NCBI GenBank assembly: GCA_964443135.1
Contig: CAYUBQ010000001.1
Coordinates: 96,719-160,718 of the forward strand
DNA length: 64,000 nt
Source: an uncultured Desulfobacterales bacterium
Lineage (GTDB): Bacteria; Desulfobacterota; DSM-4660; Desulfatiglandales; HGW-15
Reading direction: 5' to 3'
The position numbers and the translations under genes were made by a program. This document shows positions 1 through 64,000 of this stretch, in pieces. Each line of letters starts with the position of its first letter. The stretch's first letter is position 1. The notes under the pieces are model-generated. The model saw nothing but the letters and a program-made list of their open reading frames with translations, did no database searches and was not told the DNA's origin.

Positions 1-100
1 GAACGCCTGCTCGGTCCAGCACTACAGGTCGGAGATCTGCGGGGACATCGAGGCCCTCTTTTCATGCGACGCTGCGGACGCTTCAGCGGACGGGGCGTGA
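1..100 (+). CDS. 3' end of a gene entering from the left edge (partial, product unknown)
   Basis: Frame +2 is open from the window edge to TGA at 98-100 (..NACSVQHYRSEICGDIEALFSCDAADASADGA*). Third codon positions are mostly G/C, as in the confident GC-rich genes. Too short to assign a product. Confidence 0.3.
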   Translation, partial: NACSVQHYRSEICGDIEALFSCDAADASADGA

Positions 101-277
101 TTCCACCCGTCGGTCCGGGCTGCCCGCAGTCTTTTCGAACCACCCGCCTCGGAGAAAACGGGCCCATTGCGGTCTTCAGAACCCGCACGATACGGGGCTC
201 ACCGCGAAGAGGCGGAATCGGTTGCACGGCGGCGCACCTTTTGCTGCGCCGCCCATGATGAACGGGAGATTCGCGTG

Positions 278-3200
278 ATGGACATCGCCGACCTTTTTTC
301 CAAAGAGCAATCCTGCCGCCTGCTGGTCGATCCGGAGGGGAAGCTGGCGGAGAAGTACCGCTGGTACCGGGAGTTCCTGGTCCACAACCACGAAGCGCTT
401 CAAATCGTCTCGGACCTGGAGCGGCTTCAACAGGGTGCGGAGCCGTTCACCCTGCCCGCAGTGAAGCGGGACGGCCACCGGCTGCTGGAGGCCTGCTCCC
501 GGCTTGTCGAGGCCCTCCATCGCCTTTCCGGAGGCCGATACGCGGAACTCGCCGACGTCTGCACGAACCTACAAAGACAGATGGCCCGGCTGTTCGACGA
601 AAGGCCTGCCTACCCCTCCGACGAGCTGGTTCTGCCCCTCGAGGAGTTGAAGCCCGACATGGTGGGCATGGCGGGATCCAAGGCGACCCATCTCGCCACG
701 GCCGGCCGCGAGCTGGGGCTGCCCGTCCCCCCTGGTTTCGTCGTCACGGCCAATGCCTTCTGGGCCTTCATGGAGCAGAACGACCTTCTGGAGCCCGTGG
801 ACGAGATGCTGGCCGCGGTGGACGCCTCCAATCCGGCCGAGCTGGAGGCAAGGGCCGGCACTGTGCAGCGATCCATCCGGGACGCCCCGGTCCCGTCCGC
901 GGTGGCCCAGGCGATCCGTGGAGCATACGAGGCCCTGGAGGTCGGGACCTGCGAGGGGGTTCCGCTCGCCGTGCGCAGCACGGCGGTGGGGGAGGACACG
1001 GAGGCCTCCTTTGCCGGCCAGTACACCACGGTGCTGAACGTGGGGAAAGAGGCGCTGCTTGATGCCTACAAAACGGTGTTGGCCAGCAAGTACGCACCCC
1101 GGGCGATTCGCTACCGCGCGCGGTGCGGTCTGGACGACAAGGCCACACCCATGTGCGTGGCCGGCATCGTCATGATCGACGCCCGGGCGAGCGGCGTCTG
1201 CTACTCCAGGGACCCGTCCGGTCCCACCTCCTCCGACGTGACGGTGAGCGCCGTCTGGGGGCTGGGGGAGCACCTGGTGAGCGGCGAAGCGGCGCCGGAC
1301 ACCTTTTCCCTGGACCGGGAGACCCTCCGCATCACCCGGAAGGAGATCAACCCCAAGCCACAGCGTCTCGTCCTCGAGAACGGCGGAGGAACGCGGCTGG
1401 AGGAGACCGGGGAATCCGCTGAAACGCTTCCGGCCATCGACGATGAGACGGCCCGCACCGTCGCCCGGTACAGCCTGAAGCTGGAGGAGCACTTCGGTTC
1501 GCCGCAGGATGTGGAGTGGTGCGTGGACCGTTCCGGACGGCTCTTCGTTCTTCAGTCACGGCCCTTGGGGCTCTCCCAGTCGCGAGGGGGGGAGACTCCC
1601 CGGATCGAGGTCGACCCCGCAAAGCACCCGGTGTTGCTCTCCGAGGGGAAGACCGCCTCCAGAGGGACCGCTTCCGGTCGCGTGGTTCAGGCCGTCTCCC
1701 TGCGGGAGGGCAAGGACCTCGAAGGGAGCATCCTGGTGGCCAGGACGGCCTCCCCCGATTACGCCAAGCTGGCGGACTCGGTCAAGGGGATCGTCACGGA
1801 CCTGGGAAGCGTGGCAAGCCACCTGGCCTCCGTGGCCCGGGAGTTCGGCATTCCCATGATCGTCCAGGCGGGCCGCGCCACGACCGTCCTGGAAGCGGGG
1901 AGCACCGTCACCATGTCGGCCGACACGGCCACCGTCTATGACGGCCGGGTGCTCGAGCTGGAGGAGTCCAGTTCACTCCCCGGCGAGAAGGTCTTCGAAA
2001 GCCCCGTCCGCCGGAAGATGAGCGACGTCCTGGCCCTGATCTCCCCCCTGAACCTCAAGGATCCGGACGCCGACACGTTCACGCCGGAGCACTGCAGGAC
2101 GGTCCACGACGTCATTCGCTTCAGCCACGAGAAGGTGGTCAAGGAGATGTTCGGACTGGCCGGACAACGGGCGGACGGCGTGCAGTCCGTCAAGATGAAG
2201 GCGGGCATTCCCCTGGCCCTCCACTTCATCGACCTGGGAGGCGGGCTCCAGGAGAACTTGACCACCTGCGACGAGATCACGCCGGACGACATCGCCTCAC
2301 GCCCCATGAAGGTCCTCTGGCGCGGCCTTTCGCACCCCGGGATCAGCTGGGCGGGGACCGTCGGCTTGGACAGCAGGAACCTCATGGCGCTCATGACCTC
2401 GGGCCCGCCGCCGCAGATGGCCAGCTACGCCGTTCTGTCCGACGAGTATGTCAATCTCAGCGTCAAGTTCGGATATCACTACGCCACGATCGACATCCTC
2501 TGGACCGAAACCCCCGAGGACAACTACATCTCGCTTCAGTTCGGCGGAGGGGCCGGCTCCTTCCACGGCCGGTCCCTGCGCATCCGATTCTTGAGCGAGG
2601 TGCTCGAGCAGCTGGGTTTCGTGCTGCAGATCTCCGGCGATGTCGTCGACGCCACGGTGAGAGGCTACGACGACCCCGCCATGGAGGAAACGCTGGATCA
2701 GCTGGGCCGGCTTCTCGCCTCCAGCAGACTGCTGGATCTGGGTATTCCGAGTCAGGAAGCGGTCGACGAGATGAAGGCCTCGTTTTTTTCCGGAGACTAC
2801 AACTTCCTGCAACAGGCCCACCAGCCCCTGCCCGACTTCTACACCCCCACGGGGAACTGGACCCGGGTCGAGGAGAACGGGCGCATTCGATGCCTTCAGG
2901 ACGGCTCGCCGTCCGGGGAGGGGTTTTCGTGCACCCTTAAGAACTTCATGGGCAAAATGGTGGGGTCCCGCTACCAGCGTTTTCTCGACGGCATCCACGC
3001 CTACCACTACTTTCCCATTGCCATTCTCAAGGAGAGTCACACGGGTGACGCCTGGGTTCAGGCCCGTCTCACCCTCGAGGCCGGCTGCCTGGACAACACG
3101 GGCGGGCTGCTGTTCGGGTTGAAGACCATGAGCTCTTTTTTCATGCTGGGCCTGGACGCCCTGGAGGGCAACGTCTCCCTCTTCGAGTTTAAAGGGGGCC

Positions 3201-3439
3201 ATCGCCTTCGCCACGCCACCGTTGAACGGGACGTACAGCCCGGGGAAAGCCACCTCCTGGCCGTCAGGGTTTCGGAAGCCCGGATCGAGGGCTTCCTGAA
3301 CGGGGAAGCCGTGATCCGATTCGATGCGGAATCCCCCGTGGAAGGCTACGTGGGGCTCTGGACCAAGGCGGATTCCAAGGTCTTCTTCGACGAGCTGTCC
3401 ATTCAGGAAGGCGACCGGAAACGGACCGCGGCCTGGTGA
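278..3439 (+). CDS. PEP-utilising / pyruvate-phosphate-dikinase-like enzyme (ATP-grasp PPDK_N domain plus swivelling His domain) with a long uncharacterised C-terminal region ending in a concanavalin/DUF1080-like jelly-roll
   Basis: ATG at 278 lies 9 nt after GGGAG. MAGSKATHLATAG..GLPVPPGFVVT is the typical PPDK_N start. GKTASRGTASGRV..ILVARTASPDYAKL..GIVTDLGSVASHLASVAREFGIPMIV is the PEP-utilizer mobile His domain. The C-terminal ..GYVGLWTKADSKVFFDELSIQE resembles DUF1080/LamG-type ends. No PEP-utilizer TIM-barrel motif was recognised. Confidence 0.85.
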   Translation: MDIADLFSKEQSCRLLVDPEGKLAEKYRWYREFLVHNHEALQIVSDLERLQQGAEPFTLPAVKRDGHRLLEACSRLVEALHRLSGGRYAELADVCTNLQRQMARLFDERPAYPSDELVLPLEELKPDMVGMAGSKATHLATAGRELGLPVPPGFVVTANAFWAFMEQNDLLEPVDEMLAAVDASNPAELEARAGTVQRSIRDAPVPSAVAQAIRGAYEALEVGTCEGVPLAVRSTAVGEDTEASFAGQYTTVLNVGKEALLDAYKTVLASKYAPRAIRYRARCGLDDKATPMCVAGIVMIDARASGVCYSRDPSGPTSSDVTVSAVWGLGEHLVSGEAAPDTFSLDRETLRITRKEINPKPQRLVLENGGGTRLEETGESAETLPAIDDETARTVARYSLKLEEHFGSPQDVEWCVDRSGRLFVLQSRPLGLSQSRGGETPRIEVDPAKHPVLLSEGKTASRGTASGRVVQAVSLREGKDLEGSILVARTASPDYAKLADSVKGIVTDLGSVASHLASVAREFGIPMIVQAGRATTVLEAGSTVTMSADTATVYDGRVLELEESSSLPGEKVFESPVRRKMSDVLALISPLNLKDPDADTFTPEHCRTVHDVIRFSHEKVVKEMFGLAGQRADGVQSVKMKAGIPLALHFIDLGGGLQENLTTCDEITPDDIASRPMKVLWRGLSHPGISWAGTVGLDSRNLMALMTSGPPPQMASYAVLSDEYVNLSVKFGYHYATIDILWTETPEDNYISLQFGGGAGSFHGRSLRIRFLSEVLEQLGFVLQISGDVVDATVRGYDDPAMEETLDQLGRLLASSRLLDLGIPSQEAVDEMKASFFSGDYNFLQQAHQPLPDFYTPTGNWTRVEENGRIRCLQDGSPSGEGFSCTLKNFMGKMVGSRYQRFLDGIHAYHYFPIAILKESHTGDAWVQARLTLEAGCLDNTGGLLFGLKTMSSFFMLGLDALEGNVSLFEFKGGHRLRHATVERDVQPGESHLLAVRVSEARIEGFLNGEAVIRFDAESPVEGYVGLWTKADSKVFFDELSIQEGDRKRTAAW

Positions 3440-3467
3440 CGGGACGGAGACGGCAGAACGGGCGGCG

Positions 3468-5153
<1,686 letters not shown>

Positions 5154-5325
5154 GGCTGTGCCTCCTCATTCGCCGGTGGATGGGATCCCCCGGGGATGTG
5201 TCGTGAAAACTCGGTCCAAGGCTAGCAACAATGGCGGCCGCAGGCAATCCCTTCCGTCCCGGCACGGGACGGAGGCCCTTCGAGGGGCGTCTTCACGGCA
5301 AAAGGCGTCCAACGCCCGCAAAATG

Positions 5326-5354
5326 TTGAATATCCGCGCAGTTTCGATTATATA
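5326..5354 (+). promoter_or_regulatory. Candidate sigma70-type promoter for the CBS/DUF47/PiT genes
   Basis: TTGAAT (5326-5331), 17-nt spacer, TATATA (5349-5354), about 40 nt upstream of the CBS start. Pattern match only. Confidence 0.35.
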
Positions 5355-5392
5355 CAGAGACCATCGTTCAACCTGTGCTTTGGAGGATTGCC

Positions 5393-5797
5393 ATGAAGGT
5401 GTACGAGTTCATGACCACCCGGCTCGAGTCCGTGGACTCGGGGAAAAGCGTGTACGACGCCGTGGAGAAGATGGTGGACCGGCGCATCCGCTCGCTCATG
5501 GTCCGCTTCCCCGGCGACGACCTGGAGGACGGCGTGATCACCGCGAGGGACGTCGTCTACAAGGTCCTGGCCCAGGGCAAGGACCCCCAGGCGGTCAAGG
5601 TCTCGGAGATCGCCTCCCGCCCCATCTCCTGCGTGAGCAAGGACCTCCCCCTGCGGGAGGCCGCCGAGCTCATGGAGCAGGACGGGGTGGCCCGCCTCTT
5701 TGTCTGCGACGGGAACCGGATCGTCGGGGTCCTCTCCATGATGGACGCCATGGCCGCCATGCTCATCCTTCGGGCGCGAGGGGAACATGTTTCTTAA
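5393..5797 (+). CDS. CBS-domain protein
   Basis: ATG at 5393 follows TGGAGGATTGCC. MKVYEFMTTRLESVD...GVITARDVV...VSEIASRPISCVSKDLPLREAAELMEQDGVARLFVCDGNRIVGVLSMMD is a tandem CBS pair pattern. Confidence 0.85.
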   Translation: MKVYEFMTTRLESVDSGKSVYDAVEKMVDRRIRSLMVRFPGDDLEDGVITARDVVYKVLAQGKDPQAVKVSEIASRPISCVSKDLPLREAAELMEQDGVARLFVCDGNRIVGVLSMMDAMAAMLILRARGEHVS

Positions 5798-6416
5798 GAA
5801 GCTGATCGGGCACGAGGACCGGGAAAAAGAGGTGGTCCGGGACATGGACAACCACATCCGGCTGCTGCATGACGGGTGCAAGGCCTTTCACGAGGCGCTG
5901 GAGCACAACGACCACCAGCGCATGCGCCGGGTCAAGGAGCTGGAGCGGGAGGCCGACACCATCCGGAGGGACATCGTCTCCCACATCTACGAGGGGGCCT
6001 TTCTCCCTTACCTCCGGCCCGAGCTCTCCAAGTTCGTGGAGCTGGTGGACCAGGTGTTCGACCTCCTGGAGTACGCCGCCGCCTGCTACCTGGGCATCCG
6101 CTTTCCCGACTCCCTGCGGAGCGAGGCCGCCCGGGTCGCCTTCCTGAACGTGGAGATGTGCGACATGCTCCGCATCACCCTCCAGGCCATGACCGCGGGC
6201 GAGGACCTCCGGGAGAAGCGGCTCGCCATCCGGATCTACGAGAAGCGGATCGACGACCTCAAGTTCGACCTGATGAAGGATGCGCGGTCCATCCCCATCG
6301 AGGACTTCTGGGAGGGAAACATGCTCGCCGACTTCCTCTCCCGCCTCTGCTCGGTGAGCGACCTGATCGAGGACGCCGGCGACCACCTGGGCGTCATCAG
6401 CTCCATCATCAAGTAG
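5787..6416 (+). CDS. DUF47 / PhoU-like putative phosphate-transport regulator
   Basis: 209 aa, helical, overlaps the CBS gene end by 11 nt and precedes a PiT transporter. This is the classic DUF47-PiT pairing. Assignment rests on context and general sequence character. Confidence 0.75.
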   Translation: MFLKKLIGHEDREKEVVRDMDNHIRLLHDGCKAFHEALEHNDHQRMRRVKELEREADTIRRDIVSHIYEGAFLPYLRPELSKFVELVDQVFDLLEYAAACYLGIRFPDSLRSEAARVAFLNVEMCDMLRITLQAMTAGEDLREKRLAIRIYEKRIDDLKFDLMKDARSIPIEDFWEGNMLADFLSRLCSVSDLIEDAGDHLGVISSIIK

Positions 6417-6452
6417 ACACCCCAAACCCGACACCCGGCAGCCGTAATCGAC

Positions 6453-7394
6453 ATGTGGAAGATCCTGAGCGGCGCATTTCTGGGATGGAGCCTCGGCGCA
6501 AACGACTCGGCCAACATCTTCGGCACGGGCGTGGCCACCGGCACCGTCCGCTACCGGACCGCCATCTGGCTCACCGCCGTCTTCCTCATGGCGGGCGCCC
6601 TGGTGGAGGGCCCCAAGTGCATGGAGATCCTGACCGACCTCTCCAGCCTCCTCCCCCTCAATGCCTTCTTCTGCGCCCTGGCCGCGGCCCTCACCATGGC
6701 CGCCATGACCGCCCTGGCCGTGCCCGCCTCCTCCTCCCACGCGGTCATCGGCGCCATCGTCGGCGTGGGCCTGCTCTCCGGAAACGCCGACTTCTCCCCG
6801 CTGGTCAAGATCGTGACCTGCTGGGTGCTCACCCCGATCTGCGGGCTGGTGCTCGGACACGTCCTCCTCCGGCTCCTCACCTATCTGTTCAACCGCACAC
6901 ACATGAGCCTCACCCGGCGCAACCGGATCTATTTCCTGGGCATCCTGATCGCCGGCTGCTACGGCGCCTACACCCTGGGCTCGAACAACGTGGCCAACGT
7001 CACGGGCGTCTACGTGGGCTCGGGCTTCCTGACCCCGCGGTCCGCCAGCCTGATCGGCGGCCTGGCCATCGCCCTGGGCGTGCTCACCTTCAGCCGCCGG
7101 GTCATGATGACCGTGGGCCGGGGCATCGCCCCCCTGGACCCCTTCACCGCATTCGTCACGGTGCTGGCCGGCGCCCTGACCCTCCACCTCTTCACCCAGG
7201 TGGGCATCCCGGTCTCCTCCTCCCAGGCCATCGTGGGCGCGGTGGTGGGCGTGGGCCTGGTGGGCGGCGTCCGAACGGTGAGCCCCCGCATCCTCGTCAA
7301 GATCGGCCTGGGCTGGATCGTCACCCCGGTCTGCGCCGGGCTCCTGGCCTGGCTCTTTGTGGCCTTTCTGGCCAGGCCGTCCTGGGTTCCGTAG
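6453..7394 (+). CDS. Inorganic phosphate transporter, PiT family (short form)
   Basis: GANDSANIFGTGVATG near the N-terminus and a second SSSQAIVGAVVGVGL repeat are PiT (PHO4) signatures. The protein is polytopic and hydrophobic. Confidence 0.9.
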   Translation: MWKILSGAFLGWSLGANDSANIFGTGVATGTVRYRTAIWLTAVFLMAGALVEGPKCMEILTDLSSLLPLNAFFCALAAALTMAAMTALAVPASSSHAVIGAIVGVGLLSGNADFSPLVKIVTCWVLTPICGLVLGHVLLRLLTYLFNRTHMSLTRRNRIYFLGILIAGCYGAYTLGSNNVANVTGVYVGSGFLTPRSASLIGGLAIALGVLTFSRRVMMTVGRGIAPLDPFTAFVTVLAGALTLHLFTQVGIPVSSSQAIVGAVVGVGLVGGVRTVSPRILVKIGLGWIVTPVCAGLLAWLFVAFLARPSWVP

Positions 7395-7534
7395 GCGAGG
7401 ATCACACCCCGCCGCCCTTGGAATGCCAACGTCTTGGGCCCCGCGGCACCGTTCATTGACACGAACCCGGCTTTCCCCTATGGTTTGCTGAACCGTTGAT
7501 TTTCCGGCGCCCGGCGCCCCAGCGAGCGAACGAT

Positions 7535-9226
7535 ATGCCTTCTTCCGACCCGGCCTCCCTCATCCTCGGCCTGGACGTGGGCGGCACCCAGACGGACGCG
7601 GTCCTGGTCTCCCCCGAGGGCGTGGCCTCGGCCGTCAAGGTCCCCACGCGGGACGACCTCCCGGCCACCCTGAAGGAGGCTTTGGGCGAGGCCCTCTCCG
7701 GGATACCGCCGGAGCGCATCGCCCGCATGGCCTTCTCCACCACCATGGCCGCCAACGCCATCGTCCAGGACCGGCTGGACCCGGCCGGCCTGATCGTCTC
7801 GGCCGGCCCCGGCATGGACCCCCGGGACTTTGCCGTGGGCCCCTCCTACCACGTGGTGGAGGGCTGCCTGGACCACCGGGGGTTCGAGGTCAAGCCCCTG
7901 GACGAGGAGGCCGTGCTCGCGGCGGCCGCCGCGGTCCGAGAGCAGGGCATCCGGGCCCTGGGCCTGGTGGGCAAGTTCTCGGTCCGCAACCCCCTCCACG
8001 AGCGGCGCATGGCCGACTGGGTGAAGGAGATGTTCCCCCACCCGGCCCTGGGCCACCAGGTCTCGGGCCACCTGAACTTCCCCCGCCGGATCGCCACCAC
8101 CTACCTGAACGCGGCCCTCTACGAGGCCCACGAGCGGTTCGTCCAGGCCCTCCTCCAGATCCTCGCCGACCGCAGCCTCCAGGCCCCGCGCTACCTCCTC
8201 AAGCCGGACGGCGGCACCGTGGGCCTGGAGGAAAGCCTGGGGTTCCCGGCCCGGACCGCCCAGTCCGGACCCGCAGCCAGCATCATGGGCGCCCTGGCCC
8301 TGGACCCCTGCCCGGGAACCACCCTGGTCCTGGACGTGGGGGGCACCACCACCGACATCGGCCTCATCTACCAGGGCTCCCCCCTGCTCGAGCCCTACGG
8401 CATCCACCTGGGCCCCTACAAGACCCTGATCCGCTCCCTCCAGACCCGCTCCGTGGGCATCGGCGGGGACTCCGAGATCCGGGCCGAGCCCGGCCGGCCC
8501 CTCCGCATCGGCCCCCTGCGCCAGGGCCCACCCGCGGCCCTGGGCGGACCCGCAGCCACGCCCACGGACGCCATGATCGTCCTGGGGCTCCTCGATGTGG
8601 GGGACAAAGGAGCCGCCGGCCGCTCCCTCGAGCCCGTCGCCCGGGCCCTGGACCTGGACGTCCCCCGGACCGCCCAGGCCGTCCTCGACCGCATGGGCGG
8701 GCTCATCGCCGAGTCGGTCCGCGCCTTTCTCCACTTCATCAACGCCCGTCCGGTCTACACGGTCCGGGAGGTGCTGGAGGGCGTGACCATCGAGCCCGAC
8801 CACCTGGTCCTGGTGGGCGGCCCCGCGACCCAGCTGGCCGCCCCCCTGGAGACCGCCTTCGGGCTCCCCGTGAGCGTGCCCCCCCACGCCGAGGTGGCCA
8901 ACGCCGTGGGCGCGGCCGCCTCCCGGGTCACCTGCGAGGTCACCCTCCACGCGGACACCGCCCGGGGCACCGTGGTGGTGCCCGAGGCGGGCATCGACCA
9001 GTTCATCGACGGGAATTTCGACCTGGACCAGGGCATGATGCTCGCCCGGCAGTCCCTGGAGAAGGCGGTCTACGGCGCGGGCGGCGTGCGGGGCGAGCTG
9101 GAGATCACCGTGACCGAAGAGCAGTGCTTCCACATGATCCAGGGGTTCTCCCGGAGCGGGAAGAACATCCGCCTCAACCTCTGCGTCACCCCCGGCCTCA
9201 TCCCGGACTGGCCCCGGAGGTCCTGA
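7535..9226 (+). CDS. Hydantoinase/oxoprolinase-family (ASKHA-fold, Hydantoinase_A) protein
   Basis: LGLDVGGTQTDAVLV phosphate-1 motif, then TTLVLDVGGTTTDIGLI. About 560 aa. ATG at 7535 chosen as the first Met before the conserved N-terminus. Confidence 0.8.
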   Translation: MPSSDPASLILGLDVGGTQTDAVLVSPEGVASAVKVPTRDDLPATLKEALGEALSGIPPERIARMAFSTTMAANAIVQDRLDPAGLIVSAGPGMDPRDFAVGPSYHVVEGCLDHRGFEVKPLDEEAVLAAAAAVREQGIRALGLVGKFSVRNPLHERRMADWVKEMFPHPALGHQVSGHLNFPRRIATTYLNAALYEAHERFVQALLQILADRSLQAPRYLLKPDGGTVGLEESLGFPARTAQSGPAASIMGALALDPCPGTTLVLDVGGTTTDIGLIYQGSPLLEPYGIHLGPYKTLIRSLQTRSVGIGGDSEIRAEPGRPLRIGPLRQGPPAALGGPAATPTDAMIVLGLLDVGDKGAAGRSLEPVARALDLDVPRTAQAVLDRMGGLIAESVRAFLHFINARPVYTVREVLEGVTIEPDHLVLVGGPATQLAAPLETAFGLPVSVPPHAEVANAVGAAASRVTCEVTLHADTARGTVVVPEAGIDQFIDGNFDLDQGMMLARQSLEKAVYGAGGVRGELEITVTEEQCFHMIQGFSRSGKNIRLNLCVTPGLIPDWPRRS

Positions 9227-9228
9227 CC

Positions 9229-10593
9229 ATGCCGCCCTCCTTCAAGCGAACCGGCCTCGTCTTTTTCCCGGCCTTTGACTGGGCCATCAGCCCCACCCAC
9301 CCTGAGCGGGAGGAGCGGCTCCTCTACACCCGGGACCAGGTGCTCGAGGAGGGCCTCCTGGACCTCGACAACATCGTGGAGTACCGGGTGCGGCCCGCCG
9401 CGTTCGAGGACATCCAGCGGGTCCACTTCTGCGTGCCCGACGAGGCCTCGGTCACCACCGAGAGCCACCTCATCTCCGCCGGGGGCTGCCTGGTGGCCGC
9501 CGATGCGGTCCTGAAGGGCGAGGTGGACAACGCCTTCGCCCTGGTCCGCCCCCCCGGCCACCACGCCATGCGGGTGGTCCACGGGAACCGCGGCTTCTGC
9601 AACGTCAACATCGAGGCGGTCATGATCGAGCACATCCGCCGCACCTACGGCGTGAAGAAGATCGCCGTCGTGGACACGGACTGCCACCACGGGGACGGCA
9701 CCCAGGAGATCTACTGGCACGACCCGGACACCCTCTTCATCTCCCTCCACCAGGACGGCCGCACCATCTTCCCGGGCACCGGATTTCCCGACGAGATGGG
9801 CGGCCCCAACGCCCTGGGCGCCACCGTGAACATCCCCCTCCCCCCGCAGACCGGAGAGGAGGGCTTCGCCCTGGTGCTGGAGGAGCTCGTCATGCCCCTC
9901 CTGGAGCGGTTCCAGCCCGAGCTGGTGATCAACTCGGCCGGCCAGGACAACCACTACAGCGACCCCATCACGCACATGAACTTCTCGGCCCGGGGCTACG
10001 CCGCCCTCAACGCCCGCCTCCAGCCCGACATCTGCGTGCTCGAAGGCGGCTACGCCGTGGAGAGCGCCCTCCCCTACGTGAACGTGGGCATCATCATGGC
10101 CATGGCGGGGCTGGACTTCCAGAACGTCAAGGAGCCCGACTACGACCGGGAGTACCGCCCCCAGAGCCCGGCCGTGACCCAGAACGTGGACCGGCTCGTG
10201 GCCCGCCTGAGGCAGGTGTTCCTGAACGGCAAGTACGAGGTCCCCAAGCACAACGCCGGGGACGTGCTGGAGCGGAAGCGGGAGGTGTTCTACGACACGG
10301 ACGGCATCTTCGAGCGCCAGCGGGAGCTCATCCGGGTCTGCTGGGAATGCGCCGGCGCCCTGGGGATCGAGTCCGCCGCCAGCACGGGCAACCACGTCTT
10401 CGCCGTCAGGATCCCGCCCGGCTGCTGCCCTGCATGCCGCCACACCGCGGAGGCCTGGTTCGAGCAGGCCGTCCAGGGCAAGTTCACCCGGGTCTTTCTC
10501 CAGGATCGGGACCGGGATCGGTTCGAGCGGATTACTCCCCGAGCCACGGGCTTGCCCCGGCCTCGACCCGCAACCTCCGAAAGGGATGAGTGA
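9229..10593 (+). CDS. Histone-deacetylase-family (arginase-fold) amidohydrolase with a Cys-rich C-terminal extension
   Basis: ALVRPPGHHA, VVDTDCHHGDGTQEIYW and VLEGGY are HDAC/AcuC/Aph motifs. The ATG lies 2 nt after the stop of the upstream gene. The C-terminal part carries CWEC...CCPAC. Confidence 0.85.
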   Translation: MPPSFKRTGLVFFPAFDWAISPTHPEREERLLYTRDQVLEEGLLDLDNIVEYRVRPAAFEDIQRVHFCVPDEASVTTESHLISAGGCLVAADAVLKGEVDNAFALVRPPGHHAMRVVHGNRGFCNVNIEAVMIEHIRRTYGVKKIAVVDTDCHHGDGTQEIYWHDPDTLFISLHQDGRTIFPGTGFPDEMGGPNALGATVNIPLPPQTGEEGFALVLEELVMPLLERFQPELVINSAGQDNHYSDPITHMNFSARGYAALNARLQPDICVLEGGYAVESALPYVNVGIIMAMAGLDFQNVKEPDYDREYRPQSPAVTQNVDRLVARLRQVFLNGKYEVPKHNAGDVLERKREVFYDTDGIFERQRELIRVCWECAGALGIESAASTGNHVFAVRIPPGCCPACRHTAEAWFEQAVQGKFTRVFLQDRDRDRFERITPRATGLPRPRPATSERDE

Positions 10594-11603
10594 TGTCGAA
10601 GTTTTCCCTGGATGTTCTGAAGCGATCCGTCTTTCCCTTTACCACCAGCGACGACGCCGACGTGATCCTGGGCTCCGTCTTCGGCGAGGATGTCGCCTTG
10701 ACCCGGGTGGGCGGCGACATCCTGGTCTCGCACATGGATCCCATTGTGGGCGCCATCGACAACATCGGCTGGCTCGCGGTCCACGTCGCCTGCAACGACA
10801 TCGCCACCAGCGGGGTCCCGCCCCGCTGGGTCCTGCTCCTCGTGCTGGTGCCGCGTCGGGAGGACGAGGAGCTCCTGAGGAGCATCATGCAGGATGTAGC
10901 CCGAGCCGCCCGTGAGATCGGGGTCTCCGTCATCGGGGGGCACACGGGCTACTCCGCGAACCTCTCCAGGCCCCTGGTCGCCGTGACCGCGCTGGGCACG
11001 ACCGGCGGGCGCAAACCCCTTCAGACCCGCGGCGCGGGTGTGGGCGACCGGGTCCTGGTGACCAAGGGGGTCGCCGTCGAGGGGACGGGAATCCTGGCCC
11101 AGGACTTCGCCGACGTGGCAAAGGATCTCGGGCTGGGGGAGGACGACCTCGCCGAGGCCCGCCGCCTGATGGAACAGGTCAGCGTTGTGAAAGAGGCCGT
11201 GGCCATCGCAGCCCGGGGCGCAACCGCCATGCACGATGTCACGCGGGGCGGCCTGCTGGAGACCCTGCTCGAGATGGCGTCGCTCTCAGAGGTGGCCTTG
11301 GAGGTGGATGCCGGGCTGCTCCCGATCCCGGCTGTGGTCACCCGGTTCGCCGAGGCGTTCCGGTTCGATCCCCTGTGGATGATCTCCTCGGGGACCCTGG
11401 CCGTGACGGTACCGGAAGACCGGACGGACGATGTGGGCCGTGTCTTGACGGAGATGGGCATCCCCTTCGCCTTCGTCGGCCGGGTCGTGGAGGGGGTCGG
11501 GGTGTCCGTCCGGCGCGACGGTGAGACCGTGCAGTATCGGGATATCCGCTGTGAGGAAGACGAGCTGGCCCGGATGTGGCGCCTCTATTCCCGGGAGGGA
11601 TAG
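10593..11603 (+). CDS. AIR-synthase-related (PurM/HypE/SelD/ThiL superfamily) protein
   Basis: GEDVALTRVGGDILVSHMDPIVGAIDNIGWLAVHVACNDIATSGVPPRW is the PurM-like N-domain pattern, and GGHTG follows in the linker. Start ATG overlaps the upstream stop (TGATG). GTG at 10590 is an alternative start. Confidence 0.8.
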   Translation: MSKFSLDVLKRSVFPFTTSDDADVILGSVFGEDVALTRVGGDILVSHMDPIVGAIDNIGWLAVHVACNDIATSGVPPRWVLLLVLVPRREDEELLRSIMQDVARAAREIGVSVIGGHTGYSANLSRPLVAVTALGTTGGRKPLQTRGAGVGDRVLVTKGVAVEGTGILAQDFADVAKDLGLGEDDLAEARRLMEQVSVVKEAVAIAARGATAMHDVTRGGLLETLLEMASLSEVALEVDAGLLPIPAVVTRFAEAFRFDPLWMISSGTLAVTVPEDRTDDVGRVLTEMGIPFAFVGRVVEGVGVSVRRDGETVQYRDIRCEEDELARMWRLYSREG

Positions 11604-11619
11604 CCCGGGGTACAGCCGT

Positions 11620-12258
11620 TCAAGGACGTTTCGCCCGGACCACGACAAAGGCCCCCCGACCGGTGCCGGCCCGCAGAGGTTCCATCTCGTCCATCTCCTC
11701 CGGCGCCTTGGACAGGGTCTGCACCCACACCGGTTCAATGAAGCCGGTATCCAGCAGCAGCCGCTCCACCTCGGCCGCCGAGAAGAGGGTCGCCTCCCGA
11801 TAGAACAAGCTCTCCGCCTGATGAGCACGGTAGCGCCGGCCCAGGTCGCTGGTACGGTCGATCAGGCCGATCACCAGCACACCGCCGGGCTTCAGCACGC
11901 GCCGGGTCTCCCTCAGCATGACGCCGGCATCGTCCACGAAGCAGAGGGTGGTCACGCACAACGCCCGGTCGAACCGGCTGTCCGCAAAGGGGAGCGCCTC
12001 CGCAATCGCCTGCACGACAGCGATGCCTCGTTTCGATGCGTATGGCAGCACGGCACGGGCCGGGTCGATGCCCACCTCCACGCCCAGCGGCCCGGCGAAA
12101 CGCCCCGTCCCGACTCCGATGGAGAGCCCCGCCCCGCGCCAGGGCAGCAGCGCGCGAACCGCCAGAAGCTCCGAGTGATAGACCGCCGCGTGGCGCACGA
12201 ACCAGTCGTCATAGCGGCGGTGATGGGACTCGAACGGTTCGGTTCTCGGCATGACCAA
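11620..12258 (-). CDS. Class I SAM-dependent methyltransferase
   Basis: GLSIGVGTGRFAGPLG (motif I), ...LPFADSRFDRALCVTTLCFVDD and VLKPGGVLVI (Methyltransf_11-like). Confidence 0.85.
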   Translation of the reverse strand: MVMPRTEPFESHHRRYDDWFVRHAAVYHSELLAVRALLPWRGAGLSIGVGTGRFAGPLGVEVGIDPARAVLPYASKRGIAVVQAIAEALPFADSRFDRALCVTTLCFVDDAGVMLRETRRVLKPGGVLVIGLIDRTSDLGRRYRAHQAESLFYREATLFSAAEVERLLLDTGFIEPVWVQTLSKAPEEMDEMEPLRAGTGRGAFVVVRAKRP

Positions 12259-12297
12259 AGTACTCCCTGCCTAGGTCCTGGTTCTCTTCAGCCCCGC

Positions 12298-12465
12298 TCA
12301 TACAGAGGTTCCTGGATTGTTGTGGAGGTCGAGATAGAGCTTACGGGCCCATCTCTTCACGCTCGTCACGCGGCTCACCGGCACTCCATACATTCGGGCC
12401 GGGAAGGGCCTCTGCATCTTGCGGGAGCCGAACGCGGTGAGGACATCCTCAATGAACCATCTCAT
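12298..12465 (-). pseudogene. Short helix-turn-helix ORF, possibly the remnant of a transposase N-terminus
   Basis: My own translation gives 55 codons (below the track cutoff): MRWFIEDVLTAFGSRKMQRPFPARMYGVPVSRVTSVKRWARKLYLDLHNNPGTSV*. ..YGVPVSRVTSVKRW.. looks like an IS630-type HTH. Weak. Confidence 0.2.
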
Positions 12466-12600
12466 CGCTTCAGAAGGTACGACGTGCCTGATGTTATTTT
12501 AGATTCCTATATACAGCGCGGAACTGAAGCACAAGCACTTCCTGCATTGGGATGGTTTCCCATCGCAGTTGCCATGCGATGCCGATACCGAGAGTGATGA

Positions 12601-12708
12601 TTGACGCATTCGCAAAAACCCGCTCACGCGCCGCTGGAGACGATATAACCATTGGAAATCCCAGGGGCAGATCTCGAGGATTCAGGCTTTTTGCGACTCC
12701 ATCATGAT
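12601..12708 (+). repeat. Copy A of the ~105-110 nt inverted-repeat element
   Basis: TTGACGCATTCGCAAAAACCCGCTCACGCGCCGCTGG...GGGGCAGATCTCGAGGATTCAGGCTTTTTGCGACTCCATCATGA. The ends are imperfect inverted repeats. Confidence 0.9.
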
Positions 12709-12811
12709 TATGCCGACCTCCGACGAGCTCCGCCAGATTCGGCGGCGGCGGAAGCGAAGCTCATGAAGGGTAGCAGGATGTTGACCATTACGGAGAGCGA
12801 AGTATGGCGAA

Positions 12812-13270
12812 ATGGCCACACTGCCGGTGAGCGAAGACGGGGCGCGGGAGGACGCTCCGGCCAAGAAGCGCTTGGTCGAGCACAGCCTGCAGCTGGACGT
12901 GCACAAGCCTATGCGGCTCGGGATCATCCGAGAGGGCGCACACGACACCGGCGGCATCGAGTGGCGGAACCTGGTAACAGGCACCATCGTCGGAGAGTGC
13001 CGATATCGGGTGGACTGCCGGCGCACGGATGCCCCGGCCATGGGAATCAAGTACCAGCTCCCGCACAGGGACCGGATGATGTCCATGATCCACCTCACAC
13101 CACGCGGCCGAACCATGGCGGGCTGCGATGGTGGTTCCTTTGCCCCGTCAAAGCCCCCTCAGGCCGCCGGTGTGAGGGCCGGGCAGGGAAGCTGTTCCTG
13201 GCCGCCCCCCGGGAGAAGCGTACGACGCATGTCGGAGCCGATAGGGTCCCTTTGGTTACTGAATACGTGA
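12812..13270 (+). pseudogene. Frameshifted remnant of a small zinc-ribbon hypothetical gene (GG.RWWF.CP...C.RR..KL(Y/F)L type)
   Basis: The N-terminal part reads in the 12812 frame (..IHLTPRGRTMAG). The conserved ..NHGGLRWWFLCPVKAPSGRRCEGRAGKLFL.. reads in the 12652 frame. Neither frame gives a complete protein. Family recognition is from memory only. Confidence 0.3.
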
Positions 13271-13419
13271 TTCGCCTTATTGATTCATCCAGGCCGGGTA
13301 GGTAGGGTGAGTACAAGATGTGAATGTGTGTCAGAAGGGTAGCTTCCCTGTATGATGGAACCAGAAAGGGCGGATAAAGAATGAGTCAATTGTGTATCAT
13401 TATTGTTGTCTGTTGATGG

Positions 13420-13527
13420 TTGACGCATTCGCAATAAACCCGCTCACGCGCCGCCGGGGACCATATAACCTGTTGAAACCCCGAGGGCAGATCTCAAGGA
13501 TGCGGGCCTTTTTCGACTCCATCATGG
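13420..13527 (+). repeat. Copy B of the inverted-repeat element
   Basis: TTGACGCATTCGCAATAAACCCGCTCACGCGCCGCCGGGG...GAGGGCAGATCTCAAGGATGCGGGCCTTTTTCGACTCCATCATGG. Confidence 0.9.
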
Positions 13528-13661
13528 TTGAATACAGCGGTGGCCTTGGGGGTTTCGGACGGACTGAATATGGGAGCAAACTCTGAGAGGGTGGAGGTAT
13601 CTGGGAGGCAAGCGCCTCCCATAGACAAACAATGTTTTAATTAAAGAAGGGGGGGTTTGTT

Positions 13662-13841
13662 ATGAATATCTTAAATTTCGTCATTGCCCTTATTGCATTG
13701 ATTATTGCAATCGTGGCATTTAAAAGAACAGGTGCAACTAAAGAGTACAAAAAAAGCACAGCCGAGCTTCTGGCCAAAATAGAAAAAAAGATGCGAGAAG
13801 AAGAAACAGGTAAAATGGACGAGACAAAAACACAGCAATAA
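13662..13841 (+). CDS. Small membrane-anchored protein (59 aa), hypothetical
   Basis: Not in the ORF track (under 60 aa). ATG at 13662 follows AAGAAGGGGGGG. MNILNFVIALIALIIAIVAFKRTGATKEYKKSTAELLAKIEKKMREEETGKMDETKTQQ* has one TM helix and a charged helix. A/T-rich third codon positions, unlike the backbone. Confidence 0.5.
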   Translation: MNILNFVIALIALIIAIVAFKRTGATKEYKKSTAELLAKIEKKMREEETGKMDETKTQQ

Positions 13842-13848
13842 TCGAAAA

Positions 13849-13953
13849 CATGATGGAGTCGTATAAAGCCCTGAACCTTGAGATCTGCCCAAGGAATATC
13901 AACGGGTTATAGTGTTCCCGCGGCGGACGAGCGGGTTTTTGCGAATCCGCCAA
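13849..13953 (-). repeat. Copy C of the inverted-repeat element
   Basis: Plus strand reads CATGATGGAGTCGTATAAAGCCCTGAACCTTGAGATCTGCCCAAGG...GAGCGGGTTTTTGCGAATCCGCCAA, the reverse complement of the consensus. Starts 8 nt after the stop of the 59-aa ORF. Confidence 0.9.
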
Positions 13954-14075
13954 AGCATATGATCGGTCCATTAAACGGAACCAAAATAATAAATATCATA
14001 TTATTGGTATTTTACCATCTATTTATGGACAATGGCTATTCTCGCTGTCTGCTACGAATCTGATGGAGTTTGATC

Positions 14076-14360
14076 ATGTACCTTTCGCTAATTATCACCT
14101 TTTTGCTTCTTCTGGTAACTATCATCGCGGCCATACAAAACAGTACACCTTTGGAGCTCAAGTTTTTCACTTGGAATATTCAGCTATCTATTACAGCCTT
14201 GATTTTTTATTCTTCTCTCATTGGTGGCGCCATTGTGGCGGTTTTGTCCTTGCCAAAACTGGCGAAGAAATCCCTTCACGTGAGGAGTATGAACAGGGAG
14301 ATCCATAAACTGAGGGAAAAGATCCTCGACTTGGAAAAAAGAGATGTTGCTGAATCATGA
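14076..14360 (+). CDS. LapA-domain (DUF1049) small inner-membrane protein
   Basis: ATG at 14076 lies 7 nt after GGAG (the track's 14070 start is TTG). MYLSLIITFLLLLVTIIAAIQNSTPLELKFFTWNIQLSITALIFYSSLIGGAIVAVL...REKILDLEK has two TM helices and a C-terminal coiled coil, typical of LapA/DUF1049. Confidence 0.75.
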   Translation: MYLSLIITFLLLLVTIIAAIQNSTPLELKFFTWNIQLSITALIFYSSLIGGAIVAVLSLPKLAKKSLHVRSMNREIHKLREKILDLEKRDVAES

Positions 14361-14461
14361 TGGAGTCGCAAAAGCCCCTGACCTTGAGATCTGCCATTGG
14401 AATTATCAATAGGTTATAGCTTTTCCAGCGGCGGGTGAGCGGGTTTTGGCGAATCCGTCAA
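14355..14461 (-). repeat. Copy D of the inverted-repeat element
   Basis: TCATGATGGAGTCGCAAAAGCCCCTGACCTTGAGATCTGCCATTGG...GAGCGGGTTTTGGCGAATCCGTCAA. Its first 6 nt include the last sense codon and the TGA stop of the LapA-like gene. Confidence 0.9.
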
Positions 14462-14567
14462 TCATGATGAAGTCGTAAAAAGCCCGCACTCTTGAGATCT
14501 GCCCATGGGATATCAATAAGTCATAGAGCGTCCAGCGGCGTGTGAGCAGGTTTTTGCGAATGCGTTA
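14462..14567 (-). repeat. Copy E of the inverted-repeat element, head-to-tail with copy D
   Basis: TCATGATGAAGTCGTAAAAAGCCCGCACTCTTGAGATCTGCCCATGGG...GAGCAGGTTTTTGCGAATGCGTTA. Begins at the base following copy D. Confidence 0.9.
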
Positions 14568-14621
14568 TCCATGAGACGATACTACATCCCAATCTGTCAG
14601 GCTTTCACTGCGAATTTGCAC

Positions 14622-15722
14622 CTACCTCAGCCACCAGCGGGCTTGGACATCGAGATTCGTGAGTCCGATTTCTTCCGCCTTATTTACGATCTTCTTGTAT
14701 TCCGCTCCATGAATCCTTCTTGAAAGCTCTGGGTAATCAAAGGCCTTATAGGCCGGGTTGTACTGTGCCATAATGTTGACATAGGTGTCCTTCGGCAGGT
14801 TCGCTACAATCCATTCCATGATGCTCTCCGAATCGGCCGTGTTGTTCGGCATGACCAGATGCCGGATCATCAACCCCCGTTGCATGACTCCGTTCTTCGA
14901 AGGACTTGCCACACCCACCTGCCGGTGCATCTCGAGGATGGCTTGCCTTGTTGTCTCCGGGTAGCTTTCCGCTCCGGCGGAGTATTTTTGCGACATGTCG
15001 CCATCCCAGTACTTGAAATCGGGCAGGTAGATGTCCACGACGCCGTCAAGCACCTCGAGGACCTCCAGACGCTCCCAGCCGGAGGTGTTGTACACAACCG
15101 GCAGCCGGAGTCCTTTTCCCGCTGCTGTATCGAGCGCCTCGAGAATGGCCGCAGCGTAATGGGTTGGGGTCACCACGTTGATGTTGTGGCAGCCCGTCCT
15201 CTGCAGCCGGAGCATCATTCCGGCCAGCTCATCCGGGCTTGTTTCCCGGCCCCTGCCGAGGTGGCTGATCTCCCAGTTCTGACAGAAGACGCATCGCAGG
15301 TTGCAGTGGGTCAGGAAGATCGTCCCGGAACCGCCTTTTCCGACCAGCGGTCTCTCCTCCCCAAAGTGTGGATGAGCCGCTGAAACCACCAGGGTCGCCC
15401 CGGGGGCGCGGCAGAACCCCGACTCGCCTTCGAGACGGTTGACGCCGCACACTCTCGGGCACAGGCGGCATTCCCGCATCATGGCCCGGAGCGTTTCTGC
15501 CCGCTTCTGGAGCTCACCCGTCCGGTGAAGCTCCAGGTAGGCCGGTTCGAAACCGGATGCGTTCTCAGCGGGCGTCTCCGCCGCCATGGCGGATCCGCCG
15601 ACAGACGACCCTCTCCCGGCCAGGCCGAGAAAGATCGAAGGCAGCCCGGCTTTCAGCAGCAGCTCGGCCGTGCCCTTGAGAAAACCCCTTCGCGTCAGCC
15701 CCTCTCTCGAAGCACCCATCAT
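14622..15722 (-). CDS. Radical SAM protein (PflX / COG1313-like) with an N-terminal twin-arginine signal
   Basis: CNLRCVFCQN is the CxxxCxxC cluster motif. ..CRLCPRVCGVNRLEGESGFCRA.. is typical of PflX-like proteins. N-terminus is MMGASREGLTRRGFLKGTAELLLKAGLPSIFLGLAG..SAMA. ATG at 15722 overlaps the upstream stop (ATGA). The longer track ORF (to 16118) overlaps the upstream gene and is rejected. Confidence 0.85.
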   Translation of the reverse strand: MMGASREGLTRRGFLKGTAELLLKAGLPSIFLGLAGRGSSVGGSAMAAETPAENASGFEPAYLELHRTGELQKRAETLRAMMRECRLCPRVCGVNRLEGESGFCRAPGATLVVSAAHPHFGEERPLVGKGGSGTIFLTHCNLRCVFCQNWEISHLGRGRETSPDELAGMMLRLQRTGCHNINVVTPTHYAAAILEALDTAAGKGLRLPVVYNTSGWERLEVLEVLDGVVDIYLPDFKYWDGDMSQKYSAGAESYPETTRQAILEMHRQVGVASPSKNGVMQRGLMIRHLVMPNNTADSESIMEWIVANLPKDTYVNIMAQYNPAYKAFDYPELSRRIHGAEYKKIVNKAEEIGLTNLDVQARWWLR

Positions 15723-18028
15723 AGCGTCCCTCTCTCCGCACACCCGGCCGGACCCTTGGCGACAACCACGAAGCTCGTCAGCTTGAGCAGCCCGACCGTG
15801 ATGCTGGTGCCGATGAGGCCCAGCACCGGCAGAAGCACGACAGCGCCTGCCATCCCTCCCAACCACCCGCCCAAGAGGTCGGAGGCATAGAGCAGTCCTG
15901 CCGTCTTGCTCGCACTCGTGCGGCCCTGCAAGTAGATCCGGTTCGCCAGCGGGAACTGAGCACCCACGAGAAGCCCGCAGATGACCGAAACGACGAGAAA
16001 CAGGGTCTTGGAAAGAACGAATGCGCCCGCCGTGCCCGGATGCCCGTGGATCGCGAGAAACAGGAGAGGCCACCCCAGAGCCCAGCCGACGAGGGCCAGC
16101 TCCATGCGCCGAAACCATCCGAGGCAGTCCTCTGCCCGTCTGGGAAACCGGGTCGTCACCATGGCCCCACAGGCCGCCCCGGCCATGAAGAAGGCCACAA
16201 GCAGCCCGATCCAGGAGAAGACGTACCCGTACATCGCCTGGAATGCAAAGATCAGCATGAGGTCAAAGATCATGCCGGAAAAACCGGTGGTGATGATGGC
16301 CCAGGGGATGCCCACCCTGGGACATTGTACGTGTCTCCATCGCAAAAGGAAATAGAGCAGCAGGAGGACGAGAAGGGAAACCGCAACAATCCTCAGGTTC
16401 ACCTGCTCGAGCCGACTGAACAGCCCCCGAAGCTGAGGGGCCAGCAGGGCGTTCCAGTGGGCAATGCTGTAGAAGACGCCCAACGGCTTGAAATCGGCAT
16501 TGACCTTTTGGCTGGCCCCTTCCGTGAAGTGAGCGAACCACGCCTGCCATCCGGGATGCAGCTTCTGCTCGATGCGCCAGGGCAGGAGGACCTCCTCCTG
16601 GATGCCCCGCCGGTCCAGGCGACGGAGGATCCGGTCCCGGTCGATGGCCAGGACGTCCCGGGCGTCCGATGACAGGAACAGGTTTCGGCTCTCCCCGGGG
16701 ATCACCCGGACGTTCGAAAAGACCCGCTTGAGCGTGTGGAAGATGCAGCTGTTCAGGTCCTTCAATGCGTCACTCGCGTATGTCAGGGAACCGGGCAGCG
16801 CCAGGACCAGGATGCCCCCTGGATTCAGCCTGTCTTTCGCCAGGGAAAAGAACGTCTCTGTAAAAAAACGGTTCGCCTGCAGGTTGGACGGTTCCTGGAT
16901 CCCCACCAGGATCACGTCGTATGGGTTCCGTGCGGTCTTGAGCAGCAGGCGGCCGTCCACGTGCCGGATCCGCACCCTGCTGTCGTTCAGCTCGGATTCG
17001 GTGAGCGGCGTCGGGTACGTTCGCAGCAGCTCCAGGATCAGCGGGTCGAGCTCCGCGTACTCGACGGTGTCGACGGACGGATGCTTCAGCGCCGCGTGGA
17101 TGACACCGCCCGCTCCCCCGCTCAAGATCAGGACCCCCTCCGGTTCCGGATGGGCCAGAAGCGGGAGATGAACGAACTCCTCAATGAACGGGATGTCCGG
17201 AATCGGCGTCATGAGGCTCGGAACGCCGTCCAAGAAGTAGATGTACTGTCCCTCGTTCTCCACGAGGCAGATGTTGGCGTACCGTGAGTTCTGGTAGTGA
17301 AGGACATGCAGGTTCCTCCACTGCGCCTGGACGGAGCCCTCGTGGAGCCTCTCCACGCGGCCGGAGAGAACCAGGGAACCGGAAGCCAGGACCGCCACGC
17401 CCAGAACGACCACCATCGTCCTCTGAAGCCGTCCGGCCTTCCAAGAAGGAGCCAGCAGGAAAAGACACACCGCGAAGTTCAACCCGGCGAGCACCACGGA
17501 TGCCGTCAGGGCGTCGAGATGGGGAATGAGAAGATACGTGCACACCACCCCGCCGGCGATCGTCCCCACGGTCTCATAGGCATAGACCCTGCCGGCCGAG
17601 GAATCCTCCCGGCCGGAGAACAGGGAATCCATCCGGCAGCTGAAGGTGAACAGCCCACCGTGGAGCATGCTCACCGGCAGCAGGATGAAAAAGGACCCGT
17701 AGAGCATGGGAAAGAACCCGATGCTCTCCCCGATGGAAACGCCGAGCATGCTCTTCAGGAGGCGTGTCAGGAGGATCGCGGCGGGGAGCGATACGGAGAA
17801 GAGCATCGTCAGGATCGCAAATGCTTCCACCCGGTTGCCGGACTTCTCGGCCAGCCTGCCGGGAAAGAAGCACCCCAGCGCTTCCAGAATCAGCCAGTTG
17901 GCCAGGATCACACCAATGGAGAGCTCGTTGCCGGAGAAAACAATCAGCAGCTCTCTCAGGAGGAGGATCTCGGCGACCAGGCCGCTGAACCCCATCCCCA
18001 GGATGGCGATCCGAATCCGTCTATGCAC
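15719..18028 (-). CDS. Fused polytopic-membrane / spermidine-synthase-like (SpeE-fold aminopropyl/methyltransferase) protein
   Basis: 769 aa. Has N- and C-terminal blocks of TM helices. The central ..VLILSGGAGGVIHAALKHPSVDTVEYAELDP...YDVILVGIQEPSNLQANRFFTETFF.. is SpeE-like. Confidence 0.85.
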   Translation of the reverse strand: MHRRIRIAILGMGFSGLVAEILLLRELLIVFSGNELSIGVILANWLILEALGCFFPGRLAEKSGNRVEAFAILTMLFSVSLPAAILLTRLLKSMLGVSIGESIGFFPMLYGSFFILLPVSMLHGGLFTFSCRMDSLFSGREDSSAGRVYAYETVGTIAGGVVCTYLLIPHLDALTASVVLAGLNFAVCLFLLAPSWKAGRLQRTMVVVLGVAVLASGSLVLSGRVERLHEGSVQAQWRNLHVLHYQNSRYANICLVENEGQYIYFLDGVPSLMTPIPDIPFIEEFVHLPLLAHPEPEGVLILSGGAGGVIHAALKHPSVDTVEYAELDPLILELLRTYPTPLTESELNDSRVRIRHVDGRLLLKTARNPYDVILVGIQEPSNLQANRFFTETFFSLAKDRLNPGGILVLALPGSLTYASDALKDLNSCIFHTLKRVFSNVRVIPGESRNLFLSSDARDVLAIDRDRILRRLDRRGIQEEVLLPWRIEQKLHPGWQAWFAHFTEGASQKVNADFKPLGVFYSIAHWNALLAPQLRGLFSRLEQVNLRIVAVSLLVLLLLYFLLRWRHVQCPRVGIPWAIITTGFSGMIFDLMLIFAFQAMYGYVFSWIGLLVAFFMAGAACGAMVTTRFPRRAEDCLGWFRRMELALVGWALGWPLLFLAIHGHPGTAGAFVLSKTLFLVVSVICGLLVGAQFPLANRIYLQGRTSASKTAGLLYASDLLGGWLGGMAGAVVLLPVLGLIGTSITVGLLKLTSFVVVAKGPAGCAERGTL

Positions 18029-18153
18029 TTCGATCCTGCTTGTTCGACCCGGTTAACACCACGTGGCCTGATCAGCTGCCCCCAAGCCAGTGCTGTACAA
18101 CCATGGTGGCCCGATAACCGTGGGCAGCCAGAGTATGGGTGCAGACCAGAGTG

Positions 18154-18224
18154 CCCGGCGGCGTGTGAGTGGGTTTTTGCGAACGCATCAATTAGGCCTG
18201 AGGGGATTTTTACGAGTCCATCAA
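18154..18224. repeat. Degenerate fragments (F) of the inverted-repeat element
   Basis: CCCGGCGGCGTGTGAGTGGGTTTTTGCGAACGCATCAA is the left end in minus orientation. It is followed by ..CCTGAGGGGATTTTTACGAGTCCATCAAA, which resembles a right end. The conserved CAGATCTC core is missing. Confidence 0.55.
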
Positions 18225-18247
18225 ACTTTGGTTGTGTGCAGATGAAT

Positions 18248-18577
18248 TTATTGGCTCAGTTTGGAACTGGCAATACGATTAAGGCTTACACCGGACTCAG
18301 CAGCTTGTATGGCCAATTTTCTATGTACATCTGGAGGCACACGAACCATAAATTTCCCACTGAAATGTTTACTTGCTATTGGTTCGGGAATAGGCTCATC
18401 GGTTTTGCCCATGTCCAATGAAACATCCGCTACAATATTTCGAATGCCTTTTAGTGCCTTTTCCGGTGTATCGGCCAGCCAACTCAGGCTGGGGAATTCA
18501 GCACACAGGCCGACATACTCATTATCATCTTCAGACCAAGTTACCCGGTATGTATATTTATCATTTTTTGTAGCCAT
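18248..18577 (-). CDS. hicB: HicB-family antitoxin
   Basis: 109 aa. YTYRVTWSEDDNEYVGLCAEFPSLSWLADTPEKALKGI is the HicB fold. The C-terminal ..RVPPDVHRKLAIQAAESGVSLNRIASSKL is an RHH-type DNA-binding tail. Overlaps hicA by 17 nt. Confidence 0.85.
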   Translation of the reverse strand: MATKNDKYTYRVTWSEDDNEYVGLCAEFPSLSWLADTPEKALKGIRNIVADVSLDMGKTDEPIPEPIASKHFSGKFMVRVPPDVHRKLAIQAAESGVSLNRIASSKLSQ

Positions 18578-18821
18578 GGCTCACCTCCAATTTTTCAATA
18601 GCCAAAAGCACCTGCTTGACTTGATATGCCTTAGCCTTTCCTTTATGATCCTGAATATTTATCCTTGGATCTCCTTGCCAGGGTGTCTTATAAATTCGAT
18701 GACTGCTTTTTTCTTGACGTGGCTTACCGAAATAATGCTCACATATTTTGCACAAATCTGAAAACCGAACATCCTTCGGATTTCGTCTCAACACCAAAAG
18801 CAGGTCATCGATTTTTGCCAT
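18561..18821 (-). CDS. hicA: HicA-family mRNA interferase toxin
   Basis: 86 aa. ..VRFSDLCKICEHYFGKPRQEKSSHRIYKTPWQGDPRINIQDHKGKAKAYQVKQVL.. is HicA/YcfA-like, with the conserved His in SSHRIY. Sits upstream of hicB. Confidence 0.8.
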   Translation of the reverse strand: MAKIDDLLLVLRRNPKDVRFSDLCKICEHYFGKPRQEKSSHRIYKTPWQGDPRINIQDHKGKAKAYQVKQVLLAIEKLEVSHGYKK

Positions 18822-18825
18822 GGCT

Positions 18826-18856
18826 ATATAGTATCAATATTGGTACCATTGTCAAG
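18826..18856 (-). promoter_or_regulatory. Candidate hicAB promoter with an embedded TGGTACCA palindrome (possible operator)
   Basis: Minus strand reads TTGACA-ATGGTACCAATATTGA-TACTAT-ATAGCC-ATG. It has a consensus -35 and a 4/6 -10 ending about 6 nt before the hicA ATG, so the mRNA could be leaderless or nearly so. Pattern match only. Confidence 0.4.
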
Positions 18857-18943
18857 GGGCAAAATCGGATCTGTTGGAGCAGCCAGATAAACACACAATG
18901 CGCGGCGCTAACCCGCGAGCACGTCGGATGGGCTAGGCCGCAG

Positions 18944-19045
18944 GCCTGAGCCCGCACGCCGCGCGGTTTTTTCGTCGGCTGTTTTCCAGCGAACCTTCAA
19001 ACTTGGGCGGATCTCTCGGCCTTCGATTTCGACTGGGAACCAAGA
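18944..19045 (+). repeat. Degenerate copy (I) of the inverted-repeat element
   Basis: ..CCCGCACGCCGCGCGG..CCAGCGAACCTTCAAACTTGGGCGGATCTCTCGGCCTTCGATTTCGACTGGGAAC parallels ..CCCGCTCACGCGCCGC..AACC..TTGAAA..GGGCAGATCTCGAGG...TTTTGCGACTCCATC. The left terminus is not recognisable. Confidence 0.35.
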
Positions 19046-19473
19046 AGCCGCCCCCTCACCTTTACCCCTCCCTCGGCTGCCCCGTACAGGTGACAACTAT
19101 TCTGACACCGGGGGGGCGGGTCTTGAGAAGGTTGGCGGTTTTTGATCAACGGACCGGGAATGAAGGGAAGCTCTGTTGCCGAAGCCATGGACATCCTTTC
19201 GGGCGCACGCCGTGATTCGGATGATCCAGCGTGAAGGTGTCTCACTCGTTCAGCTCACGGGCCCGTATGTATCTCCATTGTGCCTTGAGTCAAAAAAACC
19301 TGCATCGGAGGAGGGTCGATACAGGTACAATGTAGATGCCATAGGCAAAGATTGGGGTCGGTGGCTCTGGGGAAGAAGGTGGGGGCATCAGGACCGGAAC
19401 CGGGTTCTGCTGGTGGCCCGGGGCATGCCTGGGCGCAGGGAGAAGAGGAGGCGGTCCTTCAAAGTGGCTGCCG

Positions 19474-19878
19474 TCAGCGGCCGGCCCAGTCCTCGAGGAG
19501 CAAGCCGGGTACACGCTGGAACTCGCGGAGGTTGTTGGTGACCAGGATCAACCCGGATGCCCTCGCATGCCCTGCGATCATCATGTCATAGGGCCCGATG
19601 GGCCGACCGGTCGTATACAAGGCCGCGCGAATCCGTCCGAAGTGGTAAGCGGCGCTGCTGTCGAACGGCAAGACCTCGAGGCGCGCTGCAAAGGCTTCGA
19701 TGTCAGACAGGTTTCGCTCCACGTGTTGAGAGTGCTCGGCGCCGAACACCAGCTCCCCCAGCGTAACCGCCGAAATGCACATCCGACCCTCGTTCTGGAC
19801 GAAATGCTCCTTGACGCCATGGGGACGGCTTTTCATTGTGTAGATGACGATGTTCGTGTCCAGCATGTACTTCAGCAT
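19474..19878 (-). CDS. vapC: VapC-family PIN-domain toxin
   Basis: MLKYMLDTNIVIY.....LGELVFGAE....LPFD..AA..FG.IRA......GRPIGPYDMMIAGHARASGLILVTNN..EF has the PIN acidic residues in the canonical order. Confidence 0.9.
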   Translation of the reverse strand: MLKYMLDTNIVIYTMKSRPHGVKEHFVQNEGRMCISAVTLGELVFGAEHSQHVERNLSDIEAFAARLEVLPFDSSAAYHFGRIRAALYTTGRPIGPYDMMIAGHARASGLILVTNNLREFQRVPGLLLEDWAGR

Positions 19879-20120
19879 CAGAACGCTTCCCGCCTCTGAT
19901 CTTCGGGTTGTTCTCGCTGAACCATGAAATCCCTGGACACCCCGGGGCCTTCAAACCAATCCTCCCAGGACCGGCCGGCCGGGGTGATGATGCGGCTGCG
20001 GCCGACCCTCGTGATGCTCACGTCCCGGATCGATTCCGGAAACGCAACCTCCTTGGGCAGGCGGACGGCCTGACTTCGGTTGCTCTTGAACAGCCTGGTT
20101 CGAACTGAACCCATGATCAT
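19878..20120 (-). CDS. vapB: VapB antitoxin (AbrB/SpoVT-type)
   Basis: ..VRTRLFKSNRSQAVRLPKEVAFPESIRDVSITRVGRSRIITP.. is an AbrB-like swapped-hairpin motif. The stop overlaps the vapC start by 1 nt. The second ATG (20114) has better spacing from GGAGG and may be the true start. Confidence 0.8.
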   Translation of the reverse strand: MIMGSVRTRLFKSNRSQAVRLPKEVAFPESIRDVSITRVGRSRIITPAGRSWEDWFEGPGVSRDFMVQREQPEDQRREAF

Positions 20121-20181
20121 GCCTCCTGGAAGGGAGTAAGGGGTCGAGCACCTTTGCGACTCTAAAACAGGATAGACCAAA

Positions 20182-20210
20182 CCAGGGATATGTCAAGTGT
20201 ATATCCCTGG
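20182..20210. promoter_or_regulatory. Perfect 10-bp inverted repeat upstream of vapBC (candidate operator)
   Basis: CCAGGGATAT (20182-20191), 9 nt, ATATCCCTGG (20201-20210), 60-90 nt upstream of the vapB start. Confidence 0.4.
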
Positions 20211-20318
20211 TCCCTTGCCCCCCGATTCGGGGGCGGCCCCGAATTCAAGAAAGAGGAACGGTCTGCTTGGGTAGAGGAATCTTCAAACCCGGCGGACTCC
20301 TTTTCACCAGGCCATGGA

Positions 20319-20762
20319 TCAGGACAGCCGGCGCGTGAACCTTCCTGATCGGTGCTCCTGATTTGTCTCCGGCCTGTATGTCTTGATCCTCAGCAGATGA
20401 ATGGTTACGCCCACGGCGATGACCACCATAACCAACCGCAGCCACCACTGTGAGATCAAGAACACCGATGTCACACCGATGGTCAACCACAGCAAAGAGA
20501 TCGTGAGCACCTTCTGCTTCAGGGATATGCCCCTGCCTTCCCGGTAGTTCCTGATGTAGTCCCCGAACCAGCGGTTGGTGATCAGCCAGTGATAAAACCT
20601 CTCCGAGCTGTGCGCGTAGCAAATGGCGGCGAGAAGCAGAAAGGGGGTCGTAGGCAGCACCGGCAGGAACATGCCGAGCACCGCCAGTACGACACAAAGC
20701 GTACCCAGGACGACCAGCAAAGCCCTGATGGGCCACTTCAATGGTCCCGGTTCGGTCTTCAC
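20319..20762 (-). CDS. YbaN-family (DUF454) inner-membrane protein
   Basis: ..LGMFLPVLPTTPFLLLAAICYAHSSERFYHWL..NRWFG..I.NYREGRGIS is the DUF454 signature. GTG at 20762 lies 6 nt after GGGGGAG and gives a family-typical length. The track ORF extends to ATG 20909. Confidence 0.75.
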   Translation of the reverse strand: MKTEPGPLKWPIRALLVVLGTLCVVLAVLGMFLPVLPTTPFLLLAAICYAHSSERFYHWLITNRWFGDYIRNYREGRGISLKQKVLTISLLWLTIGVTSVFLISQWWLRLVMVVIAVGVTIHLLRIKTYRPETNQEHRSGRFTRRLS

Positions 20763-20980
20763 GCTACGTCTCCCCCAGGGTGCCGCTCTTCGGCGCGGGC
20801 ATTCGTGAGGATCATCCTTTTGAGTCGCATGGTCAGCGTACTCCCCGGTAAGCCGGGGCCCGAAGGGGTCTTTTCGGTCAGGATAACGCTCGAGACGGTC
20901 GAGTTTCAAGAATCCGATCCTGCGTCGAAGGAGAGGCGGCCGGTTCGTGTGTGGCCATCCGAAGTCAAAGGCGAGACTTA

Positions 20981-21009
20981 CCCGCGAGGCGGGGCTTCCG
21001 CCTCGCGGG
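20981..21009 (-). terminator. GC-rich hairpin downstream of the TPR gene (possible terminator, no U-tract)
   Basis: CCCGCGAGGCGG-GGCTT-CCGCCTCGCGGG, a perfect 12-bp stem beginning 7 nt beyond the TPR gene stop. There is no T-run on either strand. Confidence 0.3.
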
Positions 21010-21015
21010 CTTCGT

Positions 21016-22671
21016 CTACTGGTCCGAGGTTACGCTCCCTGCGTGCTCGAGCCTCTTTCTTTGTGCTTCGGCTGAGGCGGTGTCCATGAGCTTCCGGTAG
21101 TACTCCGCCGCCCGGGTGTCGTCCCCTGCGAGCTCAGCGGCCCTTCCCGCGCCATAGAGGCTGTTGAAGCGGTTGGGGCTGCGCTCCAGGGCTTTGAGGT
21201 ACTGCTCGTGGGCCTCCTGGTGGCGACCCATGTCGATGAGCATGTCGGCCAGCAGCTCGCGGGCGGGCAGGACCTCTCCCGGCGTGATGGGGTGCTTCTC
21301 GGTATCGGCCTCCTTCTCCGCGGCCCGGCGCATCGTCTCCAGAGCCTGTTCCTGGTTTCCTTCCGCGTGCTCGAGCCAGGCCCCGGCTGTGAGCCGCTGG
21401 ATCTCGACCTGGTTGGCCCAGTAGGCGGAGCTTGCCGCGGCCTGCTCGCGGAGCGATGCCAGCTCACCCATCGCCTCACGGGCGTCTTGCGCGTCTCCGC
21501 TCCGCGCCGAGCCGAGCGCACGCGCGAAATGGGTCATGGCCTCCATGGCGGGGTACCGGTCCCAGGGGAAGCTCTCCGGCTGCCTGGGCTCGAGCCGGGC
21601 CGCCTCGGACCAGTGCTGCCTCTCCAGGGCGACCCGCGCGGGGATGGCGGCAAATGCGTACGCCGAGGCAGGGTGGGGCTGGAACGGACCTTCCAGGTTC
21701 CTGACCGTCTCGAGGATCTCCTCCGCCTTGCGGTCGTCGGCCCGTTGGAGATACGCATACGCCAGGTAGTCGAGTGCGTGGGGATAGTGGAGGGAGACCT
21801 TGTCGCCGGCAGGGTGCTTCAGGGCGGCTTCAGCGGATCGGCTGTTCATGGCAATGGACTCCTCCCACAGCCCGAGGCGGGTGAAGATGTGGGAGGGCAT
21901 GTGAAGCGCATGGGGAACCGCGGGCGCGATCTCCCCGTAGCTGCGGGCCACCGGAAGCGCCTTTTCGGCCAGGGGGGGATAGTCATAGGCGTGGATGGTG
22001 TAGTGGTGCGCACCCGGGTGATCGGGGATCCGGCTCAGGACCTCCTGGGCGATCTCCGCCGCCTGTTTCTGCTTGGCATAGCTCTTGTCGGCGGGGTCTG
22101 CCGTGGCCATGTGGGCGAGGGCATAGAAGGTCGCCGCCTCCGGGTCCTCGGGAAAGCGCTCGCGGGCCCTTTTCCACCCCTGTTCGAAACCGGCGAGGTT
22201 GGCCTCTTCCTCACGGCTCCACCCGGGTGCATAGTAGGCTTCCACTGCAGAAATGAAGGCCTCCTCCCGGGCGGTCTTCTTTTTTGACAGGGCCTCGTCC
22301 ACCAGCGCCCTTCCCTTCTCGAAGTCGGACTCGCTCGGAGGGTCCGACCAGAGGGGGTGGATGTAGCTCATGGCCCGGCCCCAGTACCCCATGGCGCAGT
22401 CCGGATCGGCTTGGGTGGCCGCGGTGAAGGCGGCCCGTGCGCCCTCGTAGGTCATGTGATGCAGCAGGGCCAGTCCCCGGGACGCGTGCCGGCGGGCGGC
22501 GTCGCTGCAGGAGCCCGGGAGGCGAACCGTTCCGAGCTCGTCTCCGTAGGTGTCGCCCTGAGCCTCCACGGCTCGGGTGTGAGTCGTTTCGGATGCCTCC
22601 CGGGCGTGGGCCGGGCTCACGAGAAGGACCGCCATGACGAGCAGCAGTCCGTGTACGAAAATGGTTTTCAT
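21016..22671 (-). CDS. Secreted tetratricopeptide-repeat protein (551 aa)
   Basis: ATG at 22671 follows GGAGGGAAGATC. Signal peptide is MKTIFVHGLLLVMAVLLVSPAHA. The rest is helical repeats (..YLKALERSPNRFNSLYGAGRAAELAGDDTRAAEYYRKL..). The upstream two-thirds of the 1526-aa track ORF is rejected. Confidence 0.8.
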   Translation of the reverse strand: MKTIFVHGLLLVMAVLLVSPAHAREASETTHTRAVEAQGDTYGDELGTVRLPGSCSDAARRHASRGLALLHHMTYEGARAAFTAATQADPDCAMGYWGRAMSYIHPLWSDPPSESDFEKGRALVDEALSKKKTAREEAFISAVEAYYAPGWSREEEANLAGFEQGWKRARERFPEDPEAATFYALAHMATADPADKSYAKQKQAAEIAQEVLSRIPDHPGAHHYTIHAYDYPPLAEKALPVARSYGEIAPAVPHALHMPSHIFTRLGLWEESIAMNSRSAEAALKHPAGDKVSLHYPHALDYLAYAYLQRADDRKAEEILETVRNLEGPFQPHPASAYAFAAIPARVALERQHWSEAARLEPRQPESFPWDRYPAMEAMTHFARALGSARSGDAQDAREAMGELASLREQAAASSAYWANQVEIQRLTAGAWLEHAEGNQEQALETMRRAAEKEADTEKHPITPGEVLPARELLADMLIDMGRHQEAHEQYLKALERSPNRFNSLYGAGRAAELAGDDTRAAEYYRKLMDTASAEAQRKRLEHAGSVTSDQ

Positions 22672-22715
22672 GATCTTCCCTCCAACGGTGAAATCCTTCC
22701 TGAGTGCGGCCTGTC

Positions 22716-23465
22716 CTAGCGCACGGTGAACGTCGAGCGGTCCAGGCCGGTGTTGCCGCTTTCCGGGTGGTAGGCCACGGCGCGGATCAGGTACGTACCC
22801 GGCTCGACGACCTCGAGGTCGGCGGCGTAGCGGGTGCCCTCCCCGGTCCAGGCGAGGTCCTTTTTGGCGACGGTCTGGTCGTCCTTGAGAACGGTGGCCG
22901 TGATCTCGTAGTCCTTTGCGTCCCACAGGCTGTCCGGTACGACGGGGCAGCCGCATCCCATGACCACGCTGGTCTCGATGCGGACCGTGCCCGGGCTCTT
23001 CCGGGCGCGGTGCGCAGGGGCGAGGAGCTGGATCACGAGGCCGGGGAGCTCCAGGCGCCAGGCGTCCCCGCCCGTGACGTGGCCGCCGGGCACCACCCAC
23101 ATGGTGGAGGAGGCCTCGTTGCCGTCGGGATCGGTCATGGGGCCCCTGGCGGTGACGCGAAGGAGGACGGGTTGTTCCAGGTCGAGCACGGCCTTGAAGC
23201 GGGCCGCGTTTTCGGTGGAGACGGGCGTGTGGGTGGTGTGCCTGTCCTCCATGATCAGCCGGGTGTCGCCGGTCCCGCCCTCGGTGTAGCCCCGGGCCAG
23301 CAGCTCGCCGGTCATGGCGTCCTCCAGGGTCACCAGGGCGCCGCCCATGCTGGTGCCGATGAACTTGCTGCCCTTGCTGAGGACGTGGACCACGATCTCC
23401 GTGGGCTCGGCCAGGGCGGTTCCGGTGAGCAGGAGGAACGAGAGCAGCAGGGTCAGGGTTCTCAT
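22716..23465 (-). CDS. Secreted hypothetical protein (249 aa)
   Basis: ATG follows AAGGAGA. Signal peptide is MRTLTLLLSFLLLTGTALA. Beta-rich composition and strong G/C third positions. No family recognised. Confidence 0.7.
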   Translation of the reverse strand: MRTLTLLLSFLLLTGTALAEPTEIVVHVLSKGSKFIGTSMGGALVTLEDAMTGELLARGYTEGGTGDTRLIMEDRHTTHTPVSTENAARFKAVLDLEQPVLLRVTARGPMTDPDGNEASSTMWVVPGGHVTGGDAWRLELPGLVIQLLAPAHRARKSPGTVRIETSVVMGCGCPVVPDSLWDAKDYEITATVLKDDQTVAKKDLAWTGEGTRYAADLEVVEPGTYLIRAVAYHPESGNTGLDRSTFTVR

Positions 23466-23612
23466 GGTCGTTCTCCTTGGGGTCGGGTGGGTCAGCGCAC
23501 ATTGTGCCGGGCTTCGTGCGGCACTCCCTTCCAGTTACGATAGGGCTCGAATGGGGCTCGGTCAAAGGCCCCGGGGTTGGATGGTCTCGTTTTGAGGAGG
23601 GGCGTCGGGGGG

Positions 23613-26078
23613 TCAGGCCTCCTGGAGATGCTCCAGGTGGGCCAGGACCAGCTTGATCTCGCCGTAGGTGCAGTCGTTTAAGGCCTCTTTGAGCTTCTTG
23701 AGGGATCTTCCCCGGGTGGTCTCGATCTGGTGCTCGATGGCCCGGCGCTTGTCCTCGGGCACCACGTCGTGGATGTCCAGCTCCCCTTGGGCCACGAAGT
23801 GGGCCAGGTGGCCCTCGATGGTGGCGTTGGCGAGGCCCCGCTCGGCGGCGATCCTGGGGATGGGGAGCCCCCGCTGGAAGGCCTCGAGGGTGATCTTTTT
23901 GGTGTCCTCCTTGGTTTGTTCCTTTGGCGGCTCCGGGTGGGCGGGCTCGGGGAGGTCCACCGACTCGATCCCGTGCTCCCGGCGGTAGTCGGCCACCAGG
24001 GCGGTCAGCTCCTCGCCGTACCTGGCGGCCAGCCGCTTGCCGATGCCCCGGACCCGCTTCAAATCGGTCAGGGTGTCCGGGAGGTGGACTGCGATCTGGA
24101 CCAGGGTCCGCTGGTGAAGGACCTGGTAGGCGGGGACGCCCTCGTCCGCCGCCTTGTGCTTGCGCCACTGCCGCAGGGCCTCGAACAGCTCGGGGTGGCC
24201 CACGTCCGCCTCGGTGTAGGCGGGGGCCGCTTTGGTCCGGGGCTTTTCGGTCTCCATGGCCGCCACGGAGAGGGCCCGGAGGTATTGGCCGGGGGAGAAG
24301 CCCTCCCGGCAGGAGAGGATGCCCGCCAGCTTGACGGCCGCCTCCTGGCGGAGCTCGCGGGCTGCGTCCTGGACGTGTTTCCGCACCTCCTTGTTGTCGG
24401 TCTCGACGGAGAAGCCCTCGATGGCCGGGCTGAGGATCGTCTGGAACCGATCCTCGAAGTAGCCGGCCGCCTTGCCGAGCCTCTCCCGGATGGCGGGGTC
24501 CTTTGCGGGCTCCCCGCCCTGGGCGAACATCCCCTGGAGCTGCCGCTTGAACCGCTCGCCCACCTGGACGATCTCCTTGAATGCCTGCCCCCGGACCCGG
24601 TCCAGCTCCTCGTGGCCGGTTCCCTGGATCAGGGGGGCGCTCGCGTGGAGGAGCCGGGTCAGGCGGTCGAGCTGGCGGTCCAGCTCCCGGAAACCGAAGG
24701 CCTCCAGGAGGAGCCGCTGCTGGTAGCGGCTCTTGGCGGCGGCCAGGTCCCGGGGCGAGGGCGGTTGTTGGACGGACTCCCGCACGAAGCGATGGACCGT
24801 GGGGTCGGTCTTGACGGTGGAAGGGGCCAGGGGGGTGCTGAGGACCAGGCCCTCGAGGGTGCGGCAGCGGCTCAGGGCCACGTAGACCTGGCCGTAGGCG
24901 AAGGCGGCCTGGGCGTCGATGACCGCCTTGTCGAAGGTGAGGCCCTGGCTCTTGTGGATGGTGATGGCCCAGGCGGGCTTGAGGGGGACCTGGGTGAAGG
25001 TGCCCACGACCTGGCGGGCGATCTCCCCGGTCTGGGGGTCCACGGAGTAGTCGACGTTCTCCCAGGTGGTCCGATCCACCGGGATGGGGGCGGGGTCCCC
25101 CGGGCAGCGGACCTCCACGGCGTCCCGGGAGAGCCGGGTGACGGTGCCGATCTTGCCGTTGAAGTAGAGCTTGTCCGGGGACATGTCGTTGCGGATGAAC
25201 ATCGCCTGGGCGCCCTTCTTGAGCTCCAGGACCGCGGCGGTGGGGTGGGCCTGCTCCGGGAACTCCCCTTCCAGGTCGGCCTGGAACCGGCGGCGCGTTC
25301 CGGGGAGGGCCTTCATGCGGGCGCGGTTGACCGCGTCGGCGCTCCGGTTGTGGGTGCAGAGGGTGATGTAGCCCTCGTCGTCGGCCGGAGCGAAGCCCGG
25401 GACGTGGCGGGCGTTGAGCTCGTCCAGAGTGCGGCGGTCGAGGGCGTTGTCCCGGACCCGGTTGAGGAGCTCGATGAAGCGCGGGTCGGACTGGCGGTAG
25501 ATCCGCTCGAGCTGGATGGGGACCATCCCCTCCCGGGCCAGGGCCGTGCTGCTGAAGAAGTAGGGGGAGTCGTAGCGGTTCCTCAGGAGCTCCCACTCCT
25601 CCTTCTTGACCACGGGCGAGAGCTGGTGGAGGTCGCCGATCATGAGGAGCTGCACGCCGCCGAAGGGGCGGTCGTTTCGGCGGTAGCGGCGGAGGACGGC
25701 GTCCACGGCGTCCAGGAGGTCGGCGCGCACCATGCTGATCTCGTCGATGATCAGGAGGTCCAGGCTGCGGATGAGGTTCTTCTTCTCCCGGCGCATCCGG
25801 TGGCGGCCGGTGAACGCCTCGCTTCCGGGGACGAACGGGCCGAAGGGGAGCTGGAAGAAGGAGTGGAGGGTGACGCCGCCGGCGTTGATGGCGGCCACGC
25901 CCGTGGGGGCGGTCACCACCAGCCGCTTGGGAGAGGTCCGGGCGACCTCGTGGAGAAAGGTGGTCTTGCCGGTGCCGGCCTTGCCCGTGAGGAAGACGTT
26001 GCAGTCCGTGTGGCGGACGTAGTCCTCGGCCAGCTGGAGCTGGGGGTTGGGGGAGGTTGTGGGCTCAGGCGCGGGCAT
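23613..26078 (-). CDS. Pif1/RecD-like SF1B helicase with C-terminal HRDC and HTH domains
   Basis: Walker A is FLTGKAGTGKTTFL and Walker B is LLIIDEISMV. Also ..QLSPV.., ..ITIHKSQGLTFD.. and YVALSRCRTLEGLVL. An HRDC-like segment (ELFEALRQWRKHKAADEGVPAYQVLHQRTLVQIAVHLP) and an HTH_40-like tail (PIPRIAAERGLANATIEGHLAHFV) follow. Confidence 0.9.
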   Translation of the reverse strand: MPAPEPTTSPNPQLQLAEDYVRHTDCNVFLTGKAGTGKTTFLHEVARTSPKRLVVTAPTGVAAINAGGVTLHSFFQLPFGPFVPGSEAFTGRHRMRREKKNLIRSLDLLIIDEISMVRADLLDAVDAVLRRYRRNDRPFGGVQLLMIGDLHQLSPVVKKEEWELLRNRYDSPYFFSSTALAREGMVPIQLERIYRQSDPRFIELLNRVRDNALDRRTLDELNARHVPGFAPADDEGYITLCTHNRSADAVNRARMKALPGTRRRFQADLEGEFPEQAHPTAAVLELKKGAQAMFIRNDMSPDKLYFNGKIGTVTRLSRDAVEVRCPGDPAPIPVDRTTWENVDYSVDPQTGEIARQVVGTFTQVPLKPAWAITIHKSQGLTFDKAVIDAQAAFAYGQVYVALSRCRTLEGLVLSTPLAPSTVKTDPTVHRFVRESVQQPPSPRDLAAAKSRYQQRLLLEAFGFRELDRQLDRLTRLLHASAPLIQGTGHEELDRVRGQAFKEIVQVGERFKRQLQGMFAQGGEPAKDPAIRERLGKAAGYFEDRFQTILSPAIEGFSVETDNKEVRKHVQDAARELRQEAAVKLAGILSCREGFSPGQYLRALSVAAMETEKPRTKAAPAYTEADVGHPELFEALRQWRKHKAADEGVPAYQVLHQRTLVQIAVHLPDTLTDLKRVRGIGKRLAARYGEELTALVADYRREHGIESVDLPEPAHPEPPKEQTKEDTKKITLEAFQRGLPIPRIAAERGLANATIEGHLAHFVAQGELDIHDVVPEDKRRAIEHQIETTRGRSLKKLKEALNDCTYGEIKLVLAHLEHLQEA

Positions 26079-26140
26079 GGGGTCCTGCGTTTCTCCTTCG
26101 ATCCCTGTCCCTGGCTCGGGGGTTGGTGGGGCCAGAGGGT

Positions 26141-26344
26141 CTACCCATCCTGCTTCCTGAGCTGCGTGACGGTCTTCCCGGCGACGCCCCAGTTGTCCGT
26201 GTCCACCTCGTCGATCACCACGAACACGGTCTTGGGGCTCTTTCCCAGCACATCCACGAGCAGGTCGGTGGCGCCCTGGATGAGCCGTTCCTTCTGCTCG
26301 GCCGTGACGCCCTCCCGGGTGACCTTGATGTTCACGTACGGCAT
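26141..26344 (-). CDS. 4-oxalocrotonate tautomerase family protein
   Basis: 67 aa, MPYVNIKVTREGVTAEQKERLIQGATDLLVDVLGK.. with catalytic Pro-1. RBS is GGGAGG. Confidence 0.9.
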   Translation of the reverse strand: MPYVNIKVTREGVTAEQKERLIQGATDLLVDVLGKSPKTVFVVIDEVDTDNWGVAGKTVTQLRKQDG

Positions 26345-26390
26345 GGTGACCTCCCTGGTTCAGCAGTGAAAGGAAAAAGGGCCGTGGGGT

Positions 26391-26867
26391 TCAGCGCCCC
26401 GGCCTCGCTACGGCCTCGAACCCGGCGCCGGTCAGCGCGGCCAGGTCCCGGGGGGCGAGCTCCATCTGGAGCCCCCGGCGCCCGGCGCTGACGTAGAGGG
26501 TGTCGTGCCGTTCGGCGGAGTCGTCGATGACCGTCCGGAGGCGCTTTTTCTGGCCCAGGGGGCTCACGCCGCCCAGGACGTAGCCGGTGGCCCGCTCCAC
26601 CTCCTTCTTGTCCGCCATGGCCTCCTTCCTGGCGCCCAGGATCTTGGCGAAGCGCTTCAGGTCGAGCCGGCTCGAGACCGGCAGCACGGCCACGGCCAGC
26701 CGCCCGTCGTCGCCTGCGGCCACGATGGTCTTGAACACCCGGTCCGGGTCCACGCCCAGCTTGGCCGCGGCCTCGTCCCCGTAGGAGTCGGCCCCGGGGT
26801 CGTGGTCGTACTCGTGGAGGCGAAAGGAAATGCCGGCTTTTTGGGCGGCCTGGACGGCTGGGGTCAT
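26391..26867 (-). CDS. ybaK: Cys-tRNA(Pro)/Cys-tRNA(Cys) deacylase YbaK
   Basis: 158 aa. MTPAVQAAQKAGISFRLHEYDHDP...TGYVLGGVSPLGQKKRLRTVIDDS...YVSAGRRGLQMELAP is collinear with E. coli YbaK. The first Met matching the family start was chosen; the track ORF is longer. Confidence 0.9.
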   Translation of the reverse strand: MTPAVQAAQKAGISFRLHEYDHDPGADSYGDEAAAKLGVDPDRVFKTIVAAGDDGRLAVAVLPVSSRLDLKRFAKILGARKEAMADKKEVERATGYVLGGVSPLGQKKRLRTVIDDSAERHDTLYVSAGRRGLQMELAPRDLAALTGAGFEAVARPGR

Positions 26868-27003
26868 GGTGCGACGGCTCCAGGGGTCCGGGCCGGGTTC
26901 ACCCGGCCCGAGGGAAGCGTTTGTTACGGGGTATACATCAAAGAGGGGGGTCGGATCAAGGCGGCCGTCCGGAAGGAGGGGAGGCGCAGGGCGGCCGGTC
27001 CGC

Positions 27004-29169
27004 CTATGTGTTGAGATGCTTTCGAATCGACTCCACGTCTTCGCCGGAAAAGCAGCCATCCTCCAACGGCTGTTTGAACACCTCCAGGGCGGTTGCCTCA
27101 CCCAGCTTCCGGTAGGACTCGAACTGGTTCTCGTCAAAAAACTGGTCCCCCGTGGTCTGATCGGGAAAGCCCGGGTTCTTCCTGCGGTAGGCCAGAAGAT
27201 CCTCCGGTTCCTTTCCTGTGACCGCCGACTTGATGTAAATCAGCCGGCCGAGGGCCTCGTCCGGATCGTTGCTGGGGTAGTGGATGTCCCCGACCACGCA
27301 GCAGGTCCTGCTCAGGCCGGTCTCGGGGTCGGGACGGAGGTCCGTCGTGTCGATGGTGATGTCGACGCCGAGGTCGATCCGCGCCTTGCGGATCACGTTG
27401 GCGAGGTCGGTCATGGCGAAATCCGGGTCCGCCGTGGCATCCGAGGCGATGATGATCCGGCATCTCCGCTTGAGGAGCGGGTAGATGCCCAGGTTCTCGT
27501 GGTGTCCGCCGTCCGAGAGGTTGAGCAGCTCGTCCCTCTCGTCGGCCTCACCCAGAATCTCCTTGAGGAAGTACCAGGGCCAGAACACGGCCTTCCCCTT
27601 CAGGCTGAACGCGGGGTTGGGGTTGGACATCCACCGGTTCAGCCTCACGTTCAGCAGGGTGAGCAGCGCCCTCAGGGCCTTGTTCGTGGACGTTCCCATC
27701 TGCGGGCTGGCGGCCGCCCCGGAGATGGCCATGGCCGTGGCCAATCGCGTCTTGCCGTCGTTGTACTCCTCTGTTTTCCTGTAGCCGGTGCACTCCGATC
27801 CCACGTGGTACCTGGAGAAGAAGAAGAAGTCGGCCCCCCGTCCCCGAAGGTACCGATCCGTGCTTCCCGGCACGTTCAAGGTCGTGTTGATGAGGTGGTA
27901 AGGCGCCCCGTTCCCCTGCTCGTGCAGCTGGGACAGACGAAGGGGCTCGTTGGACACGACCCGGGTGGCCGAGCCTTTGCTCCTGTCCACCTTGACGATG
28001 TAGGCCTCGCTCAACCGGTCCCGGTAGAAGTGGTGGAGGGAGGTGCGGTTGGTGTCGATGAGCAGGCTTGCGGCCAGAAACACCGCCGCCGCCGGAAGCG
28101 TCCAGAAGAGCGCCGTCCCTTCGTAGGCCTCGGCCGTGGCCAGAATCCGAAGCAGCCAGGCGAAAAGAACGGGCAGGAGGAGCACCCAGCCCACCCGGAA
28201 AATGATCCCCAGGGCCGCGCGCATTTTCTCGTTTCTGCTCTGTACGAGACCGGCGATCAGTCCCAGGGCGGAGGCGACGGAGACGCCGGAGAGAAGGTTC
28301 ACCACCCAGCCCCGGGCCTCGTCCCAGTGGGCGGCGAGGAGCGCGACCAGCCCCAGACCGGCCGACACGACCAGAACGGCCGCCAGGACGGCGTTGATGT
28401 ACTGGGACTTTTTCCTGTCCTCCATGTCCGGCTCGCGCCGGCAGGTGGCGCCGTACCCGCGGACCACGACCATCAGGATGACACTGCAGAGGCTGACCAC
28501 GAAGCACGCGTTGTCGAAATCCCTCGAGAAGGCCGGGTTCGCCGCCAGCGCATGGATGCCCCACCCGAACAGGATCAGCAGGCCCACCGGGAACAGGTTG
28601 CTCAGGATCAGGCCCGTCAGGTAGGTTCCGAGCATGCGTGCATACTCGAGGAAGCTCCCTTTCACGGCGAGGAAGTTGCCGTGCTCGCGGAGGTGCTTCA
28701 CGGTCTTGCGCTCGTCCGGCTTGGTCTTGCGCTGAAAGCGGAACGGGAACCCCTCCTCCTCCACCGAGGCCTGGGAATCCTCCAAGAGGGAGCTGAGGCA
28801 GGACCCGATGTAGCCGCCCCCCGACACGGTGGACAGGTAGTCGCAGCAGCGCAGCACGCCCCGCCGGGCCAGCCCCTGAAGCACGCCCAGGTTGAAGGTG
28901 GCCGAACGAATCCCGCCCCCGGACAAGGCCAGGCCCGCCAGCTCGGCCCTGGCGCTGGGCCGGATGTCCGTCTGGGGCGCCTCCCGGGTCGGGTCGGGGT
29001 CCACCCGGGTGGCGTCGTCCAGCGCCTCGAGCAGTCGTTCCTGCTCCCCGATGACGGGCTGGGGGTCCAGCCGGAGCGCTTTGCGCCGCTTTTCTACGTA
29101 CGCCAGCTCGTAGAGAAAGACCTTGGCGAACAGGTTCGTAAACCCCTTCTTTCCGTTTTCCGAAGCCAT
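27004..29169 (-). CDS. Patatin-like phospholipase with a large polytopic-membrane insertion
   Basis: ATG at 29169 follows GGGGGAGGG. LSGGGIRS is the oxyanion GGGxR motif (about aa 82-89). STVSGGG is the nucleophile Ser (about aa 116). SDGGHHENLG is the catalytic Asp (about aa 553). Five or six hydrophobic helices lie between about aa 175 and 372. Confidence 0.85.
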   Translation of the reverse strand: MASENGKKGFTNLFAKVFLYELAYVEKRRKALRLDPQPVIGEQERLLEALDDATRVDPDPTREAPQTDIRPSARAELAGLALSGGGIRSATFNLGVLQGLARRGVLRCCDYLSTVSGGGYIGSCLSSLLEDSQASVEEEGFPFRFQRKTKPDERKTVKHLREHGNFLAVKGSFLEYARMLGTYLTGLILSNLFPVGLLILFGWGIHALAANPAFSRDFDNACFVVSLCSVILMVVVRGYGATCRREPDMEDRKKSQYINAVLAAVLVVSAGLGLVALLAAHWDEARGWVVNLLSGVSVASALGLIAGLVQSRNEKMRAALGIIFRVGWVLLLPVLFAWLLRILATAEAYEGTALFWTLPAAAVFLAASLLIDTNRTSLHHFYRDRLSEAYIVKVDRSKGSATRVVSNEPLRLSQLHEQGNGAPYHLINTTLNVPGSTDRYLRGRGADFFFFSRYHVGSECTGYRKTEEYNDGKTRLATAMAISGAAASPQMGTSTNKALRALLTLLNVRLNRWMSNPNPAFSLKGKAVFWPWYFLKEILGEADERDELLNLSDGGHHENLGIYPLLKRRCRIIIASDATADPDFAMTDLANVIRKARIDLGVDITIDTTDLRPDPETGLSRTCCVVGDIHYPSNDPDEALGRLIYIKSAVTGKEPEDLLAYRRKNPGFPDQTTGDQFFDENQFESYRKLGEATALEVFKQPLEDGCFSGEDVESIRKHLNT

Positions 29170-29240
29170 GACCAGCCCTCCCCCATGAACCGCCCCTCGT
29201 CTCCTGCCCGGGACGGCGCGATCGGACAGCCCCTTTTCCT

Positions 29241-29744
29241 TCAGAACCCGATGTCTCCCGCATCGATGTTCGAAAAAGACGGCACCCCTCTTCCTCTCCA
29301 CTTTTCGCGGAACGCCTTGTTCCCGTCCAGTCGCCACAAAGACTCCAGGTGGATCTGTCTCTCGTTAGGAAACGCGGAGGCCCTGGAGCGGGCACCATAC
29401 TTCCCTTGTGGGTGTGGCCGTAGAGGCCGGGTGGCGTGGACCAGCCGGTCCACGGCGTGCATCAGGGCCGAGGCCGTCGCGGAGACGTTTCCGGCGGGGA
29501 GGGTCTGGTTGCTTTCATAGGCGGAGATCACGGCCAGCGAGGACTTCAGGGCGCTTTCGGCCTGGAGCCGATCGGTGGCGTCGAGCATCCGGGTGATGTC
29601 CGTTCTCCTGGCCAGGTGAAAGCGCAGGAGCAGCACGTCCTCTCGCAGCGTTTGAATCCACTGGATGTCCTGCGTGAGCACCCGGTTCGGCATGGCGCCG
29701 GCCACGCCGGTCCTTTCGGCTCGAGCCTCTGCCCCGCTTCCCAT
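29241..29744 (-). CDS. Hypothetical protein (about 150-167 aa) upstream of the patatin gene
   Basis: Open frame with G/C-rich third positions in its central part (..GCC CTG ATG CAC GCC GTG GAC CGG CTG GTC CAC..). Predicted helical, no family recognised. Start uncertain (M1 or M18). Confidence 0.4.
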   Translation of the reverse strand: MGSGAEARAERTGVAGAMPNRVLTQDIQWIQTLREDVLLLRFHLARRTDITRMLDATDRLQAESALKSSLAVISAYESNQTLPAGNVSATASALMHAVDRLVHATRPLRPHPQGKYGARSRASAFPNERQIHLESLWRLDGNKAFREKWRGRGVPSFSNIDAGDIGF

Positions 29745-29802
29745 GGCGTCACCTCCTGCTTGGAAAGACAGCCTTGTTGCCGGAAATGAATGGCCCCTCT
29801 TT

Positions 29803-30411
29803 TCAGGTCCCGAACCGAAGGGCCTCCTCGAGGGAAGGTCTCAGGTAGGCCCGGTTGGTGTAGGAGCCCACCGCGAGGATCTGGCGCTTGTCCTGCCGAC
29901 CGGACGTGGAGATGTGGACCCAGGCGGGCTGACCGAAGCCGTCCCCGTACTCGTGGATCACCTGGTCGATGTCCAGCTCGCTCAGATGGAGACAGACGTG
30001 GGCGAAGAGGTAGAAGTTGGGGCCGACCTCGGGCCGCAGGGGTCGGCCCGTGATCTCCCGAACCCGGGCGGCCACCTCCTCCCGCACGCCTGTGACGGAC
30101 TCGTCGTGGAGGAACCTCGGAGAGAGCCGGCAGTCGGCCGCCTCTCCCCGGCAGTGCTGGCTCGTGGCGCTCCCGCCCACGAGCTTGTTGAGCAGCGGGG
30201 AACGGTACCCCGACGTGACCCGGAGGGGAAACCCCAGGAGCGACCGGATGGGCTGGAGCGCCGTCTCCGCCAGATATCGCAGGCTGAGGAGGATGTCGTC
30301 GGGAGGGTGCTCCTGCTCGGCCTTCAGGTTCTCGTCCCGCTCGGCCGTCTCGGAACGGAGGAGCTCACCCAGCGTGAAGTTCGCGGACAGGGGCAGGGAC
30401 AGATCGGACAC
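29803..30411 (-). CDS. Peptidase M15A-family (zinc D-Ala-D-Ala carboxypeptidase / endolysin-like) protein
   Basis: ..FTLGELLRSE......PLRVTSGYRSPLLNKLVGGSATSQHCRGEAADC matches the SGYR..N...GG...S.H..G.A.D pattern of Peptidase_M15_3. No signal peptide. Confidence 0.75.
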   Translation of the reverse strand: MSDLSLPLSANFTLGELLRSETAERDENLKAEQEHPPDDILLSLRYLAETALQPIRSLLGFPLRVTSGYRSPLLNKLVGGSATSQHCRGEAADCRLSPRFLHDESVTGVREEVAARVREITGRPLRPEVGPNFYLFAHVCLHLSELDIDQVIHEYGDGFGQPAWVHISTSGRQDKRQILAVGSYTNRAYLRPSLEEALRFGT

Positions 30412-30673
30412 GGGAAACCTCCATCTCTTCGCTCAACGACAGGCGTGCACAGGGAGAGGGTGGGAGGAGCAATGCAGGTGGACCGAGGATCAGGAAAGGG
30501 GGTGAGGAGGAGGGTTTGAAGAATCGGGGAAGGGGTAGAAGCTCAGAAGGGGAACCCAATCGAATCCGGAAAACCGCTTTTCGGCCTCTCCAGTTGGGAA
30601 CGAATCGCACGATTGGGCCCCGAATGTCAAGGAAAACGATCGAAACGGACACTTGCCGGAGATCGACGTTCTC

Positions 30674-31798
30674 TTACCTGACGGATCGGTAGCCTCCCCG
30701 GACGCCGTTCTTCGAGAAGACGATCTGCCAGAGCTGATTCCTCCGGGCCCGGAAGCTGCCGGCGCAGGAGAGGAGGTAGTAGGTCCACATGCGGCGGAAC
30801 CGCTCGTCGTAGGTGTCGGCGAGCTCGGGCCAGCTCGTGGTGACGTTGCGGTGCCAGGCCATCAGGGTGGGGTCGTAGTGGGGCCCGAAGCCGTGCCAGT
30901 CCTCGAGGACGAAGAGCCCCTCTGCGGCCCGCGTGATCTGCCTGGCCGAGGGGAGCATGGAGTTGGGGAAGATGTACTTCCGGATCCAGGGGTCGGTCGA
31001 GTGGACCGAGCTGTTCCCGCCGATGGTGTGGAGCAGGAAGAGGCCGTCGTTCTCGAGGCACCGGCGCACCACCTCCATGAAGCGCCGGTAGTTCCGGTAG
31101 CCCACGTGCTCGAACATGCCGATGGAGACGATGCGGTCGTACCGTTCGTGGAGGTCCCGGTAGTCCTCGAGCTCGATCCGGACATCGAGCCCGCGGCAGA
31201 AGTCCCGAGCGAAGGACACCTGCTCGTTGGAAACGGTGATGCCGTGGACGGAGGCCCCGAACCGGGACGCCGCGTACTTCGCGAACCCGCCCCAGCCGCA
31301 GCCGATGTCCAGCACCCGTATGCCGGGCTGGAGGCCGGTCTTTCGGCAGACCAGGTCCAGCTTGGCCTCCTGGGCCTCGTCGAGGGTGTCCGCGCTCTCC
31401 CAGTAACCGCAGGAGTAGTTGAACCAGGGGTCCAGCATCGAGGAGAAGAGGCGGTTGCCGATGTCGTAGTGGCGCCGGCCGATCTCGTACGCCCTGGAAC
31501 GGTTCTGGGCGTTTCGCATTCTCGCGAGGAGGACCGCCGGAAGGAGGCGGAGGGACCTTTTTGCGGCCTCTTTGTCCAGCCGGTGGGTCAGGATCCGTTC
31601 GAAGAACCGATCCAGGGCGTCGCAGTCCCACCAGCCGTCCATGTAGCTCTCCCCCAGGGCGAGGGAGCCGCCGGACAGGACCCGGTCGCAAAACCGTGCG
31701 TCGTGGACCCGAAGATCCCAGGGCCGGTCGCCGTTGATGCGGACATCCGACGGGGCGAGCATCTCCTGAACGATGTTCTGACCGTTCGATGGATTCAT
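30674..31798 (-). CDS. cfa: Cyclopropane-fatty-acyl-phospholipid synthase
   Basis: 374 aa, collinear with E. coli Cfa: GSLALGESYMDGWWDCD, YSCGYW, VLDIGCGWGGFAKYAA, SIGMFEHVG, FLLHTIG, DPWIRKYIFPNSMLPS, AGSFRAR. Confidence 0.95.
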   Translation of the reverse strand: MNPSNGQNIVQEMLAPSDVRINGDRPWDLRVHDARFCDRVLSGGSLALGESYMDGWWDCDALDRFFERILTHRLDKEAAKRSLRLLPAVLLARMRNAQNRSRAYEIGRRHYDIGNRLFSSMLDPWFNYSCGYWESADTLDEAQEAKLDLVCRKTGLQPGIRVLDIGCGWGGFAKYAASRFGASVHGITVSNEQVSFARDFCRGLDVRIELEDYRDLHERYDRIVSIGMFEHVGYRNYRRFMEVVRRCLENDGLFLLHTIGGNSSVHSTDPWIRKYIFPNSMLPSARQITRAAEGLFVLEDWHGFGPHYDPTLMAWHRNVTTSWPELADTYDERFRRMWTYYLLSCAGSFRARRNQLWQIVFSKNGVRGGYRSVR

Positions 31799-32126
31799 GT
31801 CACGAGGTCCTGTCGTCTCCGGGACGACCCATGCATGCGTTCAACCGCAGCCCATGCCGAGCGCACGCGATGCCCTTTGCTTCCACCCAAGGACCTTGAT
31901 CTGTTATACGGGCTCGGACCGCAAATCGCAACCCTTTCGCCGTAGAGGAGGGACGTCGTGCCCTTGCTGTTGTCGAACGGCATGCGTCGACCCGGTCGAG
32001 CTTGCCTTGCTGGCATCGTTCCTGCATAGTACAAGCGGTTGTTTTTCTTCACACCGTTGTTCGAGCCTCCTGCATTCGCCGATGGCGCTGTCCGCGAGCC
32101 CTTGGCAGGAGCCGGAAAGGAACCGC

Positions 32127-34157
32127 ATGACCTCGGAGAACTTCATTCAATGGATCGACGCGGATCGCGTCCAGCTGCTCCTGGAGAGCTTCCACCGCCT
32201 CACGGGGATTCCTTCCGCTCTGCTGGATCGGAGCGGGCGGATCGTGACGAGCCGGTCGGGCCGGGAGCCGGCCATCGGATGGCAGCGGATCTGCACCGAC
32301 TTCCACCGTCAAAATCCCGTGAGCCTGGAGCGATGCCGGGAGAGCGACACCCGGATCTCGAACCAGCTCGAGGCCGGAAATCGCTACAGCTGCTCCGAGT
32401 GCCTCAACGGGCTGGTGGACGTGGCCGTCCCGGTCGTGGTGGACGGGGAGCACGTGCTGACCCTGCTCACCGGGCAGCTCCTCTTCGAGCCGCCGGACCG
32501 GGAGCGCTTTCGGAGGCAGGCCGCCGATCTGGGGTTCGACGAGGAGGACTACCTCGCGGCCCTGGACGAGGTCCCGGTGATGGCGCAGGAGACCGTGGAG
32601 CGGGGCATGACGTTTTTGGCCCACCTGGCGGAGCTCATCGGGGAGCTGACCCGGGGGCAGCGGCGGCTCCTGGAGGTGAACCGGCGGTTCGAGCGGGAGG
32701 TGGAAGAGAGGGCCCGGGAGCTCCACGAGGCGAACCGGGCCCTCAGGGCGGCCGAGGAGGAGGCCGAGAGGGAAGCGGCGGAACGGAAGCGGTTGGAAGC
32801 CGAGAGCCGGGCGCCCCTGGCGCATCTGCGTGAAGTGCTGGAGAACACCACCGACGCCTTTTTCGAGGTACGGGCCGACTTCACGGTCACCTACATCAAC
32901 GAGAAGGCCGAGACGATTCTCGGGCGAAACCGGGAGGAGCTCGTGGGAAGAAACCTCTGGGAGGCCTTTCCCGAGGCCGTGGGCTCGCATTTCGACATCG
33001 AGTACAGGAGGGCCCTGGCCGAGCAGAGCGTTGCGGAGTTCGAAACGCGCTCCGATCGCTCCGGGAGGTGGTACGAGGTCCACGCCTACCCCACGCCCGA
33101 GAGCCTGTCCGTCTACTTCCGGGACATCACCCGGAGGAAGACGGCCGAAAAAAGCTTGCTGGAGTACCACCGGGTCATCGAGCAGTCGGACGACCTCGTG
33201 GGCGTCGTGGACCGGAGCTCGACCTATCGGCTGGTCAACCGGGCCTTTCTGAAGCAGATCGGGCTCGAGCGGGAGGAGGTGATCGGGCGCGGCGTGGCGG
33301 ACGTGCTGGGGGAGAAAATGTATCAGGACATTCGCCCTCACCTGGACCGGGCCTTCGCCGGCGAGCCCGTCGAGCACGAGATGGCGTTCGATCACCCCGA
33401 GGGTCCGAGGACCCTCCTGACCCGCTACGACCCCATCCGCGAGGAGTCGGGCGAGGTGGCCCTGGTCGTGGGCGTGATCCGGGACATCACCAACCTGCGA
33501 AAGGCCGAGCGGGAGCTGGAGGACTTCTTCAACCTCTCCATGGACATGCTGTGCGTGGCCGGGTTCGACGGGTACTTCAAACGCCTCAACCCGGCCTGGG
33601 AACGCACCCTGGGCTGGACCGAGGAGGAGCTCCTGGGGAACCCGTGGATCGACTTCGTCCACCCCGACGACATCCAGCCCACCCTCGACGCGGGAGAGAA
33701 CCTCACCGAGGGCCGGGAGGTCATCTCCTTCGAAAACCGCTACCGCTGTAAGGACGGTACCCTGCGATGGCTGTCCTGGAACTCGAGGCCGCTGCCGGAG
33801 CAGGGCCTGATGTACGGCGTCGTGCGGGACGTCACCGCGGCCAAGGAGGTCGAGGCCGCGCTGCGGGACCGGGACAGGCTCCAGGGGGCCCTGGAGACCG
33901 CCGGCGCCGTCTGCCACGAGCTGAACCAGCCCCTCCAGGCCATCACCGGGTTCACAGACCTCCTCCTGCTGGATGTGACGGACCAGGAGGGTCCATCGGA
34001 GAAGGTCCGCAAGATCCAGGAAGCCGTTCGGCTCATCAACGGCATCACGAGGAAGCTCTCCGGCATCACCCGGTACCAGACCATGGACTACTTTCAGGGG
34101 AGGATCATCGACATCGACCGGTCCTCCGACTGGGCGCCGGGGAGCGCCACGCCCTAG
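32127..34157 (+). CDS. PocR-PAS-PAS-PAS sensor protein ending in a HisKA-type H-box/DHp segment but lacking an HATPase domain
   Basis: ATG at 32127 chosen; the track ORF starts upstream. The N-terminal ..FHRLTGIPSALLDRSGRIV...CTDFHR...C.ESD....CLNGLVDVAVPVVVDGEHV.. is a PocR sensory domain. A coiled coil and three PAS-like repeats follow. Then AGAVCHELNQPLQAITGFTDLLL (H-box) and a stop about 65 aa later. Confidence 0.8.
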   Translation: MTSENFIQWIDADRVQLLLESFHRLTGIPSALLDRSGRIVTSRSGREPAIGWQRICTDFHRQNPVSLERCRESDTRISNQLEAGNRYSCSECLNGLVDVAVPVVVDGEHVLTLLTGQLLFEPPDRERFRRQAADLGFDEEDYLAALDEVPVMAQETVERGMTFLAHLAELIGELTRGQRRLLEVNRRFEREVEERARELHEANRALRAAEEEAEREAAERKRLEAESRAPLAHLREVLENTTDAFFEVRADFTVTYINEKAETILGRNREELVGRNLWEAFPEAVGSHFDIEYRRALAEQSVAEFETRSDRSGRWYEVHAYPTPESLSVYFRDITRRKTAEKSLLEYHRVIEQSDDLVGVVDRSSTYRLVNRAFLKQIGLEREEVIGRGVADVLGEKMYQDIRPHLDRAFAGEPVEHEMAFDHPEGPRTLLTRYDPIREESGEVALVVGVIRDITNLRKAERELEDFFNLSMDMLCVAGFDGYFKRLNPAWERTLGWTEEELLGNPWIDFVHPDDIQPTLDAGENLTEGREVISFENRYRCKDGTLRWLSWNSRPLPEQGLMYGVVRDVTAAKEVEAALRDRDRLQGALETAGAVCHELNQPLQAITGFTDLLLLDVTDQEGPSEKVRKIQEAVRLINGITRKLSGITRYQTMDYFQGRIIDIDRSSDWAPGSATP

Positions 34158-34250
34158 GTCCTCATCCGGCCCGCCCGTCGATCCCGGAAAGCCCTGCCGC
34201 CTCGATGCGGATCCTTTACCGTGAACGCCCCCTCGATGGGCCGGGCGTAG

Positions 34251-34271
34251 GGCGGCATTTCATATGCCGCC
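34251..34271 (+). terminator. Hairpin downstream of the sensor gene (weak terminator candidate)
   Basis: GGCGGCAT-TTCAT-ATGCCGCC, a perfect 8-bp stem, followed 6 nt later by TTTT. Lies 94 nt after the stop. Confidence 0.25.
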
Positions 34272-34466
34272 GCAAGGTTTTCGACAAGCACGTCGGGGTG
34301 TAAAACCCCGCCCTGCGAAAACACCGGTTCTCATCAGGGGGGTGACCGGAAACCGGTCATGGACGTTTGGCATGTGAGATGCCGCCCTGCGGGGGCCTCG
34401 GCGGGGTTGGCAATCTTCCCGGGAATCGTTTACACTGGCGCGGTCTGGAAACAACCACCCGGGATG

Positions 34467-34575
34467 GTGACGATGCATTCGCAAGGACCCGCTCACGCGC
34501 CGCTGGGGACGATATCATTGTTCATATCCCAGGGGCAGATCTCGAGGATTCGGGCTTTTCGCGACTCCATCACGA
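34467..34575 (+). repeat. Copy G of the inverted-repeat element
   Basis: GTGACGATGCATTCGCAAGGACCCGCTCACGCGCCGCTGGGGACG...CCCAGGGGCAGATCTCGAGGATTCGGGCTTTTCGCGACTCCATCACGA. Ends 47 nt upstream of the CMD-family gene start. Confidence 0.9.
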
Positions 34576-34622
34576 TTGAATCGCGGACGTTTCAAACCGG
34601 CACGCCAAGGAAAGGACGGTTC

Positions 34623-35039
34623 ATGGGAAAGGAAGAGGATCTCAAGACACGGACCCGGGAGACGGCCCAAACGCTCTTCGGCAAGGGCATCAAGATGGAC
34701 CCGCCCTACCTGACCTGGAAGGCCTTCGACCGGGAGCTGGCCAACGAGCTCTCCCTGCACATCACCGGCAACCTCTACTCGCGGCAGGTGCTGACCCTGC
34801 CGGAACGCCAGATGGCCACCTGCGCCATGCTGGCGGCGCTCCGCGCCACGGACGAGCTCAAGCTCCACATCAACGGGGCGCTCAACGTGGGGTGCGACCC
34901 GAGAAAGCTGGCCGAGGTCTTTTTTCAGCTCTCCACCTACGGGGGCATGCCCGCGGTGAACGAGGCCCTCCAGGCCTACCGGGAGGTGCTCGAGGAACGG
35001 GGCGAGTGGCCCATCGCCGACGGGCGGGGCGCGGCCTAG
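34623..35039 (+). CDS. Carboxymuconolactone decarboxylase (CMD/AhpD-like) family protein
   Basis: ATG at 34623 follows AAGGAAAGGA. ..LSLHITGNLYSRQVLTLPERQMATCAMLAALRATDELKLHINGALNVG....L.EVFFQLSTYGGMPA is a CMD-family pattern. Confidence 0.75.
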   Translation: MGKEEDLKTRTRETAQTLFGKGIKMDPPYLTWKAFDRELANELSLHITGNLYSRQVLTLPERQMATCAMLAALRATDELKLHINGALNVGCDPRKLAEVFFQLSTYGGMPAVNEALQAYREVLEERGEWPIADGRGAA

Positions 35040-35048
35040 GAGGCAGGG

Positions 35049-36950
35049 ATGGAGGAGATCCGCGGGACGAGTAACCGCGGCCTGGAGGTGGACCTCTCTC
35101 TGGGGGAGATCCGGCCCTTTGCCGTCTCCGAGGAGGATCGCCGGCTCTACCTGGGCGGCAAGGGGCTCGGCCTCAAGCTCCTGTACGACCGGATGCCGCC
35201 GGGGGTGGACCCCCTGGGCGAGGAGAACGTCCTGGCCTTCATGACCGGCGTCTTCCCCGGGACCGGGGCGCCCTGCAGCGCCCGGTTCGCCGCGGTGACC
35301 CGGTCCCCCCTCACCGGCCTCGTGGCCGCCTCCTCCTGCGGGGGGCCCTTCGGCATGGCCCTCAAGACCGCCGGATGGGACGCCCTGCTGATCCGGGGAC
35401 GCTCCGAACGGCCGGTCCGGCTGGTGGTGGACCGGCACGGCGGCCGCATCGAGGACGGGGAGGCGCTCTGGGGGCTCGACACCGTGGAGACCCAGGCCGC
35501 CCTGGGCCTCGGGAAGAAGGACGGCGCCCTGGTGATCGGGCCGGCCGGGGAGAACGGGGTTCTCTTCGCCAACGTGGCCTCGGGCCACCGGTTCTTCGGC
35601 CGGGGCGGCGTCGGGGCGGTCATGGGGGCCAAGGGGCTGAAGGCGGTCCAGGCCGAGGGCGGCGCGTTCCGGATCGTACCCCGGGACCCGGAGCTCTTCC
35701 GGCGCATGCGAAAGCGCGCCACCGCCTACATCAACCGGAACCCGTTCACCTCCCGGGCCTACCGGAAGTTCGGCACGGCCTCCAACCTGAAATTCTGCAC
35801 GGGGGGAGGCATCCTTCCGGTCCGGAATTTCCAGGCCGGGGACGACCCCGAAGCCGACCGGCTCTCGGGGGAGGCCATGAGAAAACGGTACCGTTCCAGG
35901 CCGAGCACGTGCAGGCCCTGCACCATCCTGTGCGGCCACAAGGGGACCTTCCCGGACGGCTCCACGCGGCAGATCGCGGAGTACGAGACCGTGGCGCTCC
36001 TGGGGGCCAACCTGGGCGTGTTCGACCCGGATCGGGTCTCGGACTGGAACGAGCTGTGCGGGCGTCTGGGCATGGACACCATCAGCGCGGGCGGCACCAT
36101 CGCCTTTGCCATGGAGGCGGGGGAGCGCGGGCTCATGAAGACGGACGTACGGTTCGGCTCGCCCGAGGGGGTGGCCGGGACCCTGGAGGCGATCGCCCTC
36201 CGGAAAGGACAGGGCGACGAGCTCGCCGACGGCGTTCGGAGGCTCTCGGAGCGGTACGGCGGAGACGCCTTCGCCATGCACGTCAAGGGCATGGAGGTGG
36301 CCGGCTACGACCCGCGGGGCTCCTGGGGACAGGGGCTGGCCTATGCCGTGGCCAACCGGGGCGCCTGCCACCTCTCGGCCACCCTGTTCCCGCTGGAGGT
36401 GTTCTTCGGTCTGCTCCGGCCCCGGACCGTCCGGGCCAAGGCCGAGTTCGTCCGTTTTCTCGAGAGCCTCTACGCCGCGGTCAACTCGCTCCAGACGTGT
36501 CTCTTCACGGCCTACGCCTACATGCTGGAGCCGCCCGCGAGCCGTTTCACGCCCAAGCCCCTCCTGGGCCTCACCATGCAGTACCTGCCCAGCCTCGCCC
36601 TCAAGCTCATGGACGTCACCACCTTCAATCGCCTCTACGAGGCCATCACCGGGCTTCCCCTGTCCCAGGCCGGGATGATCCGGGCCGGGGACCGCATCCA
36701 CACCCTGGAACGCTGGATGAACACCCGGGAGGGCGTCTCCCGCAAGGACGACACCCTCCCGGCGCGGTTTCTCCTGGAGGACGACCCCGAGGATCCCCGG
36801 AGGCGGGCCGTGCCGCTCGACCTCATGCTCGATCGGTACTACCGGCTCCGGGGCTTCGACCCGGAAGGCGTTCCCACGCCCGAGACATTGGAGGCGCTGG
36901 GCATCCCGGCGGGCGCCCCCCGGGAGGCGGGGCCTCAGGCGGCCAGGTAG
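35049..36950 (+). CDS. Aldehyde:ferredoxin oxidoreductase family (tungstopterin) enzyme
   Basis: 633 aa. ..YLGGKGLGLKLLYD...DPLGEENVLAFMTGVFPGTGAPCSARFAAVTRSPLTG.. matches the AOR N-domain. A Cys-containing ..RPSTCRPCTILC.. 4Fe-4S region and ..GMEVAGYDPRG..G.GLAYAVANRGACH follow. Confidence 0.9.
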   Translation: MEEIRGTSNRGLEVDLSLGEIRPFAVSEEDRRLYLGGKGLGLKLLYDRMPPGVDPLGEENVLAFMTGVFPGTGAPCSARFAAVTRSPLTGLVAASSCGGPFGMALKTAGWDALLIRGRSERPVRLVVDRHGGRIEDGEALWGLDTVETQAALGLGKKDGALVIGPAGENGVLFANVASGHRFFGRGGVGAVMGAKGLKAVQAEGGAFRIVPRDPELFRRMRKRATAYINRNPFTSRAYRKFGTASNLKFCTGGGILPVRNFQAGDDPEADRLSGEAMRKRYRSRPSTCRPCTILCGHKGTFPDGSTRQIAEYETVALLGANLGVFDPDRVSDWNELCGRLGMDTISAGGTIAFAMEAGERGLMKTDVRFGSPEGVAGTLEAIALRKGQGDELADGVRRLSERYGGDAFAMHVKGMEVAGYDPRGSWGQGLAYAVANRGACHLSATLFPLEVFFGLLRPRTVRAKAEFVRFLESLYAAVNSLQTCLFTAYAYMLEPPASRFTPKPLLGLTMQYLPSLALKLMDVTTFNRLYEAITGLPLSQAGMIRAGDRIHTLERWMNTREGVSRKDDTLPARFLLEDDPEDPRRRAVPLDLMLDRYYRLRGFDPEGVPTPETLEALGIPAGAPREAGPQAAR

Positions 36951-38107
36951 CCGCCCGGGACCAGGCTGGTGGCCAGCATCACCCGGTTGATGTCCAGGTG
37001 GTCGTTCCAGGTGGAGACGCCCTGGTTTTCCCGGTCGAGCCAGAAGGCCTCGATGGTGTCGGCCAGGGGCAGGAACCGCTCGAGGGAGTCGACTCCGGCC
37101 TTCACGGCCCGGCTGTCCCGGAATCGGGCCTCCTCCTCGGCCGCTCTTTCCTGCAGCCCCTCCACGGCCCGGAGTCCCAGGGAGAGGCCGAGCTCGCGAA
37201 AGGCGAGGCGGTACTGGGCCGGGAGCCGGGTCGCGGGGTTCTTCTCGTAGGCCTCGAGGCTGGGCCGGGCCGCCGCCAGGAGCTCCAGGGCCAGCTCCTC
37301 CTTGGCCGCGTCCCCCTGGGTCACCAGGCGGGCCGCCCGCCAGGCGTCCGTGAGCAGCCCCCCGATGCCCAGCGGGTCCTCCGTGACGAAGCGCATGCCC
37401 TCGCAGAGCCGGGCGAGCTCGGCGATCTCCTTCCCCAGTCCGGGCCACGAGCTCCGCTCGCAGTCCCGGGGCGCGTCCCACTCCAGCTCGCTCAAGGTGA
37501 CCAGGCCGTCCAGGGGGTCGTGCGCCCCCATGAACGGGACCAGCGGCCGGGTGAGGTCGATGCTCATCTTCCAGGCCATTCGCTTCTCCCCCCCGGGCCA
37601 GACGTCGTAGACGAACGCGGCGTGCGCGGACTGTGCGAGCTCCACGGCCCACCGGAGGTAGCGCGTGTCCCGGAGGGCCTGCGACGCCCGGTCCAGCGCG
37701 ATCATCCACTTGGTCAGGTAGTGGTAGTACTGGCCGTCCCGGTCCCACTCCAGCTGCTCGTCGTAGGCCTCGTCCTCCTTCCGCTCGTTCATCCCCTTGC
37801 CGATCCGAAGACCGCCCCGGGTGGGGTGCTTCCGCCCCTCCTCCTCGGAAAGCCCGCTGATCCAGCCGGTCCTGGCGTCGTCCGGCCGGTGCCGGCCGAG
37901 CACGGAGTGGACCTGGTCCACGAGACGGGTCGCAAGATCCGCATAGGTCTCGTCCCCCGTCAGGCGCCGGAGCTCCAGAAAGTTGCAGACCGCGAAGGCG
38001 TCCGTCCAGAGGTAGCGCCGGGCGGGGCGGCCCGGGGTGATCCCCGTGTCCCGGGCGAATCCGGTCATGATGCGTACGGCCTCTTTCACGGAGGCGTTTT
38101 GTTCCAT
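36935..38107 (-). CDS. Hypothetical protein (390 aa), probably an alpha/alpha-toroid fold
   Basis: ATG at 38107 (MEQNASVKEAV..). G/C-rich third positions, helical and Trp/Asp-rich (..YLWTDAFAVCNFLEL..QYYHYLTKWMIALD..). No family named with confidence. Its 3' end overlaps the AOR gene by 16 nt (convergent). Confidence 0.6.
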   Translation of the reverse strand: MEQNASVKEAVRIMTGFARDTGITPGRPARRYLWTDAFAVCNFLELRRLTGDETYADLATRLVDQVHSVLGRHRPDDARTGWISGLSEEEGRKHPTRGGLRIGKGMNERKEDEAYDEQLEWDRDGQYYHYLTKWMIALDRASQALRDTRYLRWAVELAQSAHAAFVYDVWPGGEKRMAWKMSIDLTRPLVPFMGAHDPLDGLVTLSELEWDAPRDCERSSWPGLGKEIAELARLCEGMRFVTEDPLGIGGLLTDAWRAARLVTQGDAAKEELALELLAAARPSLEAYEKNPATRLPAQYRLAFRELGLSLGLRAVEGLQERAAEEEARFRDSRAVKAGVDSLERFLPLADTIEAFWLDRENQGVSTWNDHLDINRVMLATSLVPGGYLAA

Positions 38108-38289
38108 CCCTCTCGCTCTCCTTCGCCGTTGTTCTCTGCCTTCTGTTTCCAGTCGGAGATTCCTGCACGGCGCGGCAGGAATCGATCGACTCCTCACGCA
38201 ACACTAAGACCGAAATCCGCTTTTGCAATTGCCGCAGGGAAAAGGGCCGCCGTGAGGGCTCACGCCGACCTGGGGTTGCCTGTGACGGG

Positions 38290-38819
38290 CTACCGTGCGT
38301 GGAAGAGCGCCAGGCGGATCCCCAGGCCCAGGAACAGGAGCCCGGCGGCGAACGAGCGGCCCATCCGTTCCCGGAACCAGGCGGATCCCAGGGCCAGCAT
38401 CAGGCACCAGATGGTGCCGGTGATGAGAAAGGTCAGCCCCAGGACGAGCAGGGCCGGGAAGGCCGTGTCTGCGCGGGGGCTGACGAACCGGGGCAGGAAG
38501 GGTCGGTCGAGTCGTCCGGGGCCCCCTGCCCGCCGCCGTGGAGAAACCCGATCCCGATCCAGATCAGGTACCCGGCGCCCAGCATCTTCACGATCCCGAA
38601 GGCCAGGGAGGACGCGGCCAGGACCGCGGAGAGCCCCAGCGTGGCCAGCAGGGTGTGGATCAAGGTGCCGGTGCCGATGCCGAGCGCCGACACCACGCCG
38701 GCCTCCCTTCCCTGGGCCACACTGCGCCCCACGACGTAGAAGGTGTCCTGGCCGGGCGTGATGTTGAGCAGCACGCCCGAAAGGACGAACAGGGGGTAGT
38801 GCTCGATTCCGAACATCAC
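38290..38819 (-). pseudogene. LysE/RhtB-family exporter, internally deleted and frameshifted
   Basis: The first ~95 aa (MMFGIEHYPLFVLSGVLLNITPGQDTFYVV..LGAGYLIWIGIGFL) are LysE-like, then the frame turns to Pro/Ser-rich sequence. The LysE-like C-terminus (RFVSPRADTAFPALLVLGLTFLITGTIWCLMLALGSAWFRERMGRSFAAGLLFLGLGIRLALFHAR*) reads in another frame, ending at 38290. The usual NPK-containing middle is missing. Confidence 0.5.
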
Positions 38820-38826
38820 GGCCGCC

Positions 38827-39687
38827 TCAGGGCGAGACCTCCAGGTCCTCGAGGTGGAACGAGCGCATCATGAACCGGTGAAAGGCGTCGTCGTCCAGCT
38901 CCGCCCGCTTTCCGAGGAACTCCTCGCTGAAGGGGCCCGTCGAGTAGACCGCCCTGGGCTCCTCGGAGAGCACGGCCTCCAGGATCAGGTCCACCACGAC
39001 CTCGGGCCCGGGCACGGTCAGACCCGCGAAGCGCTTTCCCATGGCCGCGCCCGCGGTCTGGTAGACCGGCAAATAGTCCGGGTCGGTGCGGGCCATGAGA
39101 TCCCCGGTCCACTCGGTGGCGACCTCGTTGAACTCGGTCGCAATGGGGCCCGGGCGGATGGCCGAGACGTGGATGCCGAAGGGCGCCAGCTCCATGCGCA
39201 GCCCGTCCGTGATCCCCTCGACCGCGTACTTGGTGGAGGCGTAGACCCCGCTCGTGGGAAAGGCGAACCGGCCGACGATGGAGCTCAGGTTCACGATCCG
39301 CCCGCTCCTCTGCCTGCGCATGCCGGGGAGGCACGCCTGGGTGACCCGGATCAGAGCGAAGACGTTCACCTCGTAGAGGCGTTTCACGGTCTCCCAGGAG
39401 ACATCCTCCAGGGCGCCCCGAACGCTGTACCCCGCGTTGTTGACGAGCACGGAGACCGGTTCGGGCAGCTTTCCCACGAAGCCGCAGAAGGCCTCGGTCT
39501 CCTCGGGAAGGGAGAGGTCCACCCGCCTGGGCTCGATCCCCTTCTGCTTGGCGGCGAGCTCCTCCAGGCGATCCATCCGCCGGGCTGCGGCGATGACCCG
39601 GAACCCCTTCTTCGCCAGGCGGACGGCCGTCTCGCGTCCGATCCCGCTGCTGGCTCCTGTGACCAGTGCGGTCCTCCGATCTTTCAT
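38827..39687 (-). CDS. Short-chain dehydrogenase/reductase (SDR)
   Basis: TALVTGASSGIGRETA is the TGxxxGxG motif. Also NNAG, and ..SGVYASTKYAVEG is the YxxxK motif. Confidence 0.9.
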   Translation of the reverse strand: MKDRRTALVTGASSGIGRETAVRLAKKGFRVIAAARRMDRLEELAAKQKGIEPRRVDLSLPEETEAFCGFVGKLPEPVSVLVNNAGYSVRGALEDVSWETVKRLYEVNVFALIRVTQACLPGMRRQRSGRIVNLSSIVGRFAFPTSGVYASTKYAVEGITDGLRMELAPFGIHVSAIRPGPIATEFNEVATEWTGDLMARTDPDYLPVYQTAGAAMGKRFAGLTVPGPEVVVDLILEAVLSEEPRAVYSTGPFSEEFLGKRAELDDDAFHRFMMRSFHLEDLEVSP

Positions 39688-39912
39688 GGCTCCTCCTTGG
39701 AACAGGCTGGGACGCCGGGCTGCAAACCTCGACCGGGCATCCGGTTCGACGCCGAGGCCCGATCATTGTATGACGGGAAGCGAAGCGTGAAAAGCCGAAA
39801 TCCGGGGCTTGCCGTGCGGAGGGCGAAGAACCCGGAGGGAATGGGGGTCACCGGAGGTCGAACCGTCCCGCGGAAAGGGCCGGTTCGGGCGGGTTGAAAG
39901 GAGAGGTTTCCG

Positions 39913-40146
39913 CTACGAAGGGTCCCGGGTTCGAGGGGGACGCTTCTCTTTCGAGGCCCGCCGCCGGCCGCTTTTCCCCAGGAGCGCGTTCAGACCCATC
40001 CCCGCCAGGACGAACAGGGCGGGAATCACGGTGAAGCCGATCCACCAGGGCCATCCGGCGTGGTGACAGATGTTGCGCCCCAGCACCGCCCCGACCAGGT
40101 AGACCACCACCCAGGGCCCGATGTCTCGTTTCCTTCCTGCCTTCAT
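39913..40146 (-). CDS. Small membrane protein (77 aa), hypothetical
   Basis: MKAGRKRDIGPWVVVYLVGAVLGRNICHHAGWPWWIGFTVIPALFVLAGMGLNALLGK.. has two hydrophobic helices and strongly G/C-biased third positions. It is the tail of a longer track ORF (39913..40911). Confidence 0.45.
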   Translation of the reverse strand: MKAGRKRDIGPWVVVYLVGAVLGRNICHHAGWPWWIGFTVIPALFVLAGMGLNALLGKSGRRRASKEKRPPRTRDPS

Positions 40147-40163
40147 GTGCGCCGCCGTCCGTT

Positions 40164-40778
40164 CTACAGGATCTCCATCAGCTTCAGGCCCTCGTGAAAG
40201 AAGGCTCCGGCCAGCACCGCCAGCATCGCGCCCAGAAACCGCATGATGAACCGGTAGGCCCGGCCCGAAAGGAACGACTTGTAACGGCCGGTCAGCGCGG
40301 CCAGGGCCGTCTTCGATCCCACCAGCAGGACGTAGAAACCGCCCAGAAAGGCCAGGGGCGGCAGGAGGCCTTCCCGCGAGGCCCGGATGATGGTGGGTGC
40401 GCCCACGCTGAGCCAGAAGAGATAGGGGTGCGGGCTCATCACATTGGCCAGGATCCCCCGGGTCAGGGATCCGGTCCGCCCCTCCTTGACGTCCAACTCG
40501 ATCCCCCGGGTCCGGAGGCACCCGTAGGAGAGGTACAGGAGGAAGCAGCCGCCGGCCAGCGAGATCCCTCCCAGCACACCGTGGAACCCGGCGAACCTCG
40601 ACAGGACGAAGACCGTCAGAAGGATGATCGGCAGGTCGGTCACGACCGGCGCCAGGGCCACCTTCATCCCGGCCGCCATGTCGTGCCGGAGGGTCTCGGA
40701 GATCGTCAGGACCAGCAGCGGTCCGGGAGACACCCCCGCGTACAGGCCCAGCGCGATGCCCATGGCCAGAAACTCCAT
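40164..40778 (-). CDS. LysE-family amino-acid exporter (intact paralogue)
   Basis: ATG at 40778: MEFLAMGIALGLYAGVSPGPLLVLTISETL....GILANVMSPHPYLFWLSVGAP.. About 204 aa, the typical LysE length and topology. Confidence 0.8.
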   Translation of the reverse strand: MEFLAMGIALGLYAGVSPGPLLVLTISETLRHDMAAGMKVALAPVVTDLPIILLTVFVLSRFAGFHGVLGGISLAGGCFLLYLSYGCLRTRGIELDVKEGRTGSLTRGILANVMSPHPYLFWLSVGAPTIIRASREGLLPPLAFLGGFYVLLVGSKTALAALTGRYKSFLSGRAYRFIMRFLGAMLAVLAGAFFHEGLKLMEIL

Positions 40779-40780
40779 GT

Positions 40781-41020
40781 TCAGTGGCTCCCGCCCTGCT
40801 GCGAGCCCGCCTCCCCCGCCCTTTCCATGGCGGCTCGTCCTCCAGGAGGAACCGCGCCGGCAGGGGTGAAGCCCACCAGAAAGCTGACCGCCGACCACCG
40901 GCTGTCCTCAACAGCCTCGTTCGCCTCGTGGAGCATGTCCTCCACGGCCGCCAGGGTGTAGAGCCCGGCGGCGAAGACCAGGCCGAGCATCTTCACGGAC
41001 TCGTCTTGTCCCCGCAACAC
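40781..41020 (-). CDS. Possible small protein upstream of the LysE gene
   Basis: Open frame ending 2 nt before the LysE ATG. G/C-rich third positions in its first half. No family, and the start is uncertain. Confidence 0.25.
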   Translation of the reverse strand: MLRGQDESVKMLGLVFAAGLYTLAAVEDMLHEANEAVEDSRWSAVSFLVGFTPAGAVPPGGRAAMERAGEAGSQQGGSH

Positions 41021-41059
41021 GAAATATGCGGCCGTCCCTGGAGCACCGAGACCCCGCTC

Positions 41060-42445
41060 TCACCCGCCGCCCTCCACCAGCCGGTCCACCTTGCGCACGT
41101 AAGCCGCCGGATCGCACTTGCGCTCCAGGCCCGAGGCGGCCATGAAGCGTACCTTGCCGAAGATCGGCCGCTCGGCCCAGGGCCGGTCGTGGAGGCCGAA
41201 CACCCAGGCCACGCCCGCGTAGCTGTTGGGGTCCCGGCCGTCGACGAAGTACTTGTTGTTCAGAGCCAGGGCCGTCGAGAAGGCTTCCTCCGGCGTCTCG
41301 GACCACTCGAGGATCTTTTTTCCCCAGTACATCCGCATGTGGTTGTGCATGTAGCCGGTGTAGCGCATCTCCCGCATGGCCGCGTTCCAGTAAGGGTCGT
41401 GGGTCTCCGCGTCTTCGAGCACCCCGGGCGAGTACAGGGGCTCCCGCAGATCCTTCTCGTGCTCGCGAAGGGTCGTCCTGGCCCACTCCGGCAGGGCGTG
41501 GTACCGGTCGTAGTCCGGCTCGAAGTGCGTGTAGTTGTGCGCCAGCTCCCGGCGCACCAGCAGCTCCTCCATGAAGGTTTCCCGGCTCTCCTCGAGGCCG
41601 CGGGTCTTTTGGAGCTCGAGCGCCAGCCACACCGGCGAGACCTGCCCGAAGTGGAGGTACATGCTCATGAGAGAGACGTCGTCGGTCTGGGGCTGGTTGC
41701 GGTGGGCGGCGTAGTTCTTCAGCCGCCGATGGAGAAACGCCTCGAAGACCCGGCGGGCCTCCACCTGCCCGCCCGTGAACAGATCCACCGGTCGGACCGA
41801 GCGGTCCAGCTCCAGCCGCGCGCACGCCGCGTCGGGATCGTCCACGTCCATCCCGGTCACGTGGAGGGGCAGGGACTGCTTGTGCGGGTCGGTCCGCTCA
41901 AGGGCGTGCAGGAACCGGGGAAGAAGCTTTTGAACCTTGCTGCGAAGGGTTCGGGCCGCATACTCCCGCTTGTCGGAGACCGCGTCCACGGGCACGATCA
42001 GGTTCGTCTCCACCTGGATCACCGGGCGGCCCGCCTCCTCGGCGACCCGGTTCCGCCACTTCCGCTGCACCCGCGTGTGGCCTCGGTCCGTGACGATCAG
42101 GGAGGCGTCCCGGCCGAGCCGCATCGCGACCTCGTCCGGCCGGCCGCGGAGGACCACCAGCTTGATCCCCCGTTTTGCCAGGGAGCGGCGGGCGTCGGCC
42201 AGGCCCTGGAGCATGAACCGGTAGTGCCGCAGGTTCCCCTCCGGGAAGTCGTCCATCAGGCCGAACCCGACGAGCAAAGGCCGGCCCAGCTCGTTCGCCC
42301 GCCGGATCCCGAGCTCCAGGGCCGGGTTGTGGTGCTCCCGCTGGGCGGCCTGCATCCAGTAGAGCACGTACGACCCCTCGCGGGGGGCGTCGTCCCGGCT
42401 CAGCAGCTCGATCCGCTGCGGCTCGATGTCCGGGTAAGACCTCAT
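41060..42445 (-). CDS. Class II CPD deoxyribodipyrimidine photolyase
   Basis: ATG at 42445 follows GGGAGGGGCG. YVLYWMQAAQREHHNPAL.., ..HDPYWNAAMREMRYTGYMHNHMRMYWGKKILEWSETPEEAF..AL.LNNKYFVDGRDPNSYAGVAWVFGLHDRPW match class II photolyases such as the Methanosarcina enzyme. Confidence 0.9.
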   Translation of the reverse strand: MRSYPDIEPQRIELLSRDDAPREGSYVLYWMQAAQREHHNPALELGIRRANELGRPLLVGFGLMDDFPEGNLRHYRFMLQGLADARRSLAKRGIKLVVLRGRPDEVAMRLGRDASLIVTDRGHTRVQRKWRNRVAEEAGRPVIQVETNLIVPVDAVSDKREYAARTLRSKVQKLLPRFLHALERTDPHKQSLPLHVTGMDVDDPDAACARLELDRSVRPVDLFTGGQVEARRVFEAFLHRRLKNYAAHRNQPQTDDVSLMSMYLHFGQVSPVWLALELQKTRGLEESRETFMEELLVRRELAHNYTHFEPDYDRYHALPEWARTTLREHEKDLREPLYSPGVLEDAETHDPYWNAAMREMRYTGYMHNHMRMYWGKKILEWSETPEEAFSTALALNNKYFVDGRDPNSYAGVAWVFGLHDRPWAERPIFGKVRFMAASGLERKCDPAAYVRKVDRLVEGGG

Positions 42446-42696
42446 CGCCCCTCCCAGCCGATGACCGGAACCGCTGCGCAGGGAACCCCGTTGAACACCG
42501 GGAAAACGATTTTGAACAAGCCGAGGAACGCGTAGTAGACCAGGTTGAACGTCTCCCGGGATAGGGGGAACCACCGGCTCTGGGTGCGATCCACCAGATC
42601 GGGCGCCAGAATCCACGTAATCGTCCAAGAGACGTACAGCCCCCCGTTGATGATGATGCACCACATGAAAAGCCGGGTCAGCGTCTGGACATCCAT
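42442..42696 (-). CDS. Small two-TM membrane protein translationally coupled to the photolyase
   Basis: ATG at 42696 lies 6 nt after GGAGG. MDVQTLTRLFMWCIIINGGLYVSWTITWILAPDLVDRTQSRWFPLSRETFNLVYYAFLGLFKIVFPVFNGVP... Its stop overlaps the photolyase ATG (4-nt overlap). Confidence 0.65.
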   Translation of the reverse strand: MDVQTLTRLFMWCIIINGGLYVSWTITWILAPDLVDRTQSRWFPLSRETFNLVYYAFLGLFKIVFPVFNGVPCAAVPVIGWEGR

Positions 42697-42973
42697 GACA
42701 TACCTCCGCTCCCGTCGACCGCCCCGGCTTTGAGATCAAATCCCTCAGCCCCACTCTTCCGGGGCGGCCTGTCCCGGGTCGTTCGTGCAGGCCTCCCCTG
42801 CCCGCACCTTCCGGTTCGAGCCGACCCTACCCCTGGGAGTAGCCCGTTTCATATAATATAATCCAGCGAGACATCGTGACGTTTGCCTCCGCAACAGGGG
42901 ATCTGATACTCTGGTGTCCGATGGCGGAACAGACAGGCATTTTAAACGAGGTGCAGACAGAAGGGGGCCCAGG

Positions 42974-43414
42974 ATGCTCAAGCGGGTGGACCATGTCAAC
43001 CTGGTCGTCCGTGATCTCGATCAGGCAAAAAAGTTTTTCGTGGACCTTGGTTTCGAGGAAATCGATCATGCCACGCTCTCCGGGGAGGATTTTTCGCGCG
43101 TCACCGGTTTGAGCCAAGCACATGCGAAATATGCGGCTCTCTCATTGAGGGGAGCGGAAACCAAACTCGAACTGATTCAGTACATCTACCCGCCTGGGGT
43201 CAAAAGCGCCGAAACGGGAAAAGCCAACCAGATCGGGCTGCGCCACCTCGCCTTTGAGGTAGACGACATTCATGCCGAAGTTCAGCGACTCAAAGCCCGG
43301 GGATTCCGTTTTCAGAGCGGAATCGAGATGTGGAAGCGCTCGGGGAAACGAATCGTGTATTTCCAAGGCCCAGAAGGAATTCTTCTCGAATTGGCCCAAT
43401 ATCCAATCCGATAA
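42974..43414 (+). CDS. VOC/glyoxalase-family protein
   Basis: MLKRVDHVNLVVRDLDQAKKFFVDLGFEE....GLRHLAFEVDDIHAEVQRLKARGF....GPEGILLELAQY is a paired beta-alpha-beta-beta-beta pattern with metal-ligand His/Glu positions. Confidence 0.85.
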   Translation: MLKRVDHVNLVVRDLDQAKKFFVDLGFEEIDHATLSGEDFSRVTGLSQAHAKYAALSLRGAETKLELIQYIYPPGVKSAETGKANQIGLRHLAFEVDDIHAEVQRLKARGFRFQSGIEMWKRSGKRIVYFQGPEGILLELAQYPIR

Positions 43415-43518
43415 ATAGCTCCCTTTTCATCAAAAACCATCCTCATTCTGTCAATTTCATGGATGATTCCGTCTACCCCTTTCACCCCAAGGCCTCTCGT
43501 TTCCTCCGTCGAAAACAC

Positions 43519-44298
43519 CTATGATACCTCGAGTCTCAAGGGAACCGTGCGCTTTGCGGGACCGAGATACTCCACGTTCTTCATGGCCGTCTTCCTGTAT
43601 TTCTTTCCCTCCCTGGTTTCCTCCGCCGCATGAGCCACCAATCCGATGGATCTCGAGATGATGAAGAGACCTCGCCCAAGCCTCCAATCGATCCCGAGAT
43701 CCGATATAGACGCGGCAATAGCTCCATTGATGTTCGAAGCAATGTTTTTGGCTTTGCCTCTCGAAAGCTCGGCCTCCAGAGATCGGAGCAAATCGATATG
43801 AGGGCGAGGGGAAATACACGATTCGGCGATTTCAAGCAGCTTCACAGAACGCGGATCCCTTTCAAAAAAGGCGTGTCCGAAACCGGGAACCCGCTCGTTG
43901 TTATCACGATACACCTTGATGATCTTTGCGGCGATTTCATCCGTGCTTTCGCCACCCGCTTCTATTATGTTTTCCTGCAGAAGTTTCGCGCAATTCTCGA
44001 TCGCACCGCCGTGATGGTCTCCGAATGCAAGAATTCCGGCCGCCACCGCGGCCTGAAGGGGGACGCCACAAGAGGCCACGAATCGGGTTGCATTCGTAGA
44101 AGGCGGGTATATACTTTGATCGCAACAGGAGACAAGAATCGCTTCCATGAGCTTTTTTTGAGAAAGTTTTGGGAGATCACCTATGGTCATTAAGAAGACG
44201 ATGTCAGAAAAAGAGCATTTTTCCATTAACTCGCTCAATTCATATCCCTTCACATATATATTTCCCTCTTCGATATTGGAAATGTATGTATTCCACAT
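43519..44298 (-). CDS. Short citrate-synthase-family protein (citryl-CoA-lyase-like)
   Basis: 259 aa. ..FGDHHGGAIENC.. and ..VPGFGHAFFERDPRSVKLLEIA.. correspond to the citrate synthase His motifs. The length fits the short CCL-type members. Confidence 0.75.
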   Translation of the reverse strand: MWNTYISNIEEGNIYVKGYELSELMEKCSFSDIVFLMTIGDLPKLSQKKLMEAILVSCCDQSIYPPSTNATRFVASCGVPLQAAVAAGILAFGDHHGGAIENCAKLLQENIIEAGGESTDEIAAKIIKVYRDNNERVPGFGHAFFERDPRSVKLLEIAESCISPRPHIDLLRSLEAELSRGKAKNIASNINGAIAASISDLGIDWRLGRGLFIISRSIGLVAHAAEETREGKKYRKTAMKNVEYLGPAKRTVPLRLEVS

Positions 44299-44439
44299 GA
44301 TATTCCCCCTTTCAAACCACTTCTTATAAATTCAATATTCTTCTCTTCGGTTCCAATATTCTTCGAGTTAAGAGTTGCATAATATTTAGTATTCTGCTCT
44401 GAAATATTGTTGTTTTATGACCACCGATTTTCATTCAGA

Positions 44440-45990
44440 TAAATACACCCTACTTTTCACGAGGCCGACCACGCCTCAAACTCGAAGCGGCGTTTGCCCA
44501 GCCACGGGATCTTCTTTGGACCGAGCTGCTTGAGCATCTGCAAAATGAGGGGTAGATGACGCTTCTTCTTCATGGATACGACAACCCGATCCGCCTCGAT
44601 CTTGAAGGAGCCGCCGTTGGCCAGGAATTTGGTGTTCAGGCTCTTGGCGGTCTCCCATTCATAGCCTTCGATCAGGAGGGCCATGGCTCGATAGAGGTTG
44701 TGGGCCGCGGCGGTCATGGTCAGGTCGAAGTCCACCTTGACCACGATGGAAGAGGACACCTGGTTGAGATGGAAGAAGTGGATCTGCTCGGAGATCCCCT
44801 TTTCGACGAGCCATCGCTTGGCATATTGTCTCACGATGCGGGCCGGCTTCCAGTCCCATACATTGGTCAGGATGAAGGCGGGCCTCTTGCGGCCGTGTCC
44901 GGTCACGACGAGCTGACGAAACGGCGGTCCGTCCTTGGTGAGGCTCACCGTGGATTCGTAGACATCGAGCTTGCGATGTTTCCTGGAGCTGTCGGGCAGC
45001 ACGACCCTCTGCCATTGATCGGAGGGCAAGGCCTCGATTTCTTCGACGAGCTTCTTCCCCCTACGCCGCAGGGTGATGAACTGTATTCCATCGTGGTCGA
45101 GCTTGGCCAGGTTCTCATAGGTGGTGAACTTGGAATCGAAGATCAGGCACTTGGGAGAGAGTCCTCCCTGCTTCCAGAAATCGACGAGCTCCAGGACGCA
45201 CTCCGGCTGATCCCGGTGCTTCACCTCGGCATCGGAGTAGCAGAAGATCCCCGAGTCCGCATCCTGGCAGAGAACGGCCAGGACGCTCTTGAGGGCCTGC
45301 CGCCGCTTGCCGGACCAGTTGTTCTCGAGCACACTGGCATCGCCCCAGTGGGGGATCGCGGTGAAGTCCATGTTGACCAGGCCGGAGAACACCCCTTCCT
45401 GGTCGAATGTCTTCTGCATGGCCCGGAGGAAGCGGACATTCATCTCCCGCTCCACCCGATAGGAATAGGAAGAAAGGGTCGCGGCCTTGGGCAAGACGTT
45501 GAGGCCGGCAAAGAGCCCCAGGCTCCGGTCCATGGCCCAGAGATCGTCCTGGCTGTACCGCTCGTAGCCGGAGAGCTTGAGGGCCAAAAAGGACAGGACG
45601 CTCTGGGTGCGGTTCAGCTCGGATGTCTCCGGATACCGGGCATGGTCGATCCAGCGGTGTACCTTGAGCTTGACCAGCAGAGGGAGGAGCGTGAGGAGCC
45701 CGATACCCCTCTCGGAGTGAAACGTCTTGCCCATGTCCAGTTCCCAATCCAGGCTCCGGGTTTGAGGGGCGGCAAGGCGGCTCACCGATCCTTTTCGCTT
45801 CTCCAGGGTGTTTCGCCTGGGAAGACGGCTGAACCCGTCTTCCACCAGAATGCGGTGGATGAAGTCATGGGAGGTCTTGTGGCCCATGGTATCGAGGGCG
45901 GCCTGGATATCCAGGATGGAGTAGTTCTGCTTGCGAGAGAGTCCCGCATCGACTGCACCGTGGTCGCTTCCAATATCCATCCCCGACGGA
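44440..45990 (-). mobile_element. IS element (IS4-superfamily-like); boundaries approximate
   Basis: A single transposase ORF fills the segment. There is a sharp composition change at about 44440-44457 (AT-rich island DNA to the left). The right edge abuts a second, truncated transposase gene at about 45983-45997. A 13-nt imperfect inverted pair, GAGGCCGACCACG (44461-44473) and CGTGGTCGCTTC (45959-45970), lies at the ORF ends but may be coincidental. Confidence 0.6.
44457..45980 (-). CDS. DDE transposase (IS4/IS1634-like)
   Basis: 507 aa. Candidate DDE residues lie in ..LVNMDFTAIPHWGD.., ..LIFDSKFTTYENL.. and ..YAKRWLVEKGISEQ (Y-2-R-3-E signature). N-terminal HTH-like segment present. Confidence 0.8.
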   Translation of the reverse strand: MDIGSDHGAVDAGLSRKQNYSILDIQAALDTMGHKTSHDFIHRILVEDGFSRLPRRNTLEKRKGSVSRLAAPQTRSLDWELDMGKTFHSERGIGLLTLLPLLVKLKVHRWIDHARYPETSELNRTQSVLSFLALKLSGYERYSQDDLWAMDRSLGLFAGLNVLPKAATLSSYSYRVEREMNVRFLRAMQKTFDQEGVFSGLVNMDFTAIPHWGDASVLENNWSGKRRQALKSVLAVLCQDADSGIFCYSDAEVKHRDQPECVLELVDFWKQGGLSPKCLIFDSKFTTYENLAKLDHDGIQFITLRRRGKKLVEEIEALPSDQWQRVVLPDSSRKHRKLDVYESTVSLTKDGPPFRQLVVTGHGRKRPAFILTNVWDWKPARIVRQYAKRWLVEKGISEQIHFFHLNQVSSSIVVKVDFDLTMTAAAHNLYRAMALLIEGYEWETAKSLNTKFLANGGSFKIEADRVVVSMKKKRHLPLILQMLKQLGPKKIPWLGKRRFEFEAWSAS

Positions 45991-46879
45991 CTCCTCGTTG
46001 CTCTATGACGGGGTCCGGGTCATCACGCGCCTCCTGCATCGGGCCCGGGAAGGCCTGCAGGGCATCGACACCCCTTTTACCGATCACACCCGCAGGGCCA
46101 AGCGCAGGATGCTGGGTGTAAAAAACGCCAAGAACAAGAAGGCGCGGAAGCCCCAATACCAGGATCTTCTCAAGGTCACCAAGAAGACCCTCGGCTACGC
46201 AGCAAACATCCTCGCCGAGATCAGGACGGGCGTGTTCCTCGATCCCCAGGAGACCCTGCTGGCCTTGAGTCTTCAACAGGACCTGGAGGGATACATCGAA
46301 CTCACCACGCGGGTGATCGACCAAACCGAGCGCCGTGTCCTGCGGGAGGAAAAAGTCCCGGCCCAGGAGAAGGTGGTCTCCCTTTTCGAGCCCCACACGG
46401 ACATCATTGTCAAGGACCGACGGGATACCTATTACGGCCACAAGGTCTGCCTGAGCAGCGGTCACTCCGGTCTGATCACGGACTGCATCATCACCAAGGG
46501 CAACCCGGCGGACACCGACTTGACCATCGACATGCTCGACCGACAGAACGAGGTCTTCGGGCGCTACCCCCTCAAGGTAGCCTTGGATGGGGGCTTTGCG
46601 TCGAAGGACAATCTCGCGTCGGCCAAGGCCATGGGGATCAAGGATGTCTGCTTTGCCAAGAAGCGCGGCCTCAAGGTCGAGGACATGTGCCGGAGCGAGT
46701 ATGTCTACAGCCGACTCCGGCGCTTCCGGGCAGGGGTCGAGTCCGGGATCTCCTGGCTGAAGCGCTGCTTTGGTTTTGACAAGTGCACCTGGAAGGGCCT
46801 GCGCTCGTTCAAGAGCTATGTCTGGGCCTCCCTGGTGACTGCAAATCTGGTGACCATCATCAGACAACTGCAACTTTAA
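45983..46879 (+). pseudogene. 5'-truncated DDE transposase (IS5/ISNCY-like)
   Basis: Reading begins at ..PTDSSLLYDGVRVITRLL.., which is the region around the first catalytic Asp of IS5-type enzymes. It continues through ..VALDGGFASKDNL.. and ..RFRAGVESGISWLKRCFGFDKCTWKGLRSFKSYVWASLVTANL. No N-terminal DNA-binding part is present, and the only start is TTG at 45998. Confidence 0.6.
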
Positions 46880-47100
46880 AAGGCTTAACGAAAGCATTAA
46901 AATAGCTATTAAAATTATTTACAGCTAAATAATGCCTCAAAATAACTATTTTACGCCTACATAGCGAGACCGCAATCCGATTCCGGGTTCAAAGCATGGA
47001 GTTTGGAGCGTAACGGACATTTTTTGTTCACTCTCAACCGTAAAATTGCTCTTTCTGGATAGGCACTAACTAAAAGAATGGCCCGAGTGCTGTTCGGTAC

Positions 47101-48771
47101 TTAGAAATTAAAGACGCCATCCACATCTTCTTGAGGAACATCGAATACGGCATTGGTCGGGGGCAAAGGCTCAACCCTCATCCAGTCCGGTAGCCTGTCA
47201 GATCCAGGTCCTATCCCCGCTTTTGCGTTGAAATTTCTCTCCTGCCGAAGCATTTCCTTTCCCATCTCCAAATAGTCTTCCACTCCCCAGCTGACCCCAT
47301 AAAGGCCGTTGATCACCGGGACAATGAGTTCCGGCGCGCGCGCCATAAATGTGAAGAGACAGAGTCCAGTGGCATCGAATGCGGCCATTCCGATCTGAGA
47401 GAGCCTTGACCTATCCCCTTGACCGCTGGGGGAAAGCGGTTCTTCCATTACCGCGCCTGCGGTGTGATCAGCACCCTGTGGGCTTGTAGCATAGGTTACT
47501 GCCCACCCCTTGGAAGACCTGGCGGCGTGAGCAGGAATGCCTAAACTCTTCACGGCCGGAACCCGCTCAATCCCGAATATCTTCGCCGCCGCTGAAACAC
47601 CGCTTCCCAGTATCCGGCCCATGGGCGTTCCATTCTCGATTTCATCGATCAGGGATGCGGCTTTCGCCGCATCACCGAATTCGAAAAGGCCTACATCATT
47701 CAGTATCCCGATGGTGCAACCTAATTCAATAGTATCAATGCCCAAATCATCACATCTGCGATCCATTCTCGCAATTGCATCAAGATCATCAATCCCGAGG
47801 TTCGAACCAAGCATGCCGATGGTCTCATATTCAAGCGCCGCTGTGACAAACTTTTGGGATGAATCATTAAACAGGGAAGAACAGCGGACAACACAGCCGG
47901 GCATACAACCGTGCCCCATCGAACCATTACGCGCCTTCACCATCTCGGCAAACTTGGTTGCGTTAATTCTGTCGGCTCTATCAAAGGAGCCAAGCCTGTG
48001 GTTGTTGGTAGGAAGACTGCCGCGTCCATTGTCCGCATCAACAAAAATGGCCGTACCGAGAGTGTGAAGGGCATCCGTAAAGGGGGCATTCCGAATTGCG
48101 TCTGTCAATGCCTTTGCGGTGGACTTGAATAAATCTCTGCTTGCGGCTTTTCGAACACTGCACCCTTCGCTGTCAATCACTATCGCCTTGAGACCTTTGG
48201 CGGCCATAACCGCCCCAAGGCCGCCTCGAGCAGCATGCCTTGCAGGATTACCATCAGGGTCTGCTACGGCGACGGTTGAATTTGCAAGCCTCATCTCGCC
48301 TGCGGGGCCGGTTATGATAATGCCCACTTTATCCCCATACATCTGTCTGAGTCTCTCACAAGCGTGGTAGTTTTTCAGCCCGGAAACATTTTCGGCGGAT
48401 TCGAGTTTCGTCCCATTGACATCAATCTTTAAAGTCTGCCATGTCTCGCTTTTTCCTTCCACGAAGATGCCGCCGATACCAAGTCGCCCGAGCTTGTGGG
48501 CTGCTGTACCGCCGGAGTTTGCCTCTCTTATGCACCCAGTCAGTGGACTTTTTCCTCCTATCGAAAGCCTTCCTGACTGGGGCGCGCTTGTTCCAGCAAA
48601 AAGACCTGGGGCCACAACGAACAAACCCTCTCTTGCCAGCGGATGGGCCGTCGGCGAACCGTACTTTGTCAAGAGATAGTCAACCATAGCCCTACCCCCG
48701 ACAATTGTGCCTTCCGGCAATTGCTCTATAGCTATCATATTCTTTGACATATCAACTCTAAGTATATTCAT
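47101..48771 (-). CDS. Aldehyde:ferredoxin oxidoreductase family enzyme (second, shorter paralogue)
   Basis: 556 aa. ..VGGRAMVDYLL....PLAREGLFVVAPGLFAGTSAPQSGRLSIGGKSPLTGCIREANSGG.. is an AOR N-domain. ..GHGCMPGCVVRC.. is the cluster region. Confidence 0.85.
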   Translation of the reverse strand: MNILRVDMSKNMIAIEQLPEGTIVGGRAMVDYLLTKYGSPTAHPLAREGLFVVAPGLFAGTSAPQSGRLSIGGKSPLTGCIREANSGGTAAHKLGRLGIGGIFVEGKSETWQTLKIDVNGTKLESAENVSGLKNYHACERLRQMYGDKVGIIITGPAGEMRLANSTVAVADPDGNPARHAARGGLGAVMAAKGLKAIVIDSEGCSVRKAASRDLFKSTAKALTDAIRNAPFTDALHTLGTAIFVDADNGRGSLPTNNHRLGSFDRADRINATKFAEMVKARNGSMGHGCMPGCVVRCSSLFNDSSQKFVTAALEYETIGMLGSNLGIDDLDAIARMDRRCDDLGIDTIELGCTIGILNDVGLFEFGDAAKAASLIDEIENGTPMGRILGSGVSAAAKIFGIERVPAVKSLGIPAHAARSSKGWAVTYATSPQGADHTAGAVMEEPLSPSGQGDRSRLSQIGMAAFDATGLCLFTFMARAPELIVPVINGLYGVSWGVEDYLEMGKEMLRQERNFNAKAGIGPGSDRLPDWMRVEPLPPTNAVFDVPQEDVDGVFNF

Positions 48772-48800
48772 TATTAATCTCCAAAGTAATCATAATAGTT

Positions 48801-49058
48801 TCAGCCTCCGTCCGATAAATCAAAAACCTTAATATCATCGCCGTCAGCCAGCTCATCATTTAGTTGTCTTATTTTGCCTCCAATGGCAACAAAACGGGCC
48901 CCATGGGCAGGAAGTTCGAATGCATTAATTAAGTCTCCAACACTGGAGCCGGCTGGAAGTCGTAAGGCAATTCCCGCCTCTGTGTCATATCCTTTAACAC
49001 ATTTTCCCAAACCGGAATACAGCTTTACGTTAACATTTATGAATTCAAATTTATTCAC
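48801..49058 (-). CDS. MoaD/ThiS-family ubiquitin-like protein (C-terminal Gly-Gly)
   Basis: 85 aa ending ..DGDDIKVFDLSDGG*. Beta-grasp size, located immediately upstream of the AOR gene. Confidence 0.7.
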   Translation of the reverse strand: MNKFEFINVNVKLYSGLGKCVKGYDTEAGIALRLPAGSSVGDLINAFELPAHGARFVAIGGKIRQLNDELADGDDIKVFDLSDGG

Positions 49059-49097
49059 GTCCTGATTCCGATCATGTAAAGGTCTGAACTTCTGTCA

Positions 49098-50489
49098 TCA
49101 ATAAATATAGTCATCTAAATGAATTATATCCCAAACCTCATCTGGAACCTTAACCCTATTCGGAAACTCCTTGCTTATCGGACGTGTTGCGTCAATCCCC
49201 ATTTTTGTGACCATTCCCTCGCCGCTGAAAATCGAATCCAGCCCATATGAACTGGGGTCCAGAACACTGCTGCGAGCCCCTTTTACGAAAAACACATCTT
49301 GATCAGCCTGAACCCGGGTGGAGACGGCCCAGAGCACTTCATCGTCATTAAAGATATCGACATCATCATCTACAACGATGGCATGTTTCACCATGTACTC
49401 GGAGCCGAGAAGTGTCAAAAGCACATTCTTGCCATCGCCGTCACGCACTTTCTCAATGGAAATATAGGCATGGTATCCGGAACCGTTCAAAGGCAAACGG
49501 ACATCCTTAATGGTCGGAAAGACAGTTTTAATTTTCTTGTATAAATTAGCCTCTTTGGAAGGCATAATCCAGAGCCCCAGATGCTCTTTTGAAGAAGGAA
49601 TAATATCATGATAAATATAGTCCTGTCGGTGTGTAATCGCTTTTACTCTGAAGACGGGAGATTTCCGCTTCAGCCCGTAGTTCATTGTATATTCACCGAA
49701 TGGTGCTTCATCCTTTCTCGCGCCAGACAGAATTTCTCCCTCAATTATCATTTCAGCGTCAGCAGGAACAGGGAAACTCAAGGTCTCCGAAGGAACAATA
49801 CCAAGAGGTTCGCCGAGAAGTGAACCCGCTAATGCGTAATCATCAGTACCGAAAGGCTCGTTATTTTGGGATGCGATCACAAAGGCGGGGTGATGACCGA
49901 TAACGATCGCCATTTCGAGATGCTCATTATTTAGCTCCGCGCGCCTCAGCAACTCGCCTCCATGATGATTGGGGTTAATGAAAATTCCGCCTTCGATTGG
50001 ACCGGAAACCATAAAACGATACATGCCCATATTAACCGTTGTTCCATCCAGATTAGACGCTATGCAGACACCGGCCGAGATATATGCTCCCGCATCATCC
50101 TCATGATGTTTCGGAACAGGTAAAGAGAGCAGATCAGGATCTCCTCCCGTGTGAATGATCTCCTTCACAGGTGCATTATCGACCCTCTCGGGAGGCAATG
50201 GGCTGAGAATTTTTTTTAAGTAGTTTTCGTTCAATCTGCTTGAAGCGCCGTCTAATGCGAGCGCCACAGCGTCTCTGTCTGCAAATAAATTGCACACTAA
50301 TGAATGGCTATGCCCCGCAACGCTTTTGAAATGAACAATAGGGTCACGGCCAGCGCTTGCGAGCTTTTTCACAAGGGCTGTGCTTTCATATTGAAGGCTC
50401 ATTTCTTTGTTAACCGTCAAAAGTGAATCAGGCATTTTTTGCTGGACAAGGCCAAGGAAGGTCCTCAAATCTTTTTTGTTTGAATTCAT
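49098..50489 (-). CDS. UbiD-family (prFMN-dependent) decarboxylase/carboxylase
   Basis: 463 aa. MNSNKKDLRTFLGLVQQ....LLTVNKEMSLQYESTALVKKL....PIVHFKSV.GHS.SLVCNLFADRD parallels the UbiD N-terminus (DLRDFL..LE..GEL.....V...LE..........GPA.LF.....). Confidence 0.85.
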   Translation of the reverse strand: MNSNKKDLRTFLGLVQQKMPDSLLTVNKEMSLQYESTALVKKLASAGRDPIVHFKSVAGHSHSLVCNLFADRDAVALALDGASSRLNENYLKKILSPLPPERVDNAPVKEIIHTGGDPDLLSLPVPKHHEDDAGAYISAGVCIASNLDGTTVNMGMYRFMVSGPIEGGIFINPNHHGGELLRRAELNNEHLEMAIVIGHHPAFVIASQNNEPFGTDDYALAGSLLGEPLGIVPSETLSFPVPADAEMIIEGEILSGARKDEAPFGEYTMNYGLKRKSPVFRVKAITHRQDYIYHDIIPSSKEHLGLWIMPSKEANLYKKIKTVFPTIKDVRLPLNGSGYHAYISIEKVRDGDGKNVLLTLLGSEYMVKHAIVVDDDVDIFNDDEVLWAVSTRVQADQDVFFVKGARSSVLDPSSYGLDSIFSGEGMVTKMGIDATRPISKEFPNRVKVPDEVWDIIHLDDYIY

Positions 50490-50529
50490 CGAGCATCCTC
50501 ACAGAAAAATAGTAACCGCCTGTCTACCG

Positions 50530-51330
50530 GCGTTATCAAACAAGAAACTCTTTCAGGGATCATCGCGCTGATGCAGCTGTTTTCTCCGTTTGATGATTTG
50601 AAAAATCAGTACCAGCGATAACAGGAAAAACCCCGTTACACCAGTCATAATTCAGGTTTTTAAAAGAGAGAAAATAGATAAGAATAATGATAGGCAAAAG
50701 AAAATACCCTTTTGATAGAAAGGTTTTCGAAAAGCTCTCAAGCTCCTCCTCAAGCTCCTCTTTTGGTAGACTTTTTATTCCCCGCTTTTAGCCTCAAAGT
50801 GAACCATCATTTCAACAGAAACGAAAAACAAGGCAGCAGGAATCATGGCCGATTTGCCAACTTCCGGGAATGAGCTGCCGTGAAATGACGCAATAATGAG
50901 AGCAGCTGCACCCATTACCGGCGGCATGAACTAGCCTCACAAGATGCCGCGGCCGCCGCGGCCTCTACACCGACTGCGAATGTTGGCTTCAATCCGACCT
51001 TTTTCATCATTGGAATGGTAATAGCCCAGTTGTTACAGCGTTAGCTGGTGAGCTGCCTGATATAGAGCCCATAAAACCCGATGCAACAACGATGATCTTG
51101 GCCGGACCTCCGGGCATCTGATCAGTAAAACTCCTCGATAAGCCGATGAAAAACTCTTAACCTCCTGTTTTACTTATAAATGCACCAAAATCCGGTTGCG
51201 TCGTCTACGTGTTTGGAAATTAGATCGGCAATGGCGGCTCCAACCGGGTAGTGAAACCCACCGACACAAGCAGTGGCGATATTGATTTGTTAACGCCCAT
51301 ATGCAATCTTTGTTTCCACTGATAGTGACC
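50530..51330 (-). pseudogene. Decayed TRAP-transporter fused/large permease (DctM-like)
   Basis: No ORF of 60 aa or more across ~1 kb. Minus-strand fragments read ..GFMGSISGSSPANAVTTG | TIPMMKKVGLKPTFAVGVEAAA.. | ..FMPPVMGAAALIIASFHGSSFPEVGKSAMIPAA.. in different frames with stops. These match the conserved GS..AN..TTG.FTIP.MK..G......A.VEA.AS.GGQ.MPP.MGAAAF core of TRAP permeases. Confidence 0.55.
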
Positions 51331-51489
51331 AAAAAAATAGCATACAAAAAGACAACAGACTAAATGCAGTAATGCTTGTTAAATACTTTCTATAAATGCC
51401 GATTTTTGCACTTTATAGCCTATTGTTAAGCTCGATATCAACTGCAGACTAATAGGTAGTTAGTTGGAAAAGATAATTAATACTGACAT

Positions 51490-52644
51490 TCATATAATCA
51501 ACTCAATAATCTTCTCTAAATCTTTTCTAGATGCACATCGAGGATTTATCTGATTGAGAAGACTTTCATATGCCTCATCTATTATTGTACTTGTGTCTTC
51601 TAATAAAATGTTGGCATCGGACAGCCTCTTTGGAATACCGATATCATTCAAAAGAGTGTCAATTTCATCAATAACTTGTTGGCTGGCCTGCCTGTGTCTT
51701 GGATACTCTGTAAGGATTTTCCAATCAATTGCAGGCACAAGTTTCAGGAATCGCTCGGGATCGGCCAGCCAGTTGAAGCGAAGGATATGCGGCAGGATAA
51801 TGCCGCATGCAAGGCCGTGCCCCACTCGCCCGGTTACGCCCACCGGGTGTGCTAGGCCGTGAACCAGTCCTAGCCCGGCGGTGGTCATGGCAATGCCTGC
51901 GAGGCAGCTTGCATTCAACATGTTCTGGGCCCTCGTCCGGTTCCTTGTGTTCGCTACAAAGGCTCTCAGATTACCGAAAATCAGTTCAACAGAACCCACC
52001 GATGCCCTCTCCGTGATAAAATTGGCATTGGGATTGAAAAACGACTCCAAAGCATGAGTCAATGCGTCCACCCCGGTCTCGGCTGCGATATGGGCCGGGA
52101 TAGCCGTGAGAACATCTGCATCAAGGAATGCGACTTTCGAGAAAATCTGAGGACTCTTAAAAAACATCTTAAATTTCTTTTTATCATCGATGATAACGGC
52201 GGCGCTTGACACTTCGCTCCCCGTACCGGCTGTTGTGGGGATTGTTATCAGCGGCAGAGGGTTGTTGGGATAACTTTCCCTGGGTCCCTGAAATTTAATA
52301 AGATCGATTTCATTTGCCGCCAGGATACAAGCGGCTTTTGCCGCGTCTATGGAGCTTCCCCCACCCAAGCCGATAACAGCATCATGCTTTCCGTTCTTTA
52401 CTACCTCGACAGCCTTAGATACGTTCTCCACTTTCGGGTCGGGTTCAACGCCATCGAAAACCCCATGATCAATCTTCTCTTCCTTAAGGCACCCGGTAAC
52501 CTTATCCAGAATCCCGGCCCTGACTATGCCTGGATCTGTAATAATCAATGGCTTTCCAATTCCCAGACGAAGTATCTCTTTGGGTAGTTCACTAAGACAC
52601 CCGGCGAATGAAATTATTTTTACCGGAAACTCAAATATTGCCAT
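51490..52644 (-). CDS. Iron-containing (group III) alcohol dehydrogenase
   Basis: 384 aa. ..AVIGLGGGSSIDAAKA.., ..ITIPTTAGTGSEVS.. and ..LTHALESF....GLVHGLAHPVG..G.GHG are the Fe-ADH signatures. Confidence 0.9.
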   Translation of the reverse strand: MAIFEFPVKIISFAGCLSELPKEILRLGIGKPLIITDPGIVRAGILDKVTGCLKEEKIDHGVFDGVEPDPKVENVSKAVEVVKNGKHDAVIGLGGGSSIDAAKAACILAANEIDLIKFQGPRESYPNNPLPLITIPTTAGTGSEVSSAAVIIDDKKKFKMFFKSPQIFSKVAFLDADVLTAIPAHIAAETGVDALTHALESFFNPNANFITERASVGSVELIFGNLRAFVANTRNRTRAQNMLNASCLAGIAMTTAGLGLVHGLAHPVGVTGRVGHGLACGIILPHILRFNWLADPERFLKLVPAIDWKILTEYPRHRQASQQVIDEIDTLLNDIGIPKRLSDANILLEDTSTIIDEAYESLLNQINPRCASRKDLEKIIELII

Positions 52645-52683
52645 ATGTTAACCCTCCTCGGCTCTATATCTACAAAATTTAAC

Positions 52684-53391
52684 TCAGCCACCCAAGTATG
52701 CTTTCTTCACCCGTTCATCCACGGCAAGGTCTTTGGCAGGACCGGACAGGACTATCTCGCCATTTTCCAGGACATAACCCCTGTCTGCAATTTGAAGGGC
52801 AGCATATGCATTTTGTTCAACAAGCAGTATCGTTGTGCCCCGGTTGTTGATTTCACGAACTGCATCGAAGACAACACGCACAAGCATTGGCGCGAGCCCC
52901 AGGCTTGGCTCATCAAGTAAGAGCAGCCGAGGTCTCGACATAAGGCCACGCCCCATTGCGAGCATCTGCTGTTCGCCTCCTGATAGAGACCACCCCAGTT
53001 GTTTTTTTCTCTCCTTTAATCGTGGAAACAAATTAAAAACGTTATCTATGTCTTTGTCTATACTCTCTCCACGCTTCCTCCAAGGCGACGTAGCAATCTC
53101 CAGATTGCCGAATACAGTCAAGCCAGGAAAAATGCGACGTCCCTCAGGAACATGGCTTATGCCTTTTGATACAATATTTTCAACAGAGACCCTGGAGATG
53201 TCTTCTCCGAGAAATTTTATTTGTCCTTTCTGTGGTCTTATTAAACCTGAAATGGTCCTTAATATAGTTGATTTACCAGCACCATTTGCACCTATAAGAG
53301 TTACTATCTCCTCACTTTGAATGTCAAATCTGAGGTTACTCAAAGCAGGTATGTTTCCATAGAATACGTCCATATTCAATATTTCAAGCAT
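52684..53391 (-). CDS. livF: Branched-chain-amino-acid-type ABC transporter ATPase (LivF-like)
   Basis: ATG at 53391 (MLEILNMDVFYGNIPALSNL..). IGANGAGKST, LSGGEQQMLAMGRGL, LLLLDEPSLGLAP. About 235 aa. Overlaps livG by 8 nt. Confidence 0.85.
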   Translation of the reverse strand: MLEILNMDVFYGNIPALSNLRFDIQSEEIVTLIGANGAGKSTILRTISGLIRPQKGQIKFLGEDISRVSVENIVSKGISHVPEGRRIFPGLTVFGNLEIATSPWRKRGESIDKDIDNVFNLFPRLKERKKQLGWSLSGGEQQMLAMGRGLMSRPRLLLLDEPSLGLAPMLVRVVFDAVREINNRGTTILLVEQNAYAALQIADRGYVLENGEIVLSGPAKDLAVDERVKKAYLGG

Positions 53392-54172
53392 AATAATCAC
53401 TCTCTGTGCCCAGATAAGCCTCGATAACTTTTGGGTTGTTTTGAACCTCGGACGGAGTTCCTTCAGCAATCTTAGTACCGAATTCGATAACACTGATTCG
53501 GTCTGATGTATTCATGACTAACCGCATATTGTGCTCGATTAGAATAACGGTAATCCCCTTGTCCCGAATCTGGCTTATCAAATCAATGAGGTCAGTTGTC
53601 TCAGCCTGATTCATGCCCGCGGAAGGCTCATCCAATAAGACAAGTCGTGGTTCAGTGGCAAGCGCCCTCGCGATTTCCATAAGGCGCTTCTGTCCGTAAG
53701 GAAGGTTCACTGCATCCATATCTTTCCGGTCGGCCAGGCCTACAAAGCTCAGGGCATCAATCGCCTTCTCATACATCGCTACTTCTTCACGACGAGCGCT
53801 TGGCGTCTTGAAGATCGTTGAGATCAAATTCACGGAACCCCTGACATGGCGTGCAACCATGGTATTTTCCAAAACGCTAAGGCCTTCAAAAACCTTGATA
53901 TTTTGAAATGTCCTGGCAACCCCTTTCCGGGTCACAACATGGGGCGGAAAACCAACCAGGTTTTCCCCTGAAAAAACGATTGACCCAGCCACAGGTTTGT
54001 AGATACCGCTTATAATGTTCAGAATAGTTGTTTTTCCGGCACCATTAGGCCCCATGAGTGAATGGATTTCTCCTTGCTCAACATGAAAATCAACTCCAGA
54101 CACCGCCAGCAGCCCGCCGAATTTCATTGAAAGATCGCTGATCTCTATCAGGTGGGATGATTTATGCTTCAT
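53384..54172 (-). CDS. livG: Branched-chain-amino-acid-type ABC transporter ATPase (LivG-like)
   Basis: ..LSMKFGGLLAVSGVDF.., MGPNGAGKTT, ..YGQKRLMEIARALA.., LVLLDEPSAGMN. Confidence 0.85.
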   Translation of the reverse strand: MKHKSSHLIEISDLSMKFGGLLAVSGVDFHVEQGEIHSLMGPNGAGKTTILNIISGIYKPVAGSIVFSGENLVGFPPHVVTRKGVARTFQNIKVFEGLSVLENTMVARHVRGSVNLISTIFKTPSARREEVAMYEKAIDALSFVGLADRKDMDAVNLPYGQKRLMEIARALATEPRLVLLDEPSAGMNQAETTDLIDLISQIRDKGITVILIEHNMRLVMNTSDRISVIEFGTKIAEGTPSEVQNNPKVIEAYLGTESDYYA

Positions 54173-55146
54173 TTACCTACTCCGGCATAAAAACGGTTAG
54201 ACAGGTTTTTGACCAAACCCATTATCCCATAAGGCATAAATATCATAAGCATGACGATCCCAGCCCCGTAAATAATCATATAATATTGCCCCATAAAACG
54301 TAACCATTCCTTTAAAAAAACAAGTAAGGTTGCTCCAATTACAGGCCCGGCAATAGTTCCTGAACCCCCAACCAGCGTCATGGTCAGTACGTCCACAGAC
54401 AACATAACCGAAAACGCTTCCGGGCTTATTGACCCTATATAACTCGCATAGAGGCCACCGGCCAAGCCTGCAAAAAATGAGGACACCCCGAAATTCACCA
54501 GTCTCGTGGTGACCGGGTTAACTCCCATAACTGTTGCAGCCAGTTCTCCCACTTTGAGGGCTAACATGGAACGCCCGTACTTGGATCGACGTAAGCTGAT
54601 CGTAACAAGCATCGTTAGAACAATAAAAAACAAAACCAGATAAAAGTATGAGAATCGTGAATCAAAAACAATGGAGCCTAAAGCAGGCGGAGGTATATTA
54701 TTCACCCCATTTGTGCCGTTTGTTACTTCTGACCAGTTGAGTATGATATGCCGAACGATTTCACCGAAAGCTAAGGTGATTAAAACAAAGTAGTGACCAC
54801 CAAGACGGGTGGCAGGAAATCCAACCAGAATTCCAGCAAAACTGGTAGCCAGGGCCGCACCAAACAATGCAGGAAAATAATTCAATCCGATTCCCATTGT
54901 TAATCCGGCAGTACAGTATGCCCCAATAGCAAAAAATCCGGCTTGTCCGATCGAAATAAGACCCAAATAACCATTAATATAATTAAGGCTGTAAGTTAAT
55001 ATAATAAATATGCCTGCAAGGTTTAACATATTCATATAATATCGTGAGTCTTTGAAAAAAATCGGCAAAATTAATGCCATTCCCAGGAAAATGCCGGATA
55101 CGATTTTCCGTGTTTGTTCTAAGTTCATTAGCCTTCCCCGCTTCAA
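54169..55146 (-). CDS. livM: Branched-chain-amino-acid-type ABC permease (LivM-like)
   Basis: Polytopic. ..GYLGLISIGQAGFFAIGAY.. is a typical LivM motif. 4-nt overlaps with both neighbouring genes. Confidence 0.8.
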   Translation of the reverse strand: MKRGRLMNLEQTRKIVSGIFLGMALILPIFFKDSRYYMNMLNLAGIFIILTYSLNYINGYLGLISIGQAGFFAIGAYCTAGLTMGIGLNYFPALFGAALATSFAGILVGFPATRLGGHYFVLITLAFGEIVRHIILNWSEVTNGTNGVNNIPPPALGSIVFDSRFSYFYLVLFFIVLTMLVTISLRRSKYGRSMLALKVGELAATVMGVNPVTTRLVNFGVSSFFAGLAGGLYASYIGSISPEAFSVMLSVDVLTMTLVGGSGTIAGPVIGATLLVFLKEWLRFMGQYYMIIYGAGIVMLMIFMPYGIMGLVKNLSNRFYAGVGK

Positions 55147-56006
55147 ACCTTTTCCGCAATCTTCTCGCCAAAAAAGCCTTGCGGCAAAACAAGTAAAACA
55201 GTGATGAGTATCAGAAATGAGATTACATCTTTGTATTCAGAGGTAAGGTGAGATGCGACCATCACTTCTGTAACTCCAAGGAATAACCCTGCGATCATAA
55301 GCCCTGGAATGCTTCCAAATCCTCCGATTACAATTGCAATAAAGGCTTTAACAATTAGATATAATCCTATATCGGGCTCAATAAACCAAACAGGCGCCAC
55401 CAAAAACCCTGCGATTGAAGCTAGAATACCAGCTAACACAAAAGTTAAAGCGATCATCCAGTTAACTTTAATCCCCATAAGTCTCGCCGTTTCCTGATCC
55501 TGCGCTGTTGCTTCAAGTTTCCTGCCGATTGAAGTACGCGAAAAAAATAATCCTTGTCCGATAAATACCAAAGCAGTAACCAGGAATATTAATAATTGAT
55601 GGCGTGGAATAACGACTTCTCCGAACTTAATAACCCCAAACCCCAAAAAAGAATCAATTTTCAAAGGATCGGGTCCCCAGGCGACCAAGGCTGAGCTTCT
55701 AAGGAGTGTGCTTAAACCTATTGAAGCTATAATTATCGTTACGACTGGTCTGTTCCTCATGGGATAATAGGCGAAAAAATTGTTGAAAAGCCCCAACACA
55801 CTCATTGCCAAAATGGAAAAAACAAATCCCAGACCGAGAGGCAATCCGAATGTTGTTGTTGCAAGAAATCCCAAGTACCCTCCGAACATAACCATCTCGC
55901 CGTATGCAAAATTGACCGCTCCGACCGCGTTGTATATTAGTATAAAGCCAAGGCCGCACATCGCATAAATGCAGCCTATTGATAAGCCGCTGGCTATTTC
56001 CTGCAT
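55143..56006 (-). CDS. livH: Branched-chain-amino-acid-type ABC permease (LivH-like)
   Basis: 287 aa. ..GLSIGCIYAMCGLGFILIYNAVGAVNFAYGEMVMFG.. is a typical LivH N-terminus. Confidence 0.85.
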   Translation of the reverse strand: MQEIASGLSIGCIYAMCGLGFILIYNAVGAVNFAYGEMVMFGGYLGFLATTTFGLPLGLGFVFSILAMSVLGLFNNFFAYYPMRNRPVVTIIIASIGLSTLLRSSALVAWGPDPLKIDSFLGFGVIKFGEVVIPRHQLLIFLVTALVFIGQGLFFSRTSIGRKLEATAQDQETARLMGIKVNWMIALTFVLAGILASIAGFLVAPVWFIEPDIGLYLIVKAFIAIVIGGFGSIPGLMIAGLFLGVTEVMVASHLTSEYKDVISFLILITVLLVLPQGFFGEKIAEKV

Positions 56007-56085
56007 CCTTCACTCCTTGCGGTCACTGACATGTAGAAGCGATAGGGGCATAGATTCGAAGTCCATGCCCCAATCGCTGATCGTT

Positions 56086-57234
56086 TTAATCGGAAATACC
56101 GAAGTCATATTTTTTGACAACAGTTGGTATGGCTTTTCCATCTTCCATATGATACTTCAACATAACAGCAAACCATGCACCATTCTGTTCCTCATCAAAT
56201 TTATAGCTCCCCGCCAAACCGTCGTAGCTGTTTTTCCGAAGCCATTCCGCAATCTTCACACGGTCTGGTCCGACTTCACTGATCGCAGTAAAAAGGAAGT
56301 TTGCAGCATCATAATAGGGGACAGCAAAGGAATCAGGATTTGTATTGAACCTTTCGCGGTATTTTTTCGTCCATGCCTGCATTTCAGGTGCGGGGTCATA
56401 ATTCGGTTCAGCAGCAGCCTCGACATAGACACCTTCCATTCCCTCGCCTACCAGTTCATGCACTGTAGGCATAGAGGCCGCCGATGAGGCTACATGAGGT
56501 ACGTTGATCCCCAGATCGTGCTGCTGCTTGAGGAGCTGTGCGGTATCGGGCGGATGAGCCTGGGAAATTATGACGTCAGGGTCGGATCTTTTTACCTCCA
56601 TAAGCTGGCCGGTCATATCTCTGTCAACCTTTTCATGCCAAGTTTCGGCCACTGGCGTAACACCCCTCTCTTTAAGGCTTTCGACCAGCACTTCATGTCC
56701 AGATTTCCCGTATTCAGTCGTCACGCACATCAGGGCAGGACGCTGTGATTTCAGTTCTTCCACCGCAAAGGCCGCGCATATCTCCTTTATGAATCCGTCA
56801 TGCGGGTAAAGCCTGAAATACCAGGGATTGTCCTTCTTGGTAAGCTCACGCGTTCCGGATGTGCTCATGAGAACAATTTTTTCCTTTTGTACTTCCGGAA
56901 ACATGGCAAATAACTGAAAACTGTAAATCGGACCTAGAATTGCACATACGTTTTCATTGAGAACCCGGTCAAGTGCCATCATTGCCATGGTTGTGGAATC
57001 ACCTGAATCTTCAATAATCAGTTTGATCTTCTCCCCATTAATCCCTCCTTTTGTATTCCATTCTTCCGCTGCCAGAATGGCTGAGTTAATCTGCCTCTGG
57101 CAGAGCTGAGCCAGGCCGGTGGTTTGTGATCCAATAACGCCGACGTTGATTTCAGCTCCTGCTGTATTATACTGGCTTAATCCTAATGCAATAACTAAGC
57201 AGCCCACTTTTACTATTTTGTTTAGAAACCTCAT
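56086..57234 (-). CDS. ABC transporter periplasmic substrate-binding protein (Leu/Ile/Val-binding-protein fold)
   Basis: ATG at 57234 follows GGAGG plus 9 nt. Signal sequence is MRFLNKIVKVGCLVIALGLSQYNTAGA. ..INVGVIGSQTGLAQL... is Peripla_BP_6-like. The ligand cannot be inferred. Confidence 0.8.
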   Translation of the reverse strand: MRFLNKIVKVGCLVIALGLSQYNTAGAEINVGVIGSQTTGLAQLCQRQINSAILAAEEWNTKGGINGEKIKLIIEDSGDSTTMAMMALDRVLNENVCAILGPIYSFQLFAMFPEVQKEKIVLMSTSGTRELTKKDNPWYFRLYPHDGFIKEICAAFAVEELKSQRPALMCVTTEYGKSGHEVLVESLKERGVTPVAETWHEKVDRDMTGQLMEVKRSDPDVIISQAHPPDTAQLLKQQHDLGINVPHVASSAASMPTVHELVGEGMEGVYVEAAAEPNYDPAPEMQAWTKKYRERFNTNPDSFAVPYYDAANFLFTAISEVGPDRVKIAEWLRKNSYDGLAGSYKFDEEQNGAWFAVMLKYHMEDGKAIPTVVKKYDFGISD

Positions 57235-57301
57235 GTTATAAGCCTCCTTCAATTAACATTTATGTAAACCTCAATTGATGAACACCGATTTTTAATTTAA
57301 T

Positions 57302-57697
57302 TTAATTTAAAATAGCTACAGCTTCAATTTCAAGCATTAGATCTTTATGAACGAGTCCTTTTACTTCAACCATTGTGCTCGCAGGGTAGAAGTCACTGAA
57401 ATATTCAGAACGAAGCTGAACAACTTTTGAAAACTCGGAAACATCGGTCACATAATAATTAGTTTTAATAACATCGGCAAAATCAGCCCCGGCCTTTGCC
57501 AGAATAAATCTAAGGTTCTCAAAAATGCGGCGCGCTTGGGCCGCAATATCCCCTTTCCCAACTACCTTGCCGTTCTCATCGAAGGCAACCTGACCCGAAA
57601 TGAAGAGGAGTCTGCTCGCTGTTACAGACACTGCGGGTGAATACGTAGCCGTCCATTTCCCGCATTCCCCGGGTACTATGGCCTCCTTGCTCATCAT
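57302..57697 (-). CDS. RidA/YjgF-family protein
   Basis: ..LLFISGQVAFDENGKVVGKGDIAAQARRIFENLRFILAKAGADFADVIKTNYYVTD......FYPASTMVEVKGL.....LEIEAVA matches the RidA pattern. Confidence 0.9.
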   Translation of the reverse strand: MMSKEAIVPGECGKWTATYSPAVSVTASRLLFISGQVAFDENGKVVGKGDIAAQARRIFENLRFILAKAGADFADVIKTNYYVTDVSEFSKVVQLRSEYFSDFYPASTMVEVKGLVHKDLMLEIEAVAILN

Positions 57698-57714
57698 TCC
57701 CCCCTTTCTCCTGG

Positions 57715-58131
57715 TTAATAATTTGTTTTTTCACAATAAATCCTGAAAGCCACCTCACCAATTCCTCCACATCCAACACCGGTATCCGTACACTTCATAT
57801 GATCGAACAGGTGCCCGTTTGCGTCCTGGCCCTGGCTTAATCGGTCAAATATGACATAGCTGATCGGGAGAATCGGGGCCAAGGCCCACAGGCACAAGGG
57901 AAAAGTGCATTCCTCGGAAATAATCATCCCGCTCCCGTTCATTACATAGCGATCACCGATCTTGGGCTTGTAGCCGCAATTTTCGGACTTGACCACTTCC
58001 ATGATCACCTTATAGCCCCGCCGGGCCGGGCCGCCCTGGATAATCTTGATTTGTTTTTTAGAAAGGCTCTCAACCTGCCTGTCATTGAAACCAAGGGCCT
58101 CCTTTGCCGCCTGCTTTAGTTTTTCATCCAT
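57715..58131 (-). CDS. Small Cys-containing protein of unknown function (resembles the TIGR04076 family, from memory)
   Basis: ATG at 58131 (MDEKLKQAAKEALG..) overlaps the upstream Moco-subunit gene by 8 nt. ..ENCGYKPKIGDRYVMNG...ECTFPLCLWALAPILP...CTDTGVGCGGIGEVAFRIYC. The family name needs checking by HMM. Confidence 0.6.
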   Translation of the reverse strand: MDEKLKQAAKEALGFNDRQVESLSKKQIKIIQGGPARRGYKVIMEVVKSENCGYKPKIGDRYVMNGSGMIISEECTFPLCLWALAPILPISYVIFDRLSQGQDANGHLFDHMKCTDTGVGCGGIGEVAFRIYCEKTNY

Positions 58132-60439
58132 GGGTCCCTCCTTCGTCGATGGTCTTTTTAGCCTGCAACGCCTCAAGGATATGTTCAGGATAAACCGGTA
58201 TCCTTGTTATGCTCCTCCCTATTGCATTGCAAACAGCATTGAGAATTGCAGGAGCGGTTGTGTTTAAAGAGTGTTCCGCCATGCCTTTAGCCCCATAGGG
58301 GCCCGTGGGATATGGTGTTTCAATAAATTCAGCACCAAATTCAACAGGAATATCCAATGAAGTCGGTATTGAATATTCAGCAAGGGAAAGCGTCATAGCG
58401 TTACCGTTCTGAACAATGAAATCCTCCATCAAAACAAATCCCAGTGCCTGAATCGATCCCCCATATTGCTGGCCCATTGCCATTACAGGATTTATAACTT
58501 TTCCTGAATCGTGCAGATTTAGTAATTTCAGAACCTGGACTGAGCCTGTTTCCATATCAACGGAGACATCAGCTGCAGAAGCCATGAAGGTATGCCCGTA
58601 CATAAGACGCGGCTCCGGATATTTGAACCACCCTTCTTCGCGCAACTGAATACCTTCATCCGAGCAGAATTTTGCAATGTCAACTATGCCGGCACTCCGT
58701 CCTGCCTCGCCCTTTACTGCTATTTTACCGTCTTCGTATAATAAACTGCCTCTATCAACTTCAAACAGGAGCGCAGCTCGATCAATAAGTGTGTCCCTGA
58801 TCTTGCAGGTGGCCAGGATCAACGAATTTCCAAGCACATAGGTGAGCCGCGAGGCAGAAGTCCTTCCAGCCGGGGGACAAGTGCGTGTATCCGTCATCTC
58901 CACCATGACCTTGTCCACCCCAATCTCCAATTCTTCCGCTGCAATCTGAGCCAAAACCGTGGTTATCCCCTGTCCAAGCTCGCATCCACCGGCATAAACA
59001 ATGGCGCTGCCGTCGGAAAACAATTCCACCGCCGTCCCCACGCCTGCTTTGCCAAGAACTGGAATTGCCGCCACATCAAAGACCGGCATATCGAAACAGA
59101 TCGAACGGCCCACCCTGGTTTTTTCCTCATCCCGGTTTGCCGGCGGCGGCCCCATCTCCTCCACAAGCCTGTCCGCCAGAATCTGAAGGCTTACCGGGCT
59201 GTCCCCCCGCAGTGGAGCGATTGTCTTTTCTTCGGGTTTCAAAAAATTCCTCTTCCTCAGTTCCAGCGGATCAATTTTCAGTTTTCGCGCCAGCTTGTCG
59301 ATTATTCCTTCTCTTGCCAGCGCGGCCTGGGGCGCACCGAACCCACGGAACGCATCCGCGTCAACGTTATTCGTGTACACGGCTTTTCCCACTACCTGAA
59401 GATTGGGGATGCTGTACGGGCCTACAATGGCAGAGACAGTCAGCCCCAGTACCTCGGGAGTCCTGGAGGAATAAGGGCCCGCGTCAGCTACAATAGAGGC
59501 GTCTATGGCCTCAATACGGCCTTCCAAGCCTGCCCCCGCCCTTATCCGTATTTCCTGAGCGTGGCGTTTCGGGTGTGCAATGAATGACTCCTGACGGGTC
59601 AGCACCAGTTTGACAGGGCCCCTCGTCAGATAAGCCATGGCTGCGAGATGCACTTGTATTGTATTGTGAAGCTTGCCCCCGAAGGCCCCCCCGGACGGCA
59701 CGCCTTTTATGTGGATCCTGCTCTTTGGTATACCCAGACCATGAGATACGTCTTCCAGCAGGGCAGAAGGATCTTGTATTGCAGACAGAATGTGGAGAAT
59801 CCCGCTGCTATCCACATAGGCCACACCTGCTTCTGTCTCAAGGTACGCGTGCTCTTGATGGGAAGTAATGTAAACGTCTTCCACAACTGCATGGCATTTC
59901 ATGAAGCAGGACTCCACGTCGCCATGCAGTAACTTTGTCTGATAGCAAACATTTCCTTCAGCTTCCGGGATGGACTTATACGCGCTTTTTCCGCCGCCGG
60001 TATGGATTCCCACCGCCCCATCGGATAAAGACTGCATTGTCGTAGTGATGGGGGTCAACTCCTCATATTCCACATTAATGCTTCTCAGGGCCTCATCAGC
60101 GACTTCCAAAGACTCGGCTACCACCAGTGCCACTGCATCGCCGATAAACCGTGTTTGCTCGCCCACCCCCACCAGGACCGGGCGATGATGAATATCATAG
60201 CCGAAAAGGTTGGTTCCCTTGATATCCTCAGCGGTTATGATGCTCTTTACTCCATTGATACTCTCCGCCGAGGACTTGTCGATTGTCAGGACGACGGCTC
60301 GCGGAAAGGCGCTGTAAAGGATTCTCCCGAAAAACATCCCGGGCAGTTCCAAGTCGCTGGCGAATTTTGTTTCCCCTTTCACTTTTCCGACGGCATCAAG
60401 CCTGTCAATTCCCTTTCCAATGTAAGCCTTTGTTTCCAT
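58124..60439 (-). CDS. Xanthine dehydrogenase/aldehyde oxidase family molybdopterin-binding subunit
   Basis: 771 aa. ..IGKGIDRLDAVGKVKGETKFASDL.LPGMFFGRILYSAFPRA.. is the a/b-hammerhead start. ..AFRGFGAPQ.. and ..GQGITTVLAQIAAEEL.. are family motifs. Confidence 0.9.
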   Translation of the reverse strand: METKAYIGKGIDRLDAVGKVKGETKFASDLELPGMFFGRILYSAFPRAVVLTIDKSSAESINGVKSIITAEDIKGTNLFGYDIHHRPVLVGVGEQTRFIGDAVALVVAESLEVADEALRSINVEYEELTPITTTMQSLSDGAVGIHTGGGKSAYKSIPEAEGNVCYQTKLLHGDVESCFMKCHAVVEDVYITSHQEHAYLETEAGVAYVDSSGILHILSAIQDPSALLEDVSHGLGIPKSRIHIKGVPSGGAFGGKLHNTIQVHLAAMAYLTRGPVKLVLTRQESFIAHPKRHAQEIRIRAGAGLEGRIEAIDASIVADAGPYSSRTPEVLGLTVSAIVGPYSIPNLQVVGKAVYTNNVDADAFRGFGAPQAALAREGIIDKLARKLKIDPLELRKRNFLKPEEKTIAPLRGDSPVSLQILADRLVEEMGPPPANRDEEKTRVGRSICFDMPVFDVAAIPVLGKAGVGTAVELFSDGSAIVYAGGCELGQGITTVLAQIAAEELEIGVDKVMVEMTDTRTCPPAGRTSASRLTYVLGNSLILATCKIRDTLIDRAALLFEVDRGSLLYEDGKIAVKGEAGRSAGIVDIAKFCSDEGIQLREEGWFKYPEPRLMYGHTFMASAADVSVDMETGSVQVLKLLNLHDSGKVINPVMAMGQQYGGSIQALGFVLMEDFIVQNGNAMTLSLAEYSIPTSLDIPVEFGAEFIETPYPTGPYGAKGMAEHSLNTTAPAILNAVCNAIGRSITRIPVYPEHILEALQAKKTIDEGGTHG

Positions 60440-60475
60440 GGGTACTCCTAACCGCCGTTCCGGTAGCTGGACGTT

Positions 60476-60946
60476 TTACCGCCTGGAATTCGCAGCCGAA
60501 TGTATGGCATGGATGATCTGGACATACCCCGTGCAGCGACAGAGGTTTCCGGAGATGGCCATTTTTATATCGCTCTCGGACGGGTTGGGCTTTTTTAGCA
60601 AAAATGCGTAGGAAGATAGAATCATTCCCGGCGTGCAATAGCCGCACTGAACCGCCCCCTGTTTTATGAAAGCCTCTTGAATTGGATCCAGTGTATCTTG
60701 CTGTCCTATACCTTCGATGGTTGTTATTTCTTTCCCATCCGCTTGAACCGCCAGGAGAAGGCATGAATTCACGGGCTCTCCATCGACCAGAACGGTGCAG
60801 GCCCCGCAGTCACCCTTGTCACAACCCTTCTTGCTGCCGGTGAGCTTGAGCTCTTCGCGAATCACGTCCAGGAGGCTTTTCTCCGATGGAACCTCAAGAA
60901 AATGCGTTTTTCCGTTCACAATAAGCCTGATTTTATGTAGAGACAT
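60476..60946 (-). CDS. (2Fe-2S)-binding small subunit of the XDH-family enzyme
   Basis: ..GSKKGCDKGDCGACTVLVDGEPVNSCL.. and ..QCGYCTPGM...LCRCTGY. Confidence 0.95.
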   Translation of the reverse strand: MSLHKIRLIVNGKTHFLEVPSEKSLLDVIREELKLTGSKKGCDKGDCGACTVLVDGEPVNSCLLLAVQADGKEITTIEGIGQQDTLDPIQEAFIKQGAVQCGYCTPGMILSSYAFLLKKPNPSESDIKMAISGNLCRCTGYVQIIHAIHSAANSRR

Positions 60947-60968
60947 GATACGACAAACCCCTGTTCAG

Positions 60969-61823
60969 TTAGGCACAAATGTTATGAAGCAATTTATATG
61001 TCCAAGCCTCGACAAGAAGCCTCCGTCCGGACTCGGTGCCCCGAATGTCAGTAATCGGGTGACATTCACGCCCGGCCAGCCTTGCGGCCTCCCTCAGGAT
61101 TTCCCCGGTACACGGTTTCCCTCTCAAAAAAGCCTCTGTCTCCACTGCCCTGAATGCTACAGGAGCAACGGCACCAAGGACGATACTCAAGTCATCTACA
61201 GTACCGTCGCTGCTCTTCTTCACCCAGCCCGCGAGATTAACCACGCTTATAGCCAGGGCCCTCCTTCGTCCAACCTTAAAAAAACAATTCCTGCAGCTAC
61301 GACCCAACTTGGGCACATCAATCGCCGTTAATGCTTCGTCTTCTCTGATTCCCGTTTGTCCCGGCCCTTTCATAAAATCGCTCACAAATACGTCGCGCTC
61401 ACCATACGAATTCTTCAGTCTGATCTTCGCCCCGCCGGCCATAAGTGCGGGAACTGTGTCAGCCGCAGGCGACGCGCTCATGATATTACCGCCTATGGTG
61501 GCCCGGTTGCGAATCTGAGGCGAACCCAGCAGATTGGCTGCCATCGATAGAAAGGGCACAGAATCCGTGATGATCTCTGATTCAGCAATCTCCCTGATTC
61601 TGGTTCGGGCCCCTATGCGAACATAATTGCCCTTATCTTCAATCCCAGCCAGTTCCTGGATTTCGTTCACGTCAAAAAGGACCCGGTATGACTTTATGCC
61701 CCCGCGAATTCTTACCAGCAGGTCAGTTCCGCCAGCCAGAATCGTGCCCGACGACTTGGCGTTTGAGAGCTCCTGGATCAATTGTTCTAGTGAAGCAGGT
61801 TTCAAGTAGTCAAACTTAGGCAT
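60969..61823 (-). CDS. FAD-binding medium subunit of the XDH-family enzyme (CoxM-like)
   Basis: ATG at 61823 (MPKFDYLKPASLEQLIQEL...ILAGGTDLLVRIR...ATIGGNI). Confidence 0.9.
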   Translation of the reverse strand: MPKFDYLKPASLEQLIQELSNAKSSGTILAGGTDLLVRIRGGIKSYRVLFDVNEIQELAGIEDKGNYVRIGARTRIREIAESEIITDSVPFLSMAANLLGSPQIRNRATIGGNIMSASPAADTVPALMAGGAKIRLKNSYGERDVFVSDFMKGPGQTGIREDEALTAIDVPKLGRSCRNCFFKVGRRRALAISVVNLAGWVKKSSDGTVDDLSIVLGAVAPVAFRAVETEAFLRGKPCTGEILREAARLAGRECHPITDIRGTESGRRLLVEAWTYKLLHNICA

Positions 61824-61840
61824 AACACCCCATTTCATGT

Positions 61841-61959
61841 TTGACGGCTTCGCAGAAAGCCCTTCAGCCGCGACGCTTAAGACCTTAACCCCAAAACTTT
61901 CTGCGGGCCGTCGTTTTTCTCAGCCCAGCCGGATCCAGAATGCCGGCGGACTCAAGCAG
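61841..61959 (+). repeat. Diverged copy (J) of the inverted-repeat element
   Basis: TTGACGGCTTCGCAGAAAGCCCTTCAGCCGCGACGC.. closely parallels the left third of copy H and the consensus. The right end (..CGGACTCAAGCAG) is only loosely similar, and the CAGATCTC core is absent. Confidence 0.5.
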
Positions 61960-61965
61960 TACTAA

Positions 61966-62781
61966 TTAAAACTCCGCAAAATCTCCAGGTATGTCTTTAA
62001 CTTTTATTAGATCCTGTTCGTGGGACGGTAAAACCTTGTTCCCGAACATATTTAAAAGTTTCATGCTGCTTTCATAAGCCTTGACGGAGTCAGTATGAAC
62101 TGTTGCGGGAATAATTGGATATCCGATAGACTCCTGAGTTTCCTTTGGTGGATAAAAATTGTGTTTGATTCCACAATATCCGGTTACTGCATACCAGCCG
62201 TTTTCTGTATTTACCGCTACTGTCTGCCCACCGTCGGTGTGACCAGGAGTCAAGATAAGGCGTATACCAGGAAACAATTCTACATCTCCATCAACAAACT
62301 CAACATTGCGCATCTGCTCATAGTACCAGCGCGGCGCGAATGCAAAATCCATAATTTGATGATGATTATAGGCGCCTTTCCATTCTTTATCCTGAACGAT
62401 TATTTTTGCATTTTTACATTTTTCAGCACCCATAATGTGATCCCAATGAAGATGGGTCATGATAATAATGTCAATATCCTCAGTTTTCAAACCCCATTGT
62501 GCCAGCCCGTCTTCAAATGAAGTAACGTCCTCCACATCTTTGAATTTTTCCCCCCCGGCAATAAAACCCTCTTCAGATTCGCCTTTGATAACTCGATAAT
62601 AATCAAGTGCACTGCAGCCAGCATCAATAAGTATGTTCTTCTCAGATCCTTCAATGTACCAAATAATATATGGGATATCAACTTTTTGGCCATAAAAATT
62701 AAGATAAGTAAATCTTGATTTTTCGCGCGCCGGACCCATTGCATTGGTAAATAGCTTCAATCGATAGGTATTTTGATTCAT
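61966..62781 (-). CDS. MBL-fold metallo-hydrolase (lactonase-like)
   Basis: ..IIMTHLHWDHIMG is the HxHxDH motif. ..PGHTDG.. follows. 271 aa. Confidence 0.85.
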   Translation of the reverse strand: MNQNTYRLKLFTNAMGPAREKSRFTYLNFYGQKVDIPYIIWYIEGSEKNILIDAGCSALDYYRVIKGESEEGFIAGGEKFKDVEDVTSFEDGLAQWGLKTEDIDIIIMTHLHWDHIMGAEKCKNAKIIVQDKEWKGAYNHHQIMDFAFAPRWYYEQMRNVEFVDGDVELFPGIRLILTPGHTDGGQTVAVNTENGWYAVTGYCGIKHNFYPPKETQESIGYPIIPATVHTDSVKAYESSMKLLNMFGNKVLPSHEQDLIKVKDIPGDFAEF

Positions 62782-62897
62782 TTCAATCTTCCTCCTGTTA
62801 CTAAATTAATTTATGGGCACCACTCCTGGTTTCAGTTTTTTGGGTCGTGATTCAATGCAACAGGTAACGAAACCCGGATTCATGGAATCAGCCCAAA

Positions 62898-63000
62898 TAT
62901 GACGGGGTCGCAAAATGCCTCATGCCTTGAGATCTGACTTATGTTACAATAGGATGAGGCCATTCAGCGGCGGCTAAGAGGGCATTGCGAAGCCGTCAAA
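62898..63000 (-). repeat. Copy H of the inverted-repeat element (AT-richer subfamily)
   Basis: Plus strand reads TATGACGGGGTCGCAAAATGCCTCATGCCTTGAGATCTGACTTATG...CAGCGGCGGCTAAGAGGGCATTGCGAAGCCGTCAAA, the reverse complement of the consensus layout including the GAGATCTG core. Confidence 0.8.
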
Positions 63001-63052
63001 TATGGTTATTAATTGTATCATCGTGTAGAAGATCATATTATATTTCGAAGTA

Positions 63053-64000
63053 TTAGGTTTTACATAAAAGTCCGGTTAGAATTGAAATATCATCGATATT
63101 TTCAATATTATTTACAGTATCAATGATTTGATTGATTCTGCTTTGATGCAAGGTTGAAGACGCCAGCGCTGTAAATTTGTCTACTAATTCGCCTTCGGTG
63201 AAGGGATTATTGGGAGTGCCTTTTGAATGCGTAATACTTTCATGAAATACACGGCCATCCAACGTCTTAACAACAACCTCCGTGGGGATTTTTAAGCCTT
63301 TCTCATTGTTAAAAATCTGTTCGGCCGCCGGATCGACATCCATCGTCACTCTATCGGCAATGGATCTGGCCTGTTGGTTTTTGAATATGTTTTCTTCGCT
63401 CATCCACTCAGGCCCGGGGTTCTTCCCTAATGCCACCATGGAAAACGCATGCGGCAAACTGAACTGGGCGTCATACATTGTTTCCATTCGCGGGCTCGCA
63501 AGGAAGTCCACGGCCCTCTTTAATGTCTTAACGCGGATCGAATCCAAAATATCGGCACTCAGTTGATTTTCCTCGACTATTTTACTGAAAGCATCGACAC
63601 TCGAATGCCCCCATGTGCAGAGCGGGTAGGGCTTGTATTTGGTATCAAGGATATTGTACTTCTCTCCAAGCCCTTCTGATAACTTTTCAAAATCATGGAA
63701 ATCCGACCCCATGATGGCCCAAAACCCGGCATCACCATCAAAGATTTCAGCCGCGCCCCGCGCACCGGTTTTTGCCATCTGGGTCCAGAAAACTCCCGTA
63801 AAAGTCGTCCACCCGAATACGTTTTTTGAGAAACCCATGGGCCGTTCAACGAATTTCTGCATATCAATCGGTACGGGGGGTACCGTTCCGGCCAGATTGT
63901 ATGCATGATAGAGTTCTTCACGCCCCAGCCCCGACAGCACACCGGTCACCGTAACCGCATTGAAGACCTGCCAGGTGGAAGGGAAATAGGTCCTGGCCTT
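63053..64000 (-). CDS. MmgE/PrpD-family protein (2-methylcitrate-dehydratase-like), C-terminal part; gene continues beyond the right edge
   Basis: The frame stays open to base 64000 (..KARTYFPSTWQVFNAVTVTGVLSG..). ..YKPYPLCTWGHSSVDA.. and ..DAQFSLPHAFSMVAL.. are PrpD-family motifs. Confidence 0.8.
   Translation of the reverse strand, partial: KARTYFPSTWQVFNAVTVTGVLSGLGREELYHAYNLAGTVPPVPIDMQKFVERPMGFSKNVFGWTTFTGVFWTQMAKTGARGAAEIFDGDAGFWAIMGSDFHDFEKLSEGLGEKYNILDTKYKPYPLCTWGHSSVDAFSKIVEENQLSADILDSIRVKTLKRAVDFLASPRMETMYDAQFSLPHAFSMVALGKNPGPEWMSEENIFKNQQARSIADRVTMDVDPAAEQIFNNEKGLKIPTEVVVKTLDGRVFHESITHSKGTPNNPFTEGELVDKFTALASSTLHQSRINQIIDTVNNIENIDDISILTGLLCKT

Follow-up and report, generated by a model that had tools for sequence, protein, structure and literature searches.

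The repeats described here are very probably a family of non-autonomous DNA transposons (MITEs) that are moved by a transposase supplied in trans and inserted in a fixed orientation at the target ANNWTT. The original prediction had likened them to MITEs, and, apart from an autonomous partner, the features of that class were all found: a short non-coding unit, inverted repeats, a target duplication, dispersed copies and presence or absence between strains. This MITE family is a previously undescribed example of an ordinary kind of selfish DNA in some uncultured sediment Desulfobacterales, and what chiefly sets it apart is its very high copy number, together with a conserved hairpin at one end.

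Copies of the element in the window

The repeats in the window, by which we mean the whole 64 kb stretch of DNA analysed, are real copies and stand well above chance. An nhmmer profile recovered the seven best copies at E = 3e-23 to 3e-35, a result with some circularity, since these same seven had gone into the profile, and a 23-base gapped pattern gave seven matches in the window compared with none in 100 shuffled sequences. The repeat family reported originally is real, but its list of copies, the extents of sites F and J and the description of the flanks have been corrected. At least ten copies had been claimed in 64 kb. One of them, 'I' (18944-19045), gives nothing in nhmmer at E <= 10 and matches no locus in BLAST, and F and J are degenerate; the count by nhmmer is therefore seven full copies and two degenerate sites, as shown in Table 1. 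Site F is degenerate as first described, but the partial nhmmer matches indicate two abutting fragments rather than a single piece. Site J, first given as a diverged copy at 61841-61959, is a decayed copy but does not have that full extent, as only its left end is kept.

Table 1. Positions of the element copies and associated features in the window
Feature	Position	Strand	Core or parts	nhmmer E
Copy A	12597-12709	+	Core GACG...CATC 12603-12703	3e-35
Left subterminal hairpin (on copy A)	12605-12630	+	Consensus positions 9-13 with 30-34; inner 16-17 with 26-27	
Central IHF-consensus-like motif WATCAANNNNTTR (near match in copy A)	12645-12660	Minus strand of element		
Copy B	13416-13529	+	Core 13422-13523	1e-33
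Copy C	13845-13958	-	Core 13852-13951	1e-31
Copy D	14353-14465	-	Core 14359-14459	4.5e-32
Copy E	14460-14572	-	Core 14466-14566	3.5e-33
Site F	18148-18226	.	Minus-strand left end 18148-18193 and plus-strand right end 18196-18226	Partial matches
Copy G	34466-34577 (about)	+		9e-31
DDE transposase remnant	44457-45980	-		
Site J	61837-61907	+	Decayed; left ~48 nt including the hairpin, model positions 2-49	0.0055
Copy H	62894-63004	-		3e-23

Five of the copies (A-E) are clustered within 12.6-14.6 kb, in a low-GC patch of a host genome of 67% GC. Copies A and B have identical hexamers at their left and right borders (ATGATT at 12597-12602 and 12704-12709 in A; ATGGTT at 13416-13421 and 13524-13529 in B), and the gene between them has no Pfam match. 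Copy C, which is flanked by AAAACAT and AAAGCAT, begins 4 nt past the stop codon of a 59-residue ORF. The outer duplication of copy D, AATCAT (14353-14358), overlaps the stop codon of a LapA-domain ORF (14070-14360), and the hexamer at 14460-14465 is common to copies D and E, which form a head-to-tail tandem with a period of 107 bp.

Copy G is intergenic, on the 5' side of a CMD-family gene (34623-35039), for which an exact-protein look-up returned no record. It is probably immobile, as judged by a 3-nt insertion at its left end and by flanking hexamers which no longer match. Copy H is the most diverged of the full copies; it contains the GC/GC variant of the hairpin and has an ATATTT duplication at both ends, and its neighbours are a metallo-beta-lactamase-fold gene on one side and a PrpD-like gene on the other. 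The words of copy H are single-copy in the metagenome, and both this copy and site J are uninformative on polymorphism.

Structure of the element and its target

Across 58 full copies from the window and related MAGs, the element consists of a core of ~101 bp (GACGG…CCATC) with imperfect terminal inverted repeats of 20-25 bp, the left end being TGACGGNTTCGCAAAAACCCG and the right end, as its reverse complement, TGATGGMGTCGYAAAAAGCCC. These termini were correctly recognized in the original prediction: in the 58 copies the two ends are 85% complementary over 19 end-to-end pairs, compared with 36-55% in slid controls. The end-to-end pairing does not covary (0.043 versus 0.045 in shuffles) and, because compensatory changes are absent, the inverted repeats appear to fit protein-binding sites.

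The core has sharp boundaries in sequence and is flanked by a direct repeat of the hexamer A-N-N-W-T-T, which is identical on the left and right in 36 of the 58 copies. Its three variable positions agree between the ends in 45-46 of the 58 copies, compared with the 16-24 expected, and since variable bases match at both ends the hexamer is a target-site duplication. From three to six of its bases are truly duplicated, any length within 3-6 bp fitting equally well. The left end of the element always adjoins the TT of ANNWTT; that is, the target is oriented. The (C/G)ATG(A/G) flanks which had been assigned to the element instead belong to this 6-bp duplication.

The claim that no copy encodes a protein holds. 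The column entropies by codon position (0.58, 0.40 and 0.42) give no 3-base periodicity, and the reading frames vary and contain stops. A coding right half, considered on account of apparent synonymous changes, is ruled out by the same lack of periodicity.

Abundance, genomic setting and strain comparison

Copies beyond the window, which the original prediction had proposed to seek, are plentiful. The nhmmer scan of our collection of related loci, which supports the family independently of the seven copies behind the profile, gave at least 108 matches, at least 76 of them full length, at a minimum of 68 unrelated loci and in at least six related MAGs, the hosts being Desulfobacterales MAGs. 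In metagenome run X1 the word depth of the element is 10,000-48,000 compared with 35 for single-copy sequence, or 300-1400 times the single-copy depth, and it is also high in two other studies. Identical copies occur within one MAG, and 36 pairs share 95% identity or more. Most copies are intergenic, 74 of 82 lying outside long ORFs even though ~87% of the sequence is ORF. The orientation of the copies relative to genes (22 versus 13) is not significantly biased, and a head-to-tail arrangement is seen in all ten pairs whose spacing does not exceed 104 nt. The target motif has a density of 15.9 per kb in the cluster region, compared with 1.5-1.9 per kb in the GC-rich bulk. Many copies are found at contig ends, and Logan contigs aligned to the window fragment at every copy.

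A strain from run X4 of the same study, which is ~95% identical and is represented by assembled contigs from one sample and not by raw reads, provides the empty site that had been suggested as a check. Copy C is precisely missing in this strain: 13844 runs directly into 13952 on the contig, so that exactly 107 nt are skipped, with three letters shared, and the site retains one copy of the target. The D-E tandem has one unit fewer, with the contig skipping 14374-14490 and carrying ten letters in between, for a net loss of 107 nt. Copies are gained or lost between strains, because the X4 strain lacks copy C and has a single D-E unit; the clean empty site is one only and was seen in assembled contigs. 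A further locus pair (L032/L058) is too diverged for an empty site to be defined. In the one orthologous pair, L007/L044, the elements are ~97% identical, while their flanks are 77-87% identical, and both duplicated hexamers differ in the same way, which suggests that the element inserted twice independently and was not conserved in place.

Search for a parent insertion sequence and for known relatives

Neither the window nor 560 kb of related loci yielded an autonomous element bounded by these ends, and a metagenome scan for the ends without the MITE interior did not either. Scanning the window and 72 loci for orphan ends gave truncated copies only, and a pattern for the left end without the MITE interior had no match in viral contigs and nine, all by chance, in metagenome contigs. 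All-against-all BLAST revealed no multi-copy segments of 250 bp or more apart from orthologous regions. Regular-expression scans of the 560 kb of related DNA for the catalytic motifs of rve-type and IS4/IS5-type transposases found none. As candidate parents, we rejected a 352-residue ORF beside a right-end fragment (L036), which has no Pfam match, and a left-end-only piece (L053), which is unique. The DDE transposase remnant in the window was also rejected, as its ends do not match, and the earlier statement that the window contains no matching full-length insertion sequence is correct.

Rfam gave no match for the whole window at the gathering threshold and nothing even at E <= 1 over 12400-14800, the cluster region. 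BLAST of the consensus against the PLSDB plasmids was negative, and a search of the full-text literature with four diagnostic 14-15-mers returned a single, irrelevant match to a plant virus. Literature searches on ISDol1 and on MITEs in sulfate reducers yielded nothing useful. The absence of a match in Rfam, PLSDB and the full-text literature agrees with the original view that the family is undescribed.

Conserved hairpin and alternative explanations

Two features sit less comfortably with a MITE. The asymmetric target consensus is a point against this assignment, as a DDE transposition complex with two-fold symmetry would not normally use such a target. The second is the left subterminal hairpin, in which compensatory changes are found across subfamilies: column pair 11/34 is GC 41 times and CG 14 times, and column pair 12/33 is GC 30 times, AU six times and CG twice. 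The covariation score of the hairpin is 0.189 compared with 0.099 in shuffles, none of 500 shuffles scoring as high. Such changes in a subterminal hairpin are, to our knowledge, no standard feature of MITEs and bring to mind single-strand (HUH) transposons or structured RNAs.

It is unlikely that the family is a structured repeat selected by the host at the RNA level (affecting mRNA stability as ERIC/REP sequences do) or a small RNA family, with transposition being secondary. The left hairpin and a central helix do covary (93% of cells paired; 37 double-sided changes compared with 12 expected), the hairpin reaches 11 pairs on the minus strand once G-U pairs are counted, and the L007/L044 elements are far more similar than their flanks. 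However, the G-U evidence places the two helices on opposite strands, single copies fold with no better energies than shuffles do (z from -1.4 to +1.6) and the L007/L044 hexamers favour independent insertion. The orientation relative to genes is without significant bias, no promoter or terminator consensus is present in the copies and Rfam offers no match. A search for RNA-seq runs that contain the region found none.

It is also improbable that the family, instead of being an ordinary deletion derivative of a multi-copy insertion sequence, is the substrate of a transposase of unrecognised type, possibly encoded in single copy, which reads the left hairpin as DNA and inserts the element in an oriented manner at ANNWTT with duplication of target bases. 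Such an enzyme would be a hybrid of REPIN/RAYT-like colonization and cut-and-paste target duplication. It would explain the hundreds of copies per genome, the lack of a detectable parent and the head-to-tail clustering, as well as the ~97% identity of elements between genomes whose flanks share 77-87%.

Movement of a REPIN/PATE-like element as single-stranded DNA by an HUH enzyme (RAYT or IS200/IS605-type) which recognises the subterminal hairpin is very unlikely. The conserved and covarying hairpin, the strictly oriented insertion beside a short motif and the very high copy number in the absence of any detected multi-copy insertion sequence would all suit such an enzyme. HUH single-strand transposition is not known to make a target duplication, whereas here the variable target bases are duplicated at both ends and the empty site retains one copy; moreover, a clear subterminal hairpin is present at the left end only, and no RAYT-like gene was noticed.

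An integron-like array, in which the five elements at 12.6-14.6 kb would be attC-type sites bracketing small cassettes, is suggested by the 59-residue ORF, a 96-residue LapA-domain protein and another ORF each lying between two elements in a low-GC stretch, but the chance of this is negligible and we reject it because of the orientations, the termini and the empty site in X4. Copies A and B are plus but C, D and E minus, D directly adjoins E, the ends lack GTTRRRY/RYYYAAC cores, X4 keeps the genes that neighbour its missing copy C, and copies with target duplications are dispersed singly across many loci.

Comparison with known elements

The Correia elements (CREE/NEMIS) of Neisseria are similar: non-coding units of ~100-150 bp whose terminal inverted repeats measure ~25 bp and whose centre carries an IHF-type site, with hundreds of intergenic copies in a genome and insertion near gene ends. 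Correia elements duplicate TA, whereas the duplication here lies within ANNWTT, the host phylum differs and the copies carry no outward promoter or terminator consensus; the two are presumed to be unrelated in sequence. RUP of Streptococcus pneumoniae (107 bp) and other IS630-derived MITEs have nearly the same unit length and are likewise non-autonomous with inverted repeats, a resident transposase presumably acting on them in trans. At the palindromic target of IS630 and mariner-type elements it is TA that is duplicated; the target here is asymmetric and longer, and a cognate insertion sequence was not found.

If the ends are read as TGACGG...CCATCA, the element would have TG...CA termini and a 4-bp duplication (NNWT), resembling MITEs derived from IS3-, IS481- and IS21-type insertion sequences, which have TG...CA termini and duplications of 3-8 bp; in the tandem copies the right-end/left-end junctions abut. 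This reading is not unique, because a duplication of any length from 3 to 6 bp fits equally, and the rve-type transposase motif is absent from the 560 kb of related DNA. REP/REPIN elements, mobilised by RAYT, share with it a short length, great abundance, an intergenic location, inverted-repeat architecture and a small conserved hairpin. In REPINs, however, the whole length forms a hairpin and no target-site duplication is known to be made, while the present element has a clear duplication and end-to-end pairing without covariation. The REP-like part of the original suggestion is unsupported for this reason.

Proposed mechanism

In our view, the MITE reading is best pictured as follows. A transposase encoded elsewhere would bind both ends and insert the element by means of staggered cuts. 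This might be a DDE enzyme of the IS3, IS481 or IS21 type if the TG...CA reading is the correct one among those allowed, which we regard as a lead only. The central IHF-like site may bend the short DNA and so bring the two ends together; the motif has an exact match in 21 of the 58 members and agrees at eight of nine specified positions in another 21 (copy A being a near match), and all of the matches fall at the same place in the element, compared with an average of 0.2 in shuffles. Low-GC intergenic patches would have about ten times the density of AT-rich target sites, and copies would pile up there, which could explain the presence of five copies in 2 kb. Each insertion would recreate the oriented target at both borders, so that new copies would tend to insert next to existing ones in head-to-tail order, as the neighbouring copies suggest. 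The covarying left hairpin may be needed for mobility or may have been inherited from the control region at the left end of the parent.

Significance of the family

At about one copy per 7 kb, as in the window, the element may by extrapolation make up ~1-2% of these genomes. Because of it, short-read assemblies of abundant sediment Desulfobacterales fragment, and a profile of the element would lead to better binning, scaffolding and annotation and would keep the recurrent 'GQISR..AF.DSI' pseudo-peptides out of gene calls. Differences in the presence of copies can serve as strain-level markers. Current understanding is unchanged unless the missing transposase proves to be unusual. With hundreds of copies in several subfamilies, the family is a natural data set for asking which parts of a MITE (the ends, the hairpin or the IHF-like site) are needed for mobility, and it could also be used to study oriented target choice.

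Recovery of the repeat family

Direct and inverted repeat searches recovered the non-coding element at each full copy in the window (A–E, G and H), and an nhmmer profile matched all seven at E = 3e-23 to 3e-35; as the profile was built from these same copies, the window E-values are partly circular, and other genomes provide the independent support. A 23-base gapped pattern derived from the invariant columns gave seven matches in the window and none in 100 dinucleotide shuffles. The original prediction of a repeat family is confirmed with corrections: it is multi-copy, but with seven full copies and two degenerate sites rather than ten or more copies. Site F is degenerate, as had been proposed, but is a pair of truncated copies in facing orientation and not a single piece. 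A further candidate, I, gave no nhmmer match at E <= 10 and no BLAST match among related loci, which rules it out as a member.

Coordinates of the element copies and associated features (window positions, or related locus where named)
Feature	Position	Strand	Remarks
Copies A, B	12.6–14.6 kb	+	Full
Copies C, D, E	12.6–14.6 kb	-	Full
ORF between A and B	12652-13305	+	Only sizeable ORF there; looks frameshifted; N-terminal part in one frame (12812-13270)
Site F	18148-18226		Composite fragment, matched by profile
Toxin–antitoxin pairs	18248-18821, 19474-20180	-	In the low-GC patch holding F
Candidate I	18944-19045		Rejected
Second repeat, ~130 bp	34216-34345		Just upstream of G
Copy G	34.5 kb	+	Full
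Low-GC island, 21 kb	43000-64000		41–55% GC in a 67% GC background
DDE transposase remnant	44457-45980	-	507 aa, at island edge; ORFs up to 46897
Site J	61837-61907		Remnant, left end only (profile)
Copy H	62.9 kb	-	Full
Third element, ~119 bp	L007 1280-1406		Inside a copy of the element
Orthologous copy	L044 2423-2537		Intact, without the ~119-bp element
Relative of ~119-bp element	L036 4434-4600		Beside a right-end fragment of the element
ORF, 352 aa	L036 4677-5735	+	Starts ~240 nt from the right-end fragment
Left 34 nt of element	L053 5382-5526		Includes hairpin; then unrelated AT-rich sequence to contig end

Boundaries and target-site duplication

In an alignment of 58 full copies, each with 30-nt flanks, the information content starts and stops sharply at the element edges. 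The core is 101 bp (GACGG...CCATC), with the 6-mer ANNWTT directly outside it on both sides. The left and right 6-mers are identical in 36 of the 58 copies and their three free positions agree in 45–46 (16–24 expected from shuffling), with no agreement between the sides at flank positions beyond the 6-mer. The flanking 6-mer is a target-site duplication. Its true length could be 3, 4 or 6 bp, because the A and TT are nearly fixed. An alternative reading, TGACGG...CCATCA with a 4-bp duplication, gives TG...CA termini; the A is conserved in 56/58 copies on the right and 46/58 on the left, and this stronger right-hand conservation mildly favours the TG...CA reading. The terminal inverted repeats are imperfect (19 pairs, 85% complementary) and free of compensatory change (covariation score 0.043 versus 0.045 in shuffles), and thus fit protein-binding sites, unlike a maintained stem.

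Distribution and copy number

A scan of one genome per species with the gapped pattern found matches in at least 72 loci. The majority of the matched loci listed belong to an 'uncultured Desulfobacterales' MAG, CAYVVQ01, a contig of which is 85% identical to the window across 3.2 kb; further loci are from CAYVDE01, CAZEIA01, CAYYVD01, CAZQCK01, JAIPEI01 and one contig binned as Brocadiaceae. Among the matches listed, nhmmer gave 108 hits (76 full-length) across 68 loci, as expected of the proposed genome-wide mobile family; the pattern matches in Thermoleophilia, Novosphingobium, Clostridiales and Neorhizobium proved, by the same profile, to be due to chance. The window itself is of metagenomic origin. 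In its source run (X1) the word depth is ~48,000 for the conserved left end and ~10,000 for the right end, against 35 for flanking single-copy sequence; run X4, which contains a related strain, has similar ratios, and element words are also deep in sediment and tidal-flat metagenomes of other studies. Word depth so far exceeds single-copy depth that each genome must carry hundreds of copies, even if related populations in the sample contributed, in agreement with the window density of about one per 7 kb.

Amplification within CAYVVQ01 was recent, as indicated by 36 copy pairs at >=95% identity. The window copies are older: their mean identity is 74%, and for each of them some copy in another genome is closer than the neighbouring copies are.

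The ~130-bp repeat, which is not related to the main element, likewise has a high copy number, reaching a depth of ~4,800 (single-copy depth 34; X1). It also occurs in loci L028, L036 and L043, often abutting copies of the main element, and one X5 contig omits 34217-34398.

Genomic placement

The predicted location between genes or at gene ends holds: stop-to-stop ORFs span ~87% of the sequence, but 74 of the 82 copies are found outside long ORFs. Divergent intergenic regions hold 13 copies and convergent ones 5, whereas the two types are equally frequent overall (65 and 64). Copies show no significant orientation bias with respect to flanking co-directional genes (22 opposite, 13 same).

With copies masked, the 12.5–14.7 kb cluster region (50% GC) has 15.9 ANNWTT per kb, compared with 1.5–1.9 in the 67% GC bulk. 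Its genes are short (an unknown ORF that is probably frameshifted, a 59-aa membrane peptide and a LapA-domain protein, the final stop-codon bases of which are contributed by the D insertion), and insertions between them are tolerated. The apparently frameshifted ORF has a Pfam match in neither frame; the frame other than that of its N-terminal part carries a zinc-ribbon-like stretch, 'GGLRWWFLCP...GRR..GKLF', with the cysteines lost. All ten pairs spaced by <=104 nt are head to tail, and at a 107-bp period (D–E, locus L031 and metagenome joints that go back 107) a single 6-mer is common to both units. This arrangement follows from an oriented target, as each insertion leaves an ANNWTT of unchanged orientation at either border.

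The low-GC island has 23.5 target motifs per kb, yet only one full and one decayed copy. Its genes are of anaerobic catabolic type (aldehyde:ferredoxin oxidoreductase, UbiD-type decarboxylase, Fe-alcohol dehydrogenase, PrpD-like and metallo-β-lactamase-fold proteins). One of the toxin–antitoxin pairs near site F comprises a HicB-domain antitoxin and a putative HicA partner without a Pfam match, and the other a PIN (VapC) toxin and an AbrB/MazE-type antitoxin.

Differences between strains and loci

Comparison with relatives supplied the empty site that had been sought. In the X4 strain, which is ~95% identical to the window, a contig joins 13844 to 13952 at the site of copy C, skipping exactly 107 nt (the core together with a single duplication copy; three letters are ambiguous) and retaining the adjacent 59-aa ORF. 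The D–E tandem is a single unit on another X4 contig.

Orthologous copies in loci L007 and L044 are ~97% identical, with flanks at 77–87%, and the first base of the 6-mer is G at both ends in one and A at both ends in the other. The simplest reading of these sequences is that one conserved active subfamily struck the same site twice independently; for this single pair, gene conversion or selection in place is possible. The ~119-bp element in L007 is flanked by an 8-bp direct repeat, CTTAGGGC.

Internal features

Covariation is present in a hairpin (CGGNT...ANCCG) immediately internal to the left end: one pair is GC in 41 copies but CG in another 14, and the adjacent pair is GC in 30, AU in 6 and CG in 2; intermediates with mismatches (e.g. 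GA/CC) occur too. Taken jointly with a central helix, 93% of cells are paired and double-sided changes number 37 versus 12 expected (0/500 shuffles as high; maximum of 17 in slid controls). Because the hairpin changes mark a few subfamilies, the independent covariation events are few, perhaps three or four. At the centre, the minus strand matches the IHF consensus, WATCAANNNNTTR, exactly in 21 of 58 copies and at eight of its nine specified positions in a further 21, always at a constant position; by a back-of-envelope estimate, the chance of such a motif in one 113-nt consensus is ~0.003. An invariant block in the central part, GCAGATCTC, includes GATC.

Nature of the element

The element is probably a non-autonomous transposon, mobilised in trans by a cut-or-copy-and-paste mechanism, given its inverted ends, oriented AT-rich target that is duplicated, strain differences, accumulation between genes and very high number of copies. 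The ends would be transposase-binding sites. The 100 bp of DNA fall short of the persistence length, and bending at the central IHF-like site would allow the ends to synapse. Mobility may depend on the left hairpin, or the hairpin may have been inherited from the left-end control region of the parent. The mobilising enzyme would be of DDE type and, on the TG...CA reading, possibly IS3-, IS481- or IS21-like. An unconventional mobilising system, to which the unusual copy number, asymmetric target with strictly head-to-tail clustering and covarying subterminal hairpin lend some weight, is improbable.

Several designed searches of the window, 560 kb of related loci and a metagenome scan did not find an autonomous partner. 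The transposase remnant weakly matches IS1380, IS4 and IS701 models, below curated cut-offs; it is apparently a broken element, judging from the ORFs on both strands, and lacks ends resembling those of the MITE. The L053 piece may represent either a truncated copy or the margin of a larger feature, and the sequence downstream of it is unique among the loci. The L036 ORF, apparently encoding a Lys-, Tyr- and Phe-rich product, has no Pfam match.

The proposed MITE or Correia-like architecture is supported; the duplicated target bases argue against a REP/REPIN-like mechanism. An integron array is contradicted by mixed orientations, abutment of D and E, and absence of copy C with neighbouring genes kept. 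As predicted, no protein is encoded: 3-base periodicity is absent, and the frames vary and contain stops. The copies contain no promoter or terminator consensus, single copies have unexceptional fold energy, and the lack of an Rfam match excludes a known RNA family.

The element is a close functional analogue of Correia elements and RUP, resembling them in size class, in the architecture of its ends, in its IHF-type site and in lying between genes, but Correia elements duplicate TA rather than ANNWTT, which places it outside that family. Since Rfam, full-text paper searches and PLSDB gave no match, in line with the original prediction, it represents a new family within a well-known kind.
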